Shown in pieces: positions 1-64,000 of a stretch of DNA of 64,000 bases (position 1 is the stretch's first letter; every line of letters begins with the position of its first letter). This DNA is from Massalongia carnosa (Eukaryota). A model generated the notes under the pieces. It ran no database searches, was not told where the DNA came from, and was given only the letters and a program-made list of their open reading frames with translations. The stretch lies in NCBI GenBank assembly GCA_965645245.1, contig OZ287073.1, positions 806,001 through 870,000 of the forward strand, in the 5' to 3' direction. Both the position numbers and the translations under genes were made by a program.

Positions 1-2247
1 CGGGTTGGGAGCACCCGTTGCCGTTTCCTGCAGTTGTGGATGTAGTAAATGATGCTGCTGATTCTGCTGATACAGAAGCTGGGGCTGGATTTGTGCTTGT
101 TTTTGACGCATGTGGGGCAACAGATCACTCGTGTTTTGGTTCAAACTCTGACCACCATGATCTATGACTGAAATTGCAAGCGGCGGAAGTGTATTGCTGA
201 AACCTAGCATATTCCCGCTGGCAGGAGGAGAAGTAACCCGGGAACTTGGATGTGACATGAAAAATTGCTGCTGTGGTGACCAGGATCCGAGAAGTGGAGA
301 CTGAGCTGGCGGGAATTGGTACGGAGGCGGTAGCCCCTTTTCCATATGGGGTATAGCCACAGAATATCTCGACAAATGTGAAGTTCCTGGCTTCACTTGT
401 TGATGAACTGCGTTGGGAATGACCGAAGCATGAGTTCCAAGAACCGTGGAGCCTGGGAACTGTCCTGAGTATGGATTCAAATGTTGCGAGCTATGCGTGT
501 TTGCCATTGAACATGTAGCAAGCCGTGGCGAGATTGGGAATGCCGAACTTTGTGAAGAAGCATGTCTGCTCATGAGAGAAAGAGAAGGAGAATGCCGTAC
601 AGAAGTGTCCTCCCCCCCCACACTAACCCCCAAAGCACGTAGCTTGTCTTCTTTCAGCATGTTGACATAATTTTCCCATTCCCGCCGATCTGGTATGCTA
701 ACTCGAAGACATTTGTTCTTTGGCTCCTTTCGTTCGTCTTCTGGATTTGGATAGATTGCGCAACTCTGTCCCTCGGCGGAACGATGTACGGAAACATCAT
801 CCGTAGAGGAGAGGCTGAAACCCTTGGTGTTATAGCCTTGGCTTTTCCACATTTCAAGTCGATCCTCGACGTCCTGACGCTTTAAATAGTCTCTTGCAGC
901 CCCTTCGTTTTGACTGTCATCATCCAATGGAAGGGCAATGATGCAAGCTTTGCCGCGCCAAACAATACGCTTCCGCGCCCTTTGAAACGAAGATTGAGCT
1001 ACTGGGGAAGGCCGGGATGAATTCAATGATACATCCACAGGACTAACAGCGTTGTTCGTGATTGGTGCCTCCGAAGCTGTGCGATCAAACGGCGGTGGTA
1101 TAGGAGGGAGCGGTTTTTCTATTAGCCGCGCCATGACGCTTGACGTTGCATCTTTAGTTTTGGTATGTTCTCCTGGCATCAACCCAAGCGATCCGGTGTC
1201 TCCGACTGATTGATCCCCCAAAAACTCCAAAAGGTCTTGACTCATTTCTGAGCCGTTGCGTTGCTGAACTTTAACTCGAGCTGGATTCTTATCGTATATT
1301 AGGAGTTTCCCTGCTTTGCGTCTTTCGATCCTTTCAATTCTTCTGTCTGGCGTGACCGTCGAAATCCCTACTTTCGGACTTATACCACTGAAATGCAACC
1401 AAGCGCTGTCCGAGTAGGGGCTGGCTTCGCGTGCGGAGCGACCAGGTGAAGGGTCTTCACTCTTTTCAGATTCGTCACTCCACCAATTGCCCCTTTCGGT
1501 ATTCGTAAAATCCACTAGATTGGTGTTAAGCCAATCTGCTGTGAATTCGTGTCTTGAATACCGTTGTCCAAGAGGCGATGCTATTCCAACGACAGATTTT
1601 CTTTGCCGGCTAAGTAATCCAAAATGGTTTTTTTTTCTCCCTCCAGAACTAGCCTCCCGTTCCTGTAGTGAAATTAGGCCTTCTGAACTGCAATTTCTAA
1701 CACGGCTTGATGGAGACCCGTCCGCAGTGGTTATGCTAAGGGTTCGCTGGCGACGTCCCTTGCCCGAAAGAAAGTCAGGACTTGGGGGGGAGCCCCACAC
1801 CGCCGTATAATATGTACTACTATCTGACCTATGATGTAGTGGTGAAGAGAGTAATATGTGCGGGTAATTCAACGAGCCAGGAAATTCTGGACGCGAGGAT
1901 GGATGAGGTAACGGAAAGGCGAAGACTTGACTTGGCGAAGGAGCAGTCCAGACGCTAGACGATCTCGAATGCGCATTCGAGCTGGCTTCAGCACCTCTCC
2001 ATGGCCACCCGGTGTTTGAACGGTCGGGGGGTCCTTTGGGAGGTGAAATGGCTGCCAACCCAGCGGGATGATTGGAGGCTGGAGGAATCAGAAGTTAGCT
2101 TTCAAAATTCCTCCGTGAAGACTTGGTCATTTGCTATACCTTCCACTTCGAGGAATTTAGGAGAATCGCCGGCTGTACTTCTCACTCGTTAAACTCACGC
2201 CCGGCTACGCAACGTCCTCTCAGATCCTCCTCATCCCAGTAGCGCAT
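1..2247 (-). CDS. Large Ser/Pro-rich hypothetical protein, 5' part (runs off window start)
   Basis: ATG at 2247, exon 2199-2247, intron 2079-2198 (GTGAGT..GCTAAC..CAG), then a reading frame that continues toward position 1 (spot-checked: MRYWDEEDLRGRC...YYTAVWGSP...RIVWRGKACIIALP...RVSIPDRREWENYVNMLKEDKLRALGVS). Probably missing from the ORF track because no stop lies in the window. Confidence 0.75.
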
Positions 2248-2886
2248 ATGCAGGTTGACGACAGCTCAGATTGATTAGATTATTTTGAAAAATGAATAAG
2301 TTAAGAAAGTGCGAATTGAAAATTTGAAGACGAAGGAGAGCAAATGGATATCAACATGCTGCTTGAAGATTGTCGTTCACAATAGATAGAGATGATATAG
2401 TAAACATGACGCGAAGCTTGAAGAAACCAAACAGGGATGAAAATTAGTGTTATGTAGTCTTTGATTACATAAGCTTTTCTGTTGAAACAACGCGCAAAAC
2501 ATCAGCCTCATCTGTTATAAACTATTCATTCACGACAGATGTTCAGCTCTGATCTCGTATCGATGACCATCATCCTTTCATTTTCAGAATGATACTGGCA
2601 TTAATGAGTTCCAGAAATATATATGATGAGAGTATATTATTAATGATGCTAATTGCCCTTCTAATGATAGCTGTTGGCAGAGGATCATTACTAGTAGACA
2701 CTATCATTGCCTTCCTGTAACAGAAACGATAGCCTTGAGACAACCATAAAGGTCAAAACAATCGAAAGAAAGGTAGAGAGACAATAACACCTAGACCCAA
2801 TGCATCAAACAGGGTTCTATCCCGGCATACCCCCCTAAGTCAACGCGAAACCTCTCACATAGCATCAAGGTGAGCAGGCAAACAAA

Positions 2887-4023
2887 TCAGCAAGTCAGGG
2901 AGAACTTGGCCTTTCGTTCGGCGGTATAAAAACCCCAATGGGTTTCATCTCCAGAGGAACCGGTATCTCCAATGCTCTTGGGTTTCCATGGTTCATCAAA
3001 GGCTTCAAAAGCAAACACATTGAATCCCCACGCAATTGCAGCACAAATACCTTCCTTATAAAATGTCTTGGCGTTGTCGGTCCCGGCAATTGCAGACCCA
3101 TAATTCGAACCACCTATCATCAACGTAAGTAAAAGACGTTGAAGAGAAGATCGAACGATTAACCTGTCGTGGGCCATCCAGTCTCTCCGTTCCAGATCTC
3201 GACAGCATCAACTGATCCGGAAACGTCTTGGATGTGGGTAAAGGCTTGCATCAGATCATCCAGATATGTCGCCGTAGCATTTCCAATTTCCTGGCCTTGC
3301 CAATATCCAAACGCGTTCACAAGCCTTCAAGATATTAGCACGTGGTCATGAAAAGAAAGCCATCAATAGCCGGCTTACAATAGCTTAACACCATCCTTGA
3401 TAACAGCATCGGCGGTACCGTCGGCAAATTTGTTCCAGCTATCTGCTGTTCCAATTTTTATATTAGGAAATGTGCTTTGCATATCCTGGATCTTCTTCGA
3501 TAGCTGCGACCCGGTCATGTCGCCTCGATACATCGCTTCTGAAGCAACGGTGATGGCATACACAGCATTGGCGTTCGCCGGAATAGCCTGTTGGAGGGCA
3601 ATCTTGTCTGCTGCGTACGCTTCGTCTGTGTGCCTAGCGATAATCCATCAATTATTTGCAATACTCCCTAGATGAACAGATGCATTCGAGCTATCAAGTG
3701 TCACCACATACCACGTGCCCAATATCACCTTGACACCCTTGCTCGCGGCAGCGGGAAGGATTTGTTCGGCAGTATTGCACTCATGTGAGGAATATGTCCG
3801 AACGATAGTCGTGCCTAGAGCATCGAAGTCTGCCTCGTAATCGACCGTGAACTTACAGCTGCCATCTAAGCAAGGCGTTTAGCAAATGAACATTTCCATC
3901 AAAAACTTTCAATAAACATTCACCTGGCTTCTTGGAACCAAGAGCAAACCCCAGAGTGCCCGCTGCAGAAACCGCTAACGGTGCCGCTGCAGCGGCGATG
4001 AAAACGATGCTTGCGAAACGCAT
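2887..4023 (-). CDS. Glycoside hydrolase family 17 beta-1,3-glucanase/glucanosyltransferase (Bgl2/Bgt1-like), secreted
   Basis: Signal peptide MRFASIVFIAAAAAPLAVSA; motifs ITVASEAMYRGD, IGTADSWNK, ETGWP, FEAFDEPWK, ETHWG; several canonical introns. Confidence 0.92.
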
Positions 4024-4394
4024 GATGGGTGAGGATATGTATATGTGTGTCTTGTGGAGTTAAGAATAAAGCTAGTGGGGTAAAGAGTGATGTTCCTTTA
4101 AAAAAAGGAACAGGAGTAGCAGAAACGCAAATGTTTATAAAACGTTGTTAACGAAAGAAACCATGAAGTCACGCGGAAGTGCCTTCCTAAGAATGGTATT
4201 TTAACAATGAATGAATGACTAGTAGCAATTATGTAGACGGAAAGAGTGCAGGTCGGTCTGGTCTGGTCTGGTGTGGTGTGGCCGCGAAAATCAGGAAGTC
4301 GGTTGTTTTGATGCAGGTACGAGGGATTTTCCCGAGATGTGGAGCCAGGGGAGTGCGTCAAAAGGGGGAAGGTAATCTACTACCCCCGGTCGTA

Positions 4395-4794
4395 TCTTGA
4401 AAACATGCAAGGGCACCAAGGCAGGGGTAAGTTGACCAATCAAATTAGTAGAATGTTGATTATTAATATCTGGTAGGACTACCTTCAGCTTCAATAACGG
4501 CTCTTCCACCAGCTAATTGCGTGCGTACAGTATTTGACCTCGTGTTACATTCAATTTTTTCTGGATATCTTTGTAGGGGATATTGAATAAAAGAGCTGTT
4601 TTAATAGCTACACGATCGTCTCGAGTAGTTGAAGGATTAAACTCCTTCGTAGATGACTCCATACTTTGCTCGCTAAAGAGTATGAATTTTCAGATATATG
4701 ATTCTTTGGGCCTAGATTCGAGAATATTCCAGTTCGATGAGTCAACTTAGTTACCCCTGCCTTGGTCCTCTTGCAAAAAACCCATGTTTTCGGA
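4395..4794. mobile_element. Degenerate MITE-like element
   Basis: Imperfect ~45-55 bp inverted termini (GAAAACATG...CAAG(GG/AG)(C/G)ACCAAGGCAGGGGTAA...GTTGAC on both strands) with TA on both outer sides. Confidence 0.5.
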
Positions 4795-5398
4795 TAGTAA
4801 TACAAATAATGCGGAGAGGACTGTCGTTGCGGACAGGACCAAACTTCATTCGCTTCGATATACACGATTGGTTTGATTACGCGTTGATATTTCATTTTCT
4901 ATTTTGTCATTTACTTTGTCATTAGCTTCGTCTATTATCACGAATTGATAACTGTTTAACAGATAATTTGAAGATAACATAAATGAGAGTCAAAAAATAA
5001 TATGAGTAGCGGTTATAAGGTAGCCTGGATAATAGCCAAAAGATGATCTGGATAGTGCACAAAAGGTAGTGGACAAAAGATGACAAAGAGTCGTCCCGAA
5101 GCGTAACGGAGCAGGTCCCGAGCAGAAATTAGATCTTTCGGAGATGCATACTACTGTCGTCTCTACCACTTCAGCTCCAAAGTGGTAGTGAGAGGATTAA
5201 AGTTGTTTTTTGACTTTCCGCCTCACTATAGTGGCGAAAAAACCCATTTTTCCTTACGACACGGGAAGGTGCATCGGGGTTTAAATGTATGAGTTACAGA
5301 TACTTATATTTGAAATCCGTTTTCTATCTCGTCCGTTCTTCTTTTGAACAAACTAGATACAAGATACTCTTGTTTTCATACTTGTTTTCTTTCGCATC

Positions 5399-6158
5399 AT
5401 GGTTTTGCTTTCTTGCCTTATAATTTTGTTTGGTTTCGAGATTTTTGGAATTCATTTAGTTTATGCGTTATTAATTGCCAAGGACGTAAGCACAAACGAC
5501 ATCGATTTCGAAATCTCCGATGTGGATAATTCGGCCGATACTTTTTTAGCCTCGTCTTTTCCTTATGACAGTATTTCTGCAACTTCAGGCGCAGATCGAA
5601 TATTCACTCAAGAAAAAGTTTCTACGAGTTCAGATGCTCAAAATCTGGATCTTTCAAGTCAAGGCATCGCATCTGGTTCGTTGACTACAGAATACATCAA
5701 ACCAGATTTAATAATCACCTCAAAACAATGCTCCGTGTTATCAGGCAGGAGTCAATGGGTTAAAAGAGCCAGAAAGGGGGTATGCGAATGTATGTCGCCG
5801 TCTGAGCTCTGTCCTGATGATCATGGTACACCTGTTTGTTGCTACGTCAATAATCTTAAACCCGATCCTATTTTGAGAGTCATTGATGCATGTGTTCAAT
5901 GTAAGTTATCTGCGTTTCGTATCATTTTTTGCAAACTCGCTGATTTGATCATTGATAGACACTCTGGCCAGCTTTAGCTGTTATCTTGACGTGTGCAACA
6001 ATCCAAAATGGGTATTTTGCTGTCGAGCTTTCAATATATACCCAAAACAGAGTGGAGTGGTAAGTCTTTCTATCATTTGTAGAAATGAATTAACTCTGAA
6101 TTTGTTTTAGGTAGGTTTGGGAAGTGGAAGAATGTGCATACGCACCAATCTTGACTAG
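5399..6158 (+). CDS. Secreted cysteine-rich protein with hydrophobin-like Cys spacing
   Basis: Hydrophobic N-terminus; exons 5399-5900, 5959-6059, 6111-6158 (GTAAGT donors, TAG acceptors) join in frame; C-terminal C-x8-CC-x16-C-x9-C-x4-C-x7-CC-x20-C. Confidence 0.7.
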
Positions 6159-6613
6159 TGACATCAAGTCATTAGCGAATGGGGTTATTTGCTGGGGAGA
6201 GCATGAAGCTCCACATCATGACCAGACTGGCAAATCTGGAAATACATACATTTCTGATGAACGGGGTACATAGGTACCTATGGAGTGAAACGAAACAACG
6301 GGCAAGCGGCAGATCTAGAAAATATGCAGTCATCCGATCCTCATTTTTTTCAGATCAGATTTTTGTTGCAACTACATAGTTACGCTTTATATCGGGTGAA
6401 CACTGGACAAAAACGAATCTGATGATGTAGGGTATTCCTGAGACACGATATCATCTCACTGCTGTAACCACCATCGTCTCATGATGTTGACGAAGCAAAG
6501 AATGCCAGTTGCTTGTCAACTGCGCTAAAGCTGCACAAGAACCGCCCGCCAAACCGTGCCACGAGGACCGATGCTCCAACTCCTAAATGCGCTGTAATAT
6601 GCTGGAAACCTAT

Positions 6614-6663
6614 CCATTGCGGCGAAGTGAACCATGTTCCATTGCGGCGAAGTGAACCATGTT
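6614..6663. repeat. Tandem duplication, 25 bp x2
   Basis: CCATTGCGGCGAAGTGAACCATGTT twice, downstream of the E2 stop codon. Confidence 0.8.
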
Positions 6664-6696
6664 CGCATTATGCATTAGTTGTCCGTTGTGAATCCC

Positions 6697-8093
6697 TTAC
6701 AGCCTTCGTAACCCGATCTTCGGTCTGGTAGATTTACCGCTCGTAGACGGGACAGAACTCAGCTTCGGAGCCCCAGCAAATGAGCTCGCCCCTCCTAGTG
6801 CTCCAAGGACGGGTGCGGATCGTATGGCTGGAAGCGTTGGCTTTTCCACTTCTGACCTCTCCATGATATTCTCCTTTCCTTCCCAAGAACACTGCCGCTT
6901 CGCAACAGGGGTATCCTCAGTCTCGTCCTCCTTGATGTCAAAGGACACGATAGCTAATCCAATTCCACCGACATCCTGAAGTCCTCGGCTGGTGAAAGTA
7001 ACGCATCGGCTTCTCTCAGCAAGCTTCAAAGTTTGACGCGAATACTCTGTAGTGGGGGCAAAGGGGCTGGAGAAGTGAGGCGTGTTGTTGACGATGTTGC
7101 GCTCCGAAGGACTGAGCCCCGAGGGATCATCATCATCAAAATCAGGGTCCGTAGGCGTCGGGAGGTCAGATAATGGGCGTTTGGGTAAAGAAGGCCTTCT
7201 GGGACTTGGTGCTATGACAAGCGATGGAGATTGGGAGGGGTCATTTTCTTTGGACTCAGACGCTTCGTCTTCCAAATCCTCGTCCATGCTCTTGTTCGTC
7301 ACGGTAAGATGATTTTCCGATCTTGCTATAGATCGTAGAGCGATATTCGGGCGCCTTTTCATCACTACGCTTGAAGAACTGGTTTTCGGTTTCATCGACG
7401 GTCTTTGGTCTGTTTCCTCTTTTATGGTTGTACCCGGTGCTTCACCTCGTCGCTTTGCTGCTAGGACCGCATCTTTCAAGTTTGGGGGGACGGTCGCATG
7501 AATAGAGGTCATGAGCCTAGCTTGACGAGCGAAAGTCTCGTAATCGTCCTGTAGAAGGTGGCCAGCCGCAGCATTGAGGGCAGAATCGGGATTCGGCTGG
7601 ATCAGGAGGCAAGATATTGTCTGATCAGTCCTTGTATCAGTATAGAAGGCAAATATCCATAACATTCCGATCAATTGCTCACAATCAGAACATCACGCAA
7701 CGTCAACTTCGGATCCCAATCTCTCTTCAAGGTATCCACGCAAACGCTTCCAGTCGTCTCTTCAACATTAGGATGCCAAATTCTAGTACGAAATGCTGCT
7801 TTGGGAGGGCTTTTTGGATAGTCTTCCGGAATCTTCAAAAAAAGCTTCCAGAGCCCTTGCGAATACGGCGTGCCAAGCGGACCAGTGAGAAGAATGGTGA
7901 GCTGCGTTAAATCATCGGGAATCGAAGAAGTATTGGCAGGAAAGAGATAATGCGGGGGGAGCTCGGCCTTGTGAAGCGAGGCATGATCTGATGCCAGCCT
8001 GCGTAATGTCGAGGAATTCTGTTGATCGCAATTGTCAGCCATGTGGTGGAAAGTCGTTGAAGGTCTAGGACCATATTCTGCTTTGCTTACCAT
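6697..8093 (-). CDS. Ubiquitin-conjugating enzyme E2 (UBE2S-like) with long disordered C-terminus
   Basis: UBC motifs [23 protein letters not shown]...[20 protein letters not shown]; exon 1 is the ATG alone (8091-8093); introns 8019-8090 and 7621-7682. Confidence 0.92.
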
Positions 8094-9106
8094 GATCGCA
8101 AGGGCGGTGGAGTTGGGAAGTAGAATTGATATGGAGAAGTCTGAATGCAGAAAGCTCAGCGGAGACAAAGAAGAGGAAGCTGAAGAGATGTAGAGGTGTC
8201 GACAATAGCATCTAACGCAGAGAGCTTGAGCATGTTTAAGTACCTAGAGGTGAATATCAAAACAATGTCAAATGCACGTCCGTTTAGTTTTCAAGCTAGA
8301 GCGGATATGGAAAATGTCAACAACACGTCTGGCTTTGGGGCAACGGGGGAAAGTTTGATTGCGCGACTCTTGATTGGTCGTCATCACTTCTATCACTTCT
8401 CGCGTAATTGCACGGATGTTGTCTTTTGAGCGTGACTTGACAAGAACATCGACTTCGTGTTTCTGTTTGTTATTGCATTATTTGTTTTCACCTCTTGCGC
8501 ACGGATGGATTTCTCACGTCTCACCGTGTCTTTGTCTGCTTCACCCTTCGTTCGTTCCCCCTTACATACACAACACAAAGACTGTGGATACTAGTTACAG
8601 GATCTTGGGCACGATAAAGAGGCCAGCAGATCATGCTAGAGAACGATGGATACCTACTGTCTTATCGAACATCGTAAGATAAGCATTTACAAGCAGCACT
8701 TTGATGTTCGAGATTTCAATCTTCATCCACAAGTTTTAATCATCATACAAGAGTTTTCATTTGCATTTGGATAAATGGGATCTTCATCTACCTTCCAGCT
8801 CTCTTGTTTCGACGGGTATTCATGTAGTTCTGCTGTTCAAACAAGCAAACGGGAAAACGGGGGAAACAGGTCAGCATGAATTTCGTTTTGAAATCCTATT
8901 AAATCAATAATTTTCCTATTCCTACCCATTTCCACTCTTGGATACACACTTCACACCTGGTTCGACTCTTGATAAATTCCTCTGTACGCAGTTGTTGTTT
9001 ATAGAACTTCGACCATTTGCTCCAAATCACCGTTTTTCTCAATCCATATGGCAAATAAGACATACGTCCCGCAAGTGACTAGTTTGCTTGAAAAGGCGTT
9101 AAAGGG

Positions 9107-9396
9107 GATATCATGAGGATACCACTGATGTCCCGAGCTGATTTTTTGTCAGCCGTGTCAGTTTACGTTCTGACACCTCATGTACGTTTCAGCACAACCT
9201 CGGCTTTGGTAAACCGAGAAAGGGGCATACCGAGGTTGCGCAATCCGACCAGTATGTAATATTCATCTTCTGGTGTCAGAACGTAAACTGACACGGCTGA
9301 CAAAAAATCAGCTCGGGACATCAGTGGTGTCAGAACGTAAACTGACACGGCTGACAAAAAATCAGCTCGGGACATCAGTGGTATCCTCATGATATC
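9107..9396. mobile_element. Mutator-like MITE (~70-bp TIRs, degenerate 10-bp TSD) with a 54-bp tandem duplication in one arm
   Basis: 9107-9177 is the reverse complement of 9326-9396; the 54-mer is duplicated at 9272-9325/9326-9379; flanks CGTTAAAGGG / TATTAAAGAG differ only by transitions; termini G...C. Confidence 0.7.
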
Positions 9397-10119
9397 TATT
9401 AAAGAGTATTCCTGAGCGTGATTGGGTTGCATTGATAAAAGCGGGTCGGCCAATCTGACGCCCAATCTTTAGTGTAGGCTCCCGCGATGATTCATAACTA
9501 GGCTTGGCGAACACGGCCTACGACGACTTTTCCCAGCATACGACTCGCCAACTAGCTACAACGCTTCTCAGCCGAGTGTCTTGGCATCAAGAACTCGCAT
9601 CTAGGTATTCATCTTTCGTGGGTTTTTTGAATGCGTCTTCAACCGTTCTGAGTTCAGCTGTTAGTAAACAAGAGGATTCGAAATCGTACCAAGAAGAGCA
9701 GATTGAACATCGAGGAGCCGAACGAGGAATCGGCGCGACTGGACCAGCTTCAAGTGAATTTTCAATTGAGATGCTGCCGCCTGGCAGGCCCTCGGATGAA
9801 AAGACAGGAGACGGGACTGTGACCCTGTATTTCCTCGGCTGCTAGCGAGGAATGCCGTCGTAACGGCTTCATACCGCCTCGCAATGGCTATTCCATACTA
9901 ACTTGAGGGGTCGACATAGGCAGACGTGTAGTTGCTTGGTCCAAGGAGGGCTGAGGCCATTGACAGCATCTATTAAATGCAAGTCAACATCTACCTTTTT
10001 CCCTGCTTCTCTCATCGCACTCATCGTTTCTCATCCATCTCCACACCCAGGATTTAAAAGCCCCAACACTTTTTCAACATACTTTTACCTTCTTTCAAAC
10101 TCATCCTCGGCCATTCACG

Positions 10120-10613
10120 ATGCACTTCTCCTACTTATCTCTGGCGCTCTACGCCGTTCTCGCCGCGGCGGCGCCTGCAGAATTGCAAAAACGTGGCCTC
10201 ATTATCTTCAACACCCCTGTATTCAACGGAGAGACCTTGGTGCCCGGTACATTCTACAAGTCGCCGTTCGTATCTCCCGGTTTCTGGGCCGAAGGCCCCA
10301 ACACTCCAATCTGCTCCATCGACTGTCTCAATCCTGCTGGAAGCTCCGACTCCATCTGCAAGAAACCCGGCTGTGCGAGGAATGTAAGTCGTCTTCGCAG
10401 AGAACGTTCACTTACCTAGGGGTGCATGGTCACAGTAGAGGCTAATCAGCACGAACGCAGGCTGCTACTCCCAAGGTCGTCGGCATCAACCCCAATGCCG
10501 TCTATGTGAACAAAGACAGAGTCACTGGCCGTAGGGGCAACGAGTACAAGCTGTGTCCCACTGGCGTCTGCTTGGTCGCCACAGGCGCCACGGTAAACAC
10601 AAGTGTCCCTTAA
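10120..10613 (+). CDS. Small secreted Cys-containing protein (138 aa), candidate effector/peptide precursor
   Basis: Signal peptide MHFSYLSLALYAVLAAA, propeptide ending LQKR (Kex2-type site), intron 10384-10460 (GTAAGT..GCTAAT..CAG), 6 Cys, stop TAA at 10611-10613. Confidence 0.8.
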
Positions 10614-10987
10614 TAGAGCGAAGAATACCCGGAAGGAAATGCGAACGGATACTACGCTTTGTGCTCCGTACATGTATGTTGCAGAAATTTGATATTTCTC
10701 CTTGAATTGTAAAGAGCCCGAAATGTCGCACAAAGGGAAAGGGATAGCACAGTCGGTGGAACGGCAAATAAGCATCTGTCTTTTTTTGCAATGTTGGAAT
10801 CAGGGATGGAAGGATGGATGGACGAACCGGGGATCTCTCCGCTTCGTTCTTGCTATGTTCTAGGTATCCTGTTCTTAGTACTAGTACAGTTAAAAACAAA
10901 ACAAAAGACACGAATCACTCTTCTTATTCCCCCTGCCCCTTTCTTGAAAAATCTAGAAATCGCGTTGTCGGCGAACATATTACCCAG

Positions 10988-12304
10988 CACGCCCCTGAAA
11001 AAAAAACTGGCAACGTGTAGGCGACTTTACCCCATTAAAATTCCCCCCTTTTCATCAACCATCCACACCAACATGCCTCGTAAGCAACGTGAAACTCACT
11101 ACGATACTCCCATTCGAGCTAAACTTCAAGGAATTCATGAATATCTTCTTGATGAAGGCATCGTACATGATCCACGAAATCTTTTCAAGAAGTATGGCGT
11201 TTCGGAACGAGCTGGCTACAGAATTATTCGCAAAGGAGCTTCGACACGTACTCGTCATCATACAGAGCTTATAGAAACGCGAGGAAGACGATCAAAAATC
11301 ACAGGCGAGCAAGTACGAGAGGCTGATCGGCTGCTTCGGGAAGATGAGCTACAACTCGAAGGAAAATGCTTGACATGGGAACAAGTTGCGATGGAAGTTG
11401 GAGCAGATGTTGCGGGTCGTACAATGCATAACGTGCTACGTGCTGCATTGAATTAAGAGAAATGTCTAGCCTGCGTCAAAAGGATGGCTAGCCGACCCTC
11501 CTATGCAAAAACGGGTGGAATACGCTCATATAATGCTGGCCAAATATCCTAAACCAGAAGATTGGTATCGAGTACGATTTAGTGACGAAGTTCATTTCTC
11601 CTACGGGCCCGAGGGCAAATTACGCATCACACGTCAGCCAGGCACACCATATAGATGGGATTGTATACAACATCGTGATGCGCCAGCGGAGAAAGATCGA
11701 AAGAGACTGCATTGTTGGGCGGCTGTAGGCTACAACTTCAAGTCGGATATTATATTCTACGAAGTGCCGGGCAACAGCAATGGCAAGATGACGCATCAAG
11801 TATACATTAACTCAATACTTGAGCCCGTTGTCAAGCCGTGGCTAGAGCGAGGGGATGATTTTGTGCTCGAAGAAGATGGTGATTCCGGGCATGGCACAGG
11901 CAGGACGAGAAACGCAGTCAAGAAATAGAAGGAGGATCATCGTTTAGAGCATTATTTCAACTGCTCTTCTTCACCTGATTTGGCTCCTATTGAAAACAGC
12001 TGGCAGCCCTCAAAGCAGCATATTAAAAAGTATCCTCATTGGGACGAAGCGAGCTTAAAAGCATTGATTTGTGAGGGCTGGGCGACAGTCAGTCAGGAGT
12101 TTATTAATGAGAGAGTACGATCAATGCCTCAACGGCTAAAGGACGTCATCTCAGCTGAGGGGGCCATGACTGGTCATTAATTTGATGTAAATAGCTTTCA
12201 ATTGACTGGTTATCGCAATGTAAAGGTGAAATGTTGATAAAAAGGGGTAAAATTTAATGGGGTAAGCTCGCTTACACGTTGCCAGTTGTTTTTTCAGGGG
12301 CGTG
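10988..12304 (+). mobile_element. Tc1/IS630-like DNA transposon (defective), ~72-bp TIRs starting CACGC, 5-bp flanking direct repeat CCCAG
   Basis: TIRs CACGCCCCTGAAAAAA(A/C)AACTGGCAACGTGTA...; transposase 11072-12180 with [23 protein letters not shown] and SPDLAPIE, interrupted by stops and a frameshift; CCCAG at 10983-10987 and 12305-12309. Confidence 0.9.
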
Positions 12305-12321
12305 CCCAGGTAAGTATCTGG

Positions 12322-12562
12322 CACGCGGTGCGAAAAAAAGTTGACACACCAAAACTCGTCAGTACGCATAAAACTACACAACTATCAAAGCTTCAACATA
12401 ATATAGAAATCAACAACAGATGAACCAGTAAAACAGACTTGATAGAGTAATAGAGTTATGTGTTCAAGTTCACCTTAACTTTTTGAAATGTATAACTTAA
12501 CGATGTAGCCTATCATAATTATTTTATATTTTTGGTGTGTCAACTATTTTTCGCACCGCGTG
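12322..12562. mobile_element. MITE (241 bp) with CACGC termini and 5-bp TSD TCTGG
   Basis: 33-bp TIR CACGCGGTGCGAAAAA(A/T)AGTTGACACACCAAAA at both ends; TCTGG at 12317-12321 and 12563-12567; AT-rich non-coding interior. Confidence 0.88.
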
Positions 12563-12712
12563 TCTGGATCTTCCAAACCTTAAACTGAGCCTTTAAGCGA
12601 GCGACCCTTACGTATCCCTACCCGTTCGGGACGGTCCGTTCCCCCAGCGAAAATCATTTCAAATTAGGACTAGCTATAAGCCACCTCCCTATACTAAATA
12701 ATTAAGTGCATA

Positions 12713-15369
12713 CCGAATTATTTGCCAGACAAAACCCTGGTCTTATGGGTCAATTGATCGCCCGGAGGTCATTTGGGACAGTTTTAAGGGCTATAGGGTC
12801 TTTCATATAGGGGGGTTTAATGGGCGAGGTAGCATTAGTCAGCCCCTATAAGCACGTACTAAACCTGCATGCGTTTTTGATCTACGTTTTTGACTCAGTT
12901 CATCAGCAATTCATAAACTTCTTGTTATTATGGCTCCTCCTCATACTCAGAATCTTCTGCAGGCTTCAAAACAGCCTCGTCCTGGGCTAGCTGTGAAGTC
13001 TTCAAGTCTTCGTAGCATAAATCAGGCCCGAATTCCAAAGAACGTGTATATTCAGCCTTCCATGCTCACCGTACCGACCTCTTTTTCTGGCGATCAGGAG
13101 GCTCAGATTCTGGAACAGTTTCGTCTTCATCGCGAGGGGGAAGGTCACAATTTAATCGACAATGCTCCCGATGACGAGGATGAGGTACGACGACGTATTT
13201 CCTACACCAGAGAGCAGAAATTAGCTGCTGTTAGTTATGCAGAGACTACCTGGAAGCAGCAAAAGGATGGAGGTTTAAAACTCATCAGTAAATATGCTGC
13301 AGCGGCGAATCTCGGGATTACTGCTACTATGTTAAGATAGTGGATTAAAACGAAGACGCATATTGAAACACTTTCTAGAGGTAGACGAAAAGAAAGTGGA
13401 GGAGGTTCCTGTCAAGAACCTGAGCTGGAAAATAGTCTTTTGAAATTGTCCCAAGAAGCTCGATTAGCTGGGCGTTGTAGGGTGGAGCGATGCTCGGTAA
13501 AAGTAGCGGGGAAGTCAGGTGACAGCCTTTCTTTTAGTTATAGATAGTTCTTAGACATAGAGCAAGCATGCTCGTAGCAACAGCTACAACACATAGCATC
13601 AACAGGCATGAGGCACGAGGCATGAGGCACGAGGCGCGAGGCATACAGTGACCAGTCTAGCTATTGTTTATATTCTATTGTCTTGTTCTTCTCTTGTTTG
13701 TTTGTTCTCTTGCACTCCTAGCAGTAGTGGACCACGCACACCACGCAGTTCATCCTTCCACAGCGTAAAATCAACAAACGTTGGTTTGTTCGTCAAGGAC
13801 GCAAATTGTACGGCGAAATGTATCCTCATAGAGTGCTTAAAGTCACCGATAAGATGACTGAATATAGCCGGTTCAAATTCTCTGATGGCTGGTTTGATGG
13901 GTTTAAACGTCGAACTGGTGTAGCTGTCAGAACTCCAACCAAAAAAGCTCAACAGGTAAATCATTCGTTGAAACAACACGAAACATTTTGACTAACACGA
14001 TTTGATGCAAAGGTACCAGAGAATTTTCGAGCTAATATTGAAAGCTGGTTGCAATTCAATCGTCGCAATTCTCAACTATTTTCACATCAGATTCCTTTGC
14101 ATGGAGGAGGCAGGTATAGAATTTGTGACATTGGCAACATGGATCAAACTCCGATTGCCTACGAGTTTCTTCAGGGTCAGTGCTACGATTTCAAGGGGGC
14201 CAAAACGGTATGGGTGAAAACTCATCGATCTAGCTGGGACTACAGGCAAGCCACATTGATAATATATAATTCTACTGATGGCATCAATCGCTGCAAACCC
14301 TTGCTTATTTTCAAAGGACAAGACGGGCCAAAAAACAGTCGAATTAGAAAAGAGATGATCATGTACGATCTGGGGGTAATTGTGCAGTGGAATATGAAGG
14401 CCTACTGCAATGCGGAAGTCATGATTCGATGGCTAAAACAGCAATACAAATACGCTACTGTGGACTGCATGACACTAATACACGGCGATTTTTATCTTTA
14501 GATGTCTTTTCAGGTCAAAAAACGCAGGAGGTAAATTGAATTCAAATATTATCATAGCTTCATTTAATTAACAAATTTGCAGGTCAAACAAGCCTTTCGT
14601 GATTTAAACATCACGGCTTCTTTTATTCCTTCCGGTTGCACCGGTTATGTGCAGGTTCTCGATGTTGCTATCAATAAACCTCTCAAGACTCGAATTTCCG
14701 AGCTGGCCAACATTCATTACGATGAAAATTTCGAGAGATGGAGCAAAGGATCCTACACAGGAGGTGATCAACGGATTATAGTAATAAAATTGGTGGGTCA
14801 AGCGTGGAGAGAACTACATACGAAACACGCTTCTCTCATTCGTCAAACATTTCGAAAGCTGGGATTATCGCTCGCTATTGACGGTTCAGAAGATGAAGAA
14901 TTGTCAATCAAAGACATACCAAACATTCAGGTGGCTGATTGGACGCTACCCTCTAATCAGTAGGACATTCAGGAGGTACGAGAGCCTGAATCAGACGTGA
15001 ATAGAATGATAAAGTCGGTAGGGGCTGAAAAGGTTGTCTCTGAAGGCATGGAATATGTAATAAAGGATGAATTGGAAGATGACGTGAACGATTAGGAGGC
15101 TGTTTTTGATGTTGAAGAAATAGAACATGTAAGTAGTGGTGGATTGGGTAGGGGGGGATTAAATTTCCGATTCAATTGATTTCTAAGAAAGGATACATAA
15201 GCTTTGGTGACATTTGCATATAAATTTATGTATCTTACCTTTTCATTCAAAAGGACCTGGTTTTATGGGCCAACCCCCCCCTATGATCAGAAATCAGCAA
15301 AGCAGAACAGGGTTTTATGGCCAAGAGGGTCTTAGACTGCAGGGGGGTTTTATCTGTCAAATAATTCGG
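12713..15369 (+). mobile_element. pogo-like (DDE_1/CENP-B-type, DD35D) DNA transposon, defective, with intron-containing transposase
   Basis: TIR CCGAATTATTTG(C/A)CAGA(C/T)AAAACCC with TA on both sides; transposase from ~12930 with FSDGWFDGFKRR, NMDQTP, LDVFSGQ and QVLDV; introns 13956-14012 and 14531-14582; stops and frameshifts. Confidence 0.88.
13476..13762. mobile_element. Solo LTR inserted into the pogo transposase
   Basis: TG...CA termini; GCGT direct repeat on both flanks; removing it restores the reading RLAGRKINKRWFVRQG; internal 7-mer repeats GGCA(T/C)GA. Confidence 0.75.
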
Positions 15370-15371
15370 TA

Positions 15372-15986
15372 TCAATTTGAATCGCGCAGACTTGTTCAAT
15401 CGCTCGATGTAGTCACGAACTGTCAGGGTCCTGGCCTGACCCGACATGCTCTAATAGTCACGGGATAGTGTGACTCGCTTAAGCAGTAGCGCGCGTCGCT
15501 TGACTGGCTAGCGCGCCACGGAAGATTATGTTTAGGATTCAGCGATGATTATTCTTTTCTTTCCTTCCTTGTAGTTAAATTCTAGTTCATAGCTACTGAA
15601 TAATATCAGGGCAAGCTGCCTGACATGAATAGCTTGTTCTTGCTCATTCGTCAGAGCTTTGTTAGTACTGGATCGACTGCTTTTGGAGTTGCCTTCATTT
15701 CATCGTTTTTGAACCGTACGAGCAACGTCAAAAGCTATGGCTGCAGCTCGACAATTAACATAAAATCATCGTGTAACGCGTCAATTGCACTGTTAATTCG
15801 ATCCTCGATAGCTGAATATGAGTTGATCATTATTGTTGAAATAGGTATATGACTATGGCTATACGGATATGTAATAATAAAGGTATGTATGACCGTGATG
15901 TTAAGGATGAAGAGTTGCTAGGTAGTGTTGAATCGCGGTTGCGATTATGGTTATAATGGCTTGTTGGGCTCACTGCCTCATAACGT
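15372..15986 (-). pseudogene. 5' fragment of a Fot1-like transposon (N-terminal HTH region)
   Basis: Degenerate translation IEDRINSAIDALHDD..CRAAAIAFDV..STNKALTNEQEQAI|RDYIERLNKSAR, split by a solo LTR; putative ACGT-starting terminus at 15986. Confidence 0.65.
15421..15625. mobile_element. Solo LTR (205 bp)
   Basis: TGTCAGG...CCTGACA inverted termini; flanks CGAAC / TGAAT (5-bp TSD diverged by transitions); interrupts the Fot1-like reading frame. Confidence 0.8.
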
Positions 15987-16196
15987 GGATGGCGGGTAGT
16001 CTAATCTTCTCTAGGAAGGTTTTAGGTTAGCGTGCTTTGCCCTTTGGTGAAAAGTCTGCTCTTTTCCTTTTAGATAGCTTTATAGTCAATGCGATCACCT
16101 GCAACCAGAGTCTCCTTTTAACTGGTAGCAATCTTTTCCTATTACTAGTCACCCCTTTCTAAGCGAGGTGATCTTATCTTATCCTGGGACTAAGCC

Positions 16197-16355
16197 TAAT
16201 GCGGCATCTACGGAAACCGTAGATGATCTGTCCATCTAGGGCAGCCGTAGGTGCTATGTTCATTGTACTGATAGGTGTTCATTGTGCTGGTAGGAATTGG
16301 ACATTCAACAAATTAACACTCTTCAACACTCGTACAATCTTGCCTAGACGCAACA
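16197..16355. mobile_element. Probable LTR remnant truncating the adjacent transposase
   Basis: Ends ...CGCAACA exactly where the transposase homology stops; the other end reads TAATGCG (possibly a mutated TG start); no TSD found. Confidence 0.4.
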
Positions 16356-17410
16356 TGAACTCCTGATTCACCCGACTCCACCCCTCAAGAATCAACTCCT
16401 CCAGAGATGCATCGTCCCAGTGAGGATATTTTCGTGCTGTTTGATTGGCTGCCAGCAGTTTTCAATAACGGCCAAATCAGGTGAGGAAGCACAGTTGAAA
16501 TAGTGCTTCAAATAATGATCTTCCTTCCATTTTTGACCGCATTTCTCGTTATGCCCGTGCCATGTCCCGAATCTCCATCTTCTTCTAGCACGAAGTCGTC
16601 ACCTCGTTCCAGCCACGGCTTGACAACGGGGTCGAGAATGAAGTCGATGTATACTTGATGAGTCATCTTGCCGTTGCTATTGCCAGGAACGTCGTAGAAG
16701 ATTATATCTGATTTGAAATTATAACCAACAGCGGCCCAGCACTTTTTCTTTTTCTATCTTTCTTAGAAGGCGGATCGCGATGTTGTATGCAGTCCCAACG
16801 ATATCGCATGCCAGGCTGACGAATGATTTGTAATTGTCCTTCAGGCCCATACCCAAAATGTATTTCATCACTGAATCGTACACGATACCAGTCTTCCGAA
16901 TTGGGATATTTAGCTAGCATTATAGTAGAAAAATCTATTCTTCTTTCCATTGATGGATCGGCCAGCCATCCTTTGACACAGGCTAGACATTTGTGATAAT
17001 TCAAAGACGTTTGAAGAGTAATCATCATCGTACGACTTGTGACCTCGGCCCCGACTTCAATGGCCAACTGCTCCCAAGTGTAGCGTCTTCCCTCCAACTG
17101 CAGCTCCTCATCTTGTAGAATTTGATGTGCCTCAGCTATCTGATCTTCAGTGACCTTGCGTTTTCGGCCTCGCGTTTCGATGAAATCTGAATGATGATGT
17201 GTACGAGAAGAAGCTCCGCTCTGAAGCATTTCCTGGCCCGAGCGCTCCGAAACTCCAAATTCTTTGAAAATATTTCGTGGATCGAATGACGGGTGTATCA
17301 TAGTGAATTTTTCGTTGTCGAGGCATGACTAATGAATGATGATAGGTAAAAGGGATAAATTTTAATGGGTAAACTCGCTTACACGGCGAGTTTTTTCTTT
17401 GCCCCGCGTG
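16356..17410 (-). mobile_element. Second, diverged Tc1-like CACGC-terminus element, 3'-truncated
   Basis: Transposase clearly paralogous to 11072-12180 ([38 protein letters not shown]); ATG at 17326; terminus CACGCGGGGCAAAGAAAAAACTCGCCGTGTAAGCGAGTTTACCCATTAAAAT at 17410. Confidence 0.88.
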
Positions 17411-17630
17411 CTAGTCAATTACGTTCGTTAAATATAGAAAAAGGGCAAACTCCCCCCCTTCGCGGGAGAGGTTCTTCTTCGTTTTTTAATAAAGAAAAAA
17501 CAACTAGAAATTCGTTGATTTACTACCATTTTGTCGACTTACTCCAGCTGCGCCGATAGAGGGAAAAAACGTGCGGTGAGCGGCCGCCAAGAACAACAAA
17601 GGTGCTTGTACCTAAGGTAGGTGGCAGGCA

Positions 17631-18565
17631 ATGCCTCAAAACCTGGTCTACCCGAAGCTGGCGCAAAACACTGTGCATCGCTATAATCATCGTGGTAGGT
17701 AAGCCCCCGTTTCCCCCTTACCCCCTCTCCAGGCTACAATAAAGGCAGCCCCATCCATCCAGCATTTTCCCTCCCAAGTTAACGCTCCATCCCCCCCCCC
17801 GCTCCCGTCCTAGCCACCTACGATGTGCGCGCCATCCACTCCATCGTCAACAGCACCAAAGTCCTACACGTCTCATTCAACGCGGGGGATCCGGTCGAGG
17901 ACGACTTTCCCAGCATCCTCCCCATGATCGGGCAAATGGGGTCTTTCGACTACCCCAGCGCCGACCTCGGGGACCCCCTCGACTGCTACCTGCACGGCTA
18001 CGTTAGCTCTCGCATGATTAAGCTAGCGCGCAGCGGGGCGGTGGAAGGAGAGGGCCTGCCGGTCTCCATCGCGGCGACGAAGGTGGACGGCTTGGTGCTG
18101 AGCCTGACGCCGAACTCGCACAGCTACAACTATCGCTCGGCGGTGCTGTTCGGGCACGCGAGGCTAGTGACGAGCGACGAGGAAAAGACGTGGGCGATGC
18201 GGCTGATCACCGAATCCGTGGTGCCGGGCCGGTGGGAGCAGACGCGTGTGCCGCCGGACGGGGCCGAGATGGCGTCGACCTCCATCCTGAGGGTGAAGAT
18301 CGTGAGCGGGAGCGGAAAGATCCGAGATGGGGGCCCGGGGGACGATAGGAAGGATTTGGAGAGGGACGATGTGACCGCGAGAGTGTGGACAGGCGTGGTG
18401 CCGGTGTGGGAGACGCTTGGTGAGCCAATTCCTGGCGAGACGAACCAAGTGGAGGTCGTGCCCCAGCATGTAACTGGGTTCCGGACAAAAGAGAACGAGA
18501 AGAACGAAAAGTATGCGAAGCAGGCGGTGGCTGTGGTGTTGCCGAAGCAAGAAGCGCCAAAATGA
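17631..18565 (+). CDS. Flavin-nucleotide-binding protein (pyridoxamine 5'-phosphate oxidase-like split barrel)
   Basis: Exon 17631-17694, intron 17695-17813; motifs YLHGYVSSRM, DGLVLSLTPNSHSYNYRSAVLFG, KIRDGGP, VWTGVVP. Confidence 0.9.
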
Positions 18566-19026
18566 GCTATGTTCGATGAAACCAGTCAGAGCGAAGGTAT
18601 TTTATACGCAGCGAGCTTGTTAGATTGGACATCGCTTGATCAACGACGAGATATTGCAGAGAAAAAAAGCAGTGCTTTAATATAAAACCCTTAAGCGTAG
18701 GAGGAAATGAGAGAGCAACAACATCTGTTATTGCTGAGTAGTTCTGTTCTGTGAGTGTAATACTTAGCACATGAGATGCAGACCAGCCAGTCTGGAGCCA
18801 TGGTCAGGAGGAGTTACTGTAGAGTTGTTCAAAGATAGCGAATGCTTCCGCTGAAGTCACAGAAGCTCCAACCCTACCATATAATACGTTTTAGCATCCG
18901 TAAGGAATCGCAAGCCTAGATTCTAATGATAGTTTCGTGGAACCCACCAGCAGAGGAACTTGCATTTAACCACTCCCCTTTCAAATGAAGTCTATTAAGG
19001 GGCGAGTCTTTCTGCAAGAGACTTTG

Positions 19027-19626
19027 CTAGCGCAGTGAATCTACAGACAAAGCCTTCGCGACCAAGCTCCTAGCATGGTCAGACATGGCGATCTGAAGGG
19101 CAAGCTCGTGTCCCTTTTCCGACATCTTGCCCCACGTTTTCCTTAAAATAGCCACAATCTTCTCCTCGTCGTGGCCCTTCCCGAACTCCTCCAACTGATC
19201 GTCTAGAAACACCAAGCACGCCACATCCTCGAGCACTTGCGTCTCCTCGTCCCTCTTGAGATTTTCCTTCCGGATCAAAGCAGCCACGCGATCGGCATCT
19301 TCGTCCGCGACCCCGCCATCTCGGCACAGCTGATGCGCCAGCTCGGCCTGGCGCTTTTTCAGGTACGTTCGCCACGCAAGGTAGCCTGGTTTGGTCGGGG
19401 GGTAGGAGGCGCGTGGGATCTCCCACCGTCGGAGGTGCTGGGCGCGAATGGCGAGGCGCAATGTTGGGGGAGCGTTCGGGTAGCGTTTTTCCAGGTAGTT
19501 GCTCATCCTTTGGCTGTAATGGAGCTCATAGGGCTGGTTTTCGCCGTTGATGACGATCCTGTTTGGATCTTGCGCGTGTGCTGCATCAATCAACAGCATG
19601 GCTAAGTCGAAAGTCGCAGGAGCCAT
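19027..19626 (-). CDS. DUF4202-family protein (199 aa)
   Basis: IDAAHAQDP, PYELHY, LAIRAQHLRRWEIPR, LEDVACLVFL, ILRKTWGKMS; intronless. Confidence 0.85.
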   Translation of the reverse strand: MAPATFDLAMLLIDAAHAQDPNRIVINGENQPYELHYSQRMSNYLEKRYPNAPPTLRLAIRAQHLRRWEIPRASYPPTKPGYLAWRTYLKKRQAELAHQLCRDGGVADEDADRVAALIRKENLKRDEETQVLEDVACLVFLDDQLEEFGKGHDEEKIVAILRKTWGKMSEKGHELALQIAMSDHARSLVAKALSVDSLR

Positions 19627-19990
19627 CTTATTCGTAAAAGAATGGCCTTTGAATATAGAAAATGTACTACATGCTACATAATAACCACTTCGTCTCTCGG
19701 TATAGTTGCCGAATTGGGGTGGAGTTTCTAGCCCTACCACGGGAAACCAAAATCCCCCACTACCCGCGAGTTCGCGAACGCCCAAGCCTCGGAAGGATTC
19801 CAAACTCCATCGCCTTTTTCTTGATACGTACAGACTACCTTGTACATAGCGAAAATTTCTCATCCTTCCCACAGCACTCTAAGCGGCTGGTAGTTTGGCA
19901 CGAATCCGAAGTCTGAAACCACCATACCCGTATCTAGGTCGTTCCTGAACGCATAGATTAGCCCTCTATTCACCGACTTCACAGTTCAGC

Positions 19991-20647
19991 ATGGCTTCCA
20001 AAGAGCGCAAAACCCGTCGTGAATATGCCTTTCCATTCCTTCTCTTTGTTCAGGTTTACGAACAAAATTCCTCCCCTTTTTTCTTTCAATATCCCGATCT
20101 TGACTAAACCAGCTTCCCCCTCGCAGCCCTCGAATCCTCTCTCCAAAAGCTCTCCCTTGCCCCATCTCCCAACCTCAGAACATCAAACTCTATTTCCAAG
20201 TCCCAGCCTTCCACCCACGTGGCCGACTCCTGGGAAGAAGAAGCCGCTGCCGCTTCCTCAGGCTCTTCCTCCCCCACCAACTCCCCCCCCCAAACCCCTA
20301 CCACGTCCCTCCCCTCTGCTCCTCCACCTACGCCCGTCACAAGCGTTCACGGCTCCCGTGCCCATGACGACTGGCCGAGCGTGATGCACTTCTCGCACGT
20401 AGCGGTTGCTGGTGGGCCACAGTCGCCGCCCGCATCGACGGGCCTGAAGGCAAGGCCGGAGAAGACGACGGCGGTCGCCGGGAGAATGATCGCGGGGGCG
20501 TTGGGGATGAGGGCACCGACGAAAAGCGAAGAAGGGAGGCAGTATGAGAGGGCGCTGCGGGAGAAGGTGGGGAGAGAAAAGGAGGAAAGGAGGAGGGAGG
20601 AAAAGGAGAGGGAGAGGGCCAAGACGGCGGTTTGGGAAGGTTCGTGA
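19991..20647 (+). CDS. Small fungal hypothetical protein (ADSWEEE...RPEKTTAVAGRMIAGALG...WE)
   Basis: Exon 19991-20018, intron to 20126 (inferred), in frame with ORF 20219-20647; charged C-terminal helix. Confidence 0.7.
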
Positions 20648-21215
20648 AGAGAGGTAGGTATATCTGCTTGTGGTGTTTCGTCTTGCAAGGAGGGAGAAGG
20701 GTATTATAGGCTTAGGTAACAGGATTGAGGGGCGAGACTTGCTGGTTTTCGCGTTGGGTGTTTTTTTGCCAGCGTTGGAATGGAGCATACCATATCAGTG
20801 AGGTTAACATCGAGACACACCTGTAAATGAATATGCTTTAAAAGAGCGCTTGGAGAGAATAGGACATGAATACGAATGTAGCTTGGACGAGTGTATGGAG
20901 TACCACACGGATCTTTCGTTCACTCCACCGGAGGATTAAACTCTAAGCTGACAACGGAAGAGATTAGTTTCTATGAACAGCATTGGCTTTCAGGTGGTTT
21001 CCTTGAGTGTAGCACAGCCATAGGGTATAACATCGGGACCAGAAGGGTCCATCCCAGGACTAAACTTTCGCATTGCTCCTCTTGCACCAACTATCAAGTA
21101 AAGGGTGCCTTGAGATGTCCAACCTAGCAGATCGGTAGTCTTTTCACGCCTTTGACACGTAGCCACCGCCTCATCACTATCATGTAACCACTATGACTTG
21201 ATTACTTGCAGTTGC

Positions 21216-21637
21216 TCAGCATCCTCCAATTTGCTCCTGGTGGACCTCCAAAGTATCCCCGTCTTGCATGTCCAACTATGAACCTTTTGTTAGCCATGTA
21301 GAAAGGACTTTGGAGCCTGCCGAAGCCTCATTTAGGTAACATGAGGTTTGAACGGAGGAATTGCATTGGCACAAAGATGAAGAGAAATAACTTGACGTAC
21401 TGAATCAGGACTATCAGTAGCTTGCACACGGGCACCATCAAATAGAAAGCGGACGGATGAAAGCGTCTTTCCTTGCCGATCGCAAAATGCGTTCATGAGT
21501 TTTGAAAGTGCCGTGGTGCGTTTGATCTTAAAGAAGACTTCGTTGTTGTTGTCCGTTACTTTAATGTTTAGATGCTCTGACTTGGGCTGCTCCTCCGAAT
21601 TTCCTCCACCACGGGGGGACTGTTCACGATCCGACAT
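21216..21637 (-). CDS. SMT3: SUMO (ubiquitin-like protein Smt3)
   Basis: EHLNIKVTDNNNEVFFKIKRTT...VRFLFDG; intron 21276-21400; exon 2 LDMQDGDTLEVHQEQIGG-C with di-Gly. Confidence 0.97.
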
Positions 21638-23163
21638 TGTGTGCGCGATGGCTACAGATAATAGTGGTAGCACTGGGTAGCTAGGGTTGAGGAAAGTGCC
21701 CGTAAAAGTCCAAAGTTTGCTGTGCTTAGCAACTTGAGATTGAGGCTGTGGGATCTTGTTAGCTATGCGCCTTATCAGAGTCAAGTGAATTACAGAGAGA
21801 TTTTGTGTCGGAATGAAATCATTGCTCACCTGAATGCGTCCAAGATCGTCGAGACAAAAGTGATGTGTAGTAGTAAGACGGGATGGGAATAGCGCAAAGC
21901 TTTTATGAGATGAGGGAAGAGATATTCTACAAGAGGGTGAAGGCAAGAAGGGAAAGCAGGAAGCCGTTGATTGTGAGGGCGAGAGTTCAGACCAGCATGG
22001 GATGAGGTGAGAATACCCCGCCAATCATAAGAGACTTCTAGAGGTTGAACGATTCGTCGCCCAACAAGTCAAAGACATGTGACCTATGTATCAACAATTC
22101 TTTTCGCCTATAGAGTACATCTCATTGGACGAACGGATAGCTGCTGGTACTCTGTACATATCTTGCTCCATTACATACAACGGGCTCTAAGTCTACCTGA
22201 GAGGGTTTGGGGGTGATTCATCCCGATGGTAGCGCTACCAATGTCATTACCTATAGAGTAAGTATAGAATCAACTGACGTTTCATCTTAGGGGTTGGAAG
22301 AAAGTCTACGAGCAGATCCACCATGTCATCCCTTGGCAGTAGGCACCTCATTGTAAAACTTTCCCTCTTTACAAAGCTGACGACAATACAGTGTGATATT
22401 CAAGGTTGGCTCCTAAGAGAATAATTCGGGAGGAGCATCACTCAAACGTTTGATAGATTGTCTTGTAAGGAATTCTTACAAAGAAGAGAAATGCAAGGCC
22501 CAGATAAAAGCTCTGTACAAATGCTGCCATGCCTTTTATCAACGCCAAGGAGAGGCCGCAAGTACCGTCAGCTGTCCTAAAGCGAACCTTCTAAAACTAA
22601 AGATGAAGCAACAAAGCGAGGATGCCTGACTCCATGTCAATACAGCCTAGATGCTAAGACAGCGTTTAGCCTATTCTCTATTTCGACCAACCAATTGGCG
22701 ACAGAATGCATCTTGTTCGAAGTGCTCAGCCCTCTTGTAACATCTCGCTTTTTTATCAAGACCTTCATATCTCGGAAAGATTGGGCCTGTAATTAGAGAG
22801 TGTACTCCGTCTTAGGCGATCGTGAGCACGCAAAGAAACCCTCAAGGGGTCTGAACAAACAATGATGGATACTCCTGTGAGGAGGTCTGTCCCGAGACTC
22901 TAATGACTGCCTGTGAAAACATTGTTTTAAAAGAAATAAATCAAAGATTGAAAACAATGTTCTAAAGAAGGAAGCTTGGATAAGCGAGGTTTGAAAAGCC
23001 TGCGCTTGTGGTAGTCTATGTTCGTAATTTATTATGCCTGTAAACAGACCGCAACGTGATGGTTTAATATCTCCAGTTTGAAGTGTCAAGCTGCAGCATT
23101 CGTAGTCAAGCTGGAGTCTATTCTGCTGATTCGGTTCTTTTTACACTTAGCTCATACGCTATT

Positions 23164-26100
23164 ATGTCGTCCAGAGTATGTCTCATTTGTCACCAATGTA
23201 TCCTGCTTTATCTTGGCTTCTTAAGCTAACCTTTCTCGTGCAGAGGCAATCTCGGGAAGAAAGCTGGGAGAGCATTCGTGTTTGTTGCTTTGATACCCTT
23301 CTAACTTCCCTTGCTGATCCAATTAAATAGTACTCAGAAGCTTCAAGGGACGAGTCAGATAGCGAACATGGATATGGCGATATGAGCTCTGAGGAGCTGG
23401 AGCATGAGGGTGCGGAGGCTATTTGAAAGGTTGAGAGGCCAAATGATGAGCTAAATATTGGTAGACTTGGAAAGAGCAACGCCACCGCTTCTGACCGTTG
23501 GTGATGTGCAACGAGCGCTTCACCCTCTTCAAGTTACGGCAGATCGAGTTGGAAAGCAAGTTGAAAGGTTTGCGGAGACCTTGGATCGTCTCAGTACTCG
23601 AAGTCAGGGGAGGTTACATAAGGATTGCCGTAATGTACTTCCCCTTGTTCTATCATATAAGAAAATCGCCTATGACACAGTGGAACAACTGAAAGCTGTC
23701 CACGCGCCTGAAAAGCAACATCAAATGGCCAAAGAATGGAAGCGAAGGTTACGGAATTCTAGCGGGAGCTCAACGCCTAGATCTATTCATGCAGAGGAGA
23801 ATTCAGATTCGAGCTTGAAAACTACGTTGAAAGACTTGAAGAGTTGGGAGCAAGAAGAGCACACATGGGAACTTCTTGGGCTGATGCTACAGGTTGAATA
23901 CCCTATACCACAATCTGACGCTCACAAACCCGAGTTTGATCAAGGTTTTGTTCGGCCCAGCAAAGGACCCGATATACATCGTTATTCGTCAGAGAAAGCA
24001 GTTTGGACACGTTTCCTGTCTGAAGATGATCAGGCTTGGGAAAGACATACTGTAGTTGAATGGCTAAAGAAGTGTGCGGATAGTTCTGGGCAAGATATCG
24101 AGTTAGTTGTAAAGGAACTTGAAGGGGACGCAGATAGAGGTTCCGGACTTTGGGCCCATAGCTGGCTTTATTCGAAAGAGGCAATCAAGGGTCAAAAGCG
24201 TCTGAGATCATGGCCTCAGCCACTATACCCTGATGCACCTGGCATTGAAGACTCGCTCCTAAATGCAGAACGTACCAAAGGTCTCATCACCCAGCTAGAT
24301 CCTGATTCCATTACTCGCCAGGACCGAAGTCTCGAAAAGCAGGATCACTATTTCGAAAGAGCCACGTGGCTAGCTTGTTGGGAGATGATACGACGAGGCA
24401 AGAGCTGGGACTTTGTACGCGAATGGTGTCAAGAGCGGGTTGAAGGTTGGAGAGCGATAGCCATGCGGGGTGATCCTCGAAGCTCGGGTTTCCAGGACGA
24501 CAGATTAAGCTACGATAAATCACTTGCTGTGAATTGGCATTCACGAGCTCTTTGGCGTAAAACCTGTGCTGTGGCAGCGAATCGCGGCGGTGTTGACAAG
24601 TATGAGAATGCCGTCTACGGGGTCCTCAGCGGCTATCTGCCGAGCGTGAAAGATGTTAGTGACAGCTGGGATGACTACTTATTCGCTCATTACAACTCCT
24701 ATTTGCTTCGTCAATTCGATCGTTACGTAAAGACCAACTTCTCTGATAGACTTCCTAAAGCTTTGACAGAAAAGCACGGATGCTTTAAGTTCTCTATCGC
24801 TGCAGGCCAGCGAACACAGTCTGGTAATCAGATAATAAAAAGGATGAAGAATCTCGCCAAGACAGGCAAAGAGGCGAGAGAACCTTTCAAACTTCTTCAG
24901 GGTAGCCTAATCGCGAAAACATTTGATGACTTTCTTTATAAAGAGGGGATTCAACTTGCCCTATCTGCCAACCATCCTGAAAGGTCCAAAATACTACCGG
25001 CTGTGAAAACAAATACTTCGGACGCCGCTGTCAACTCTAGCATAACGATGAATGATCATGATCTACTACGTATTATCACACACATGTATTTCATATTCCA
25101 AGACCTTGGGCTAGTTATCGAGGATGGTGATCGCCGTATTGCTGCTGAAAATTTCGTGGTTGCTTATGTGGACTACTTGAGCAAGGCCGGTAAACAACAA
25201 CTGTTACCATTGTATGCATCGCGTCTCTCTCCGAAACGGACGCAGAGCTGCTTGGGCAGGCAGCTTCCCCTCATACGAAACCATGGAGAGCGTCAAACAA
25301 TGATGCGGCTAATGAAACAGTGTGGAATTGAGATTTCGGGTGTTCTCAACATGCAACTGCAACTTATCATTAGCGATAACCTGCCTGAAGGTAGCAATGA
25401 AGATAATTATCCTAGACTGAGCGTGCTTGAGCCAACTAAGAAAGAAAAGGATTACGTTTATCCTATCAGAAAGAAATTTATAGGCGATGTCGTAACCGAT
25501 GATGAGCAGGATCTTATCAATGGTTTTGAATGGTACCTCCTTGAGGGCCATTGGCAAAATACATTGGCAACAGGAACTGTGCTGTACAAGCATCTACTAC
25601 GTGAGTATCTCCTAATGTGTTCTCGTAAACTTCTATTAAAAGATGTTCCACAGGTGCGAAGCGATTGGCTGCTGCAAGAGAACTCTCGAAGACAGTGACA
25701 TTCTCGAGCATATCGCTCAGCAAAACCCATGCAATTTTGGGTAAAATGCAGGACATTAGCCAAAATCCCGAAGACAATGACGGTGAACGAGAAGATAATA
25801 CTGGACTTGGAGCCTCAAGATCACAGCACAGCCGCAGTCAACGGAAAAGAAGTAGCTCTTCAATCCGGCGCGTCCACAATGAGCGTCAGCTGCTTCTTCA
25901 GCAATCTAAAAGCTTTCGGGATTTCGAGACTTTGTTCGCTGTTCTCGATGCCATGGAGCAATGGAAGGACGTTGCAGACCAAGCAGATGTGTGAGTGTGC
26001 GGAAGGACTGTAGTGCCCGACCAATTGCTAACCTTGTCTCTTTAAAGCATCCTTGTTAACACAGAAGAGACGAAACTGTGGAAAGCGACATTGCAGAAAG

Positions 26101-26560
26101 TTTTCAAGAAAATCGTAACCCTGATTGATCCATTACTTCATGGGTGGTTGCAGTATCCGAGAGATGGTGAGATACTTACCCTTCGCGTATGATCTTGTTG
26201 CAGCTGCTAATATTTTATTCAGACTCCGAAGCCGTCGAGTTCGAGCAGATCAGGGTAGCCTGTCTACCAGAAATTGTACTCGCTTACAACACTATTTTGA
26301 ACTATAGCGGCTACAGCCTCAGCCGCGACAATTTCCTGAAATGCATGGATCTTGCTGCAATCGTTGCAGAAGACTCAGACCTCACTGCTTGCTTCATGGC
26401 GTCTGGGAGGATGCCGGAGCTTGTGGACTCTTTTGCGCTGTCAAGCAGAAATATGATACACGCGGAAGAGCAGCGATCGAGGGCAGGCAAGAGCCCAAAA
26501 AGGTTAGATGGAAGGGCGTTGGACCTATGGGTTGTGAAGGCACATGTAGAAAGCAAGTAA
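23164..26560 (+). CDS. NUP84: Nuclear pore complex protein Nup84/Nup107
   Basis: Long exon with EEHTWELL, VVEWL, ITQLDPD, GWRA, YENAVYG, WDDYLFAHYN; several introns; the short 5' exons and the start codon are inferred. Confidence 0.88.
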
Positions 26561-27279
26561 GACGACATACTCTCTTACAGCAGGCGGGCGAATTTTCTTC
26601 CATACTTGGCAAGAGGAATATTCATTGCAAGATGTCCGCTGAGTGTAGACATAAGCCCTTGATCCTCGGAAGGGTGGTTGGGAGTAAAATCAATTGTCAC
26701 AAGTATCCCGTTACCAGTTGCTTTTGACCCTCAAAGCTAAAACAAAACGGTCGTTTGTTGTCCCCAGCGCTGGGAACGGTCTGTCGGTATTTAATCGATC
26801 AAGCTCTTGCAAGGTACAGCTTCAGGGGATGCCATGCCACGCTAGGAAGGAGGAGGCGACCAAATGGGGGCGCAAAAAGGCATAGGTAGACGGTCATAAT
26901 TCATGAAGCGACCACGCTATTATAACATCCCACTGTTTCTGGTATTTTCGACACTGTAGAAAATCAACCAATCGTTCGGGTTTTGATATAATTCCGTCCG
27001 AAGTATTTGCGCTGCACCTGCAGGAAGATAGAAACCCTTAACCCCATTAATCTACGAGAAAACCACTTGATACGAAACACGTTGTTTAGTGTAAGTAGCC
27101 TATGTTAGCGCTCATGCATGCATGACATTTTCACGTGTGAATCGAGATGCCGCATAGGGAAGAGAAAGGGGTGAGTGGGGATCAATTCCATCGAATATAC
27201 TTCGTAGATTTACCCTCATGCTCAGTAATCCGTAACCACTTGAGAGAGAACTAGGTAGCTAGCTAACGTGTAAAAGAAT

Positions 27280-27864
27280 TTTTATTTTATTTTATTAATT
27301 CATTAAGCGTATGCATCCTAAGGATATGACGCTGTGACTGCTATTTATGTACATAAACAACAGTCAGGAAGTGGAAACCTGGCCCCCAGGGTCAAACCAC
27401 TCCCTTGTTCCATGTTGAACGCAACGAGACCGTCCTTCTACCACGCGGTGCATACACCCAGATCTTCAAGCGCTAGGAATCCTATAGACTCGATGAACTA
27501 GACAGTGTATTTCCACACGCTCGACGAACGTTCTCTCTCTTTAAACGTTTTGATTCAATGGAGGAAAGACTGGCCGTGATCGAGGGCAGATCGTGGTGTC
27601 GTATAAATGAAGGTGTGTAAGTGTGGCCATTCTAAATGAATGGGCTTTTTCGATGAGGTGAAAGGCTTCCACCTGAGGGGTGTGGCCATTCCGAATGAAT
27701 GGGCTTTGTATGTGTGCCTTCGAGGTGACGAATGATCAGTAGAGACGTTGATCGTTCAAATGGCCACCGAGGTGGACTTCCGCGTTAGCGATGATCAGCT
27801 ATTGGCCACCTCCGAGGAGGTGTTGATAGCCTGCACCACGTAGAGGTTTCTGACCCAGCAGGCC
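27280..27864 (-). mobile_element. Non-autonomous non-LTR retroelement (SINE-like / internally deleted LINE), 585 bp
   Basis: 12-bp TSD GTGTAAAAGAAT at 27268-27279 and 27865-27876; 3' tail TAATAAAATAAAATAAAA; 3' stem-loops; short degenerate LINE-ORF2-like C-terminus (FIESIGFL..VCTAW*). Confidence 0.85.
27793..27864 (-). ncRNA. HDV-like self-cleaving ribozyme fold (possibly degenerate)
   Basis: GGCCUGC/GCAGGCU P1 with G1-U wobble; ACC-UCUACGU-GGU P3/L3; CACCUC-CUCG-GAGGUG P4; GCCAA J4/2; GGUCAG/CUGAUC P2. G1 abuts the TSD. Confidence 0.75.
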
Positions 27865-28379
27865 GTGTAAAAGAATATAAGATGGCCCAATCCATGGCAG
27901 CAGGGGTAATTCATGCTTTGAGAAGTAACTAAAAAGTACGGAACCTCCAATCCATGGCTTTCATCTCCAGCCGAGAAGAATCTGCATGCAAGACCAGAAT
28001 AGATTAGAGTCTTGTTTGAAACATTTGGTTGTCCATGCCAACAGCTTCCAATTGGAACCGTCCGGATGCGGTCATATCACATTTCGTCCTTTTTTGTTGT
28101 TTGGATCTTTTGGGAGACAGAGTACTTTGCCTCCTTTGTCATAGAATTTGTGTACTCTGTATTGTGTGGCGCATACTCTGTACAGAAATACATAGCTAGC
28201 TAGGTCGGTCGTACAGGGGTACAGAGTAGCCTTTGGAACCTTTATGTTTGTAGTGGTCACATGTAGTTACTCCGTAAACGAAGAACTCCGCATCCCGCAG
28301 ATCTCTCGAGAACAACCAGATAAGTTTCGCGAACAAGATTAACAAATATAAAACAATTCCAACTGTCCCTTGTGCTTTG

Positions 28380-28409
28380 AAGAACCAAGAACCAAGAACC
28401 AAGAACCAA
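28380..28409. repeat. (AAGAACC)n short tandem repeat
   Basis: About 4 copies seen directly. Confidence 0.7.
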
Positions 28410-29232
28410 GAGCTAAGAGCTTGCCAAGGACAGAACAAGCTGTTGAAGTGGCATAGCAGGGTAGGTGGAGGTGGAGATCGGGGCAGTGCAAATACCTAAT
28501 CCTAAGCGATGGCCACTTCAACGCTCTCTTGGCTCTTGCCCACCTTCTTTCATATTTCATATTCTGTGCATCCTTTTCATCACTCTCTCTGTCTCATGCC
28601 AGGGGTTTGCGTTGTATCGACAGGGATTCTAGATTAGGTTGGATTGGAGTCGTCTGAAATCGTTGTGACAACTCGTCCAACGCCTTAATTCATTCTCTCG
28701 CTTTTCTCGCCATCATTTTGCGCCTGCCCCAAAGCATCATTTTCATGACCGACCTGCCCTGATCGCGACTGTCTGATGGCGACTCGGCGCAGAGGAGGCA
28801 AAGTTCCTGGAAGTTTGGTTGGACCATCTGGCTCAAACTGTCGCCAAGGAGATTGGTGGACGTTATTGGGACGCCGGAGACTGTTCTTCGCCCGTGGTGA
28901 GAGATCGATAAAAACCAAATAATTATCATCACGTCACGGAGTGCTTCTTTACCTTATGTGATCGAACCGGCTACTGATACTGAGGGTCCCAGAAGCTAAT
29001 ACATCTTCAACACTTTCATCAATGCTACACTCGCACCTTCCTTAACGTTAACATAAAGCAAGAAAACACCGGTTCAACGCTCTGATTGAACATCAGAGCT
29101 TTAATATCGACATCCGAATTATCTTTAGAGGCACAGAACACTTACATCCTATAACCGTTTCACTTGCATGCATATGAGCGGAAGCTCTAAGGATTCCGCC
29201 AATTACTTCATCGAGCAGATCGCTTGGTGATC

Positions 29233-32200
29233 ATGCCGGAACCCGAGGATGATCAAAACCTAGCTCCTCCTTCAGGCGCTGCCCGCCGACAAAGAGCCCC
29301 TACAATCACTATTGACACCACTGCCGTTAGTCCGCCTCTGATGGCAAGCAGTGTATTTCCTCTTGTCCCTCTATCTAACCCTCCTGGTGCATCGCAGGGC
29401 GACCAAGGCGAAGGCGGCCAGTCGAAACCTACCTCGGTTCTGAATGACTCGTCACCCATCTACCTGAGGGCAGCCCATTCTTTTGAGAGCAAGGAAAGTC
29501 GTCCGACGTCGCCCCACAATGTCTCGTCACCCACGTCTAAATGGGTGGATATTCAACCTCACAATTTCCTCTCGGTCCCAAACGCCCGCTCCAGAGGGAA
29601 TTCCGTTGACTCCGAAGAGCCAGGTCACTCCCCCACATCCTACGGAGGCGATACTTACATACCTTCACCATCATCATCAGGGCTTGGAAATGATTTGAGG
29701 CATCTAAGCACCTCGCATACCAACAATAATATTATGAATGACGCCGAGGCACTAAAACCCGATCCTGGGACGGAGCCTAATTTCGAGGTGACGGATAACA
29801 AATTCGCTTTCTCTCCAGGGCAGCTTAGCAAGCTCATCAATCCAAAAAGCTTTGCAGCCTTCCATGCTCTAGGCGGTCTGATTGGTATTGAAAAGGGTCT
29901 TCGGACTGATCGATATTCGGGCCTGTCAATAGACGAGAAGAAGCTTGAGGGTTCGGTTAAGTTTGAAGATGCCGTCGCCGCTGCTGCAAACTTAAGAGCC
30001 ATAGGAGTTCTTCGCCGTAGTATCACCCGGACTTCGACATCAGCGACGTTGATGCAGCGCTCCGATGATTCTTTTTATGACCGAAAGAGAATCTTCAGAG
30101 ATAATCGGCTTCCAGCGAAGAAGCCGAAGACCATATGGCTGCTTGCATGGCTAGCTTACAATGATAAAGTCCTCATTCTTTTATCCGTTGCCGCAGTTGT
30201 ATCTCTTGCGTTGGGAATATACCAATCTACTACCAAAGCAAATGGGGAAACGATACAATGGGTGGAAGGAGTTGCCATTATGGTTGCCATCATCATTGTT
30301 GTTACCGTTGGGGCTGCGAACGATTGGCAGAAGGAACGGCAGTTCGTGAAGCTAAACACGAAGAAGGACGATAGGACAGTTAAGGTTATTCGATCTGGCA
30401 AGTCTCGAGAGATTTCGGTTCACGAAATTTTGGTTGGGGATGTGATGCATCTTGAGCCTGGAGATATGATACCTGTTGACGGTATTTTCATTTCCGGTCA
30501 CGACGTCAAGTGCGACGAGTCTTCTGCAACTGGAGAATCAGACTTTCTTAAAAAACATCCAGGCGATGAGGTCTACGATGCGATTGAAGCGCAAAAGGAT
30601 ATAGGAAAGTTGGATCCTTTCATACTATCTGGAGGTAAAGTCACCGAGGGCATTGGCACATTCCTCGTCACAGCCGTTGGGGTGCATTCAAGCTATGGGA
30701 AGACGATGATGTCCCTTCGTGAACCGTCCCAGACTACACCATTGCAGGTCAAGCTGAATGTTTTGGCAGAGTACATTGCCAAACTAGGGTTAGGTGCTGG
30801 TCTCGTGCTGTTTGTGGCAACATTCATCAAATTTTTAACGCAGCTGAAAGGGGCAAACTCAAGTGCTGATGACAAAGCACAGCAGTTTCTACAAGTCTTT
30901 ATCGTCGCGGTCACTATCGTGGTCGTTGCGGTTCCGGAAGGTTTGCCTCTTGCGGTGACACTTGCGCTTGCATTCGCCACAATCAGGATGCTCAAAGACA
31001 ACAACCTCGTTCGGGTTTTGCGTGCCTGTGAGACGATGGGAAATGCTACCACTGTTTGCTCCGATAAGACCGGAACTCTAACCCAAAATAGGATGTCTAT
31101 GGTGGCGGGGGTCTTGGGTATTTCATGTCGATTTGAAGAGGGGAGAAGCCCGGAGAACTCGGAGTCGAATTCCCCCAATTCACAAACGACCGATAATCTT
31201 GGTAATTCCGTGGCCGAAATACATGATGTCTCCATAATTAGCTTTGTTTCGAGTCTCGATGACGCAGTCAAATCACTTCTGGTGCAATCGATAGCTGTCA
31301 ACTCGACTGCGTTTGAAGGTGAACAGGATGGACAGGAGAGCTTTGTAGGATCCAAGACTGAAACTGCGCTGCTGAATTTCGCACGAGATTACCTCGCAAT
31401 GGGTCCTGTCAATGAGGAACGATCGAACGCCAATGTCGTCCAAATGGTGCCATTCGATTCAGGAAGGAAATGTATGGCGGTGGTGGTGAAAATGAACAAC
31501 TTTCGCTATCGAATGTTCGTAAAGGGAGCGTCAGAAATCATGCTCGGAAAGTGCTCAAGGATCCTTCGGGATCCTACTACCGGTATTACAGAAACGCCAA
31601 TAAGCAAAGAGGATGTCGAGATATTAAGTGATATCATTACCACCTTTGCCTCTCGATCATTGCGCACTATTGGCCTCCTATTCAAGGACTTTGAGCAATG
31701 GCCGCCGAAAGGAGCAACGACCCAAGAGGATGATCCTAAGCTTGCCGTGTTCGACAAGATTTTTAAGGACATGGTATTTCTAGGTATTGTGGGCATCCAG
31801 GACCCTCTGCGAGCGGGCGTCGCAGATGCGGTACGAGCATGCCAGAATGCTGGTGTTTATGTGCGCATGGTGACTGGAGACAACCTTCTCACGGCGAAGG
31901 CTATTGCTGGAGAATGTGGGATATACACAGCACACGGTCTTGTCATGGAAGGCCCGCAATTCAGAAAACTGAGCAGAACGGAGATGAACGAAATTATCCC
32001 GAGGCTCCAGGTACTTGCAAGGTCCAGTCCCGATGACAAACGAATCTTGGTAAAACGACTGAAAGAGATGGGTGAGACAGTAGCCGTGACAGGCGATGGC
32101 ACAAATGATGCTCCTGCCCTTAAGACTGCTGATGTTGGATTCTCCATGGGCATTGCAGGTACGGAGGTGGCAAAGGAGGCTTCAGCAATTATCCTTTTGG

Positions 32201-33501
32201 ACGATAACTTTGCTTCTATCGTCAAGGCCATCATGTGGGGTAGAGCCGTTAACGATTCGGTCAAGAAATTCTTACAGGTAGGTAAACTCTTGCTCATTTG
32301 GACAGCTCTCGTTAATCCGCAACAGTTCCAAGTTACAGTCAATATTACTGCTGTTGGTCTTACCTTCATCTCTGCCGTAGCAAGCAGCACCGAATCATCA
32401 GTATTAACCGCGGTTCAACTTCTATGGGTAAATCTGATAATGGATACCTTTGCGGCACTGGCCTTGGCAACTGATCCTCCAACAATCAAAATTCTCAACC
32501 GCAAGCCGGAGCCCAAATCATCTCCGCTGATCACCCTGACCATGTGGAAAATGATTATCGGTCAATCCATATTTCAGCTGATCGTCACGCTTGTTCTGTA
32601 TTTCGCCGGAATGTCTATTTTCAAGTATTCGGACAAAGAGCATAATCAGCTGCAGACGGCCATTTTCAATACCTTTGTGTGGATGCAGATTTTCAACCAG
32701 TACAATAGCCGGCGTTTAGACAACAAACTCAACATATTCGAGGGAATCCTCCACAATCGGTTCTTCATTGCCATACAGCTCGTCATTGCAGCTGGACAGA
32801 TCATCATTGTGGAACTCGGAGGGAAGGCTTTTTCCACCCAGCGCCTTGACGGAAAGCAATGGGCCTACTCTCTTGTTCTTGGACTGTTATCGCTGCCAAT
32901 TGCCGTACTTATTCGCTGCATACCCGATAGCTTCATACGCCGATGCATCCCATCCTACTTTGAGAAGAAGACGACCCCTCAAGTGCTTATTTCGGACGAG
33001 GATCGACTCTATGAATGGAATCCGGCGCTCGAGGAGATTCGAGAAGAGCTAAGTGTTCTAAAGATACTTCGTGGAGGTCGCCTCCATGCTCTGAAATACA
33101 GATTACAGCACCCTCGCGACCTATTACCCCGGTCAAGGAGTGGCTCAAGATCGCGGCCTACTTCAAGACCTCGTACGCCAACAGGAGAGCAGAGTGTCGG
33201 TCAGGCGCCTCCGACTCCGGAGTCTCGGAGATCCACCACACGCCGCGCAGGAAGGTCTCGATCAAATTCGACGTTTGGCCCTGCCGCGGCCATGGCTGGG
33301 ATTGTTGCGGGAAGTATAGGTGGTTGGTCGGCTGTGGGGCGCCAAAATGAGGAAGAATCGTCGAAGCGGTCTCATACTCGAAGCCATTCCGACCTTGAAG
33401 ATCAAGAAGGTCTGGAAATTCATCCAGCAACGGACCCTAGCGATCCAACCGTTGCTACAAATCCAATAGCCAGTCATACAACACCCAGCCAAATCCCATA
33501 A
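29233..33501 (+). CDS. PMC1: Ca2+-transporting P-type ATPase (PMCA/vacuolar Pmc1 type)
   Basis: DESSATGES, PEGLPLAVTLALAF, CSDKTGTLT, KGASE, MVTGDN, GDGTNDAPAL, QLLWVNLIMDT; probable 48-nt in-frame intron 32278-32325. Confidence 0.96.
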   Translation: MPEPEDDQNLAPPSGAARRQRAPTITIDTTAVSPPLMASSVFPLVPLSNPPGASQGDQGEGGQSKPTSVLNDSSPIYLRAAHSFESKESRPTSPHNVSSPTSKWVDIQPHNFLSVPNARSRGNSVDSEEPGHSPTSYGGDTYIPSPSSSGLGNDLRHLSTSHTNNNIMNDAEALKPDPGTEPNFEVTDNKFAFSPGQLSKLINPKSFAAFHALGGLIGIEKGLRTDRYSGLSIDEKKLEGSVKFEDAVAAAANLRAIGVLRRSITRTSTSATLMQRSDDSFYDRKRIFRDNRLPAKKPKTIWLLAWLAYNDKVLILLSVAAVVSLALGIYQSTTKANGETIQWVEGVAIMVAIIIVVTVGAANDWQKERQFVKLNTKKDDRTVKVIRSGKSREISVHEILVGDVMHLEPGDMIPVDGIFISGHDVKCDESSATGESDFLKKHPGDEVYDAIEAQKDIGKLDPFILSGGKVTEGIGTFLVTAVGVHSSYGKTMMSLREPSQTTPLQVKLNVLAEYIAKLGLGAGLVLFVATFIKFLTQLKGANSSADDKAQQFLQVFIVAVTIVVVAVPEGLPLAVTLALAFATIRMLKDNNLVRVLRACETMGNATTVCSDKTGTLTQNRMSMVAGVLGISCRFEEGRSPENSESNSPNSQTTDNLGNSVAEIHDVSIISFVSSLDDAVKSLLVQSIAVNSTAFEGEQDGQESFVGSKTETALLNFARDYLAMGPVNEERSNANVVQMVPFDSGRKCMAVVVKMNNFRYRMFVKGASEIMLGKCSRILRDPTTGITETPISKEDVEILSDIITTFASRSLRTIGLLFKDFEQWPPKGATTQEDDPKLAVFDKIFKDMVFLGIVGIQDPLRAGVADAVRACQNAGVYVRMVTGDNLLTAKAIAGECGIYTAHGLVMEGPQFRKLSRTEMNEIIPRLQVLARSSPDDKRILVKRLKEMGETVAVTGDGTNDAPALKTADVGFSMGIAGTEVAKEASAIILLDDNFASIVKAIMWGRAVNDSVKKFLQVGKLLLIWTALVNPQQFQVTVNITAVGLTFISAVASSTESSVLTAVQLLWVNLIMDTFAALALATDPPTIKILNRKPEPKSSPLITLTMWKMIIGQSIFQLIVTLVLYFAGMSIFKYSDKEHNQLQTAIFNTFVWMQIFNQYNSRRLDNKLNIFEGILHNRFFIAIQLVIAAGQIIIVELGGKAFSTQRLDGKQWAYSLVLGLLSLPIAVLIRCIPDSFIRRCIPSYFEKKTTPQVLISDEDRLYEWNPALEEIREELSVLKILRGGRLHALKYRLQHPRDLLPRSRSGSRSRPTSRPRTPTGEQSVGQAPPTPESRRSTTRRAGRSRSNSTFGPAAAMAGIVAGSIGGWSAVGRQNEEESSKRSHTRSHSDLEDQEGLEIHPATDPSDPTVATNPIASHTTPSQIP

Positions 33502-34220
33502 AGTAGCCCGGCGACTGGGCCATTGCTGGCTCCACCGGAGAGGCGTTCTTCGAAAGGGCAATTAATCGACTGATTAATCATTATCACTTCTCAAAGGCTG
33601 AACAGCTACACTGTAACTCTTTCCAGCGAATGGGAAGCTACTTAATTCGTAATAGCGACTTCTAATATGACTTTACAGCAGGAAACTGGGATCAGTCGCC
33701 GATACTTTATACCGGGCTGGTTTCTCGGGGTAAGGTGACCTTGAGCGCATTTGCGTATATCCGAATTTTGGGGGTCAGGTCGCGTGTGCTCTCCCCAGAC
33801 CCGGGGCTTTCACTGGTGATAACAAAACAGGCTAGGCCGGTGCAGGGCGTTTAATAGAGAAAACTTCAAGGGAAGAACCCGGTGGTTGGAGTCCTTGAGC
33901 TTTGGCGGGTGGCTGCTTCAGAGATCCCTGTATTTGCTAGCTTCTGGAGGATTTTTAAGGGGGAGACATGAAAGGACGCTTCTAGAGGTATCCGCCAGCG
34001 AATATGGAGGTAGAAGGAGCCTTTATGCGTGGGATAGCTGCTAGCGTGACAGGTCTTAAAGCGGGTTGGCACAATGATTGTGTACATATTCCGCAGGGGT
34101 CTACGCATGGAGCGAAATGCATTGTATGATTACAACACTAGGGGTTTCTCCTGACTCTCTCCTTCGCTACCTCGCTCATTAATTCCCTGAAACCTGAGGC
34201 CTGTAGTTCCCTTCTTCTAT

Positions 34221-34354
34221 TTCTTCTTCTTCTTCTTCTTCTTCTTCTTCTTCTTCTTCTTCTTCTTCTTCTTCTTCTTCTTCTTCTTCTTCTTCTTCTT
34301 CTTCTTCTTCTTCTTCTTCTTCTTCTTCTTCTTCTTCTTCTTCTTCTTCTTCTT
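34221..34354. repeat. (CTT)n microsatellite, ~44 units
   Basis: Perfect trinucleotide run; nearby (GA)n, (CA)n and (CT)n tracts. Confidence 0.97.
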
Positions 34355-34944
34355 GCTTTGGGGATTTTGCTCATCGTGAAGAAAGGAGGGGGGTAGAGAG
34401 AGAGAGAGAAGCATAAACCGCGAAACTTTCCCACAATGCTCCTTTATACACGAATACAAACTTCTTCGTATTCATATCTTCTCCATAAATGGATATTCTA
34501 CAGGAGGGTTTCTTTCACCTCTCTCTCTCACTCACACACACACACACTCTCTCTCTCTCTCTCTCTCTCACTCCCCCACCCCCCCTCTTTTCCTCGCGCC
34601 TCCTCTCATATATATATCTTATATATATTATACCCATACTCATCAAACCACAATCCAATAGCTATCCAAATCCCGGCCTCATTCCCCCATCAAATACCCA
34701 ATGTAGCTTCCACTTTCCGATTCCTCTTCCTTTCTCTTCTTGCTTTCTGTTTTTTTTCTTTCTTTTCCTTTTTTATCAATTCTTCTTCTCGTCTTTCACA
34801 AAGTAGGTAGGTAGGGATGAAATGCAGAGTTAGAAGGGGGGTGGGTTAGGGAGGATGGGCATCTCTGTTCCTGAGTGATTGCCTAATGGACAAACAGAGA
34901 GACAGACATGGGTCGCGGTCCAAATAGATACTGTCTGAAAGCAC

Positions 34945-34999
34945 TGCCTTGCCTTGCCTTGCCTTGCCTTGCCTTGCCTTGCCTTGCCTTGCCTTGCCT
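34945..34999. repeat. (TGCCT)n pentanucleotide microsatellite, ~11 units
   Basis: Seen directly. Confidence 0.95.
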
Positions 35000-35705
35000 G
35001 GAAGGATGCCCTAGCTTTTATTTGCCTATGTTTACGTCAGGACTCCAGTGTTTCAGTGCTCAGGGCCTGATATGTTTGTTTTAAAAAGGCTTCCAATCCA
35101 TCACCGACATCATCATGATGCGAGAAAGGGTGACAAGGTCCCCTTTACAGCGTCGCAAAAATACCCTCACAATGGAAACAATCATAAATACACATTCTCT
35201 CAACAAACGCTCCCGGGGTCCGCGTGTGGTGGATGGATGGCTCGTCAAAAGCCCTATGATCTCTCCGCTGGAATTTGTTTCGGTGTTTCATGGCTTATGT
35301 GTTGATCTCCCATATTCATCCTATCGTATTATAAGAGTGACATGAGGAAGGAGAAGAAACGTTGCCAGAACTAAACACTGGATATATATATCATATCACA
35401 TCTGCTCCACACCAACCGATTTCCCGATTTCCTGATTTACCCGCTACCATACGTGCATACATAACAACACCTTCTCAGCAGTAAAGTATTCCCATTTACC
35501 CAAACCATGACCCGATCCAAAGTGCCTAATCCGTGTCACCCTCGACTTGACTCAACTCCTTGCCATTTCAATCACCTAGTTGACGCATTGATCCTAAGAA
35601 TTTGGGAAACGAATAGACATAAAAGGCTCTGGTTTATTAATCTAGAAAGATGAGTGTATTTAGTAGAATGGATAAGAAAGTTTTATCCCCAACTTCGGCT
35701 TCATA

Positions 35706-35956
35706 TGTTAGGTTATCTATCACAGCATATCACTACACTCCATTATACGATGAGCACCGCCTTCTGCTTGCTGTGGATCTTTACATTCTAGCCCTTACTT
35801 ATGTAATAATTTATGAAGATGCAGCTCATCAGAATGGTGGCCGGAAGAATGAGGTGTTAATGTTGTAATGTGGGGACGCCGATGAAACCCCCAAATCACG
35901 ATACGTGATCTTCTAATAGAGTAAGAGGATATCGCCAGACCCCAAGTGAGTTAACA
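35706..35956. mobile_element. Possible solo LTR
   Basis: TGTTA...TAACA termini; flanks TCATA / TGATA (4 of 5 match). Confidence 0.35.
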
Positions 35957-36094
35957 TGATACTCCTCGTGGCTGTGAGTTGTATTCGCTCTAAATAGAGA
36001 GGGTAAACAACGTTGCTTAGTTTTGTGGTAGAGTGAGAAATTCTCATAAAGCGGCGAGTCATGCTTTCGATGATGTTGCATATTTTTTAACAGC

Positions 36095-36181
36095 TGTACT
36101 TACATCCAACTTCAGCCATTACTTGTACTTACATCCAACTTCAGCCATTACTTGTACTTACATCCAACTTCAGCCATTACT
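36095..36181. repeat. Minisatellite, 29 bp x3
   Basis: TGTACTTACATCCAACTTCAGCCATTACT three perfect times, followed by a T run. Confidence 0.93.
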
Positions 36182-37692
36182 TTTTTTTTTTTACCGCGCA
36201 GTTTCGGGGTTCAAAGTTCGGCACACCATTTTGCAAACGGGTGTAATAAAGCCTCATAACGCTCCAACGAAGATTTGTCGGTGACAGACCACATGAAGCC
36301 ATCATCGAATTCTGCCGTCTCTGGTACCATTCCTGCTGGTACCACTCCTAATTTGAAAGAATGGTAGTCAGGAAACCGCCGACAGAAATCGTACGGATAG
36401 TGAAAGCATCCAGTTTCGCGATGATCCTCCTCGGGAAATACAACAAAATTTACCCAACGTGGTAGTGAAAGCCTTCCTCTATCGAAACGCGTTGCTGGAC
36501 ACTTCTCTTCGATTAGACTTGGAGAGCCAAATAACTTGTCATCGTGAGCGCAGCAATAGCGTTCCATGGTACTCCTACTCATCATGAACGGAAACGAAAG
36601 TGATGTCGAAGTTGCAGAGAGTATCCACGAATACTATAAGTTTCCCAACCTGGATAATCACAGAAAATTTTCTTTTTGCGCACCGTCTTGCAAAATGCAC
36701 ACGCAATCTTAGCCGGATAATCTTTCATTTCTTCCTCTAAGCGACACGTTATGGCTATTTCCTACATTTATCCCCATTCAGCCCAGTACGGTCAACCTTG
36801 ATGAACTCGTGAAAGAACCGGTTCGTGTTTTGAAGACACCTTATCCACGACGTTGAGTTGGTCTAGAATAGGGAATACTAGTTCTGCTGGAAGAAGACTT
36901 AGTAGTGATGCGTTTCGATTCTCATATGGGTGTCTTAATGTTGGGTTCTGGGTGTGTTTCTTTGTCTTGATGAAAGCTGTAATAGCTAAGATGGATTGAA
37001 GAATTCATGAGAAAAGAGTGTTTCGGTCGAAACGCTTTGTTGCTTCATCCTGGCCGTTGTTTGGTTTGCGCGACCGTGGAATAATGTAGTGTAATGAAAG
37101 TTGTTCGGGCCTACGGACGATGGAAAGATGCACGCTGACCCCTTCAGTGGGTACCGTTTGGAAGGAAATGAAGTAAACCTGGGCAGTTGCTGAAGACCCT
37201 AATCCTAAAGGCTGAAGGGCTCTAGTGGACCTTTTGGTGCTTTGGGACTCGGATAAATAAAAGGATCGGTGTGACCGAGAGGTGGCGAATTTTGGCAGAC
37301 GAGGAGCAGGTATGGGACCTTTTATAATTGGCTCCTAATGGTGGCAATTGTACATGTGCAAAACCTGTGATAGGAAAAACCGATCTCTAAAATGTGGTTT
37401 CGGAAACGTCTGATTTTGAGCTTGTGATGCAGGACTCCCGAAACCAACGTAGGCCATCGCTCAGAACAACTGCTTCTGATGGCTGCTTCATCCACTGAGC
37501 GTTCAGCAAAGATACAAAATGAGCCCGAAAAGCTGACTACCTCGCTCTTCCAATAGGGTGACAAAGATAGAGTATTGATTGCTCATCTACAGGCGAGTCA
37601 ATGATATATTTCGAACAGTGACTGCCTCATTTACTGCCCGATGATAGACTCGCTAGAACGCGGCCTAGGTTGATCGACTGGCAAGTCTGCAG

Positions 37693-38506
37693 ATCATTTA
37701 GAACAGTAACTGGGTCCCATAGAACAGTGACTGGGTTCGTCCATCGGCGGGACCGCAGGCCACTCCTGGACTAATTGTCGATTCCCGAGTTGCCCTACCG
37801 CCAGGGCCGTGGATACCTCTGGGGTCTGCGGAGCCCGACTTTCCCTACCACGGAGTCGAAGCCACCTCCGTGGTTCTAGGGGCGCGTCTTTCCCAATAAG
37901 TCCTCGGGGCCGCTATCCCACCCCTCGACTAGGTTCCCTTTAATGGTGGCAAAGATCCTCCGGTGGGCTCACGCCTGTTGAAAAAGATACCACTCTGGGA
38001 ATGGTATCAGCGCCGGAGGTGGTACCAACTTGTAAGGCGAGGGAGGAAGCCAATGGAGAAGAAGGAGGAGGAGGAGGCGGTGGAGTTGAGAGAAACGGAA
38101 GAAAAGAAGGTGGAGGAGAAGGAGGAGGAAGAGGCGAAGACGAATGCGGGGCATCAGGAGGGTCGTGGTGCCACCATGGGCGGAATGGCTCCGGGGCAGC
38201 TAGCTGTGCCTCAAGCTCTATAACTCGGAGGCTTGCAGCCCTGGGGAGAGGCTCTCCCAAGTTGCGCAGCAGCTGCAGCCTTTGCCATTCCGCCCATTGG
38301 CGGTCCTCTCACTCCCGACGTCCCATTGGGGGGTGCTCAAACACCCATCGAACCCATCCTACAACCCACGATTCCCTCGTGAGGGAAGCAATAGCGAGGA
38401 AGAGTCCCAGGAGGGCGAGAAGGAGAAATGCCCAGGCTTGATACAAATCCTCCGTTGGAGAAGACATTATTGATTTAAAGTATGGTACAGTTTTTTCCTT
38501 AGGCAT
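37693..38506 (-). pseudogene. Disrupted Pro-rich ORF with an N-terminal hydrophobic segment
   Basis: A single frame of ~270 codons from ATG 38506 broken by three stops (TGA, TAA, TAG); TATA-like sequence upstream. Confidence 0.4.
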
Positions 38507-39129
38507 AAAGAAGAGATTTCAAAAATGGGAGATTACGGCTACTTATATAGGTACTGACAAGCAGCTGGTTAGGGCTATCGCTCTTTTCCTCAATAGCAGA
38601 TGAGGGCTAATCTTTCTCTCCTTAACAACTCAGGGCTAAATTACAATCTTCCCACTAGGAAACAAAACCTTAGTTCAGACTATGGTGAGAAGGCAGGCAC
38701 CTAATAGAGGTAGGCACCAATATAGGTACCTTAGTGATGCGATCCTCTATCCCGTCATTCTGTTATAGATTATAGTATAATGATGGGGGAATATCGTTGG
38801 CATTAGTCTCTTCTTATGCTGCCGTTTCGCTAAGTGGTCGAAGGGCTATACAGCAGTCCTGAAAATATTCATTATATAAGGTATATAGATCATTATTTAG
38901 GTGGTTATGAGTTAAATGATTAGTAGCTACCCAGGTGTTGGAATAGGATAGACTGTTTGTCAGAGTACAAGCAGTCCACAAACAAATCGTCTTGTTCCAT
39001 AATGTTGTTAGGAGATAGATAAGTTAAACATACATGAGATAGATGGTAGGTTCTCCTTCACCACCTTCATCTCCTTTACCTTCTTCACCACCCTCTCCTC
39101 CCGCTCCCCTCCCGCGCTAACATGCACGG

Positions 39130-41077
39130 TTAAGTATTCCTACTCCATGATAGCCTACCTTCCCTCCTTATAGGCGCAAAAACGCTGCATAGAAAAAGAA
39201 CAGCCAAGCCGGCAATCCAACTGAACCGCCACACCCATTTCCTGATTGTGCCTTTGGTGGTGTACTGAAGGTTGTAGTGACTCCACCTTGGAAACATGCA
39301 TCGAAGCGTGTAGTCAATTTGGGAATACCTGGAAGTTACGTAAGTGCCTGAGACTTCACATTTGAGCACCGATAAGCAAAAAAGTGACTTACGGATAAAC
39401 GGTAGCATTCCAGCCATTGGCGGTCTTATACCAGCTATTGCACCCACTGTTAAAAACAGTTTTCCTCAGCTCCGCCTGAATGTCCTTTGTCCATGCTATC
39501 TCCGCCTCCTTCTTGACCTCGACGGTCCTCATATTACCATTCAGAATCTGCTTAATGAACTTGAGGCTATAATTGACCATATTCTCGCTAGCTAGTATCA
39601 CTGAGGAATGCCCGGTCGCGGTATTGGGGCCGAAGATAATAAAGAAGTTCGGGAAACCGTCCATTGTGGCACCCATGTAGGCTTGGGCCCCACCGCGCTC
39701 ATCCCATACGTCTTGCATTATGGCACCCCCTTTTCCGCGAACCTTGAGGGGATGCAGCCAGGTTGTGAGTTCGAACCCGTTGGCAAGAATTATTATATCG
39801 GCAGGGATATGAATTTCCTCGATTGGGGCTTTGCTAGCGGTGTCTTTGGGGTCTGGATAGTTGCGTCCAGGACCTAGGGTCGCACCTCGCAGCTGAAGGC
39901 TGGTAAGGGGCTGGGTGGTGAGCGTGATTTTAGGATCGTTGAGACCGCGAAACCAAGTAGCATCGAAGATACGTCGTTTGCAGCCCACGCTGTAATTGGG
40001 TGTCAGGATCTCTTGGTATTTTTCGGGCACCGTGTTCTTTAAATGGCTGAGCAGGTCTGCCTCCATTCTTTCCCGCGCCTTCGCGTTCCATGGTTTGTTA
40101 TGAAATATTCGATAGAAGTCGATTTCTGCAAGGACAAACATCATGAGACGAAGAAAGCGAGCAAGCAAAGGAAACCAGCTGAAAACAAAAGAGCTCCATT
40201 TCTCCCACTTCTCTTGGCCGAAAGGCGGCAAGGATTGAGGAGCAACCCATGGGGGAGATCGCATGATTTGAGTGACAGAACGAGCGTTAAAAGGTACTTG
40301 GGTCAACGCCGGAACGAACTGTGCAGCACTGCATCCTGTGCCGATCACTATTACATCCTTGTCGTTGAGATTGGCATCATCGTCCCATCTCGCAGAATGA
40401 AAAATCTTGCCCTGAAAGTCCTCGCGGCCAGGAATGGAAAGTGGAAACGCGTTAGGCTCGACCAAACCACCAGCGGCACTGACAACGATTTTTGCTTTGA
40501 CTACTTCGTGCCTTATGTACACACTCCCAAAGCCTTCAACTTTAGCTCGTTGCTGCCTATCCTTGCTGCTAAGATCTCCAGCACCAGGGACCAAATGGGT
40601 CAAGTGGACCTCCCACAACTCCTCATCCTCAAGCCACCGCGTTTCAGTGACATCGGTATTGAATTGAATGTTTTCGTTGAGTTGATACTTGTCACACACC
40701 GCCTGGAAGTACTCCTGAATCTCCGGCCCTCGAGGGAAATACGTCGACCACTTCGCATTCGGCGCAAACGAGAAAGAGTAAAAAATAGCTGGCCTGCAAC
40801 ATTTGAATGATAAGCATATCTATGTAGTTGAATGTACTTCGAAAAAACAGACGTACGCATCACAAACAACCCCTGGATATCTATTAATCCACCACGTTCC
40901 ACCGATGCCTGTTTGGCGTTCAAAGATTTTGAATTGGTTAAATCCTAGCTTCTCTTTTAGACGGCATCCCATGGCTATTCCTGATTCGCCCGCCCCCACC
41001 ACGATGACGGGATAGTAGGTAAATGCCCCCTTATCAGAGCCATTGACACGGCGAATGGTATTTGGTAGACTCGTCAT
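39130..41077 (-). CDS. Flavin-binding monooxygenase (Baeyer-Villiger type)
   Basis: VGAGESG, GGTWWINRYPG..CD, FQGKIFHSARW (FxGxxxHxxxW), IGTGCSA, GCKRR, FPNFF..GPN; introns near 40.8 and 39.35 kb. Confidence 0.93.
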
Positions 41078-41383
41078 TTTTTTTATAAAGCGAAACTACC
41101 ATGAAAAGCACTAGGACAAGTGATGAATGAAGCAACTCAATTGGAAACAGAAGCAAGAGAGGAAGTAGAGGAGAAAGCGGAGGAACTCCTATCCATTTGA
41201 ATATGCGACTTTTACCTAGTTACCTTGTACATTATGCAAGCTACAACCAACTGACTAGCACGTGACTCTGTCGTGCCTCTTCACACCAAGAACCTCTTTA
41301 GTTACTCTGTAGTGGTCCACCATTTTAACATTCAATATCGGAAGTATGGCCTTGAAAATTCACGGCCTTGACATCTTCTACGC

Positions 41384-42344
41384 ATGATTGGGAACATCTA
41401 TGCGCCTTGGTTTACAATCGCGTCCCTTTGGAAGATCCGTCACTACTCCTCGCAACGGCGATGGACGTTGCCAGAAAGGCTCCAGGCTAGTAGCTTGGAA
41501 CACCGATTTCACGATCAAAATGGAGGGTTTAAGCTCGAACTACCGATCATGATGCCTAAGGGGTATTACCTCGATCTACCCGCCATTTCAAAATGGTTTA
41601 CAGCCATCAGCACCGACTCCAGCGCCGCTCTCCTGGACCATTCATACCTTGGCCAGCTTGAGGATGCCCTTGTGCTCCTCGAATATACTCGTCTCTCCGA
41701 AAATGCAGCAGAAGCCTTGACGTTCCATCGCGCCGAGGCACCTTTGGGGATATTCCTCCAATGGGCTAGGGATGCAAAAGCCAATACCACGGAGCGACTA
41801 TACCTTGCGCAAGCATCATTGACGACTCTCCCGCCAAAGCTACAGGATGATCTCCCAATCCCTGCGCTGGTGACGAGACTCGGAAAAGGCGATATCTACG
41901 ACGCGAATATCTGGATGGGGATTCCACCTACGTATACCCCTCTCCACCAAGATCCGAACCCAAACCTGCTGGTGCAACTCGCCGGCCGAAAAACAGTGAG
42001 ACTCCTCGCCCCGAGCATTGGCCAGAGGCTCTTCGACAGGGTACAGGCGTCCCTCGGACAGAAAGCGTCTTGTACGTTCCGAGGGGAAGAGATGATGAAG
42101 GGCGAAGAGAAAGTAGTGCTCGAGGCGTGCGTTTGGGACGACACCGCTCGGCAGGCTTCCTCCAATGTGGATGGATATGAAGTGCACCTTGAGCGGGGAG
42201 ATGGTCTTTATATACCCGTGGGCTGGTGGCATAGCGTCAAGGGGGTTGGAAACGGTGTCACGGCGTCGGTATGTATAGGCATTGAGACTATGTGGTTCTT
42301 AAGTACTAATCCGGATCACGCAGGTCAATTGGTGGTTCCGTTGA
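41384..42344 (+). CDS. JmjC/cupin-like domain protein
   Basis: LYLAQ, NIWMG, TPLHQDP (HxD), LYIPVGWWHSV; intron 42269-42323; C-terminus VNWWFR*. Confidence 0.9.
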
Positions 42345-42445
42345 ATCTGCTCCTTGCAATCCCATTAAGATCCATTTAAAACCCTCTACCTTCTCAAGGA
42401 ATCTCAATATCAGACACACTCTTCCTAAGCACGGACTCCTACCCC

Positions 42446-43351
42446 TCATCCCATCGTCGTCCCTCGCTCCCTAGCCCAAATCCCCCGTATCTCCACCTCG
42501 AAATCCCCCTCCTGCGCCCCAAAATAACTACTCCCCAAGTCCAAACCGTCAGCAAGTTCTTTCTCAAAACAAAATAAAGAACAACAAAACAAAAACACAC
42601 CTTCTAATCATAATCCCCACTTTCCCCACCCTCTTCTCAAAACCCCCCTTTCCCACTCCCTCTTTCCCCCGAAATGTAGCCCGGAACCCCGCCCAGGGGA
42701 TCCACACACGGCCCTCCACGCCCTGGAACGTCGCCTCCCAACTCACCGTCGCCTTTCCCTTTCCCTCTTCCCTCCTCGTTTCCATTCCGTTTTCCCTTTC
42801 CACCCCGTCCTCCCCCTTCACCCTTTCCCCCTTCCCCACTGTTTCCGCATCCACCTCCACCTCCTTCAAAACCAGCGTATAAACCCTCCCGTCCCCGCCT
42901 CCCACATCGACTTCTAGCCCCCCATAGCCGCTAAGATCTACCTCCTGACCACCACCACCACCACTATCATCACCACCCAAATCTATCTCCCCTAGCCCAG
43001 CACTACCCTCATGCAATCCGTGAGTCGATAGCGGCGCGCCATACTGCGCCGTGAACCCGGCCCCGCCCAGCGTCGTTGCGTCCAGGTGCCCGGCGAACCG
43101 GACCGCGTTGTGGGGCAAGGGGTGTAGGGTAGAGGTTGAGGTGCCGTTGCGGAGGCGGTCGGAGATGGGGGTGAAGCTTGTGGGGGGGAACGGTCTATGG
43201 GGATTTGGGGGGCGGGGGGTGTTAGTGTAGGCGAGGGGGGTTAGAAGGGAAGAGGGGAAGGGACGCGAGAGTTTGAGGGAGGGAGTAAGGAAGGGGGGGA
43301 GAGGATTATGTACTTTGGGCCGCCGTAGAGGGGAAGGGGGGGAGGGGGCAT
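42446..43351 (-). CDS. CIA30/NDUFAF1-like domain protein
   Basis: SDRLRNGTSTS, FAGHLDATTLGGAGF, GDGRVYTLVLK, IPWAGFRATFRGK, IMIRSYFGAQEGDF; two introns. Confidence 0.82.
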
Positions 43352-46300
43352 CGAGTGGTTTATTTGGTGGGGTTCGAATATTTGGTATAGAGGTGTGTTA
43401 AGGCACCTTTGTGTGTGGATGTATGGATTGAGATTGATTGGTTCGTGAGATTGGTTGGCGTTTAGGGGATGCCTGGGCCTTGTAATGGTGTAATTTGGTT
43501 TTACATACTTTCTGCATTAGGTGATTATATTTTTTCGATCCAAAAATGGTCACATGGGGGGAAAGGACTTTACGAATCTGGAAGGTTTGAACTGGATCTA
43601 AGGATGATAGGAGAGGGAAATGAGGGAGGTGGAGTTCTGCGTGTGGCCAATAGGGAAGTAAGTAGGATTGGAGGTATTGTACGCCTTTAGTGGGTTGAAG
43701 GTACGTGATACAAGATTGATATACATGTAGCCTACGAATCTATGGTCTCGCAGGCCGGGGGAGCGAGAATTCATCCATATCGAGAGAGTTGATTGACGAG
43801 AAGTAAAGAGTTGTTGAGTAGGGCGGATCGGAATCGTTAGCCGTTTCTTCCACCTCTCTGCGAGATCCCAGCGGGAGAAGGATGGGGTTGAGGTGGGTAG
43901 ATGCCTATGGGCCGATGAATCCGTCAGGTGCTCTGTACATCTCAGGGAGTTGACGAGATTTCATCTAGCTGGAGCGAGATAGAGAGCCAAAATATACAGA
44001 GACAGTGTAAATCTATCGGTCTCTTTCCGCATTTTCACTCTCCCGTCGCCAATCAATCAGTATTGGCCAATGCTAGCGTATGGGCGGATACGTACATGAC
44101 GGTCCTTGATAACGATCATCACCGTTGGCGCGGCATCGAAATCTCGATTCATCTGCGATGCCACAATGATGATCTCATAGCTCCAAGATAACGAGTCCCA
44201 AGATTTAAACGCCAATGAGGTAGGTTTTAGCCCTAAGGCCTTCATTGCGCCGCACCGCGCTCCGCAAAAAGACTTTAGTTTCTTCATATCTTTCCTCTAT
44301 ACATCAGCAAAGCTTTCTGGGCCATCACGGCGAGGTTCTTCACTTGTTTTTAGTGATCGATCAAGTCATTGTTTCCGCAACCGACTCCAATTCTGCTCAT
44401 CCCTAAGAAGATTGAACAATATCAGCGGACTACCTTGTTATACAATTACGTATCGGGAAAGTATCAGGCCTGATGTGAACTGTCAATGGGTAACAATAGA
44501 CAGTCCTACCCACCGGTAACATGTAAGAAGTGTTGATTTGTCTAAGATCTTGTCAACATTCGGAAAGGTTTGAGTCGAAAATCGAGCACCGCGCTCTAGT
44601 TATTTCCTTAACGGTAGGAATAATTTGTCAATCTATCAATATTAGACAGCTGATCCACGTAAAAATCGCCCTCTTTGAGAAAAGTCCTCATGCAGATTCT
44701 AAAGATTGTTTAAACTCATAGGACACTGAAGAAATGCCTACTTGTTCATTGGATGAATCATTTATTTTGATCCGCTTGTCTCAAGAGACTTCGGGATGAA
44801 TGCAGGGAGAATCGATAAACTGTCGAAGGCGCTATGCTTGAGCGAGGTACACTATCCTTGACGTGTTCACTAGCTTCGGAATTCCTCAATTAAATCAAGG
44901 TGCTCAGGGGTAAGTAGAATGAGTAAATGTTCCTTGAATAGGGATTAGAGGTCTGAGAGCTGTTAACTCCAACTATTAAATGAATGTCAACCAATCGACA
45001 CGAATAAGTATATCAATCACTGTTGTGATGGCAAGAGTTTCCCTAAATCTACCATGAGATTTTGAATTGGCATTAAACTAACGACTGTTGTGCAGGCTCC
45101 CTTCTAGGAGAATGTTGGTCAAAAGTCACTGAGCATAATCCCACCCGAAGATTTGTGCGGTTATCCATCCAGTTGAATGCTCATCCTATCCTTAGTGTGT
45201 TTAGCTGGTCATCGACGACTTTGATCTTTTCATATCTTAGATGAATATATTTGACGTCGGCAGCCTGCCCTTCAGTAAAATATCCCATGGAAGATATCCT
45301 GAGTAATCCAACTTGACATGATGCCTCAAATCTTAGCCTGTGCCTAGCCGATGCGGTTAGAAGCGAAGGAAGAAAGGGTTGACCTAGATCGACATTAGCA
45401 ACGTTTAAAATACTCGCTTGAGTACTCACTATGGTGGTTCATCCCTTCTCTCTACCAAACATTGGTTAATATAAGCAAGATTAGGAGTCAAGACGGATAG
45501 CAGATGGAAGAAAGCATATTACGAGACGGGTGAAACGTAATACGTTCGTTAGATCAATATGGTTTTCTTAGAGATTTCTAAGGATACAGGATTAGATATA
45601 CCTGATCAGACCCATGATCTGCATCCTCTCTCGTACTATCATACATTACCCATGCCGGATAGAGCAAATCCGGGGTCGCCAGCAAGCCAAGTAACCCGAG
45701 GTACTCATGGAGTAGAAGAGACGCTGTGTTGTGAAAGGTACCAACGCACGGAGTACCTAGCACACTGCAACAATACCCCAGCAATTGTGTTTGGTACCCT
45801 TAACGAGGCGGCTTGGGATCAACATAAGGCCCAAACGGTTAGTTGCCACCAAACACGCTAGTTAAGCGGGCCAATACTTGGTAAAGCTGGCCTTGCTAGG
45901 TACGCTAACTAAAGCGAGATTCCTCACTCCAAACATTCCCACCATGCGTTATGTATTTCCTTTTCGTGTTGGAATATCGATCATATTAGTTGTGTTGTAC
46001 TGAAGTGTAGTCTCTTAACGCTGGCACGCTACTGATCTGATGGTGAAAATGGCTGATAACGATAGGTTATTTGCTGAGGCAGGTTGCATACGTAGGAGTC
46101 TATATGCGCGTGCTGGGAGTGCAGGAGAAAGCTATAAACCTAACAGAAATATCGGCCTAGACTGCTGACGGCAAGGAAATAAAACCATTAAACGTTGATG
46201 GCAAGTTAGCCCTTTCATCGGTGAGCTCATGTTCTGTCTTTGTAGAAGAGAATGCTCTGGTGAGAGGCCGGGTGGTTGTAGTCGTACGAATACCCGTGAG

Positions 46301-47299
46301 CTGACTTTTGACCGCATAAGAGGCTTCATTCTCCCAGCGGCTCCGGCAGGCCACGCCTTTGTGTGACTGGAGATTTCTGCTTCTCAACTTCAGTCTTTTG
46401 CTGCCTCACTGCCTTTTGCTCTCATCCCTCCGACGTCGCCCGGCTCATGTGGAGAATTTCGAGGTTTGCAGAGTAAGTAGGCACATTGGTTACTCCGACA
46501 TACTCGATCCATGCCGAAGTCTGGAATCTGCAGCCTGCAATGCACGTTGCTCGACCTCGCAACGCAATATCCTATCATTCCGCGGCATCGTCCTTACATT
46601 TGACCCTTTTCTTCAAGAAAGACTGCTGATTGGCTGTGAGGCAAGGTTCCTTCTCAACCATCCAATCCAAATGTGGAGATGAACTGCCGTTTTTGCCTTG
46701 TAGAAAGACGGAGAGCTCCTTCCTGATTGCAAAAAAGAAAAATCATGGATATGTTACACACTGGGTGGGGAGCGTTGAAGCACTGACCACTATCTCGAGA
46801 AACAACCCCCCCCCCCCATTTCTACCAGATGTCTCTGTCGTTCTCATGCTGTGTGAATACAACACGCGACTCAAGTGATTTGATTGTCCTTGCATCCAGG
46901 TCTTCCCTCTGCCTGGTTCTCGGTCATTCGTTAGGCGTTAAACCATATAGTCTGCGGCCACTTGCTTGGGTAAGTGCGCAGTGCCACCAATGTCCTCACA
47001 AACCAGTCACATACCTCCAATCCATTCAGATCTTTGGGTGCAGCTTTGTGTAAAGGCCACCATAGTGGAATGTTTGTAGACCCTTGGTCAAGTCTTCTCT
47101 ATTTCTCTTTTATACCCGTTATTGTAATACATTCTTGTCACTATAGTTAAACTACAAATCCCTCCGATGAAGCTTGTCTACATGTTATTGATTAACAGTG
47201 TTTAAAAGATACTCTTCGCTTCTCCCAAAATTTTTATATGGCACTTTCGACGACACAGAACTTCTAATCTGTTGTTTCCCTCATTTCTCTTCTGGGGCT

Positions 47300-49013
47300 A
47301 TGCAAACCATGTACGAGAAAGAAATTACATCTGTGAGCCCTGTGAGTAGGAGGAGCAGGTCTGGAGATGATCCACAATTCCAAATCGAGCCTATCGACCC
47401 AGCGGCGGAGAAGAAACTACTTTGGAAGTGCGATATCCATGTTTTACCTCCAATTACCCTACTTTTCATGCTGGCGTTTATCGATAGGATCAATATTGGC
47501 AATGCCCGAATTCAGGGCATGGAAAAAGATCTTAACATGACAGGGCAGGATTACAATCTTGCACTCTGTGTATTCTTTCTTCTCTACATCACTTGTGAGG
47601 TGCCAAGTAATTTGTTACTTCGCAAGATAGCACCTTCTACCTGGCTTAGCCTAATCATGGTGTGTTGGGGTACGATGAATCTTCTGATCGAGTCTGCTGG
47701 CATCCAACTTATCTATGGACCTAGGAATCATTACTGTATGCATGGGCCTTACCAGAAGTTTCTCCGGCCTTGTTGTATGCAGGCTCCTCCTGGGCTTGTT
47801 TGAGGCCGGCTTTTTCCCAGGTAATCCTTCCATGTACTACATGAATGCTTTGCTTTAACATGAAATAGGCTGCCTTTACTTAATTTCTATGTATTACCGC
47901 CGTTACGAACTGCAAAAGCGAGTCACCATCTTTTTCTGCTCGGGCATCATTGCCGGTGGTTTAAGTGGCGTATGTTTTCCTAATATTTCTTAATTCCCGA
48001 CTTGTTGAATTATGCTGAAAAGACTTATTAGCTTCTAGCATATGTGGTAGCGAAGATGTCTGGCCTCGGAGGCTACAATAGCTGGCGCTGGATATTCATC
48101 ATCGAAGGTTTAATCACAGTCGTTGTTGCTATCTGCACCAAATTCTTCATTGTGGATTGGCCTGAACAAGCAAAATTCTTGACATCTGATGAGCGAATGT
48201 TGCTTGTTCGGCGCCTACAAGAGGATTTGTTGGAAGCAAAAATGAATCGTCTGGACAAGAACGCCAAACGTCGGGTTTTTGGTGATTGGAAGATTTACGT
48301 CGGGTATGCACTCCTTTAGAATAGACTTCAATCACTGGAGTTTGCCAATGGAGACACTAATTTAAGCAAGCATCATCATGTACCTTGGAGTAATCAACAC
48401 GGCGTACAGCATTGTCTTCTTCACCCCTACCATACTCAAACAATTGGGATGGACGGCTATCCGGGCTCAGGTCTATTCGATTCCCATATATGCCGTTTCC
48501 TTGGTTGTCACTCTAATTGCTGCGATCTGCACGGATCGCCTTCGCCACCGGTACGCCTTTGCAATATTTGGAGTCCTGTTGGCCACAATTGGCTTTGCCA
48601 TTTTGCTCGCCCAAGAATATGTGTCCGTGAGCGCCAGGTACGTGGCTATCTTCTTAGTCGCCGCTGGAGCCAACGTCACACAGCCGGTCACGTTGGTGTG
48701 GCTGAACAACAACTTGGCCGGGCACTACAAGCGAAGCATCGGTATGGCGATGCAAGTTGGTGTTGGGAATTGCGGCGGCATTATTGCGAGCAACATCTAC
48801 ATCACGGCCCAAGCGCCGACCTATCCCGTTGGGTTTGGGGTCTCCCTTGCACTTCTGTGGCTCTGCGCATTAGCTTGCACGGTCTTCCTGCTAGCCCTGC
48901 GGATGGAAAATAAGAAACGAGATCGAGGGGAAAGAGACGACAGGTACAATCTACCCAAGGAAGAGCTGGATAACCTAGGCGACGACCATCCGGCGTTTAG
49001 GTTCACATACTAG
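47300..49013 (+). CDS. MFS transporter, allantoate/nicotinate permease (Dal5/Tna1-like ACS family)
   Basis: EKKLLWKCD..P, FIDRINIGNARIQG, EVPSNL, GLFEAGFFPG, WRWIFIIEG, LGDDHPAFRFTY; about 4 introns; start codon uncertain (47300 or 47309). Confidence 0.92.
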
Positions 49014-50296
49014 GGAGGGGTGGCTTACATTGGACGGCTTAATGTACGCGTGTCTTTGGCTTACGCAAGGGACGTGTCATGGCTTCAGTAACGTTTACGA
49101 TGATGGGGAAAAGTTTATGCTTGTTAATGATTTGGTGAATCGGTTGACTGGCAGGTTGGTTGGGAAAGACCATGGAATTGACAGGACATCTGCTTTATCA
49201 TACCTTGATTTACGATGAATATGCAGCTCTAGGCTTTAGCAATGAGGATGTATTTGGAAGAGGGGAAGAAGGAAGAAACCCCTCAACCCCCCCCTATTGC
49301 TGTATCATCCCTTGCAGGACCTTGCATGATCGTCCATGAGTGTACATGTTGTTTGGAGCTATGAAGTTGTCTTGGATATTTGACATGTCTGTATATCTCT
49401 CGTGTTAGGGTCAAGGTACAAGGTATAAGGTGGAATGCGTTGTAGCTCCGGCTCAGTACAGTGAATTCCTGCCTTGAATGATTCTTACTTGTCCGCATCT
49501 CTTAGTCCCATACCCCCCGAAACTATGCGGGCAGTGGAAATCTGATTAGCATGCTCATGGCACCGATTACTCTTGAGTCTTGCTGGGATAGATGTTAAAC
49601 CTTTACAGTTGGTACCTCCTCCCCCTGGTTTATATCTGTCCGGACTTGTGCCGAATCTTCCTCAAGGGTGTCATGCTGTTTCCTTCGGATGCAATTCGAA
49701 CCATGTACTTATCTTATGAAAATGACCACGCCCTGCTGTGGATCCTCGACATGCCCGAGGATGTCCACGGGTACACAAAATTACTATTCTGATGCTTTTA
49801 CATGCAAGGAAAAGGAAGAGAATAAAAAACGAGATGAGTGACATTCTGAGAGTAAGTCAAGATTCGTGGCGCTGTCCTTTGTTGGTCGCAATTCTTCCTT
49901 CCGCCTCCCGCCATTCCGGGTTTCCGCCACGAGACGCGCGCCAAGCCGGAGATAATCAGTTTTGGCTTGTAATGCCCGAAGGCTTAGTATTAACTAGTAG
50001 CCAAAATGCCTCAATGAAGACCTCCTTCGTCAGCTTTTGGTTGCTTATACGCTCTATATTCCATCACAGGCCCCTATTCCTAAGCGTTATGATAACCAGC
50101 TCATTCACTAATCAGCCGCAGGCAAGTAATCAGCAGCATATGCTACTTTGATATACTTGCCTCTTAACGCTTTGAGCATTCATGTTCAGCTTCAGGATCC
50201 GAAAACTGCGAGCCCTCTTTCGTCCAAGCTACGAGATTGCGTTCACACCCCCATTAACGGAAAGGAACATTCAGTTCCTCGTCACGCAATCTGAGC

Positions 50297-51741
50297 ATGC
50301 CGAGGACGCCCTTTTCTTTTCCCGAGAAATACAGATATCAGAATGGCTTCGGCTCGTATCATGAGTAAATCTTTACCCCCTCTCACAGGTGAGGTTGTTT
50401 CCTGATCCATAAATCAGATCCGAAGCAGTGCAGGGTGCCCTTCCGATAGGTGCCAACTCGCCTCAAAACCCACCTTGTGGACTCTATGCTGAGAAGCTGT
50501 CGGGGACCTCTTTCACGGCCCCACGCCATGAGAATCTGCAATCATGGCTCTATCGAATCCTCCCCGCCGCTGCGCACTCTCCCTTCGAACCTCGAGAGTC
50601 CTCCGCATATAATGCAAACTCCAAACTTGCTAAACTCCATCAGATACCGAACCAGCTTCGATGGGATCCCTTTGACATCGACGAGTCGGTTGATTGGGTT
50701 CATTCCTTGCGCCTAGTTGCCGGTGCAGGCGACCCTACAATGAAACAAGGCATTGGAATCTTCATCTTTGCTGCTGGCAAATCAATGGATTCTTATTCTG
50801 CTTTCTATTCTGCTGATGGTGACTTTCTCGTGGTGCTGCAGCATGGCGTTCTTGATATCCGGACTGAGTTTGGCTGTCTGCTCATCCGGCCAAACGAGAT
50901 TTGCGTTATTCCCCGTGGAATACGCTACCATGTTTCGTTACCCAATGGGCCAGTTCGAGGTTATATTCTCGAATTGTACCAGAATCATTTCCAACTCCCA
51001 GAACTCGGGCCCATCGGATCCAATTGCTTGGCTAACGCTCGCGACTTCCAAGCTCCAAGCGCCGCCTTCATCGAAGACTGCTCCGGCGCAACTACCTACA
51101 TGGTTTTCTCAAAGTTCGCAGGTCGTCTCTTCGCCGCCTCCCAGACCCACACACCCTTTGATGTCGTCGCTTGGCACGGCTCCTACTACCCCTATAAGTA
51201 TGACCTCGCTCGCTTCTGTACCATTGGCTCCATCTCCTACGACCATCCGGATCCAAGCATCTTCACCGTCCTCTCCGCCCCCTCGGAGCGCCCCGGGACC
51301 GCCGTCGCCGACTTCGTCATTTTCCCACCCCGATGGCTCGTCGCCGAAGATACCTTCCGCCCACCTTTCTACCACCGCAACACCATGTCCGAGTTCATGG
51401 GCCTCATCCACGGCGACTACGATGCAAAGTCCGGCGGTGGGTTTCTGCCCGCCGGTGCTAGCTTACACAACGTGATGAGTGGGCATGGACCGGATAGCGT
51501 GACGCATGCGAAAGCGACGAGCGCGGAGCTAAGGCCGGTAAAAGTCGGGGAGGGGAGCATGGCGTTTATGTTCGAGAGCTGCTACATGGTCGGAGTGACG
51601 GAGTGGGGACTCGAGAGATGCCAGAAGGTGCAGAAGAAGTATAACGAGGAGAGCTGGCAGCCGTTGAGGGCGAGGTTCCGTAAGCCGGAGGAGGAGAAGA
51701 AGAGCGCAGAGAGACGGGATGAGAATGCGCAAGGTGATTAA
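50297..51741 (+). CDS. hmgA: Homogentisate 1,2-dioxygenase
   Basis: [78 protein letters not shown]; one 5' intron. Confidence 0.96.
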
Positions 51742-52113
51742 TGATTACTGAAAGGCGCTTTGTTGGGGAACAAACAGATTTTGGGGGTAGGGGATGAGTA
51801 ATGGATTATGATTGAGGCGATTTCAAGAAGAGAAGAGTAGGATTGGCACCTTGGTTGTTCCTGCACTAAACAGGACATGGGGTTTTATGCCCTGCAGGGA
51901 ATTGCTCGATTCATACAATTACTTATTATTACTGCTTGCTGTGCTTCGAACGAGTAAGGTGATAGATGATGCTCGAAGCTTGAACCTCACCTTCCACGCA
52001 AATCCCCGGTATTTTGCGTAATTCATTCTCCTGGAACTCCATCAAAATGTTTTCCCAGAAACAGTTCCTTGGCGTATTTATAAACTTCACCCTCCAACCT
52101 TCCCTTTCTTCTT

Positions 52114-52857
52114 TCATCCAAAAAGCCCCACCAAAATCGCGGCCCCGAACCCCGCTCCGATCCCTCTCTTTCCCCTTCCCCCCGCACTCCCACTCCCCGC
52201 ACCCCCCGTCCCCGCCACAAAAGTCCCCTTCGCCACCGCCGCCGAGCCCGTCCCCGTTGCGCAGCTCCCAAGCTGCAACCCATAGCATGCGCGACTGCTC
52301 AAGCTCTGACAGATGGTCACCGCGGACGCGCTCCCGACGGGCGCCTGCACCGTCACCCCACCGGCCGCCACGACGGTGACGCGGTTCCCGTTCGGCGCCC
52401 CGACGACCCCGGTGCATTGCGCGTAGGCTGTCTGGCAGCTGCTGTACTGCGAGCTGCAGTCGGCCGCGTTAGCGTATGTGGTGGGCAGGTAGGTATAGGG
52501 GTAATAGGCGTTGGGCACCGGGGCGCCGGGCGTGGGCGCTGGGTTCACAGTTGCGGTCACAGTGGAGGTGGGGGCAGCGGATATGGTGCCCGTACAAGCG
52601 GCGTGCAGGGGGCAGCAGGCGACGTTGTTGAGCGGGTCGAGCGCGCAGGTCGATTTCGAGGGACAGCACAGAGAGGGAGCCCCGAGGGTGGAGCAAGAGG
52701 TTCCGGATTGAGCGCAGGGGTTCGCAGCGCGGGCGAGGAGGGGGGCATCGTTGGCGGGTGAGGGCGGCAGGAAGGGGGAAAACTGGGATGTTGTGGGGTG
52801 GAGGAGAGCGAGGAGGAAGAGGAAGAGGGTGGTGGTGGGTGTGGTCGTGAGCCGCAT
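52114..52857 (-). CDS. Cys-rich, probably GPI-anchored cell-surface protein
   Basis: Signal peptide, CC-containing Cys motifs, Thr/Ala/Gly-rich linker, hydrophobic C-terminus. Confidence 0.82.
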   Translation of the reverse strand: MRLTTTPTTTLFLFLLALLHPTTSQFSPFLPPSPANDAPLLARAANPCAQSGTSCSTLGAPSLCCPSKSTCALDPLNNVACCPLHAACTGTISAAPTSTVTATVNPAPTPGAPVPNAYYPYTYLPTTYANAADCSSQYSSCQTAYAQCTGVVGAPNGNRVTVVAAGGVTVQAPVGSASAVTICQSLSSRACYGLQLGSCATGTGSAAVAKGTFVAGTGGAGSGSAGGRGKRGIGAGFGAAILVGLFG

Positions 52858-53382
52858 TCTTGGAGATCCAGGGTCCCCCTTGCAATGCAGGATGAGGAAT
52901 GCAAGTGGTGGTTTCGGCGGAGCTTCGAGGGGTAGTTGTGTACGGCCGCTAGGGTGCCATGGAAGTTCTGAGCGGATCTCAGTTGTGGGAATGCTTGTAA
53001 TGGGGAATTTAGATGCTTAATTCGAGTATTATGGTTGATTGGAGTTTTCGCAACCGATGATCGATACTTTGCAAGAAGGACGAGCGAGGGAGGCTCTATT
53101 GCTTTGTACGACTTGGCATAGCAACCGTCCAGGGCCGGGATCTGGATTTTCCGTTCCCTGTTTATGTAAAGCTTCGAAAACAGATGAGCACGACTCGCGA
53201 TATTTGCATAATCCTTTTCATTTTTCATTTTTCATTAATCGGAAGGAAACATTAACTTTGAGTACTCAGTTGTCTTGAAGTTCACTCCTGCTGCTGATTT
53301 GGCGTTTCTCTTGAGCGTACCGAGCATGTTCTTATTTTATTCGTAATTTTTCAAATCACCTGACACCAATCCTCTGAATTGA

Positions 53383-55755
53383 ATGCAGTCGTATATCAAG
53401 CCAGGAAATACATTTCCCAGTGCTGGCTTTCTCCAAGTATTTTCTCATACTCTTCGGAGTCGGGGAGTCTTTAATCGCTCTCTGCACTCACCTTATGTGG
53501 GCCACCGCGGAACTTTTCAAATGCAAGCCTTTGCTGACTCTCCTGATTTAGGATGACAGTCGACAACGCCTATCGGCATTCTGGGCGCCGACAGGGGGCA
53601 TTGCACACGAAGCTGATACACAAGGTTCGTTATTTGGGCAGTGTGGAAGAGACGTGACTGACAGCATTAATAAAAGACTCGCATGCTATGCTAATCCGAG
53701 GAGGGTTTGTGCGCCAGGTGGGCTCAAGAAGCATTCATTTAAGGGGTGTTGAATTGATTTTTTCTTCCTGCAGTCACATTCAGGCATCTTTCATCTTCTC
53801 CCCTTGGGTCTACGCGTTCAAGAAAAAATCGAGCGGCTGTTGGACAAGCATATGGTCAAAATTGGTAAATCTAGCGCTTCGGTGTGCGCTTCATGATTTA
53901 AAATACTCACTAAAGTCTAGGTGCATCAAAGATCTCGCTATCTACATTCTCTTCTGAAGACTTGTGGGAAAGGTCTGGACGGCTGAAAAGGGGCAGCTCT
54001 GAGGTCTCTCTCCACCGCGACTTATTTCACCTGTCACAATTCTGAACCCTAGATTACACAGCTGTTTCGAGTAAAGGACCGCAAAGACACAAAGTTTCTT
54101 TTATCGCCTACCCACGAAGAGGAGGTCACTACTCTTGTCGGTGATGTTGTTCAATCATACAAGGAGCTTCCCCTAAGGCTCTATCAAATCAGTTGGCGCT
54201 CTCATTCGTTTTCCATGACTCCCATTGCTAAGAGCTCATAGCCCGAAAATATCGAGACGAGCCTCGTCCACGACAAGGCCTTTTGCGCACTCGAGAGTTC
54301 TTGATGAAGGATCTCTACACCTTCGACTCCACCCAAGAAAAGGCGCTGGAAACATATGAGACTGTACAACGAGCCTATTCCGCCTTCTTTAACGAGTTCA
54401 AAATCCCCTACCTGGTCGCTGAAGCCGATTCAGGCGATATAGGTGGCAGTCTCAGCCATGAATACCATATTGCCACGAAGAAAGGAGAAGACAAAGTTGT
54501 CAGTTGCACCTTATGCTCGTACGCCGCGAACGAAGAAATGGCGAGAAGTGCAAGAAGGTCGCTAGCGAGGTTTAGTTCATCCAAGTCTGTTGACTCGTTT
54601 GGATCAACTTTTTCGGCCCTTGGTGATTCGCATCAAACCAAAGACCGATCATTGAACACCTCTATTCTAGGAAATCTTCCCTATAAGCGCTGGTTTGGTG
54701 TCAGTAAGGATCGCACTACTGTTTTCATCGCTATTTATCCCGCCGAGATTGAAGATCTCACACTGCCCTCCAAGCCCTTACGAAAAACGGAACCGAATCC
54801 ATACATGATAAAGAAGATTTTTCCAGAGCTTGATCTCAGCATCGAGCACCAAGCGGTGCTTCATGCTCTGTCAAAGCCAAATTATCGTATATGCTTCGAC
54901 TACAGAATCCCGCAATCCTTCATCGACGCTTATCAGGCCGAAGAAGCCGCAATCTCCCTAGAGTCGGCCTCTTCTCAAAGTGACGGCAATATCGGGAACG
55001 CCATCGCCCCCACCAGTGACCGCCAAGATTGCAACCTGCAGGATCTCGTTAAAATCGCCCCCGGAGACGCCTGCCCGAACTGCGCTGACGGAACCCTCCG
55101 TATCCTCCATGCCGTCGAACTAGGCCACACCTTCCACCTCGGAACCCGCTACAGCGCTCCTCTCAGCGCAACATTTGCCTTCCCCTCCCCACCCCCACCC
55201 TCCCAACAACACCTTTCCCCCACCCAGCAACAACCTCTCTCTAAATCCGAGTTCCTCTACTCCCCACCCGCAGCGCCTACCGTAACCTCAGCCCCCTTCC
55301 AAATGGGCTGCCACGGTATTGGCGTCTCCCGCCTCCTCGCCGCCATCGCCGCCTCTCTCGCCTCCCCTGCGGGTCTCAACTGGCCTCGCGCGATCGCCCC
55401 CTTCGAGGTCGTCATCGTACCCGCGCGCGGGCTCGAAGCAGCCGCCACGGAAATCTACGACACACTAACCGCGAAGCCCACGGAGGAGAACCGTGAAGCC
55501 GGGAACGGTGCACAGGGCGGCGCAGTGAAGAAAGTCGACGTGGTGCTGGACGATCGCGAAAAGGACGTCGGCTGGAAGCTGAAGGATGCCGATCTGATCG
55601 GATACCCGGTCATAGTGGTGGTGGGGAGGCGCTGGAGGCGCGGCGATAGGATGGTGGAGGTGCAGTGTCGGCGAGTGTGGGGCGTGGAGGGGGGGAGAGA
55701 GCTGGCCGTGGAGGACCTGGCCGGGGTGGTAGGGGGCCTTTTGGGGGAGTTGTGA
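53383..55755 (+). CDS. Prolyl-tRNA synthetase, mitochondrial (bacterial type)
   Basis: [76 protein letters not shown]; several short 5' exons; start codon inferred. Confidence 0.92.
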
Positions 55756-56314
55756 AGGGTGGGGGGCTGTTGCTTGGGGTTTGCTAGGGAGTGTGATGGG
55801 CGGTATTATGTACGTATAGAATAAGTCGCAAACCCATCCAAGTCCTCGACATCTTGTCCCATCATTCAAGTACCTATGTACCTCCTTCCTCGTCCAATCC
55901 CCCATCCATTCCCGGCAGCTATTCACTCACCGTCATCCCATCACCCAATCAATCTATAACGCCATTCCATCTACCCAAAACTTTTCTTGTCTTCTTGCTC
56001 CTTCTGTCTTTCCCTACTCTGACTGACTATCGGGCTGGATAGATGACTGGATAGGCGTCAGCGTGTCTCTTCCCCTCCCCCTCCCCGATTAATCTACCTA
56101 TTCATCCGTATATCTCTCCATCTACCTATCTACCTACCTATCTACTTATCTTACACCTACCTTCTTTCTCTATCTGCCCATCTACCTATTTATCTGATTC
56201 ACAAGCTGCACGATTGTGGGATTTTTCCTGACAGGGGTGAAGAGGGAGAAAGAGGACGAGAGACGGCGAGGGAAATGAAAGGACTGAAAAGGAATGAAGG
56301 GAATGAGGGAGGGA

Positions 56315-56346
<32 letters not shown>

Positions 56347-58589
56347 TTGATTACGTTAGAAGAAAATAGAATGAGAAACTGATGAATGAGTATCTTCTTC
56401 GTTTTCTTCTTTTTCTTTTCATTTCTTTCGATTTTCATTGAAATCATCACTCATTCAATTTAATTTAATCAATTTCTTCTTTTTTTCAACTCATGTTCTT
56501 CCTTTTTTATTATTATTATTATCCTCTAGTTCTCAATCAATCAATCAACTTTCTTTTCTCTTCTTCTCTCATCAATTCTCGTATTCATATTTTCATCTCA
56601 TCTCATTTCATTTTTTCTTCTATTTGCTTTTTTTGGTGTGGAAGGAGAGAATATATGAAGAGGGGAAAGAAGAACGATAGTAGGACTAGTATTCTGCGGG
56701 GAGAAAAGGAGAAGAAGAGAGAGAAAGAATAAAGGGAGAGGAAAGACGAACACGACAGAGAAGAGGACGGAAAGGGCAGGTCATGATGCTCGGAAAGTGA
56801 GAGGTAGATATGAATGATATTATTAATAGACTATCATCAGTTTTCTCAGAAGTCATTATCTCCAAACTCTCATTTCATTTTCTATATACGGGCTTTCGAG
56901 TTTGAATCCCCTCGCCTACAGTCATCTCTCCCTTCCTCTTACTCAGCAGTTCGGAGCGACGTACATAGCTTCAAAGAAGGCTTTCTGCTGAAACTGTCTG
57001 CTTTGGGTTCGAAGGTTGTGTGTTGGTATTTTTATAGAGTTATGGTTTTGATCCTATCTTCTTGTTCTCTTTCAACTTCAACGTCAGCGTCATGCTTTCA
57101 CTTCTCTGCGGTACTTATTAGTTTTAGTGTTGCTTCTTTTAGTTTACTTGTTTCCTCAGCTCGTTTCTCTAATAGCTCTAGGCACTTCAGCGTTTCTTCT
57201 AGCTTCACCTCCTTGAATTGCGCCTGCCGTCCCACCACAATGTTTAAAATAAATGTAGAGTCTGGACTCAAAGGATTGACAACAAGACAGTTTCCGCTAT
57301 TAGAGTCAGCTTTTTAGCGTCATATTCTCTGCAGGAATCATCCTCTTTCTGGCTTCTATCTTAGATCTTGTCTTCTTACTTCATCTTGCTCATGAAGTTT
57401 AATTTCGCCCTCGATCGCCTCGGTAATGGTTAATTAAAACATTATTAAAGGTTAAGCACGACAAGAAAAGAGGCATGAGATCGAGGGTGATCAAAACATG
57501 CTAGCAACAGCCTTCAAAAGTAATTTGCTGATAGTTATTCGTCTAAAGCGACTAGATATTTGGAATACCTTGTCGGCGGTTAAAATGGTCGGGAAGAAAT
57601 AGAAAACGAGGAACTGAGGGCACATGCAATTCTCACCTTGGTTTTTTCTACGGCGCCGGTTCTCAATCCCCGTACCCAAATGGCATGTATCATCTCAATC
57701 TGTAATCATTGAGCCGAAGAGTACGGTTTTGCTAGGTACAGACAGCGAGAAATATAATTTGGCCTTAATAATTAAAGAATCAATAAGAGGTTGGAGCAAG
57801 CTTTATGCTGAGAAATCGCGAGTACAAACCCCCCCCCCCTTGCCTCCATAACAACCCGTCCTCATGGATTGGGATTAAGATGAAGCTCGGATGAAGAAGT
57901 TATTATCGATTGTCCAGCGCTTATCGATAATGACGCTCCGAATGGCCTCTTAACCTCGAGTTCGGGGATGGGTGGTTTATGGAGCAACGAGCGAAAGCCG
58001 TAAGTCAGAAATGGCTCGAACTGTGTCATCATTGCGTAATGAATTCATCCCGTCACTCAGCTTCCATTGCGAAAGCAGAAAGCGGGATGAAAAGAGTTGT
58101 ACGTTGCAAGTTGCAAGTCGAAAGTCGTTGGTTGTTTGTTGTTGGCGGTTGCCCCGGTGATATCTTAGTCATAACCATGCAGAATCAAGAAATCATCATC
58201 CAGCATACTCTTCACAGCCAATTGTACCGACTGAACCCAAAGAACATCATTCCCCAAATTATCCTTCGGAGCCTTCATCTTTTAACTCGTCATCAAAATT
58301 CGTTTCCAGCCTCTCAGTTCGTCAAGCAACTCCGAGTGGTGGACTGTTCGGGATAACGGTGGCTGGCCGAAAGGTGGTTGGGGAACAATTCGTTTATCTG
58401 GAGAGTGATGGAATAGACATACCTAAGCTTGCATTCCTGCCTCTTTCCAATTTCAACCTTCGTTTTGTGCTCTGACTTACTCATTCTAGCTGTCATTACA
58501 GTGTTCGTGAGTTAATCAATTATTCACTGAGAGAGGTGTTTCCAAATCCACCGACGTCGCATTCTTTAGGGCCCCCTACATTCCTCGCC

Positions 58590-59814
58590 ATGCGAATTTC
58601 GCAGTCACCACCGACCCTTCTCTCCCTCCTTTCCGTCATACTCTCATCAACTCACACTACCCACGCGAAGCCGTATCCCAGAGACGAATTGATCCTCGAC
58701 CCCAAAGACACCATCGTTGAGAAAAGACAATGCGCAAACCCCTGTGGATGGAGTGGACAACTCTGTTGCGCAGCAGGGCAGCAGTGCTTCACAGATTCCG
58801 CAGGTCAAGCGCAATGTGGCACCGGTGGAGGAACCCAGCAAATTTACAACGGTAACAGTAACACCAATGGCCAATGGCAATTGTTCACTACCACCTACGT
58901 GGAAACCGATTTCGTCACTCGAACCTCCACATACAGCTCTCTTGTCGCTGCAACCCAGCCTGCGGTTGTAGTTGCGCCGACCATCCAACAAGGGTCAGCG
59001 GTCACCAACGTGCCTTGCAGCTCGCAACTCAGCGAAACCCCTTGTGGAGGTATCTGTTGCGCCGTAGGGCAACGGTGTGCATACCAAGGGCAATGCGTCC
59101 CCATTGCCGGCAACGGCGGTGACGTCAGCAGCGCCTATTTATCCTCTGTTTTGAATACGGCATCTTTGCCAATCCGTCCAACTAGCAACGGCGTCCAGAC
59201 GGTTACTTCCACTGGTGCAACTACGACAGTAGCATTCACTGCTCCGACAGCAACTAGCGGAGGCGCTGCCGCAGGTATGCAGACAACGGCGAGTAACAAC
59301 GGCCTCAGCGGAGGTGCTATTGCAGGGATCGTGATTGGAGTCCTTCTTGGAATTGCCTTGCTCCTGCTCCTCTGTGCCTTGTTCTGCGCTAAGGGCCTCC
59401 TGGATGGGTTCCTTGCCTTGATTGGCCTGGGACCCAAAAAGCGAAGGCGCGAAGAAACTTATATCGAGGAGCGACATTCCACCCATGGCGGAGGTGGCGG
59501 ACGAAGGTGGTGGGGAACGGGTAGGCCATCGAGAATCGACAGGCCTAAGAAGAGCGGAGGAGGACTTGGTGGGTTCACGGCCGTGGCCGCAGGATTAGGT
59601 GCTTTGGCTTTGTTTCTGGGTCTGAAGAGACGGACAGAGCGTCGAGATAAGAGTAGCTATGGGACGGGCAGCAGCTATTCTTACACCGACTACAGTACTA
59701 GCGCGAGTAAGTCACCTCCTTATGGATCTTCGATGCATCATTTCTGACAGGGTTGTAGGTAGCGAGTCATCAGATCGAAGGACGCGAGATACTAGGAGAT
59801 CGGCTAGACGATAA
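58590..59814 (+). CDS. Cys-rich, Ser/Thr-rich membrane-anchored surface protein (Mid2-like architecture)
   Basis: Signal peptide, KR site, two Cys clusters, LSGGAIAGIVIGV transmembrane segment; intron 59707-59758. Confidence 0.85.
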
Positions 59815-59930
59815 TCATGTATAGAATATGCTTGTCGGGCTGGGTTGGACATATTGCATTTAGCGGGCGCTGGGATTTCGCATATGAGCTGATGATGATG
59901 TTCACAGCTTAATGGTATAGGTGGCATGTA

Positions 59931-61624
59931 CGGAGGAAAAAGTCCTTGGTAGCGTGCATTACTGCATTTTTAGCGTCGTGCAGAAAGGACGCTAAAAATT
60001 AAATATGGGGTTTTATAGATATTGTACATTTTGACCTGTGCAGCATCTTTCATTTATCAGATATCATCAAATAAAAATTTGTATGCTTCGAATCATGACA
60101 TCACGAACTCAGAACAATAGTCTGACTACTGGGCAAAAGTTACAAGCATTATCTTTGGTTGAACACGGCATAGCAGTCAAAGTCGTTCAAGCAGTCACCG
60201 GAGTCTCTACTCAGTCTATCAGTTATATCAAGCGCAAGGCACGAGATCGAGGATATGATCCCACTGTTTCGCGAATATTGAAGGTAAAATACGTAGAAGA
60301 TGCATGTCGTTCAGGACGTCCTCCTAAAGTGATGTCCGAGGTAGAACAGGCCATTTTAGACAACGTTTGTCATGATCGAAATGGTAGAGAAAAATCCTCA
60401 GCCGTTTTGGGATATGAGCACGGAGTCTCATCTACAACTATTCTCAATGTTCTTCGACGCAATAACTTTCGTCCCTGCAAATCTACCATGAAACCACGCC
60501 TTGATTCAACAATGAAAGAGGCTCGATTGCAATTCTGTTTGCGTTATCGTCATTGGACTCTCGATGACTGGAAGAATGTCATATGAAGCGATGAAACTAG
60601 TGTTGTGTTAGGCTCTCGAAGAGGACAAAGACTTCAGTGGCGAACTCCAAAAGAAAAATATGCTTAAACGTGCATTCGACGTAGATGGAAAGGATGTTCC
60701 GAATTCATGTTTTGGGGTTGTTTTTCGTATGAAAAGAAAGGTCCTTTTCATATATGGAAGCTGGAGACATCGGCAGAAAAACGGGCCGCTCAAGGAGAAA
60801 TCGACAAAATCAATGAGGCATTGGAGCCTCTAGCGAAAGAAAATTGGGAATTGGAAATAAGCATGAAACGAATGGGACTGCGTACCAAAGGTGGTCGAAA
60901 ACCGGTCTGGAAATGGGATGAAAAGCATGGAAAAGTGGCTCGAAAAGGCAAAGGGGCAATCGACTGGTATCGTTATCAAAAACTATTCTTCTTCCAAACT
61001 TCTTCCGTTTGCAAAAGAATGTATAAAAGATCGTCCCGATACTATTGTGCAGGAGGACAAGGCCCCTAGTCATGCTTCCAAACATCAAGACCTCGTCTTT
61101 ATGGATGCAGAAGTCTTGCGTTTATTGTGGCCGGGTAATTCTCCTGATTTGAACATGATCGAGCAATGTTGGCCTTGGATGAAAAGGCAAACCACACGAA
61201 AAGGAGCACCTCGAAATCGCATTACGGCTATCAAAGCATGGACTCGGCGCTGGACAAAAACTCTGGAAAAAAAACAAATTCAGCAATGGATAGAACAAAT
61301 TCCACGACATATAGAAGAAGTCATCGCTTTGAATGGAGGAAACGAGTATCGAGAGGGTCGAGACAATGGTGTGGTTCGGCCATATAATTCCGAAGATCGT
61401 CGCATTCGCTATCGCAAAGACATTATATCTAATAGCAGTGATGTATACTGATCATGTCATAAGTCTGCATATAGACCTGATTTTCAATGCATTATATCGT
61501 TTGAAAATGAGGTTGATGTGAAAAATAAAGTTGATAAATCAAATATGGAAAAGGGGCATTGATGCAGCGCTAAATCCTTAGTGCCATTCTTAGCGCATCC
61601 AAGGACTTTTTGTGTCATCCTCCG
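59931..61624 (+). mobile_element. Tc1-like DD34E DNA transposon (defective), TA TSD
   Basis: Termini TA|CGGAGG...AAAAGTCCTTGG (left copy with a short deletion); transposase RSGRP, SDETSV, QEDKAPSH-x-SPDLNMIE (34 residues between D and E); stops and a frameshift. Confidence 0.9.
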
Positions 61625-62160
61625 TAGACATGTCGATAACTGTACAGAGGAACATTGGGCGCATTCCACATGCATGTTAGCAGGAGAGAAGGGGTAAGCA
61701 TACCAGCTATTTTAGGGAGAAATTATTCAACCTCTCAGGTGGAATATAAACCTCCACCAGACTGTTCTCCAATCAAGTCAATAAATCGGGGAATAGGCAT
61801 CGCTCTAAACGACAGAAACGAGTCTACAGACACTTATGACAGAAGTGGTTAGTTTTAGATTTAATCAGCTAACCAGATCGAGGGTTTCCCATATTGATGT
61901 TGAACAGACACATGCAGGATCGCTGCATTGAAGATCATCGCTGCTTGACGAACCCTTCTAGCGGTAACTCAAAGGGTTCAACCAAATGCTGCAACGCAGA
62001 TCGCTTCCCTGTGGCTTACATAGTAAGAGTCTAAATTAAGCGAGAGAACTAGTGACCGCCTGCCAATCTCAACTTCAACTTCACTCTTAATAACCACGTA
62101 CTATCTATCCTCCCCTCACTGCCTTTCCCAAAAATCCCAAACTCGCCAAAACTTCCTAAT

Positions 62161-62746
62161 ATGCCACCGCCACTCCCGCTTCCGCGTCCCAAAATTCTCC
62201 TCCGGAAACCCACCGCCCAAGCCTCCGCCCTCCACCTTCCGAAGCGCCGAACCCTTACAACCACCCGCCAAGCGCGGTCGTCCGATTCCTCCTCACACTC
62301 CCACTACGAGCCCCCTTCGGGCTGGCTATTTGGCGTGAAGCCGGGAAAGAAGTACGAGAAAGAGGGCTGGGAGGGAGCGTGGGTGTATGGGTTTTGGGGC
62401 TCGATAGGATTGGGCGTGGTGGGGTATGCGTATAAACCTGATACTTCGTGAGTGGAATTGAGATTTGGATTTTCTAATGGGAGGGGAAGGGTTTTATTTG
62501 GCTGGGCGGACGAAGAATCCGAAATTACATCCTGAATATGGTTACGCCATGTGGCCCTCCTCTCTCCCTTTTCATCCAACCTTTATCCCTCCCTAAACTC
62601 CTCTTCAAAACTCGAAACCCTTTTCTAACCAAACTTCCGACTTTTTTTCTCTCTACAGAATTCAAACCTGGGCCCTAGAAGAAGCCCGCCGCCGCCTAGA
62701 GGCCGAAGGCATCCTCCCGGACCCCGACCTCGAGCGGAAACCTTAG
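62161..62746 (+). CDS. NDUFB11: NADH:ubiquinone oxidoreductase ESSS subunit (NDUFB11-like)
   Basis: Mitochondrial-type presequence, YEPPSGWLFGVKPG..YEKEGWE, YKPDTS|IQTWALEEARRRLEAEG; intron 62448-62658. Confidence 0.9.
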
Positions 62747-64000
62747 TGTAGGCGGAGAAAGTCTATTGCGTCTTTTATGGAAAATATTCAATAAATCTGG
62801 CGGTACTGGGAGTCTGGCGTTTTTTTTTCAGATCGGCTGATGGTGACTGTTTGCAACTGGAAATGGGGGAGAGCAGGAGAAAGGAGGAGGAAAGCCTACG
62901 AATAAGTGGGAACGAGGGGGAGAGTGGCAGTTATGAGGACTTTGAAAAGTTTAGAAAGCTTTGGAATATTCTGGGGGGGGGGGGGGGGGGGTTGTGCATG
63001 GGTTAGATCGATCACTATTGACAGCTAGTTACAAAAGTCGCTCAAGAAAAACCTCACGATAGGGATTCTCCCGAAAACCCCAAGCGAGGCAGATTGCCTT
63101 TCTCCTCATTTCTTTCTCTCTCCCATATTTTCACCCTCAATCCTCCTTAAATACACCACCACAACATCGTCATATCACCTCACAATACAATCTCCCTTCC
63201 CTCCCCCTCAAAATAAAATAAAATAAACAAGTTACCATGTCAATCTTCATACACATATATATCCATAAATACCTCTCTCTCAACAAACCAACCAACCAAA
63301 AATCTTTAAGAACACCCCCTCCCTTTCTCAAAAAAAAAAACAACACACAAGAAAAAGAAGAGAGGTGTCAAAATATGATATAGAAAATAATCAAAACCGA
63401 AAATTTCGCATTGGGGTATGGTATAGTATACCGGTAGTAAAGATGTAAAATGAAAATTAAAGGCAAATAGAAATGGGAAGAAAAGACGAGGGAGGGAGAA
63501 AAAGGGAGAGAGGTAAGGTTTTGAGGGGAGGGGAGGGTTTGGTTTCCCGGGGTTGGAGTAGAGTAGGGTAGGATAGGATAGATGGGGTAAACGAAAGGAG
63601 TTAAGACTTTGGAAACCAGCGGTTACGAGTCTCCCCACTTTTTGTTATTGTCTTTATCTCTTTTACTTCTCTCCTATTCATTCTCTCTCTCCTTTTCATG
63701 GTGGAGGAGAATTTTGTAGTCTGTAGTCTCTAGTGCGAAAGGATTATCATACTGGTTTTGGGGGAGGAGTAGGGGAAGGGGAGGGGAGGTAGGAGGTAAG
63801 TCAAACAACGAAATAGTTAATCTGCCTTTCTAGGTGTCCATCTAACCGTCCATTTTTTCTACATCTAGCGGCGCGGGAAACGTAACGATGGCGTATGTAA
63901 ATTCTTGTTCGTTGGATTCATAATAGGTAAAGGTAAGGTACATAGAACCCGCTTGCTTTGGGTTTTTGCGGTTTTGGATATGGAATAAGAAAAAAAGGCA

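Follow-up and report, generated by a model that had tools for sequence, protein, structure and literature searches.

Transposable elements of the window

The window, by which the whole analysed stretch of 64,000 nucleotides is meant here, contains a dead autonomous Tc1-type element (the “main element”), an older, truncated member of its family and a non-autonomous miniature element, as well as a Tc1-like element with TA flanks that serves as a control. Their features are as follows:

10983..10987: CCCAG, left copy of the 5-bp target-site duplication of the main element
10988..11066, plus strand: left terminal inverted repeat of the main element, beginning CACGCCCCTGAAAAAAAAACTGGCAAC
11073..12180, plus strand: Tc1-type DDE transposase gene (DDE_3), 368 codons, inactivated, 96% identical to the relative P0002
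12226..12304, minus strand: right terminal inverted repeat of the main element, ending ...CAGGGGCGTG
12305..12309: CCCAG, right copy of the main-element duplication
12317..12321: TCTGG, left copy of the 5-bp duplication of the miniature element
12322..12562: miniature element (MITE), non-coding, 241 bp, with inverted ends beginning CACGCGGTGCGAAAAAAAGTTGACACACCAAAA
12563..12567: TCTGG, right copy of the miniature-element duplication
16355..17410, minus strand: second, older copy of the main-element family, 73% DNA identity
59929..61626, plus strand: Tc1-like control element with TA flanks, DDE_3 and HTH_Tnp_Tc3_2, DD34E

The main element (10988-12304, 1317 bp) starts with CACGCCCCTGAAAAAA at both of its ends, and its arms were found to be 80 nt long and 86% complementary in a repeat search (10987/8-11066 and 12226-12304/5) or 72 nt long at 89% by blastn. 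An earlier note on this DNA had described it as a near full-length element between two copies of CCCAG, and while the span and the flanks hold, the description can be refined: this is a dead autonomous copy, although the whole 368-codon gene is covered, as the reading frame is interrupted by TAA at 11454-11456, by one extra A in the run at 11478-11481 and by TAG at 11926-11928. The catalytic residues are the D of FSDE, the D of LEEDGDSGH and the E of PIEN, and the motifs read earlier as FSDE, W..VGY and SPDL.PIE are indeed there (FSDE, WAAVGY and SPDLAPIE), as are the 38 residues that separate the D of LEED from the E of PIEN (117 nt measured). As to an empty or filled allele at 10000-13500, no contig of four public sequencing runs joins across either the main or the miniature element, and none extends 31 letters to either side of an element junction. 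The summed word depth of the main element was 11-26x that of its left flank in three runs, which is not a copy number, and fits a repeat.

The MITE, CACGCGGTGCGAAAAA being its start, lies 17 bp from the main element, and its span, the gap and the TCTGG flanks were all found as the earlier note had given them. Its inverted ends comprise 33 nt each (12322-12354 and 12530-12562; 97% complementary). Judging by these ends, the MITE is not derived from the adjacent main element, because its 33-nt end shares 19/33 positions with that neighbour vs 28/33 with the subfamily represented by metagenome locus L025; it belongs to the same clade of elements with 5-bp duplications, and the transposase to which it answers is probably a different, unseen one. 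The proposal that the family has MITE partners of its own thus stands as far as the clade is concerned, but not for the adjacent element as the parent.

The older copy at 16355-17410 has several frameshifts, has lost its 3' part and retains a 5' end reading CACGCGGGGCAAAGAAAAAA, preceded by ACTAG; it offers no scorable duplication. The control element spans 59931-61624 with TA on both sides (59929-30 and 61625-26), just as had been claimed for a canonical DD34E Tc1 element at 59.9-61.6 kb, and is unrelated to the main-element family, its transposase, with DD34E spacing, being 21% identical to P0002. Two further candidates were set aside: matches to CACGNNNNNNNAAAAA at 9.1-9.4 kb come from another miniature element, whose termini differ, and a CACG-ended pair at 27516-28896 (15/20 positions matching), being without a duplication, was treated as chance.

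Transposase family and its distribution

By Pfam, profile and fold, the transposase of the clade is of the DDE_3/Tc1 type and not RAG1-like. DDE_3 was detected in the window copy (E 1.2e-8) and in 15/15 aligned relatives, and HTH_Tnp_Tc3_2 in 7/15 of the latter (best E 3.7e-6) while going undetected by Pfam in the window copy itself; the predicted model of a family transposase has helical bundles at residues 14-126. The family profile matched the Sleeping Beauty catalytic domain 5cr4 with an E of 2.2e-18, covering the whole domain and showing a 4-residue insertion after D-G-D-S-G-H, and the predicted fold was nearest, according to Foldseek, to those of Mos1 (4u7b, E 2.5e-11) and Sleeping Beauty (5cr4, E 3.8e-11). 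The invariant catalytic residues of the family alignment are D171, D268 and E307. The DDE_3 RNase H-like fold, the N-terminal HTH and the short single-gene element, all of which mark membership in IS630/Tc1/mariner, are therefore present, and the TA duplication is the one such mark that the family does not show.

An intact relative, P0002 (368 aa, 96% identical to the window copy), falls in a cluster of 18 sequences, and the un-mutated letter was found at all three of the window lesions in contigs of four sequencing runs. Relatives of the transposase number 578 at an E of 0.001 or better, with 458 clusters (50% identity) at 1e-30 or better, and those annotated come from Bimuria, Clathrospora, Colletotrichum, Orbilia, Ophiobolus and Botrytis; the 5-bp clade is widespread in filamentous ascomycetes. 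In a search of one genome per bacterial or archaeal species, 557 stretches matched the pattern and none of them coded for a relative. Clade elements measure 1254-1754 bp (1.25-1.4 kb for most), with end pairs of 17-107 nt and one gene of about 340-400 codons, and at more than 20 loci, lying on different contigs, no gene other than the Tc1-like one is found between the ends.

All of the scored elements that could be read carry D-x-D-S-G-H-G at the second catalytic Asp and a D-to-E spacing of 37-40 residues or more (37, 38, 39 or 40 in the 13 elements in which both motifs were found), the clade insertion of 3-6 residues mapping directly after D-x-D-S-G-H; more distant relatives (P0153, P0213, P0218, P0225 and P0265) are without it. 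In both Sleeping Beauty and the retroviral integrases, the residues at +3 and +4 after the second Asp contact and bend target DNA, and P247 of Sleeping Beauty, when overlaid, falls on S119 in HIV-1 integrase and on S124 in RSV integrase, both of which contact target DNA (available text of PMC8934666). It may be that this remodelled loop lies behind the 5-bp stagger and the lost TA requirement, although what ties them together is a correlation, and this part of the reading is put forward more weakly than the rest.

Element ends, target-site duplications and target preference

In the clade, each end starts with CA and runs through about 10 G+C-rich bases into an A-tract, with a conserved block further in (e.g., CAAGTGGGTGACAAAAA in L021 and CACGCGGGTAGCAAAAAAA in L003), and the terminal sequences vary together with the transposase subfamily. 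Most members have CA[C/A]G[C/G] termini, with CTCGC and CTCCC also seen, so that the CACGC...GCGTG termini noted earlier describe the subfamily of the window and not the clade as a whole.

For the census of flanking duplications, 79 related metagenome loci were fetched, 33 of which had end pairs scoring 44 or more; the removal of three duplicates of the same insertion, one palindrome and four loci with less than 12 nt of flank left 25 loci, which, together with the two window elements, made up an automatic test set of 27. A perfect flanking 5-mer was found for 16/27 elements vs 6/702 (0.85%) mismatched flank pairs, the chance of a perfect 5-mer at both ends being about 1/1024 per element, while longer flanking repeats were few (6-mer 2/27, 7-mer 2/27 and 8-mer 0/27). 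Hand curation dropped L029 and L045 (automatic hits at offset 5) and added L021 (missed owing to an indel) and L069 (a 571-bp deletion derivative), so that 16/28 elements have a perfect duplication of 5 bp directly at the CA terminus. These elements count as independent insertions but not as independent hosts, since a few related assemblies contribute many of the metagenome loci. The duplications are read from old insertions only, and neither an empty orthologous site nor an excision footprint nor a fresh insertion was seen. No clean 5-bp repeat is seen in the other 12/28: a 7-bp repeat flanks L029, the 6-mer of L007 carries one mismatch and L012 matches at 4/5; in L018, L027 and L045 the 5-mer is shifted by 2-3 nt or overlaps the terminus; L008, L014, L030 and L031 show no duplication; and at L002 and L019 the termini are gone.

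Flanks of TA/TA type, with symmetric offsets of 0-6 bases allowed, were seen in 1/27 elements (L021, where the TA lies inside GTACG), and no alternative TA-type end turned up under looser scoring in the 20 loci with weak end pairs, which are degenerate or cut copies. Tabulating the flanks of other copies, here those of the metagenome loci, therefore has 5-bp duplications recurring and outward TA ends failing to do so, and the earlier suggestion of a Tc1-lineage enzyme with an altered target stagger gains support from the curated count, the mismatched-pair control and the near lack of TA/TA flanks alike.

The duplicated 5-mers are G+C-rich (72% vs 47% in the flanks). In the 16 rebuilt empty sites, position -2 is A/T in 16/16 (p 1.5e-5), position +6 is A/T in 15/16 and C occupies the second place of the 5-mer in 12/16. 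The target preference is weak, G+C-rich and roughly palindromic, about W-S-C-C-N-G-G-S-W, and not fully symmetric (+7 is A in 12/16 vs T in 3/16 at the mirror position -3; n = 16).

As a side observation, the rebuilt empty site in the window, TTACCCAG followed by GTAAGT, looks like a 5' splice site; no gene model extends across it, and the look is equally consistent with the target preference of the family (S-W-A after the 5-mer).

Comparison with known transposition systems

The closest look-alikes are impala (1280 bp) and mimp of Fusarium oxysporum (Tc1 family), which share with the clade filamentous ascomycete hosts, small element size and MITEs of about 200-240 bp, as well as an end architecture that in the clade is one base longer before the G-run. 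Impala carries just one gene, for a transposase of 340 aa (PMC5579170), the impala/mimp end motif is CAGTGGGNNGCAAWAA (PMC3599309, PMC5579170) and TA is the next dinucleotide at 150/158 mimp ends (PMC3599309), all according to the parts of these papers available. Impala and mimp require TA, whereas the clade makes a 5-bp duplication without TA, the comparison being one of ends and size. The motif CAGTGGGNNGCAAWAA is absent from the window, with one mismatch allowed, and from all 79 loci. The impala group in the tree supplement of PMC7325037 contains Penicillium, Talaromyces, Aspergillus, Rhynchosporium, Cordyceps and Fusarium, with none of Colletotrichum, Botrytis, Bimuria or Clathrospora listed in it; the pogo part of that tree is the only place where Colletotrichum and Botrytis are found.

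With Tc1/Sleeping Beauty (DD34E), the clade has in common the catalytic fold, the DDE triad, an N-terminal Tc3-type HTH and ends starting with CA. It differs in its D-to-E spacing (37-40 or more vs 34, which places the 13 elements with both motifs outside the strict DD34E family), in having S-G in place of P247-K248, in the insertion past the next His and in the 5-bp duplication vs TA. The spacing of 38 in the window copy is that of Intruder (DD38E), an animal family, but the host here is fungal and the duplication is 5 bp. As Intruder is restricted to animals according to a TBLASTN survey that included fungi, and as Tc1/mariner elements in general seek TA and leave TA duplications (both from the available text of PMC7731502), the equal spacing is no evidence of kinship. 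If Intruder is of the TA type, a spacing of 38 residues would by itself be insufficient for a 5-bp stagger.

Departures from the 2-bp TA within Tc1/mariner do have a precedent in Tc4/Tc5 of C. elegans and TBE1 of ciliates, which leave 3-bp TNA or ANT duplications; the targets of these, however, are A/T-centred and 3 bp long, whereas those of the clade are 5 bp long, G+C-rich and without TA. Transib is recognised by CAC termini together with a 5-bp duplication, and both are found here, but the transposase is DDE_3/Tc1-type rather than RAG1-like and the elements are far smaller, so the likeness to Transib/RAG1 is superficial and convergent, a shared outcome and not descent.

A 5-bp duplication is also what HIV-1 integration leaves, and the retroviral integrases resemble the clade in this stagger and in a weakly palindromic target preference. 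The clade also has a Ser three residues past the second Asp, at the position matching S119 in HIV-1 integrase and S124 in that of RSV (PMC8934666). The kinship is a distant RNase H-like one (Foldseek E about 1e-3), the clade having neither the zinc-binding nor the C-terminal integrase domain, and its elements are of the DNA cut-and-paste kind with inverted ends, unlike the retroviral integrase systems.

Proposed mechanism and alternative explanations

The window copies very probably belong to an ascomycete Tc1-type clade with staggered 5-bp integration and subfamily-matched MITEs. A transposase dimer holding both ends would attack the target strands 5 bp apart instead of two, and repair of the gaps left by the staggered attack would produce the 5-bp duplication. 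The changed stagger and the loss of TA could be traced to the segment just past the second Asp (D-x-D-S-G-H-G plus 3-6 residues vs D-N-D-P-K-H in Sleeping Beauty), and MITEs with the same end type and a 5-bp duplication would have been moved in trans by transposases of the matching subfamily. The fuller statement, namely that an impala-like ascomycete clade has dropped the TA rule of its superfamily and adopted a retrovirus-like 5-bp stagger into CCNGG-type sites by means of the S-G-for-P-K loop and a short insertion, and that this is previously undescribed, is offered tentatively, with slightly less than even confidence.

What bears on the last part of that statement is the literature: the full-text search (PMC and preprints, a scope that leaves Repbase Reports, Dfam and most subscription journals outside) found no description of an IS630/Tc1/mariner lineage with a 5-bp duplication; TA is given as the hallmark of the superfamily in the available text of PMC7325037 and PMC7731502, and duplications go unmentioned in that of PMC9977792. 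A family with 5-bp duplications might nevertheless be catalogued already, e.g., under a “Mariner-N” name in Repbase or Dfam, as the family is large and widespread (578 relatives; 458 clusters) and has very likely been met by curators of fungal repeat libraries; given the silence of the PMC and preprint full texts and the TA reported by the surveys, we consider this unlikely, though a good deal more plausible than the two explanations that follow.

It is highly improbable that the Tc1-like gene is a mere passenger, the ends and the 5-bp duplication being the work of an unrelated transposase acting in trans, e.g., a Transib-like one. The Transib signature of the ends would suit such an arrangement, and the MITE depends on a trans-acting enzyme anyway, but the Tc1-like gene is alone between the ends at more than 20 loci, in elements of just 1.25-1.75 kb; no RAG1-like reading frame was incidentally noticed beside any copy; the ends covary with the transposase subfamily; and they share the architecture of CA, G-rich stretch and A-tract with impala and mimp (CAGTGGGNNGCAAWAA; available text of PMC3599309 and PMC5579170). 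The notion that the true ends lie further out at a TA, or that the 5-mers arose by chance, appears already refuted as far as sequence allows: the arms of the window element do extend by one complementary base (G/C), as do those of several metagenome copies by 1-5 bases beyond CA, but a target preference that is partly palindromic accounts for such extra bases, and TA/TA at one of 27 elements, with offsets of 0-6, against 5-mers at 16 (control 0.85%) speaks against both versions.

Implications

IS630/Tc1/mariner elements are taken to be defined by insertion at TA and the 2-bp duplication that goes with it (available text of PMC7325037 and PMC7731502). The TA requirement also restricts the landing sites of Sleeping Beauty-type vectors. 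To our knowledge, little is yet understood of how a DDE transpososome sets the spacing of strand transfer, and a clade that keeps the Tc1 fold, end architecture and size yet makes G+C-rich 5-bp duplications amounts to a “natural experiment” on stagger; as there is a TA-using look-alike (impala) and the sequence differs in a small, well-defined way at positions that contact target DNA in Sleeping Beauty and the retroviral integrases, the question is directly testable. Were the impala-like reading to hold, the clade would be a case in which nature has altered the stagger while keeping to a single transposase fold, and it would supply Sleeping-Beauty-like tools that do not depend on TA. Annotators who demand TA flanks for Tc1-like elements will, moreover, mis-delimit this 5-bp family and its MITEs in fungal genomes.

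Elements in the window

Sequence reading, together with repeat searches of 10800-12800, agreed base for base with the anatomy that an earlier note had proposed for a Tc1-type transposon (the main element, a dead copy) and for the miniature element (MITE) situated 17 bases away from it. These, and the other features of the window referred to below, are as follows:

10988-12304: main element, 1317 bp
10983-10987 (left) and 12305-12309 (right): main-element duplication, CCCAG
11073-12180: transposase gene of the main element, its sole gene, dead
12322-12562: window MITE, 241 bp, non-coding, with 33-nt ends that are 97% complementary
16355-17410, minus strand: third family member, 73% identical, truncated on its 3' side
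12574-15372: pogo/Fot1-like element (weak DDE_1, E 7e-4); inverted ends of 28 nt, 12710-12737 and 15345-15372
59931-61624: separate Tc1-like element, the internal control (DDE_3, E 6.3e-10; HTH_Tnp_Tc3_2, E 2.6e-9)
6697-8243, minus strand: ubiquitin-conjugating enzyme gene (PF00179, E 8.8e-27)

Both ends of the main element start with CACGCCCCTGAAAAAA, and its inverted repeats measure 72 nt at 89% (blastn) or 80 nt at 86% (repeat search), the 80-nt version of the arm including one chance-complementary base beyond the terminus. The ends of the window MITE begin CACGCGGTGCGAAAAA and are flanked by TCTGG / TCTGG, and the end of the third copy reads CACGCGGGGCAAAGAAAAAA. Excising both insertions (10983-12567) restores ...TTACCCAG / GTAAGTATCTGG / ATC..., which resembles the consensus 5' splice site CAG/GTAAGT; no gene model spans the rebuilt site, and the resemblance fits a target preference of the family equally well.

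The internal control has 34 residues from D to E, is 21% identical to P0002 (an intact 368-aa relative of the window transposase) and carries ends of CGGAGGA... with TA on both sides, which upholds its earlier description as a TA-flanked DD34E element and places both Tc1 lineages, the TA-type and the 5-bp one, in the same genome. Composition and neighbouring genes, the ubiquitin-conjugating enzyme gene and the pogo-like element among them, show the window to be eukaryotic; the former gene speaks for ordinary chromosomal DNA. The runs containing this stretch include a lichen metagenome. The stretch 12574-12690, just before the pogo-like element, reaches the region's top summed contig depth, about 80x that of the unique flank (run X1), and is therefore a high-copy repeat in its own right. 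At 9120-9400 there is another kind of miniature element, with other termini and long inverted arms (...ATCATGAGGATACCACTGATGTCCCGAGCTGATTTTTTGTCAGCCGTGTCAG...), one of them tandemly duplicated (9292 and 9346); the loose CACG...AAAAA pattern matched it only internally.

The transposase gene and its relatives

When P0002, 96% identical to the window copy, was compared with the gene by tblastn, three lesions were apparent: a TAA at 11454-11456 in place of a Tyr, an additional A in the 11478-11481 run and a TAG at 11926-11928 in place of a Trp. Contigs of all four public runs read C at 11456, one base fewer at 11478 and G at 11927, and so a lesion-free version exists in those samples. Once the TAG is read as X, Pfam DDE_3 is recognised in the catalytic half (E 1.2e-8). 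A protein search retrieved 578 relatives at E<=0.001, the best being 96% identical and belonging to a cluster of 18 sequences, and the named ones coming from Bimuria, Clathrospora, Colletotrichum, Orbilia, Ophiobolus and Botrytis. In an alignment of 15 full-length relatives, D171, D268 and E307 are invariant, DDE_3 is found in 15/15 and HTH_Tnp_Tc3_2 in 7/15, and the alignment profile matches the catalytic domain of Sleeping Beauty (5cr4) along its full length (E 2.2e-18). The P0002 model (mean pLDDT 74) is nearest to Mos1 (4u7b, E 2.5e-11) and Sleeping Beauty (5cr4, E 3.8e-11), with retroviral integrases reaching only about E 1e-3. Taken together, the profile, fold and Pfam matches bear out the Tc1/IS630-like enzyme of the earlier note: the product is a Tc1-type transposase, and its fungal family is sizeable. 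Searched with the profile, 1.84 billion cluster representatives yielded 458 proteins at E<=1e-30, 4520 at <=1e-10 and 15472 at <=0.001, and in a scan covering one genome for each prokaryotic species no relative turned up.

In two of the metagenome loci encoding relatives (L048, about 3060-3300; L065, about 3230-3470), some 50 nt with a stop directly follow the D-S-G-H-G-T-G loop before the frame resumes, which is probably a short intron within the transposase gene.

A 5-bp target-site duplication across the family

The 5-bp duplication was examined in 79 metagenome loci (35-63% protein identity), for each of which the upstream DNA was aligned to the reverse complement of the downstream DNA in order to find the ends; 16 loci were short of flank, 30 had no convincing end pair and 33 had one scoring at least 44. 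Eight of the latter were then dropped: three whose insertion was already represented from a sister assembly (L004=L003, L015=L014, L020=L019), one that proved to be a palindrome and no element (L063), and four in which one flank fell short of 12 nt (L017, L023, L043, L067). The other 25 and the two window elements made up an automatic test set of 27, for which the terminus could be placed 0-6 bases inward of the aligned ends.

Perfect 5-mers flanked 16/27 elements, against 6/702 (0.85%) when the left flank of one element was paired with the right flank of another; 6-, 7- and 8-mers were found in 2/27, 2/27 and 0/27. Hand curation, in which the automatic hits of L029 and L045 were reassigned and L021 (missed by the script owing to an indel) and L069 were added, gave 16 of 28 independent elements in which a perfect 5-bp duplication directly abuts the CA terminus.

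Perfect 5-bp duplications at the CA terminus
Window element: CCCAG
Window MITE: TCTGG
L001: CCTGC
L003: ACCCC
L006: CGTGG
L011: CCTAC
L021: GTACG
L025: CCACC
L028: CCTAC
L034: ACAAG
L041: GCCGT
L048: CTCGC
L050: CCCGG
L051: CCTCG
L065: GGTGG
L069: CCTTG

Several of the 12 elements without a clean 5-mer are visibly decayed and contain stop codons. At its normal terminus L029 (662-2030) has a 7-bp repeat, CCCAGGT, and L007 (2398-3689) has a 6-mer, CACTAC/TACTAC, with one C/T mismatch (a transition); the stagger may not always be 5 bp. In L012, 4/5 bases of the flanking repeat agree; in L018, L027 and L045 the 5-mer is shifted by 2-3 nt or overlaps the end (L045 overlapping the terminus); L008, L014, L030 and L031 have no duplication; and L002 and L019 have lost their termini. 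The alternative that the true ends extend outward to a TA was not borne out by the sequences, TA on both sides being seen in 1/27 (L021, within its 5-mer). The observed 5-bp duplication is real, and its interpretation is supported and extends to a clade across filamentous ascomycetes: one that retains the Tc1 fold and element plan and departs from the TA criterion of its superfamily.

The known exceptions to TA are the 3-bp TNA or ANT sites of Tc4, Tc5 and TBE1. In the full text of about 8.1 million PMC papers and 0.36 million preprints, no account came up of a 5-bp duplication in any IS630/Tc1/mariner lineage, and it is less likely than not, though quite possible, that curators of repeat libraries such as Repbase and Dfam have already recorded the feature. 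PMC7325037 and PMC7731502 treat TA as the hallmark of the group, PMC4188875 gives TA for Sclerotinia pogo-type elements, and passages of PMC9977792 make no mention of duplications.

The aligned ends follow a common plan: they open with C-A, or in rare cases C-T, continue with some ten bases that are mainly G or C and then an A-tract, and go on to a block, for instance GCCGGAC or TGGCAC, and often ACACCAAAA. Impala and its miniature partners have the same plan, the main difference between the L021 end, CAAGTGGGTGACAAAAA, and the impala motif being one extra base; no exact copy of the impala motif occurs in the window or in any of the 79 loci. Host, size, ends and miniature partners make impala the closest known element, by those features rather than by protein comparison, yet it differs in the target duplication, the very feature at issue.

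Miniature elements

The earlier note had regarded the window MITE as a partner of the adjacent element. Membership of the 5-bp clade stands, whereas derivation from the neighbour does not: its 33-nt end is identical to that of the main element at 19/33 positions and to the L025 ends at 28/33. Judged by its ends, the MITE is a clade member and not offspring of its neighbour, and its driver should be an L025-like subfamily transposase elsewhere in the genome. A scan for short elements revealed L069, a 571-bp internal-deletion derivative with ends matching at 24/24 positions and flanks of CCTTG/CCTTG, which retains only the C-terminal third of the transposase gene and illustrates the route by which miniature elements originate in the clade. 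The same derivative with the same CCTTG occurs on two contigs of one assembly (L069 and L070, both 2413-2983), reflecting either a segmental duplication or two haplotypes.

Target preference and possible mechanism

Among the 16 empty sites rebuilt from coordinates, the position two before the 5-mer is A/T in 16/16 (p 1.5e-5), its mirror two after is A/T in 15/16 (p 2.6e-4) and the base directly after the 5-mer is C/G in 15/16. Inside the 5-mer, C occupies base 1 in 10/16 and base 2 in 12/16 (p 3.8e-5), and G occupies base 4 in 7/16 and base 5 in 9/16, G+C amounting to 72% against 47% in the flanks. From this small sample, in which several flanks share CCTAAGG- or CCTACC-like words, the provisional consensus is about W-S-C-C-N-G-G-S-W; its two-fold symmetry, centred on the duplication, is imperfect (+7 is A in 12/16, its mirror -3 T in only 3/16). 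It is because this preference is partly palindromic that the aligner often added a few complementary bases to the ends.

The clade combines a Tc1/mariner fold and DDE triad with CA-ended inverted repeats, varied 5-bp duplications, a symmetric target bias and trans-dependent MITEs. In the proposed cut-and-paste transposition, the two 3'-OH ends (...TG-3') would attack target phosphates five base pairs apart, and a dimeric transposase cutting the strands at that distance would give a symmetric target pattern.

The structural cause might lie just after the second catalytic Asp, where, in the profile alignment with D244-N-D-P247-K248-H of Sleeping Beauty, the family has S-G in place of P-K and four extra residues. 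D-x-D-S-G-H-G and a D-to-E spacing of 37-40 or more are kept in every readable element with a scored duplication; loop residues 272-277 have pLDDT <50 in the P0002 model. According to PMC8934666, Sleeping Beauty P247, three residues past the second Asp, overlays HIV-1 integrase S119, RSV S124 and PFV A188, K248 overlays HIV-1 integrase N120, and changing H187, P247 or K248 alters target choice. Unlike the clade with its S, the TA-type control has P at the +3 position (D-K-A-P-S-H). Two observations count against a simple reading of loop or spacing: the animal Intruder shares the DD38E spacing and is placed, in PMC7731502, in a Tc1/mariner group described as TA-duplicating, and more distant relatives of the fungal clade keep the serine and have no insertion. 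We infer, as a testable proposition and not as a result, that the remodelled loop may be linked to the 5-bp stagger.

The flanks of L011, L021, L025 and L028 are rich in CCTAAGG, CCTACC and GGTAG words, which may represent a local repeat favoured by the elements or common ancestry of the contigs.

Follow-up and report, generated by a model that had tools for sequence, protein, structure and literature searches.

A putative HDV-like ribozyme at the 5' end of an abundant non-coding fungal retroposon family

The stretch of DNA analysed here, referred to as the window throughout, comprises 64,000 nt from Massalongia carnosa and, judged by genes such as those for Nup84/107, for a P-type ATPase and for a DUF4202 protein, is fungal in content. 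The spacer that leads from the Nup84/107 gene to the ATPase gene harbors, in antisense orientation, a 585-nt element which is present once within the window and whose features are compiled in Table 1. The element is bordered by a 13-nt direct repeat (27267-27279 and 27864-27876) that takes in its first base, G1 at 27864; from the window copy alone the boundary is therefore ambiguous by one base, and the target-site duplication measures 12-13 nt. The ORF scan of 27280-27864 revealed no open reading frame above 44 aa, and a tRNA-derived SINE head was rejected since the tRNA scan of the element was empty. A Pfam search on 29 ORFs of the window for a partner LINE detected neither a reverse transcriptase nor an endonuclease. 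The window also contains, at 60035-61451 on the plus strand, the remnant of a Tc1/mariner-type DNA transposon, whose fragmentary ORFs encode HTH_Tnp_Tc3_2 and DDE_3 domains.

Table 1. Positions of the retroposon and of the predicted ribozyme elements within the window. Nucleotide n of the fold corresponds to coordinate 27865 - n.
Feature	Position	Strand	Basis or remark
Whole non-autonomous retroposon, 585 nt	27280..27864	-	Contig depth, loose ends, ORF and tRNA scans
Upstream target-site duplication copy, ATTCTTTTACAC	27865..27876	-	Direct repeat and sequence
Downstream target-site duplication copy	27268..27279	-	Direct repeat
3' tail, (TAAAA)3	27280..27294	-	Sequence; loose ends of other copies at 27278-27285
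Two 28-nt internal direct repeats, 93% alike	27621-27648, 27680-27707	-	Each a small hairpin (predicted)
HDV-like ribozyme fold, nt 1-72	27793..27864	-	Infernal, pair counts, descriptor scan
P1 5' strand, nt 1-7	27858..27864	-	Pairs with 27828-27834
P1 3' strand, nt 31-37	27828..27834	-	Sequence, pair count, MFE fold
P2 5' strand, nt 10-16	27849..27855	-	Pair count
P2 3' strand, nt 66-72	27793..27799	-	Window letter at 27799 is G66
P3 (nt 18-20 with 28-30) around the 7-nt L3 UCUACGU (nt 21-27)	27835..27847	-	
J1/4, AUCAA, nt 38-42	27823..27827	-	Infernal alignment
P4 hairpin, nt 43-58, 6 bp, loop CUCG	27807..27822	-	nt 43-48 with 53-58; MFE fold
J4/2, GCCAA, nt 59-63	27802..27806	-	Infernal alignments to RF02682 and RF00094

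The element belongs to a repeat family. Contigs of four public runs (X1, X5, X6 and X7) were placed on 27100-28040 at 80% likeness, and the stretch was found in 24 public runs, none of them recorded as RNA and several of them labelled lichen metagenome; the matching contig pieces number 1974 in X1, 126 in X6, 29 in X7 and one in X5. In X1 the summed contig depth, which is not to be equated with copy number, is about 890 on both flanks as opposed to 2e5-1.3e6 at 27292-27867. The contigs show that the element is repeated very abundantly and that its flanks are at single depth. Together with the target-site duplication, the simple-repeat tail and the lack of coding capacity, the dispersed copies with unrelated flanks give the element the marks of a retroposon. 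The two internal repeats lie 59 nt apart, and contigs of several other copies skip 57-110 nt at this place (27621-27707), indicating that the number of repeat units varies in the family.

The other copies also fix the 5' end. Among the contigs listed, 12 from X1, seven from X6 and the one from X5 diverge from the window directly behind 27864; others do so behind 27865 (five and one) or behind 27866 (four). Agreement of the flanks is at about 0.4-0.5, and the copies therefore occupy different insertion sites. The X5 copy, which resides on a 7074-nt contig of another organism, extends over 27278..27864 with 13 differences and no gaps and possesses its own, different 13-nt duplication directly abutting 27864, and in one contig from X1 27864 is connected to 27294, so that the head of one copy lies beside the tail of another. 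Thus, the first base of the family is G1, which settles the one-base ambiguity of the duplication. The preliminary description had placed the fold at the 5' end of a retroposed element flanked by target-site duplications and had let the predicted cleavage site coincide with the duplication boundary; the duplications, the tail and the borders of the other copies bear this out.

A further observation concerns the nature of the differences between the window and the other copies: 28 of the 35 listed for X1 are transitions, G>A being the most frequent (12). Judged by the pattern of substitutions, deamination or RIP-like mutation of the repeat in an ascomycete may be responsible for this excess.

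In HDV-like ribozymes, P1 starts at the cleavage site and is usually 7 bp long, often with G1-U as its first pair; P3 is short, with an L3 of 7-8 nt, and is directly followed by the 3' strand of P1, while J4/2, located after the P4 hairpin, contains the catalytic C followed by N-A-A. The minus-strand letters from 27864 to 27793 are those that had been given in the preliminary description, and they arrange the helices in HDV order, with all five HDV elements and 7+6+3+6 pairs. By script count, P1 forms seven of seven pairs between nt 1-7 and nt 31-37, including the G1-U37 wobble. It is followed by a J1/2 of UG and by P2, which in the window copy comprises six of six pairs (nt 10-15 with 67-72). 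A17 (27848) is the single unpaired base between A16 of P2 and A18 of P3. All three P3 pairs form, and in the Infernal alignment P3 and L3 are identical to the RF02682 consensus. C60 (27805) in J4/2 aligns with the catalytic C of both HDV models, RF02682 and RF00094, and the predicted cleavage site lies 5' of G1. Letters, pair counts and the full-length Infernal alignment thus agree on an HDV-like fold on the minus strand, on the wobble within a 7-bp P1 and on the candidate catalytic C, as had been read from the sequence before. In the nested MFE fold, P1 and P4 are recovered; its z-score of -1.19 is uninformative either way, as is to be expected for a pseudoknot.

An Infernal search had been suggested in the preliminary description as a check of this fold, and its outcome was twofold: both HDV models align over the full length of the fold, but no match at the ribozyme stretch reaches the Rfam gathering threshold. 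RF02682 (HDV-F-prausnitzii) aligns with model positions 1-74 of 74 to 27794-27864(-) at 29.1 bits (gathering 44), and RF00094 (HDV_ribozyme) scores 25.2 bits (gathering 50). With E-value thresholds, the RF02682 match has an E of 0.002 in the 601-nt scan and of 0.22 when the whole window is searched with all 4227 families, where it ranks first among six weak matches and no other match in 128 kb of strand is of HDV type. Descriptor scans were run in two versions, a loose one composed of the helices and C-N-A-A only and a strict one that adds the L3 letters U-C...G-N. The loose descriptor matched the window twice, which is at chance level when compared to 0.79 matches per dinucleotide shuffle; the strict descriptor matched once, at the candidate, and gave any match in just one of 150 dinucleotide shuffles. 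The second match of the loose descriptor, at 57857-57785(-), lies in G-rich sequence, relies on G-U pairing and lacks the required L3 letters; Infernal gives no match there, and the hit is consistent with the 0.79 matches expected by chance per window. Judged solely by its own sequence, the fold is good but remains below threshold.

The copies of the family provide evidence on P2 that the window copy alone does not hold. At 27799, where the minus strand of the window reads G66, X1 carries C>A on the plus strand, i.e., U66, in 298649 of 299244 of the depth (44 contigs), and U66 accounts for all of the depth in X5, X6 and X7. U66 pairs with A16 as a seventh P2 pair, so that P2 of the family majority is complete with seven of seven pairs. 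As G66 is nearly confined to the window copy, the defect in the inner part of P2, which had tentatively been ascribed to decay, is private to that copy. Failure of the family consensus to restore P2 and P1.1 had been named beforehand as evidence against the ribozyme; the majority letter does restore the A16-U66 pair, which settles half of this test in favor of the ribozyme. According to a rough energy estimate, G66 would cost P2 about 1.4 kcal/mol and would stabilise a competing hairpin (nt 34-39 with 63-68) by about 3.4 kcal/mol. Since the change from U66 to G breaks the innermost P2 pair and favors the competing hairpin, the window copy probably represents a weakened or dead ribozyme, as predicted by these models, while the source copies of the family were probably active. 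The best 40 of 73 variable places all lie outside 27800-27864 (65 of 585 nt), whereas an even spread would put about 4.4 of them there.

When the fold is computed in a longer context (27788-27839, nt 26-77), both the MFE and the centroid structure pair nt 26-31 with 72-77 in addition to nt 34-39 with 63-68. These competing helices are predicted to sequester the 3' strand of P1, and G66 would render the second of them perfect.

The second imperfection that had been noted, in P1.1, is of a different kind. Where HDV and RF02682 have G-G after P1, the window ribozyme has A-U, and Infernal places a deletion at one of the two G positions. Within P1.1 of the window only U23-A38 can pair, while C22 faces U39; for the class as a whole, P1.1 is described as 'one or two base-pairs' (PMC4908430). 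The A-U is the state of the family, as judged from the lack of any variable place in 27800-27864 among the best 40 of 73. To examine decay as the cause, metagenome contigs (JGI) were scanned with a pattern in which L3/P3, CAAC and GGCCAA are fixed and the letters of P1, P2, P4 and P1.1 are free. The scan yielded 61 loci with 51 distinct matches, and copies of the window family were not among the 61 loci. P1 forms seven of seven pairs at the right distance in 17 of the 51 distinct matches, compared to 0.46 expected from shuffled flanks, and in 12 of the 51 this is accompanied by a P2 of six of six pairs, compared to 0.012 expected. Nine of these 12 two-helix matches have AU, and the remaining three have AGG or AGU. 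As a negative control, 185,579 prokaryote genomes gave 35 matches, one of them with a complete P1 and none with both helices; these 35 look like chance matches in coding sequence.

The AU matches represent four lineages that differ in P1, P2 and P4, namely the contigs L017, L021 and L045 and a group of related contigs around L020. In the L020 group, P1 contains compensated changes, C1-G37 to U1-A37 and U3-A35 to C3-G35. Across 15 ribozymes, the window plus 14 HDV-like matches chosen from 65, A38 is invariant (15 of 15) and is the sole invariant position that was not imposed by the pattern. In the MAFFT alignment of these 15 sequences the 5' strands of P1 are out of register because the lengths of J1/2 and P2 differ, and pairs were counted per sequence instead. 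Decay of P1.1, as considered in the preliminary description, therefore finds no support: the same A-U recurs in four independent metagenomic lineages whose HDV-like ribozymes have different helices. Based on these sequence comparisons, the AU form looks like a natural, minimal form of P1.1 with one U-A pair rather than like damage.

Taken together, we consider it probable that the 72 nt at 27864..27793(-) constitute an HDV-like self-cleaving ribozyme which heads a 585-nt, non-coding, SINE/SIDE-like fungal retroposon family. For the way in which such a family would spread we infer the following course. The element has no visible promoter of its own, and its transcription would come about by read-through from DNA upstream. 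The RNA would fold into the nested double pseudoknot as it emerges, C60 in J4/2 would catalyse cleavage 5' of G1, and the RNA thus released would begin exactly at the first base of the element. Finally, the reverse transcriptase of a partner LINE would copy this RNA in a target-primed reaction that starts at the (TAAAA)n tail and gives rise to the 12-13 nt duplications. The tail, the duplications, the exact start of the family, the family as such and the fold are observed, while the partner LINE, read-through and catalysis belong to the proposal.

Three other explanations have to be weighed against self-cleavage at the head of the family. According to the first, which we regard as unlikely but as the strongest of the three, the fold is a fossil of an HDV-like ribozyme that formerly stood at the head of the family or of its LINE ancestor: a one-pair P1.1 would leave it non-cleaving throughout the family, and the uniform 5' end would stem from an internal promoter that starts at G1. 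A sharp common 5' end could indeed also arise from a fixed transcription start, and a dual arrangement of promoter and ribozyme at the 5' end has been described for Pr77 of L1Tc and NARTc (PMC4035085); the reduction of P1.1 to U23-A38 and the Infernal scores under the Rfam gathering thresholds would fit a dead fold as well. However, a fossil does not readily account for the state of the propagating copies, in which the ribozyme segment 27800-27864 is free of variable sites (among the best 40 of 73) and the majority letter maintains a 7-bp P2, which argues for selection on the fold. The AU form, moreover, occurs in four unrelated lineages whose differing P1, P2 and P4 are nevertheless paired, a pattern that is hard to explain if the form were dead, and in CPEB3 activity goes together with a one-pair P1.1 (PMC4836649).

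A second explanation accepts an active fold but assigns it a different main role, as a substitute for a 5' cap, as a binding platform for the partner reverse transcriptase or as a device that cuts host read-through transcripts. According to PMC6765202, the R2 protein attaches to the ribozyme region at the 5' end, and ribozymes are able to enhance translation; for an element without an ORF, however, a role in translation is moot, and although the present data separate none of these roles from release of the 5' end, the family starts exactly at the predicted cleavage site, as release predicts. We therefore consider a different main role very improbable. Least credible of all is a chance resemblance, i.e., that a GC-balanced 72-nt stretch happens to fit the HDV-like descriptor and is unrelated to 5' end formation, since against the loose-descriptor matches in shuffled windows, the second, G-rich match in the window and the whole-window Infernal E-value stand the rarity of strict matches among the shuffles, the letter-for-letter identity of L3/P3, of CAAC in J1/4 and of GGCCAA in J4/2 with independent ribozymes, the improvement of the fold by the majority letter of the family and the coincidence, to one base in 128,000 strand positions, of the first base of the fold with that of the family.

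A self-cleaving head on a retroposon is a known kind of system, found here in a fungal SINE-like family. HDV-like ribozymes release the RNAs of R2, L1Tc, RTE and baggins elements, in line with what the preliminary description had stated for R2, RTE and L1Tc, and some metazoan SINEs also carry such a ribozyme at the 5' end (both described in the review PMC6765202). Non-autonomous derivatives with ribozyme heads have been described as R2 SIDEs (PMC3414825) and as NARTc/SIDER (PMC4035085), and judged by analogy these two are the nearest counterparts of the window family. R2 SIDEs, the Short Internally Deleted Elements of Drosophila, are likewise short, non-autonomous and headed by an HDV-like ribozyme that sets the 5' end of the element within a co-transcript; they have a LINE-type 3' end and are copied by a partner reverse transcriptase (PMC3414825). 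In contrast to the R2 SIDEs, which the same source describes as rare, site-specific in rDNA and associated with known R2/R1 partners, the family in the window is very abundant, dispersed, flanked by 12-13 nt duplications and fungal. In trypanosomatids, Pr77 provides an HDV-like ribozyme within the first ~77 nt of L1Tc, NARTc and SIDER (PMC3185411, PMC4035085), and it is common to dispersed LINEs and to their abundant non-autonomous derivatives (PMC4035085). Ribozymes of the L1Tc type can be attenuated by downstream sequence via an alternative fold (PMC4035085), and a competing fold is predicted in the window, too. Differences are that Pr77 also serves as an internal promoter and that the host kingdom is another one, the likeness being one by description (PMC4035085).

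With respect to fungi, Li and Breaker (2017) reported 230 HDV variants from 26 species and showed cleavage for two of them; these variants reside in ascomycete genomes, in many copies per genome and with 'widely variable gene associations' (PMC5640933). The word retrotransposon is absent from the main text of that paper. Compared by the description of the class in PMC5640933, the window ribozyme shares with the fungal variants the extra nucleotide between P2 and P3, most commonly C in the class and A17 in the window. It deviates from them in two respects: the cleavage-site pair, typically C-G, is G1-U37; and P4, which contains an E-loop in the class, is a plain 6-bp helix with a 4-nt loop. In our limited literature collection we found no report of HDV-type ribozymes in retroposons of fungi or lichens, nor any activity data for the AU form of P1.1.

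The two Rfam models resemble the window ribozyme in that both align with it over the full length, that L3/P3 of RF02682 is identical and that the CAAC and GGC-N-AA motifs are common to them; they differ in that in the window one G of P1.1 is missing and the other is U, keeping the scores below gathering, and in that the context is a eukaryotic retroposon instead of a bacterial gene leader or a virus. With regard to P1.1, CPEB3 is instructive, as its P1.1 consists of one G-C pair and a U-U pair and the ribozyme works (PMC4836649). The equivalents in the window are U23-A38 and C22/U39, so that the single pair is U-A and not G-C. CPEB3 is, furthermore, located in a mammalian intron at a conserved single-copy locus, whereas the window ribozyme belongs to an abundant repeat.

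More broadly, it might tentatively be proposed, at somewhat less than even chances, that lichen-forming and perhaps other ascomycetes harbor a highly amplified SINE-like family which spreads via read-through and self-cleavage and in which a ribozyme of HDV-like type with a one-pair P1.1 is the sole conserved 'gene'. If so, it would be the first retroposon family with a ribozyme head to be described from fungi, and hundreds of fungal HDV-type ribozymes might not be gene regulators but retroposon heads. The core of AU type, which was found here in five unrelated lineages, would then define a functional subclass of HDV-like ribozymes with minimal P1.1, and the family would offer a natural example on which to gauge the least P1.1 that such a ribozyme requires. 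In trypanosomatids, in insects and in further metazoans, HDV-like ribozymes are established as cutters that free non-LTR retrotransposon RNA from host co-transcripts. Fungal ribozymes of the HDV class are known and have been shown to cleave, and in the main text of PMC5640933 they are not tied to mobile elements; an abundant, ORF-less fungal retroposon with a ribozyme head would give them a role and would add a kingdom to the list. For annotation, the case illustrates that an exact position at the 5' end of a repeat can rescue a sub-threshold Rfam match.

Some of the metagenomic ribozymes deserve mention in their own right. Complete HDV-like folds with AU at P1.1 are located at L017:263-338(-), L021:5989-6063(-) and L045:17-89(+) on unrelated contigs, and Pfam searches on the ORFs around these three gave no match at an E of 1e-4. 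At L022:941-1016(+), a fold with seven of seven pairs in P1, six of six in P2 and AGU at P1.1 is positioned about 10 nt upstream of an open frame (L022:1025-2668(+), stop to stop) with a Peptidase_M23 domain; this contig looks bacterial.

The L020 group comprises sites at L020:459-541(-), L035:422-504(+), L042:1712-1794(+), L051:1798-1879(-), L056:865-947(-), L059:151-233(-) and L060:348-430(-), all on AT-rich (24-31% GC), eukaryote-like contigs with ORFs for a hAT transposase and a Myb/SANT protein nearby. In these ribozymes the cleavage-site pair is C1-G37, P2 and P3 are separated by a C and P1.1 reads AU; P1 of the L059 copy is decayed to five of seven pairs. Each ribozyme is immediately preceded by 10-12 A encoded in the genome. 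A retroposon head placed after a poly(A) was rejected as an explanation, as the homology between the loci extends upstream of the A run; these ribozymes could cut a transcript just behind its encoded poly(A).
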